A DNA stretch of 10,064 nucleotides. Source: an uncultured Spirochaetota bacterium (GTDB taxonomy: Bacteria; Spirochaetota; Spirochaetia; SZUA-6; Fen-1364). The translations under genes were made by a program, and so were the position numbers. The notes beneath the pieces were generated by a model. The model ran no database searches. It worked only from the letters and a program-made list of their open reading frames with translations, and had not been told where the DNA came from. Location of the stretch: positions 1-10,064 of the forward strand of contig CAVUXE010000055.1 of assembly GCA_963745235.1 (NCBI GenBank), in the 5' to 3' direction. The stretch's first letter is position 1. Each line of letters opens with the position of its first letter. Positions 1 to 10,064 of this stretch are shown here, piece after piece.

Positions 1-151
1 GCCACGAGCCCTACTGGTATCTGCGGTTTTTGTTTGAAGGATTGATTTCAGCCAGGACTGCCGAACAATTTGCCGCCCTGCTTCCTCAGAACATCGATCC
101 CAAGACGCTCCGGCCCGTCGCAAAGTAGCAGGCGGTTTCTCGGGCGCTTGC
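1..151 (+). mobile_element. IS66 right end with terminal inverted repeat (about 129-151)
   Basis: The stop codon is followed by ...CTCGGGCGCTTGC. Its reverse complement GCAAGCGCCC resembles the IS66 GTAAGCG terminus. IS21 coding sequence starts immediately at 152. Confidence 0.75.
3..128 (+). CDS. tnpC: IS66-family transposase, C-terminal end (partial, runs off window)
   Basis: Manual translation of frame 3: HEPYWYLRFLFEGLISARTAEQFAALLPQNIDPKTLRPVAK*. This matches the IS66 TnpC C-terminal pattern (EPY.YLR.L.E......e..aLLP.N). Not in the ORF track. Confidence 0.85.
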   Translation, partial: HEPYWYLRFLFEGLISARTAEQFAALLPQNIDPKTLRPVAK

Positions 152-465
152 AACTGTTTCCCTCCAGCCGTTTCCGTCGAGCCTATGACGAGCTCAAGGG
201 GCATCTGGCGGTCACGAGGGCCGCGGCCGCCTACTTGGCGGTGCTCAAGTTGGCTGCCGAAGAGAGCGAAGACCTGGTCGACCGGGCACTGGGGCTGCTG
301 TTCGACCGCCACACCGCCATCAGCCTTGAGGCGGTAGCCGCGGCTCTGACGGAGTTGCGCGCCGCTCCGGCACCGGCGGCGGGTGTGACGATTACTCCCG
401 TGGACGTGGGTGTCTACGACGGGTTGTTGGAGAACGAGGAGCTCAGCCATGCCGCAGCCGTCTGA
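152..465 (+). pseudogene. istA: IS21-family transposase IstA, 3' remnant interrupted by IS66
   Basis: LFPSSRFRRAYDEL...YLAVLKLAAEESEDLVDRAL...VDVGVYDGLL is a typical IstA C-terminus, and it overlaps the istB start. Confidence 0.8.
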
Positions 466-978
466 GTTGGTCTCCTGCCTGAAGGCACTGCACCTCTCAG
501 TGGCTGCCGAGTGCTACGCCGAGACCGCCGAGGAAGCGCGGCGGGAACAGCTCACCCACGAGCAGTTTCTATTGGCCCTCACGCGTGAGGAGTTGGAACA
601 CCGCCAGGAGAACCGCACCGAGCGCTGGCTGCACGAGTCGCGCCTGCCGTTGGAGAAGGGCTTGGCCAGCTTTGACCGCGGTCAAGCTCCCCGGCCAAGG
701 TAACCGCCGCCCTGACAACGCTGCTGGAGGGGGAGTTTCTCACACGCGCCGAGAACGTGCTGGTCTTTGGCAACCCCGGAAGCGGCAAGACCCATCTGGT
801 GTGCGCCCTGGCCCAGGAACTGATCCATCGGGGACACCGGATCCTGTTCTACCCTTGCCAACTGTTGGTCCAGGATCTCCTGCGAGCCAAGCGGGACCTC
901 ACCCTGGCCCAGGAACTGAAACGCATGGCCCGCTACGAGGCCCTCATCATCGACGACATCGGGTACGTGCAGCACTAA
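449..978 (+). pseudogene. istB: IS21-family ATPase IstB, frameshifted and 3'-truncated
   Basis: ATG at 449 follows a GAGGAG RBS. N-terminus LKALHL...EQFLLAL..EELEHR; Walker A GNPGSGKTH; Walker B LIIDDIGY. Two +1 shifts near 678-695 are needed to join the frames. Homology stops at GYVQH* (976-978). Confidence 0.9.
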
Positions 979-982
979 CGAC

Positions 983-1126
983 AATATGTTTACAACTAAG
1001 TCATTAAGGAATAACGAATTAGAGAAAATATGTTTACAAAAATGTCCATGTTTACACTTTAATTCTATACATCAATAGGAATTACAAGGGATTGTAAACG
1101 CTCTTTATCTTGTCCTTGTCCTTGTA
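983..1126. repeat. AT-rich cluster of ATGTTTACA-type repeats
   Basis: AATATGTTTACAA at 983-995 and 1027-1039, ATGTTTACA at 1048-1056, inverted TTGTAAAC at 1092-1099, and CTTGTC-CTTGTC-CTTGTA at 1109-1126. Confidence 0.75.
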
Positions 1127-1188
1127 AGCTCTTTGAAGGGGGTAGAGGGCGTCTTGGGATACCTGGATTGATTGGAAGGTTGCTCTTA

Positions 1189-1383
1189 GCGCGCAGGAGA
1201 TGTACTGAAGTCCTTGTGGATGTTGTTGCTGTTTTGGCGGGCCTGTCGTCTTCAAGACGACTAACTGTAGATTGCCAACTCCACAGGGACCGTTCTGGTC
1301 TGATAAAACAAATGCCTGCTCCAAAGTGGAGTGGTTGCTCTTTACAAGGATGACCTGGGCGGAACGGTCGATTTTTCTCGCGC
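1189..1383 (+). ncRNA. Candidate IS110 bridge RNA in the 5' non-coding end
   Basis: Two adjacent stem/internal-loop/hairpin arms. Arm 1: 1210-1220/1280-1290 with apical hairpin 1245-1261. Arm 2: 1291-1297/1360-1366 with apical hairpin 1316-1334. A possible closing stem pairs 1189-1201 with 1371-1383. It lies directly upstream of the IS110 recombinase RBS. Confidence 0.6.
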
Positions 1384-1394
1384 AGGAGGAGGAA

Positions 1395-2831
1395 ATGAAA
1401 GAGAGCAATGCCATCGGAATTGACCCTGACTCGCAGGGGTTCGTATGCGCCTACGTGAAGCGTTCCGACGCAAAGGTTTCCGTCAGAGGGTACCTGACGA
1501 CGGATGCGGATTTGAAGAGCTTTCTTCAGTGGGTGAAGGGAGAGAAGAATGTCGTCGTCGCGATTGAAGGCAGCAATGGCCTAAGCAAGCCCCTGGAGAA
1601 AGCGCTGCGTGAAGCGGAGGTCATATTCTACTCCTTCAAGCCCGCAGACACGGATAAGTTCCGCAAGGCGGTACTGGGGCAGAACAAGAACAACAAGAAG
1701 GACGCAGAGTCGGTTGCCCGCTATGCGATGGCCCTTGAGGCGCAGGAGAACTTCGGGAGGTATCGAAGGGTATCGTTCGCCGGATCAGGAGCTCCAGCTT
1801 CTGACCCGCGCCTACGAGAGAAACTCGCAGGAGCTGACGGCGGAGGTAAATCGGTTGTGGAAGACGATTCGGTTAGCGTCACCGGACTTCTATCTTGCGC
1901 TTCGGGGAGGGCATCCCGAGGTGGAACTTGGCGAAAAGGTATTGAAATCCCACCGGGAATGACTCTTCTGAGCGCGAAGCCGGATTTCGGCGAGTGGAAA
2001 CATCTCTGCGATGAGGAATTGGTGGAAGCGATGGGAGGGCGAAACCGCAAGTGGCGGAGCATCGTCATCCAGAAGTTGCGCAACGTAATGGGAGTTTCAA
2101 TCCCGTGTCACCCGCCTTGGCTCTGATGATAAGAAGCAGCGCTCAGAAGATCGAAAAGCTCAAGCACGATCGCCTCGAAATTACCAAGATTCTCGCCGTA
2201 CTCACCAAGGATAGGGCGGCGGTCAAAGTGTTGCAGGGAAACACGAGGGATCTCGACGATCACCGCGGCGACGATGGTTGCCGAGATTGTCGACATCAGA
2301 CGGTTCGCTCGAGAAGACAGTCTCGCTTGCTACTGCGGCTTGGGAATGAGGGAGCACTCTACGGGAGAAAGCGTGAGGATGGTTCCTACAGAGTTGTTCA
2401 ACCATCGGCTGAAAGATATCTTCATGACTGCGGCGTGGAACGTAGTCCATTACAATCCTGAATCTCACGTAGCGGGGTACCACAGAAACCTGATAAAAGC
2501 GGGAAAGTCTCCGCTGGCAGCAACCAAGCGCGTTGCGCGAGCCCTTGTGCGAGTCATTTACCGCAAGCTCTTCACACTTGTCGGTGAGATCACGACTGCA
2601 CCAACGGAAGATGAAAACAAGGAGGGAGAAAGCGACATGGCAAGCGGTTCTACCCGCGGTGGCCAAAGCCACACGAGCGACATATCGCTTTCATCCCGAG
2701 GCAATTATAGGGCTGCAGACGCGAAGAGAGTCAAGAAAGGAGCTGCTCCGATAGAGAGAAGCAAGGAGCCAAGAAGGAAGGGAAAACCCTTGGAGAAACG
2801 ATTCGGCGCGGCCCGAGCGGGACCTCTTTGA
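1395..2831 (+). pseudogene. IS110-family recombinase/transposase, split by four frameshifts
   Basis: GGAGGAGG RBS then MKESNAIGIDPD..., VVAIEG and KNNKKDA (RuvC-like domain). The C-terminal Tnp domain reads GISTITAATMVAEIVDIRRF...LACYCGL...HSTG...NHRLK...VARALVRVIY. Pieces come from ORFs 1272, 1609, 2051 and 2274, with shifts near 1775, 1955, 2090 and 2240. Confidence 0.9.
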
Positions 2832-2953
2832 CTGGAGGGGGCTATCGAGCTGGATTAGACACGACTACCGTGACTGGTTGCCCGCCATGACGCGCTGCGG
2901 TAAAGTGGGCACGAGGAAAAGCTTGTGGGTCAATCTGGCCACTGTCGGAGCTT

Positions 2954-3012
2954 TGGACCTACCCCAAATTCGTGGACACAGGGTTAAGCAGTAACTTGAA
3001 GGGGTAGGTCCA
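2954..3012 (-). mobile_element. 59-bp miniature IS3-family remnant (internally deleted)
   Basis: Perfect 12-bp inverted ends TGGACCTACCCC (2954-2965) / GGGGTAGGTCCA (3001-3012) with TG...CA termini. 2954-2979 matches the IS3 IR at 5831-5856 at 19/26 positions. Confidence 0.65.
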
Positions 3013-3350
3013 CTGCGAGAATAATCCGGTCAACAGAATTGATCTCGCTGGGAGACAAAGCTCCTTAGAGGGGAACCGGGTCTGAGAACCCAGGCCTCTA
3101 CAAACCATCTCAGCCTCTGAGTCTTCCGGCTATGGGACAATATCCAACGCCGTCTCTGAATCATCTACCATCTTCTTTTTTGCGATTTATGAATTAACAG
3201 AAAAACCACGCTTAATCTCTTGACCCATCTTCTACAGTTTGAGGCCGTTCTGAAGTGCCTACCCCCGAATTTACAGGGAATTTGAGGGATTTTCGCCGAC
3301 GCGACCGATTTATGTAGTGCCAACAAAGTGAGTCCATATGCAGAAATATC

Positions 3351-3379
3351 TTGCATTCGATGCAATCTCATGATAGTAT
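3351..3379 (+). promoter_or_regulatory. Putative sigma70 promoter of the IS1634 transposase
   Basis: TTGCAT-17 bp-TAGTAT. The second copy has TTGCAG-17 bp-TAGTCT at the equivalent position (9938-9910, minus strand) although the spacer differs. Confidence 0.5.
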
Positions 3380-3403
3380 CCGTGGTGGGGAGGGACGCAC
3401 GCA

Positions 3404-5047
3404 GTGTTCGTCCGCATCAAGAACTCTCACGGATACAAGTACCTCCAGATCGTGGAGAATAGGCGCGAGGGCAACAAGGTCAAGCAGCGCGTGCTCACCA
3501 CACTCGGTCAGTTCGATGCACTCACCGAATCGGGCAAGATCGATGACCTCACCCGTTCACTGGCGAAGTTCGCCTCCACACGCACCATCATCGATGCCCA
3601 CCGCGAAGGGGCTATCCAAGCCCGCCGCACCCTGTCCATCGGCCCTGCCTTGGTCTTCGAGCGGTTGTGGCAGCAATTGGGAATCAAAGAGGCGATAAAA
3701 GAAGAGCAGTCGGCCAGCCGATGCCGTTTCCCGTTGGAGCGCGCGATCTTTCTCACCGTGTTGCATCGCCTTGTGGATCCTGGAAGCGACCGCGCGGCAG
3801 AGCGCTGGAAGGAGGATTTCCAGATCAGCGGGACCGAGGGCATCGAGCTGCATCATCTCTACCGCGCTATGGGCTGGCTGGGCGAGCAGAGCCTTCAGCT
3901 CGGCCACGATGCGCGAAGCCTGCGATGCCGAAAGGACCTCATCGAAGAGAAGCTTTTCCGCCGCAATCGCGATCTGTTCAGCGAGCTGGAGCTCGTGTTC
4001 TTCGACACCACCAGCCTTTACTTCGAGGGGCAAGGCGGGGAGAGCCTGGGACAGTACGGACACAGCAAGGACCACAGGCCCGACCTGAAACAGATGGTGG
4101 TCGGGGCGGTGCTGGACGGCACGGGGCGGCCGATCTGCTGCGAGCTGTGGCCGGGGAACCTCACCGATGTCACCTCCCTTATCCCGGTGGTCAAGCGTCT
4201 GAAGAGCCGCTTCGGCATCGCCTCGGTGTGCGTGGTGGCCGATCGCGGGATGATAAGCGCAGAGACGATCCAGAAACTTGAGAGTGCTGATCTCGGCATG
4301 TCCTATATCCTCGGGGCGCGCATGCACAGGGACAAAACGGTGCGCGATGAAGTGCTTCCCTCCTCTGCGGAGTTTCAGGTGGTCACGGGAGCGAAGAAGA
4401 AGGCCCAGGATCCCTCGCCGCTTTCGGTGCGCGAACAGTGGGTGGGAGGAAAGCGCTACATCGTCTGCTACAACGAAGATCAGGCGCGAAAGGATGCCGC
4501 TGACAGGGCGGCCATCGTGGAGTCCCTGAAAGAGAAGCTGAAAAGCGGGGACAAGAGCCTGGTAGGCAACAAGGGCTACAGGCGCTACCTGAAGTCCGCG
4601 GGAGCGCAGCACTTCACGATTGACGAGGCGAAGCTCGCCGAAGAACAACGATTCGACGGCATGTGGGTTCTTCGAACCAACACGACGTTTGCCGCCGCGG
4701 ATGTCGCACTGAAGTACAAGCAGTTGTGGATGGTGGAGTCAATCTTCCGTTCGGCCAAGAGCCTCCTTGAGACCCGCCCGATCTATCACAAGGTCGACGA
4801 TACCATCCGCGGGCACGTGTTCTGTAGTTTCCTCGCCCTGGTGCTGCGAACAGAGTTGGAGACGCGACTCCAGAAGCGAGGGGAGAAGCTGGAATGGGCG
4901 GACATCAACAGGGACCTTCGCGCCCTGCAGGAAGTGGAAGTGCAAATGAACGGCAAGAAGCTGTACCTGCGGACTGACCTCCGTGGGGTATGCCACACGG
5001 TATTGCAGGCAGCGGGGGTTGCGGTGCCGCAGACGGTCCGCGAATAA
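3404..5047 (+). CDS. IS1634-family DDE transposase, 547 aa
   Basis: MFVR...YKYLQIVEN.R N-terminus; FFDTTSLYFEG, GHSKDHRPDLKQ, VVADRGM, YKQLWMVESIFRSAK and RPIYH motifs; intact ORF with GTG start. Confidence 0.95.
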   Translation: MFVRIKNSHGYKYLQIVENRREGNKVKQRVLTTLGQFDALTESGKIDDLTRSLAKFASTRTIIDAHREGAIQARRTLSIGPALVFERLWQQLGIKEAIKEEQSASRCRFPLERAIFLTVLHRLVDPGSDRAAERWKEDFQISGTEGIELHHLYRAMGWLGEQSLQLGHDARSLRCRKDLIEEKLFRRNRDLFSELELVFFDTTSLYFEGQGGESLGQYGHSKDHRPDLKQMVVGAVLDGTGRPICCELWPGNLTDVTSLIPVVKRLKSRFGIASVCVVADRGMISAETIQKLESADLGMSYILGARMHRDKTVRDEVLPSSAEFQVVTGAKKKAQDPSPLSVREQWVGGKRYIVCYNEDQARKDAADRAAIVESLKEKLKSGDKSLVGNKGYRRYLKSAGAQHFTIDEAKLAEEQRFDGMWVLRTNTTFAAADVALKYKQLWMVESIFRSAKSLLETRPIYHKVDDTIRGHVFCSFLALVLRTELETRLQKRGEKLEWADINRDLRALQEVEVQMNGKKLYLRTDLRGVCHTVLQAAGVAVPQTVRE

Positions 5048-5152
5048 GGGCGCCGCCCAGGGAAAGACGGCTCTGTAGTGCCAAAGAACGTTTCGACGAT
5101 CCATAATTCCTTACAGGGCAAATACTTCACTTTTCAAAGTGTCGAAGATGGG

Positions 5153-5554
5153 CTTGACCAGATCGGGAGCAAGAACCGCCGCACAATCCCGCACGGTCGT
5201 GGTGGTCCACTTGCGCCGACTCACGCCCCGCAGGGCTTTTTCGCGCATCAGGCGAGCCACCCGCTTGCGCCCGATGTGCGTGCCCTCGGAGGCCAACTCG
5301 GCGTGGACCCGCGGTGCCCCGTAGGTACCGCGCGAGTACGCGTGAATGCGGTGGATCCCCGTGCTCAAAGCCGAGTCCTGGAGGGTCCGTTGGGAGGGCC
5401 CTCGCGCTGCCCACGCGTAGTATCCGCTGCGCGACACTTCCAGCACGCGACTCATCGTGGCCACCAAGTGCTGCGCCTCCTGGCCGCTCATGTACTCGAA
5501 GGCCTTCGTGGCGTCGCGCCGGTCTCCTGCGCGAACCACGCAGCAGCTTTTTTT
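5153..5554 (-). pseudogene. IS3-family OrfB, truncated before the catalytic DDE domain
   Basis: MSRVLEVSRSGYYAW...SRGTYGAPRVHAEL...GRKRVARLMR...APDLVK, after which the IS1634 end begins. Confidence 0.9.
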
Positions 5555-5802
5555 AGAATGTCGCGCTCTTCCCGCAGCGTGCGAACTTCGCGCCTCAGTT
5601 CGTTCAACTCCTTGCGCTCGTCCGTGGTCAGACCGTCCGTCCGCACCCCGGCATCGCGCGCGGCTTGGGCGACCCAGTTGCGGATCGTTGTTTCCGTTGG
5701 TTCAAACTCCCGTGCCAGGCTGGCAGGGGTTCTGCCGGCTCGCGCCAGGTCAAGAATCCGCTGGCGCAACTCCGACGCATACGCAGGTTTGCTTCGTGGC
5801 AT
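5488..5802 (-). CDS. IS3-family OrfA (HTH), 104 aa
   Basis: PAYASELRQR...SLAREF...TIRNWV...ELNELRREVRTLREERDILKKAAAWFA. A GGAG RBS is upstream, and an A7G -1 frameshift motif lies at 5554-5547. Confidence 0.9.
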   Translation of the reverse strand: MPRSKPAYASELRQRILDLARAGRTPASLAREFEPTETTIRNWVAQAARDAGVRTDGLTTDERKELNELRREVRTLREERDILKKAAAWFAQETGATPRRPSST

Positions 5803-5899
5803 GACTCATGCTCCTTCTCAAAGGGTCGACATGTCCACGAAATCGGGTCAACTCCAGAGGAACCCTCGCCCCATCCGGTGGCCAGCCATCCATTGAGCA

Positions 5900-6016
5900 A
5901 TCTAACATAGAATTCAGTAGCGCCGCCGAATCACCAACGCGAAGCGAACCCCACGGATCGGCCCACCGTCGATCCACAGATGCACCCAAGGCGACAACTG
6001 CAACGACTTGTTATAA
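5900..6016 (-). other. Integron attC site 1 (belongs to the methyltransferase cassette)
   Basis: Minus strand: TTATAAC-AAGTC-GTTGCAG...CTGAAT-TCTAT-GTTAGAT. It begins 9 bp after the methyltransferase stop, and the arms pair with two extrahelical bases. Confidence 0.88.
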
Positions 6017-6025
6017 CGCGCTCCG

Positions 6026-6904
6026 CTACTTCACTACAGCAACCGCGACTCGATAAGACTCGTATCCTTTCATTTTGAGGCTAGCGTCGCCAAAATACCG
6101 CTTTCGGTATTCAGCTGCGCCCATATTCATCTCAAGAGATAGACCACGTTCTACCAGATAGGCATCGAGGCTATCCGGTTGGATTCCAAAAGTCCACCTT
6201 TCTCCCACACCGGAGAGTAATTTCACAATTTCATCCGTTCCGTAAAACGCCCCGGGATCGTCAAGGACTTTCTTGTCGATATACGTGAAGACGATACGGC
6301 TTCCCGCAGCCGCTTTTGCGCAAAAAAGCAGTGTTGAGTCCACAGTTTGAGCGGTGAGGTAGTTTGATACTCCTTCCCATATGAATACCGTACGGACCGC
6401 GAAATCAAAACCCGCGTCTTTGAGAAACGTCTCAAGCTTCTGCTGATTGAAATCCATTCTGACGAATCGCACGTTATCTGGAACACTTCCCATCGCCCGT
6501 TCGGTTTGTCTGAGCTTTGCTGCGGAAGTTGCAGGGTGGTCCACTTCAAAGACAGTCGCTTTGGACATTTGGGGCATGCGATAGGGTCTTGAGTCAAACC
6601 CCGCCCCAAGAAACACAATCTGCGCCACGCCTGTTGCCAACTCTCGCTCGAGGGTATCATCGATAAGTCGCGTGCGCGCTATGCCGGATGTCCGTGCGCC
6701 TGGCCATCTGCGATCAATCAGTTGGCTTACGGCACAACGCACGAAAGGAATTGCAGAGACTCCCAGAATGAGGCGTAGCGAGGGCGAAAGGTACAATTTC
6801 GCATATTGATCTGTGAAAAGGCGACTACTCTGGGCACTTCGAGACTCGAGCGCTCTGAAGAGGGCCATAAACATCGCGGTTCGGCTAGCCTCGGTCGCCT
6901 TCAT
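6026..6904 (-). CDS. Class I SAM-dependent methyltransferase, LCM/TcmP-like family, 292 aa (gene cassette 5906-6980)
   Basis: SRTA...RALE, ARTRLIDD, QIVFLGAGFDSRPYR, FEVDHP and WEGVSNYL motifs; AAGGA RBS; flanked by attC sites. Confidence 0.88.
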   Translation of the reverse strand: MKATEASRTAMFMALFRALESRSAQSSRLFTDQYAKLYLSPSLRLILGVSAIPFVRCAVSQLIDRRWPGARTSGIARTRLIDDTLERELATGVAQIVFLGAGFDSRPYRMPQMSKATVFEVDHPATSAAKLRQTERAMGSVPDNVRFVRMDFNQQKLETFLKDAGFDFAVRTVFIWEGVSNYLTAQTVDSTLLFCAKAAAGSRIVFTYIDKKVLDDPGAFYGTDEIVKLLSGVGERWTFGIQPDSLDAYLVERGLSLEMNMGAAEYRKRYFGDASLKMKGYESYRVAVAVVK

Positions 6905-6974
6905 TGTATGTCCTTGTCGCTACTCAATTGTGCCTGTACTGACCACCCGACTCGCATGATCACATCTTAACGCG

Positions 6975-7090
6975 TTATAACATAGAGTTAAGCCGCCCCG
7001 CCGCATCAGCCCAGCGGCGACGGCTTTTACCAAACCTATGCCCCACTACAAGCCGGACGTCAAGGGGTCGGCTTCAACGACTTGTTATGA
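6975..7090 (-). other. Integron attC site 2 (belongs to the TA cassette)
   Basis: Minus strand: TCATAAC-AAGTC-GTT(G)AAG-CCG(A)CCCC...GGGGCGG-CTTAAC-TCTAT-GTTATAA. The L-box stem is perfect with two extrahelical bases. Confidence 0.92.
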
Positions 7091-7215
7091 CTACTCCCGT
7101 TCAGATTGGCCCTACCACTACAGCTAGCCACTCTGAGGATTCAGGCGCCCGAGCCAAGGAAGGCGAGGGCGTGTTCACCGCCGTCATTCGCCGCGAGGAA
7201 GCGCACCCAGGATCC

Positions 7216-7494
7216 TCATGAGATGGCTATCCGCAGCTCCTTGCCGAGTGCCTCCGCTACCTTCTTGAGGGTCGATACCCGAATGTCCTCAGCATGGTTT
7301 TCAATTCTAGAAATTGCGCTCTTTGACGTCCGGAGCCGCCGTGCAAGTTCGTCCTGAGTGACGCCGCTCTTCTGTCGAGCACTGCGGAGAAGGTAGCCTA
7401 TCTTGAACTCTTGGTAGCCAGCATCGAATCCCTTTGCGAAGCGCTTGTCGCTTTTCTTCCGCTGGGTTATGTATTTGTCTAGATCATCCCGCAC
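7216..7494 (-). CDS. XRE-family HTH antitoxin (HigA-like), 92 aa
   Basis: LRSARQKSGVTQDELARRLRTSKSAISRIEN...TLKKVAEALGKEL; GTG start with GGGAGG RBS; overlaps the toxin 3' end. Confidence 0.88.
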   Translation of the reverse strand: MRDDLDKYITQRKKSDKRFAKGFDAGYQEFKIGYLLRSARQKSGVTQDELARRLRTSKSAISRIENHAEDIRVSTLKKVAEALGKELRIAIS

Positions 7495-7843
7495 GTCCGT
7501 GCCTCCCTATGTGATCAGCCTTTAGCCGTTCGGCTTGCCTGATTTCTTCAATAGGCGTTTTCGGCGTCTTCTTCATGAAACCATGGGTCAGAACCAACCG
7601 GTCTCTCCCGTGAAAGAAGCCCAGGATCCGATAGGTGTTTCCACCGAAGACGACGCGACACTCCCATATCTCGTCGCTCGCAGTCAGCTTCTTGAAGTAC
7701 TGCCCAGGAACTGCGTCCAGTTCTTGGAGCAGCTTCAGTACCCACGTCACTTTCTGGGCGGCCTTTGAGGGTAAAGAATCAAGGAACTTGACTACCGGAC
7801 ACTGTCCTTTCTCAGTCTTGTAGAAGACGAGCGACCGTCCCAT
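7484..7843 (-). CDS. RelE/ParE-superfamily toxin (HigB/Gp49-like), 119 aa
   Basis: FYKT..G.CPV.KFLDSL, KKL....IWECRV....YRI and LVLTHGFMKKTPKTP.EEI motifs; toxin-first order upstream of an HTH gene. Confidence 0.9.
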   Translation of the reverse strand: MGRSLVFYKTEKGQCPVVKFLDSLPSKAAQKVTWVLKLLQELDAVPGQYFKKLTASDEIWECRVVFGGNTYRILGFFHGRDRLVLTHGFMKKTPKTPIEEIRQAERLKADHIGRHGRAG

Positions 7844-7877
7844 GGTTAAGGTTCACTTATTTGTTATCTTTCGTCAA
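7844..7877 (-). promoter_or_regulatory. Putative TA promoter/operator
   Basis: TTGACG (7877-7872), then 17 bp, then a weak -10 GAACCT 5 bp before the ATG. An imperfect palindrome GATAAC-N6-GTGAAC overlaps the spacer. There is no RBS. Confidence 0.45.
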
Positions 7878-8022
7878 GCGAATGCGACGGTGCGCTTGCA
7901 ACCAAGTCGTGGAGAGCCCAAAGACTTGCCGGAGGGGCGGGTTAGTCAGGCAGGGATGCCTGACGCCCGTCCCCTCCGCCGCTTGAAAAGACTCACAAAC
8001 GCCAAGGACCGATCTTGAGTGG

Positions 8023-8138
8023 TCATAACATAGAGTTAAGCCGCCCCGCCGCATCAGCCCAACACTGGACGGAATTGCCAAGCTGCATTCACGCTTCCGG
8101 GCGGCCCTTGAGGGGACAACTGCAACGATTTGTTAGGC
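8023..8138 (-). other. Integron attC site 3 (its cassette ORF is displaced by IS1634)
   Basis: Minus strand: GCCTAAC-AAATC-GTTGCAG...GGGGCGG-CTTAAC-TCTAT-GTTATGA. It shares 37 identical nt with attC2 (8025-8061 = 6977-7013). Confidence 0.88.
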
Positions 8139-10064
8139 CCATCTTCGACACTTTGAAAAACGATGTGCTTACCCCGTAAAGGATTAGAAGACAGGGGTAA
8201 CGTGTTGGCACTACAGCGCTGCTTTCCTTGGAATCACCGGCGTCATTCGCGGACCGTCGGCGGGGCGGCCACGCCGGCAGCCTGCAGCACCGTGTGGCAT
8301 ACGCCGCGAAGGTCGGTGCGCAGGTAGATCTTCTTTCCATTCATTTCGACTTGCACTTCCTGAAGCGCTCGGAGATCTCGATTGATATCTGCCCACTCGG
8401 GCTTCTGCCCTTGCTTCTCAAGGCGCGTTTCCAACTCTTTTCGCAGCACCAGGGCGAGAAAGCTGCAGAAGACGTGGCCCCGGATGGTGTCGTCAACCTT
8501 GTGATAGATCGGGCGGGTCTCCAAAAGGCTCTTGGCCGAACGGAAGATGGATTCCACCATCCATAGCTGCTTGTATTTCAGCGCTACCTCGGCGGCAGCA
8601 AACGCCGTGTTGGTGCGAAGCACCCACATGCCGTCGAAGCGTTGCTCGGCGGCCAGCTTGGCCTCGTCAATCGTGAAGTGCTCCTTGCCCGCCGACTTCA
8701 GATAGCGGCGATAGCCCTTGTTGCCCACGAGGCTCTTGTCCCCGTTTTTCAGCTTCTCTTTCAACGACTCCACGATGGCCGCCCTGTCGGCGGCGTCCTT
8801 TCGGGCCTGATCCTCGTTGTAGCAGACGATGTACCGCTTGCCCCCCACCCACTGCTCGCGGACCGAAAGCGGCGAGGGATCTGCGCTCTTTTTCTTCGCC
8901 GGCGTGACGACGTGCAGCTTCTCAAGGGAGGGAAGTACGGTATCGCGCACCGTCTTGTCGCGGTGCATGCGTGCTCCAAGGATGTAGGACATGCCCAGCT
9001 TTTCACTTTCCAGCTTCTCGATCGTTTGGGCGCTGATCATCCCACGGTCGGCCACCACGCATACCGAGGCGATGCCAAAGCGGCTCTTCAGTCGCTGGAC
9101 CACCGGGATCAGCGAGGTGACATCGGTGAGGTTTCCGGGCCACAGCTCGCAGCAGATCGGCCGTCCTGCACCATCGAGCACCGCCCCTACCACCATTTGC
9201 TTCAGGTCAGGCCGGTGGTCCTTGCTGTGCCCATACTGTCCCAGGCTCTCACCACCGTTGCCTTCGAAGTACAGGCTGGTGGTGTCGAAGAACACCAGCT
9301 CCAGTTCGCTGAACAGGTCGCGGTTACGCTGGAAAAGCTCCTCTTCAATGAGGTCCTTTCGGCAGCGCAGGCTTCTGGCATCATGGCCGAGTTGGATGCT
9401 CTGCTCGCCCAGCCATCCCATGGCGCGGTAGAGGTGATGCAGCTCGATGCCCTCGGTCCCCTCGATCTGGAAATCCTCTTTCCACCGTTCTGCGGCGCGG
9501 TCGCTTCCGGGATCCATCAGCCGATGGAGGACGGTGAGGAAGATCGCCCGTTCCATGGAAAAGCGCCACCGTCGATCGGCTACCTGGCCTTGGATTGCCT
9601 CGGAGATTCCCAACTGCTGCCAGAGTCTACCAAAAACAAGGGCGGGACCGATGGACAGGGTCCGATGAGCCTGGATGGCCCCCTCTCGGTGCGCATCGAT
9701 GATGGTTCGAATCGAAGCGAACTTCGCCAACGAACGGGTAAGGTCATCGATCTTGCCCGATGAGCGCAGCGGCTCCAGTTGACCCAGGGTGGTGAGCACC
9801 CGTTGTTTGACTTTCTTGCCTTCGCGCTTGCTTTCCACGATCTGCAGGTACTTGTAGCCGTGAGAGTTCTTGATGCGGACGAACACGCCGTCTCCCCTCC
9901 CCCTCACAGAGACTATCATGGGAGACCTTATTCTGCAAGCAATTTCTTCAAATCACGCCTATTCCGTGGCACTACAAATACGGCTCCGGTTATACGAAAA
10001 CCTTCAAATTCCCTGCAAATTCGAGGGGTAGGCCTTCCCGGAAGCGTTCAAACTGTCGAAGATG
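8138..10064 (-). mobile_element. Second IS1634-family element, inverted; last 2 bp of the left TIR fall outside the window
   Basis: TIR CCCATCTTCGACACTTTGAAAA starts at 8138. The window ends ...TCAAACTGTCGAAGATG. The predicted length of 1929 bp equals copy 1. Confidence 0.93.
8243..9886 (-). CDS. IS1634-family DDE transposase, 547 aa (diverged paralogue of 3404-5047)
   Basis: Same motifs and length as copy 1 when started at GTG 9886; many substitutions relative to copy 1. Confidence 0.95.
   Translation of the reverse strand: MFVRIKNSHGYKYLQIVESKREGKKVKQRVLTTLGQLEPLRSSGKIDDLTRSLAKFASIRTIIDAHREGAIQAHRTLSIGPALVFGRLWQQLGISEAIQGQVADRRWRFSMERAIFLTVLHRLMDPGSDRAAERWKEDFQIEGTEGIELHHLYRAMGWLGEQSIQLGHDARSLRCRKDLIEEELFQRNRDLFSELELVFFDTTSLYFEGNGGESLGQYGHSKDHRPDLKQMVVGAVLDGAGRPICCELWPGNLTDVTSLIPVVQRLKSRFGIASVCVVADRGMISAQTIEKLESEKLGMSYILGARMHRDKTVRDTVLPSLEKLHVVTPAKKKSADPSPLSVREQWVGGKRYIVCYNEDQARKDAADRAAIVESLKEKLKNGDKSLVGNKGYRRYLKSAGKEHFTIDEAKLAAEQRFDGMWVLRTNTAFAAAEVALKYKQLWMVESIFRSAKSLLETRPIYHKVDDTIRGHVFCSFLALVLRKELETRLEKQGQKPEWADINRDLRALQEVQVEMNGKKIYLRTDLRGVCHTVLQAAGVAAPPTVRE

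Follow-up and report, generated by a model that had tools for sequence, protein, structure and literature searches.

In the parts of Durrant et al. 2024 (PMC11208160) that set out the organisation of IS621, the left end of the element encodes, upstream of the recombinase gene, a bridge RNA with two internal loops, of which the first serves the target and the second the donor. In the same account each loop's 3' side complements the core and the right half-site, the core being CT, and a -35 box lies in the right end, so that a promoter is formed at the junction when the element is circular. The seekRNA of ISEc21, an element of IS110 type, depends, as Siddiquee et al. 2024 (PMC11187229) describe it, on a non-coding region upstream of the transposase that determines the guide RNA, and work cited in that article has the IS1111-attC group (ISKpn4, ISPst6) inserting at one end of integron attC sites.

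The stretch of DNA that we analysed, referred to below as the window, is a whole contig of 10,064 nt belonging to a metagenome-assembled genome of Spirochaetota type that is 85.7% complete. Ahead of a gene for a DEDD recombinase of the IS110 family lies the segment 1210-1367 (+), and we propose, with a probability of roughly 0.88 and on the strength of sequence comparison, that it is the bridge-RNA gene in the left end of an IS110-type insertion sequence of which this copy is apparently immobile. The features are collected in Table 1.

Table 1. Features of the candidate bridge-RNA locus and its surroundings, in window coordinates
Feature	Position	Strand	Sequence, basis or remark
Flanking DNA, AT-rich end of another element	975..1120	+	three direct ATGTTTACA repeats; contains the insertion site
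Core dinucleotide, left junction	1121..1122	+	CT; homologue junctions
Left-end non-coding DNA, short type	1123..1209	+	starts TGTAAGC; 90 nt from core to arm 1
Arm 1, target-binding loop (predicted)	1210..1290	+	covariation, independent RNAalifold prediction, guide-to-flank matches
Arm 1 basal stem	1210-1220 / 1280-1290	+	GTCCTTGTGGA / TCCACAGGGAC; sequence
Arm 1 additional stem	1222-1225 / 1276-1279	+	GTTG / CAAC
Left target guide (predicted)	1236-1244	+	GGCGGGC+CT; guide-to-flank matching in homologues
Arm 1 apical hairpin	1245-1261	+	GTCGTCT 1245-1251, TCA, AGACGAC 1255-1261
Right target guide (predicted)	1263-1270	+	AACTGT+AG; guide-to-flank matching in homologues
Arm 2, donor-binding loop (predicted)	1290..1367	+	helix covariation, guide-to-end covariation
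Arm 2 basal stem, register of the first-pass annotation	1291-1297 / 1360-1366	+	CGTTCTG / CGGAACG
Arm 2 basal stem, alternative register	1290-1298 / 1354-1362	+	
Left donor guide (predicted)	1304-1313	+	TAAAACA.AT; TAAAACA itself 1304-1310
Arm 2 apical hairpin	1316-1334	+	CTGCTCCA 1316-1323, AAG, TGGAGTGG 1327-1334
Right donor guide (predicted)	1342-1348	+	TTACAAG; covariation with left end
Ribosome-binding site of recombinase gene	1385..1392	+	GGAGGAGG; read from sequence, GGAGG conserved in leader alignment
IS110-family DEDD recombinase gene	1395..2831	+	PF01548, PF02371; broken by four single-base indels
3' region in place of canonical right end	2806..2953	+	common to sister L035 alone among the loci fetched

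Pieces of the recombinase gene match PF01548 (E 1.1e-9) and PF02371 (E 2.2e-11) in Pfam. An intact form of 478 aa from another assembly (P0001), whose last 185 aa are 100% identical to the window gene, scores 151.2 bits against the NCBIfam model NF033542, 'IS110 family RNA-guided transposase', for which the cutoff is 140. To the IS621 recombinase of known structure it bears only slight resemblance (E 1.3e-4, 24 bits), and the first-pass annotation of this DNA was therefore apt in calling the recombinase divergent.

The same annotation had picked out two arms with apical hairpins and a 9-nt complement, all of which are present, where it had placed them or one base away. The complement is formed by TTACAAGGA at 1342-1350 and TCCTTGTAA at 1119-1127, each of which is exactly the other's reverse complement; by our own arithmetic, about 0.15 such 9-nt complements are expected by chance within ~276 nt. 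The minimum free energy fold of 1195-1394 (+) shows both arms, with a z score of -1.70 and 11 of 200 shuffles folding equally well, and the minus strand of the same interval takes another shape with a z score of -2.20. No Rfam family matches the leader at E values up to 1. Given the z score of the plus strand and the chance expectation for the complement, the case made from the single sequence is weak and becomes strong only through the homologues.

Homologous leaders were collected by way of the protein. A search with its C-terminal piece gave 223 proteins of ~470 aa (E up to 1e-3) among 1559 candidates; 34 proteins were aligned, and the alignment was used to fetch DNA, namely 14 loci from species genomes and the best 80 of 214 metagenomic loci. 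At least 200 nt of upstream sequence was available for 83 leaders, that of the window included, and removal of ten exact duplicates brought these to 73. Four further loci in which arm 1 is replaced or cut (L041, L045, L047 and L073) were left out, which gave an alignment, A2, of 69 leaders.

Across these 69 leaders a structure of five helices and 37 pairs has 90.8% of its cells paired, as against 85.7 +/- 0.3% in shuffled alignments; 23 pairs are changed on both sides (13.9 in the shuffles) and the covariation score is 0.236 (0.154 in the shuffles). None of 500 shuffles attains any of these three measures, and sliding the partners by 1-3 columns as a control lowers pairing to 34-52%. Helix 1, in arm 1, is 98.8% paired with changes on both sides at 6 of its 13 pairs, helix 4, in arm 2, is 93.7% paired, and helix 5, likewise in arm 2, is 89.1% paired with changes on both sides at 7 of 8 pairs. 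From the same alignment RNAalifold independently arrives at the stem of arm 1 and at both the basal stem and the hairpin of arm 2, in a prediction of 32 pairs of which 15 have compensatory changes. The arm-1 apical hairpin is badly aligned by MAFFT and was for this reason folded sequence by sequence; it has at least 5 bp in 55 of the 69 rows (63 distinct sequences, mean z score -3.1). The course that the first-pass annotation had suggested, of gathering homologous leaders, folding them and examining covariation with RNAalifold, leads to conserved and covarying stems.

The alignment also bears on strand and register. Several conserved pairs are G-U in many leaders, columns 136-165 being one such case (39 of 69 rows with GU); read on the opposite strand these would become A-C mismatches, and they favour the plus strand, as had been argued from the G-U pairs of the window. 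The arm-2 basal stem closes in 58 of 69 rows in the register first noted and in 68 of 69 in a register 5 nt upstream, and the window allows both. Of 73 positions with conservation of 90% or more among the other leaders, the window RNA retains 71, and both of the changes turn a U-A pair into U-G.

Matches between the loops and DNA outside the RNA point to the roles of the two arms. In arm 1 the 5' loop was compared with the left flank plus CT, where a locus's own pair scores 6.9 of 9 (n=50) and permuted pairs 4.68, and the 3' loop, in the bases just before ATTGCC, complements CT plus the right flank, with 6.7 of 8 for own pairs (n=46) and 4.73 for permuted ones; none of 2000 permutations equals either value. 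Right flanks scoring 6/8 or less number 12 of the 46, three of these being wrong junction calls by the regular expression. By our own count the predicted right-target 7-mer stands directly behind the right-end motif in 42 of 74 rows, many of the others having no downstream sequence. These matches bear out the assignment of arm 1 as the target loop. Among the 50 loci there are 44 distinct left targets, together with 32 distinct right targets, which indicates that the loops have been reprogrammed many times.

The 3' loop of arm 2 carries a 7-mer whose reverse complement is found upstream in 52 of the 69 loci, at a distance from core to arm 1 of 121-152 nt in 47 of these 52, with 90 nt in the window and 85 nt in L035; of the 17 loci that have no upstream left junction, 10 have less than 160 nt of upstream sequence and 7 have enough. 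The 7-mer is TTACAAG in 53 of 69 rows. Variant 7-mers of five types occur in 14 junction-bearing loci, all with the matching change in the DNA: CTACAAG with CTTGTAG (9 loci), TTACAGG with CCTGTAA (2 loci), TTAAAAG with CTTTTAA, TTACGAG with CTCGTAA and TTACAAA with TTTGTAA.

At the other end of the element the homologues have a canonical right end, ...AAAAAAA-N3-CTTGAC-N4-CTAAAACAAT, followed by CT. The motif TAAAACA is present both in this right end and in the 5' loop of arm 2, and the two are altered alike in L032 (AAAACT) and L071 (CAAAAC), though not in L091 (CATT). This candidate left-donor pairing is the weakest of the four, as it needs a one-base bulge to reach AT-CT and covaries in only two loci. 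ATGCCT, considered as the terminus of the right end by analogy with arm 1, is absent from the homologues. The core CT is found at both junctions in homologues, where it separates the left end from the DNA before it and the right end from the DNA behind it, and is covered by guides of all types; L083 apparently has a TT core. When right end, core and left end are joined, TTGAC(T/A) and TAAGAT or TAGGAT come to lie 17 nt apart, with at least 9 of 12 matches in 31 of 39 loci.

The concerted changes of TTACAAG and the left end in 14 loci, and of TAAAACA and the right end in L032 and L071, uphold the view that arm 2 is the donor loop. Of the right donor guide placed by the first-pass annotation at 1342-1350, the seven bases 1342-1348 stand, and in the window TTACAAG matches CTTGTAA at 1121-1127 in 7 of 7 positions; the outer GA at 1349-1350, which would pair with TC at 1119-1120 of the flank, does not belong to it, and we read these two pairs as chance because they are unmatched in L035 and in the canonical donors. 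The left end, which had been put near 1119, is placed at 1123, directly behind the core CT. The three guides that could not be matched earlier are now located, although in the window the flank misfits the left target guide and no right end fits the left donor guide. Covarying stems and loop matches to outside DNA among the 69 leaders together sustain the identification of a candidate bridge RNA upstream of an IS110 recombinase.

For the mechanism of the family we infer from this covariation and from what is published for IS621 that the excised element would circularise and so bring its right end (...CTTGAC-N4-CTAAAACAAT) up against the core CT and, beyond it, the left end (TGTAAG...), and that the circle junction would then form a TTGAC-17-TAAGAT promoter driving both the RNA and the recombinase. 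The second loop of the RNA would hold the donor junction and the first loop the target, with seven bases plus CT that copy the left target, while AG and a further five to six bases complement CT and the right target, and the recombinase would swap strands at CT.

The window copy, whose RNA is intact, departs from this scheme in several respects, and seems, as judged from its sequence, unable to move: it has four frameshifts, no readable right end, a non-cognate flank and no promoter-like site. Comparison with the DNA of L035 and L038, the nearest relatives among the loci fetched (14 plus the best 80 of 214), places the breaks in the recombinase frame at ~1779 (+1), 1957 (-1), 2092 (-1) and 2236 (+1). 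The canonical right end was sought in the window, where two matches with 2-3 mismatches were found and 4.8 expected, and in the genome, where one match with 3 mismatches was found, the same as in the reversed control. The left flank, CCTTGTC-CT, agrees with the left target guide of the same copy at 4 of 9 positions, a score that among the 50 loci is as low only in L072 and lower in none. The genome lacks the predicted target, GGCGGGC-CT-ACAGTTAG; the only matches to it have 3 mismatches and number 6, against 43 in the reversed control. A promoter scan of 1050-1450 gave no sigma-70-like or promoter-like site, and upstream of arm 1 no hexamer pair of the window exceeds 6 of 12, as compared with best scores of 7-9 in 61 of 65 homologues. 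DNA and protein searches of the assembly, in which repeats often go unassembled, found no other copies of the element.

A right junction at 3232 was tried and rejected: the 8-mer CTACAGTT, as predicted from the right target guide, stands there behind TTGAC, and it lies inside an IS1634-family terminal repeat, a stretch that other IS1634 ends share. Contigs from public sequencing runs put the boundary of the repeat at 3223-3225. We took the site at 3232 to be chance, although the G/C difference between the guides of the window and L035 mirrors two variants of the terminal repeat.

More about the insertion site can be learned from the same run contigs. Positions 1114-1120 carry the left-target bases CCTTGTC and fall within the AT-rich end of another element, which interrupts an upstream gene at 974/975; contigs of run X2 agree with the window over 912-974 and differ from it after that. 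Those of run X5 match from 1048 or 1079 to 1116, continue along a related end through ...CTCTTTATCTTGTCCT and then enter unrelated DNA, which constitutes an empty site. An 819-nt contig of run X1 spans 902-1680 without gaps, and the junction is therefore real. In the homologue L059, which is inserted into a related end at the corresponding site, the left target guide, TCTTGTCCT, fits that site, which the guide of the window does not; the window site has six extra bases, CTTGTC being present twice. For the right half of the X5 empty site the window has no match and the genome no more than chance would give, so the region to the right has been rearranged or lies beyond the contig. IstB was considered as an identity for the interrupted gene, a name that we had presumed from a Walker-B-like motif, and was given up as the gene has no match in Pfam or NCBIfam. 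Possible explanations for the presence of an element with a GGCGGGC guide at this site are an off-target or half-match insertion, a later rearrangement or a polymorphism of the site. Insertion of the off-target and half-match kinds has been described for IS621 bridge recombinases in the account that we draw on (10.64898/2026.08.31.748434).

An alternative view of these departures, which we consider unlikely, is that the element is fully active, that the frameshifts are errors of assembly or consensus, and that the window and L035 form a sub-lineage with a longer, unrecognised right end near 2953, which something other than the TAAAACA guide might read. The recombinase is intact in P0001, which is identical over the C-terminal 185 aa, and in L035 (P0002). 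The comparison with the public runs covers assembled contigs only, and these end right around the frameshift sites; a contig of X5 lacks the additional base at 2236 and the other three indel sites are uncovered. Because an intact P0001 exists and the run contigs break around the indels, the frameshifts could be assembly errors or represent one variant of several. Against errors of this kind, the contig also carries two IS1634-family genes, both free of frameshifts, which indicates that the contig is not generally error-ridden. As for the right end, homology between the window and L035 includes the 2806-2953 region and stops exactly at 2953, as it would at an element boundary, and in L035 the bases that come next agree with its right target guide in 6 of 8 positions, a score that ~9% of unrelated pairs also reach. 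L035 moreover combines its intact gene and the same odd 3' region with a cognate left flank (8/9), so that the missing right end may simply be one that we do not recognise. However, the left donor guide is canonical and nothing near 2953 resembles it, the window bases behind 2953 fit the window's own right target guide at 3 of 8 positions, and the poor fit of the left flank and the want of a second copy in the genome also speak against present activity. A search of 91 further genomes of the order for the 2806-2953 region gave a single match, which covers coding sequence only, and no copy of the region. On balance we regard the window copy as most probably a relic left stranded; at best it would be one of several variants in a mixed population.

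Less probable again is a reading in which the sub-lineage of the window and L035 has lost the canonical right end while keeping the bridge RNA intact, and in other assemblies an intact recombinase gene, with the recombinase uncoupled from its own mobility. In such a case the enzyme might be domesticated, act in trans, for example on attC-like repeats, or recognise its donor in another way. Three such repeats lie in 5889-8139 of the window, spaced by 1075 and 1048 nt; a long hairpin is formed by the middle one (z -2.84) and not by the other two (z scores of -0.92 and +0.88). We take an integron attC to be an imperfect inverted repeat with RYYYAAC ... GTTRRRY cores that forms a hairpin downstream of each cassette ORF. 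In the element family 14 of 51 loci have right flanks with a ...CAACGAnnTGTTA-type tail. Better supported than domestication is the suggestion that attC targeting of the IS1111 kind has been adopted independently by this IS110-type family, in which the guide RNA precedes the gene. The attC-like repeats in the window are uninterrupted, and its IS110 copy is not in one.

We think it very improbable that the structure has no guide role and is merely a 5' leader acting in cis on how the recombinase mRNA is translated or how stable it is. It does lie directly upstream of the ribosome-binding site, and the minimum free energy fold puts a third hairpin over GGAGG, but a leader of this kind would give no account of loops that change together with both flanks and both element ends, which are DNA outside the transcript. 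That the stretch codes for protein, as an N-terminal extension of the recombinase (P0010, of 500 aa, is annotated with a start 28 codons upstream and reads through arm 2) or in overlapping ORFs of 61 aa (1168..1353, +) and 110 aa (1082..1414, -), can practically be dismissed, since conserved stems in the leader alignment are interspersed with hypervariable segments and indels of one base, conservation tracks base pairs and not codons, and the window frame upstream of the ATG contains a stop, TGA at 1351-1353, with which the ORF 1168..1353 ends.

Returning to a bridge-RNA gene in the left end of an immobile copy as the preferred reading, this case illustrates that a bridge RNA can be found by a reader who has the sequence alone, and that public metagenomes are enough, with no experiment, to decode its four guides. 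As the family is distant from IS621 in its protein, has a longer right target guide and has been reprogrammed in nature, it is a possible source of new programmable recombinases. The window copy itself is a natural case of an element at a site not specified by its own target loop, and in this way it bears on the debate over bridge recombinases that insert off target or at half-matches, as far as that is laid out in the source cited above for IS621 (10.64898/2026.08.31.748434).

The RNA is of the known bridge-RNA kind, in a lineage remote from IS621, and the mechanism is not new; the element family may already stand in the supplementary lists of Durrant et al. Compared with IS621, as far as the portions of the article drawn on here describe it (PMC11208160), the position of the RNA, the order of the two loops, the geometry of both target guides and the right donor guide (and possibly of the left donor guide), the CT core and the junction promoter are the same. 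The differences are that the recombinase has 478 aa as against the 328-residue chain of the IS621 structures (8WT6 and others), to which it is similar at E 1.3e-4, that the right target guide has 7-8 nt with the core as against 4 in IS621, that the left-donor pairing apparently contains a bulged base, that the leader has no counterpart in Rfam, and that the window copy is without a readable right end or a cognate flank. With ISEc21, which we liken by its description in the parts of the article consulted, the family has in common a non-coding guide region upstream of the gene, although in ISEc21 a shorter seeker RNA is enough for movement. In the IS1111-attC group, as summarised in the same article, the non-coding region lies downstream of the gene, whereas in the present family it lies upstream.

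Three repeats lie in the right half of the window, spaced 1075 and 1048 nt apart, and each is preceded by a minus-strand ORF (see the table for the coordinates of these and the neighboring features). Together, the repeats and ORFs resemble a cassette array of the integron type, the repeats being attC-like. When all three repeats were folded, a long hairpin was obtained for the middle one only (z -2.84).

Features of the window that surround the IS110-type element, with the cassette-like array
Feature	Position	Strand	Remarks
AT-rich end of another element	975-1116		three direct ATGTTTACA repeats, one inverted TGTAAAC
Hairpin	2954-3012		TGGACCTACCCC ... GGGGTAGGTCCA
IS1634-family element, copy 1	3225-5158	+	inverted relative to copy 2
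Putative IS3-family OrfA-like protein and OrfB start	5160-5810	-	read by eye
Repeat 1	5889-6017		~128 nt
LCM methyltransferase ORF	6026-6904	-	precedes a repeat of the array
Repeat 2 (middle)	6964-7091		~128 nt
HTH/antitoxin-like ORF	7216-7494	-	precedes a repeat of the array
Repeat 3	8012-8139		~128 nt
IS1634-family element, copy 2	8132-10027	-	inverted relative to copy 1

The insertion site of the homologous locus L099, AGGGGACAA-CT-GCAACGATT, is present in the window as an exact and uninterrupted copy within 8109-8139. Because 14 of the 51 right flanks of the IS110-type family carry a tail of the ...CAACGAnnTGTTA type (L022, L039, L048, L050, L051, L058, L077, L097-L101, L104 and L106), attC-like sites would appear to be the insertion targets of many members of this family.

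The array, together with an IS3-like fragment, is bracketed by the two inverted IS1634-family copies (NF033559, E 1.7e-119), which are 79-84% identical to each other, and the attC-like repeat at 8132-8139 adjoins the second of them. The putative IS3-like fragment is itself truncated at 5158 by the IS1634-family element.

To the left of the IS110-type element, an upstream gene is interrupted at 974/975 by the AT-rich element end. Its product ends ...IIDDIGYVQH, and the gene may be IstB-like; searches of Pfam and NCBIfam with it gave zero matches. The multiple sub-terminal repeats of the AT-rich end are reminiscent of Tn7-like or IS21-like ends, and a related element end with TGTTTACA/TGTTAACA repeats flanks the homologue L059. 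On the other side, the hairpin begins precisely where homology to the sister copy L035 stops, and its first 34 nt are found also on two other contigs of the same genome, as well as in contigs of three public runs, where the flanks are different.

Most homologues (L097 and L051, for example) conserve in their left ends a G-rich tract with four G-runs, GGGAGGGGG-N3-GGGGGAGGGAG, a possible quadruplex, and most also have TGTGGATATGTGGATAA as a direct repeat, with TTGAC behind it. The tract and the TGTGGATATGTGGATAA repeat are situated between the terminus and arm 1 of the bridge RNA; in the window copy and L035 the left end is shorter and both are degenerate. At L052 and L053 the right end is followed by two tandem copies of a 15-nt sequence (CTCCAGCACCATGTT), as if the right target half had been duplicated.

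The 500-aa database protein P0010, a homologous recombinase, is annotated with 28 additional codons at its start, whose translation passes through arm 2 of its own bridge RNA. This is likely a mis-annotation of the start site, and it shows the nucleotide conservation of TTACAAGGATGAC.

Residues 248-323 of P0001, the intact 478-aa form of the window recombinase, match the NCBIfam model of the TIGR-Tas RNA-guided endonuclease below threshold (E 1.4e-9; 38 bits, cutoff 100), and the match covers the start of the C-terminal domain. A literature search found no report of attC-like insertion by IS110-type elements with an upstream RNA; insertion into such sites is, according to PMC11187229, a published habit of IS1111-type elements.
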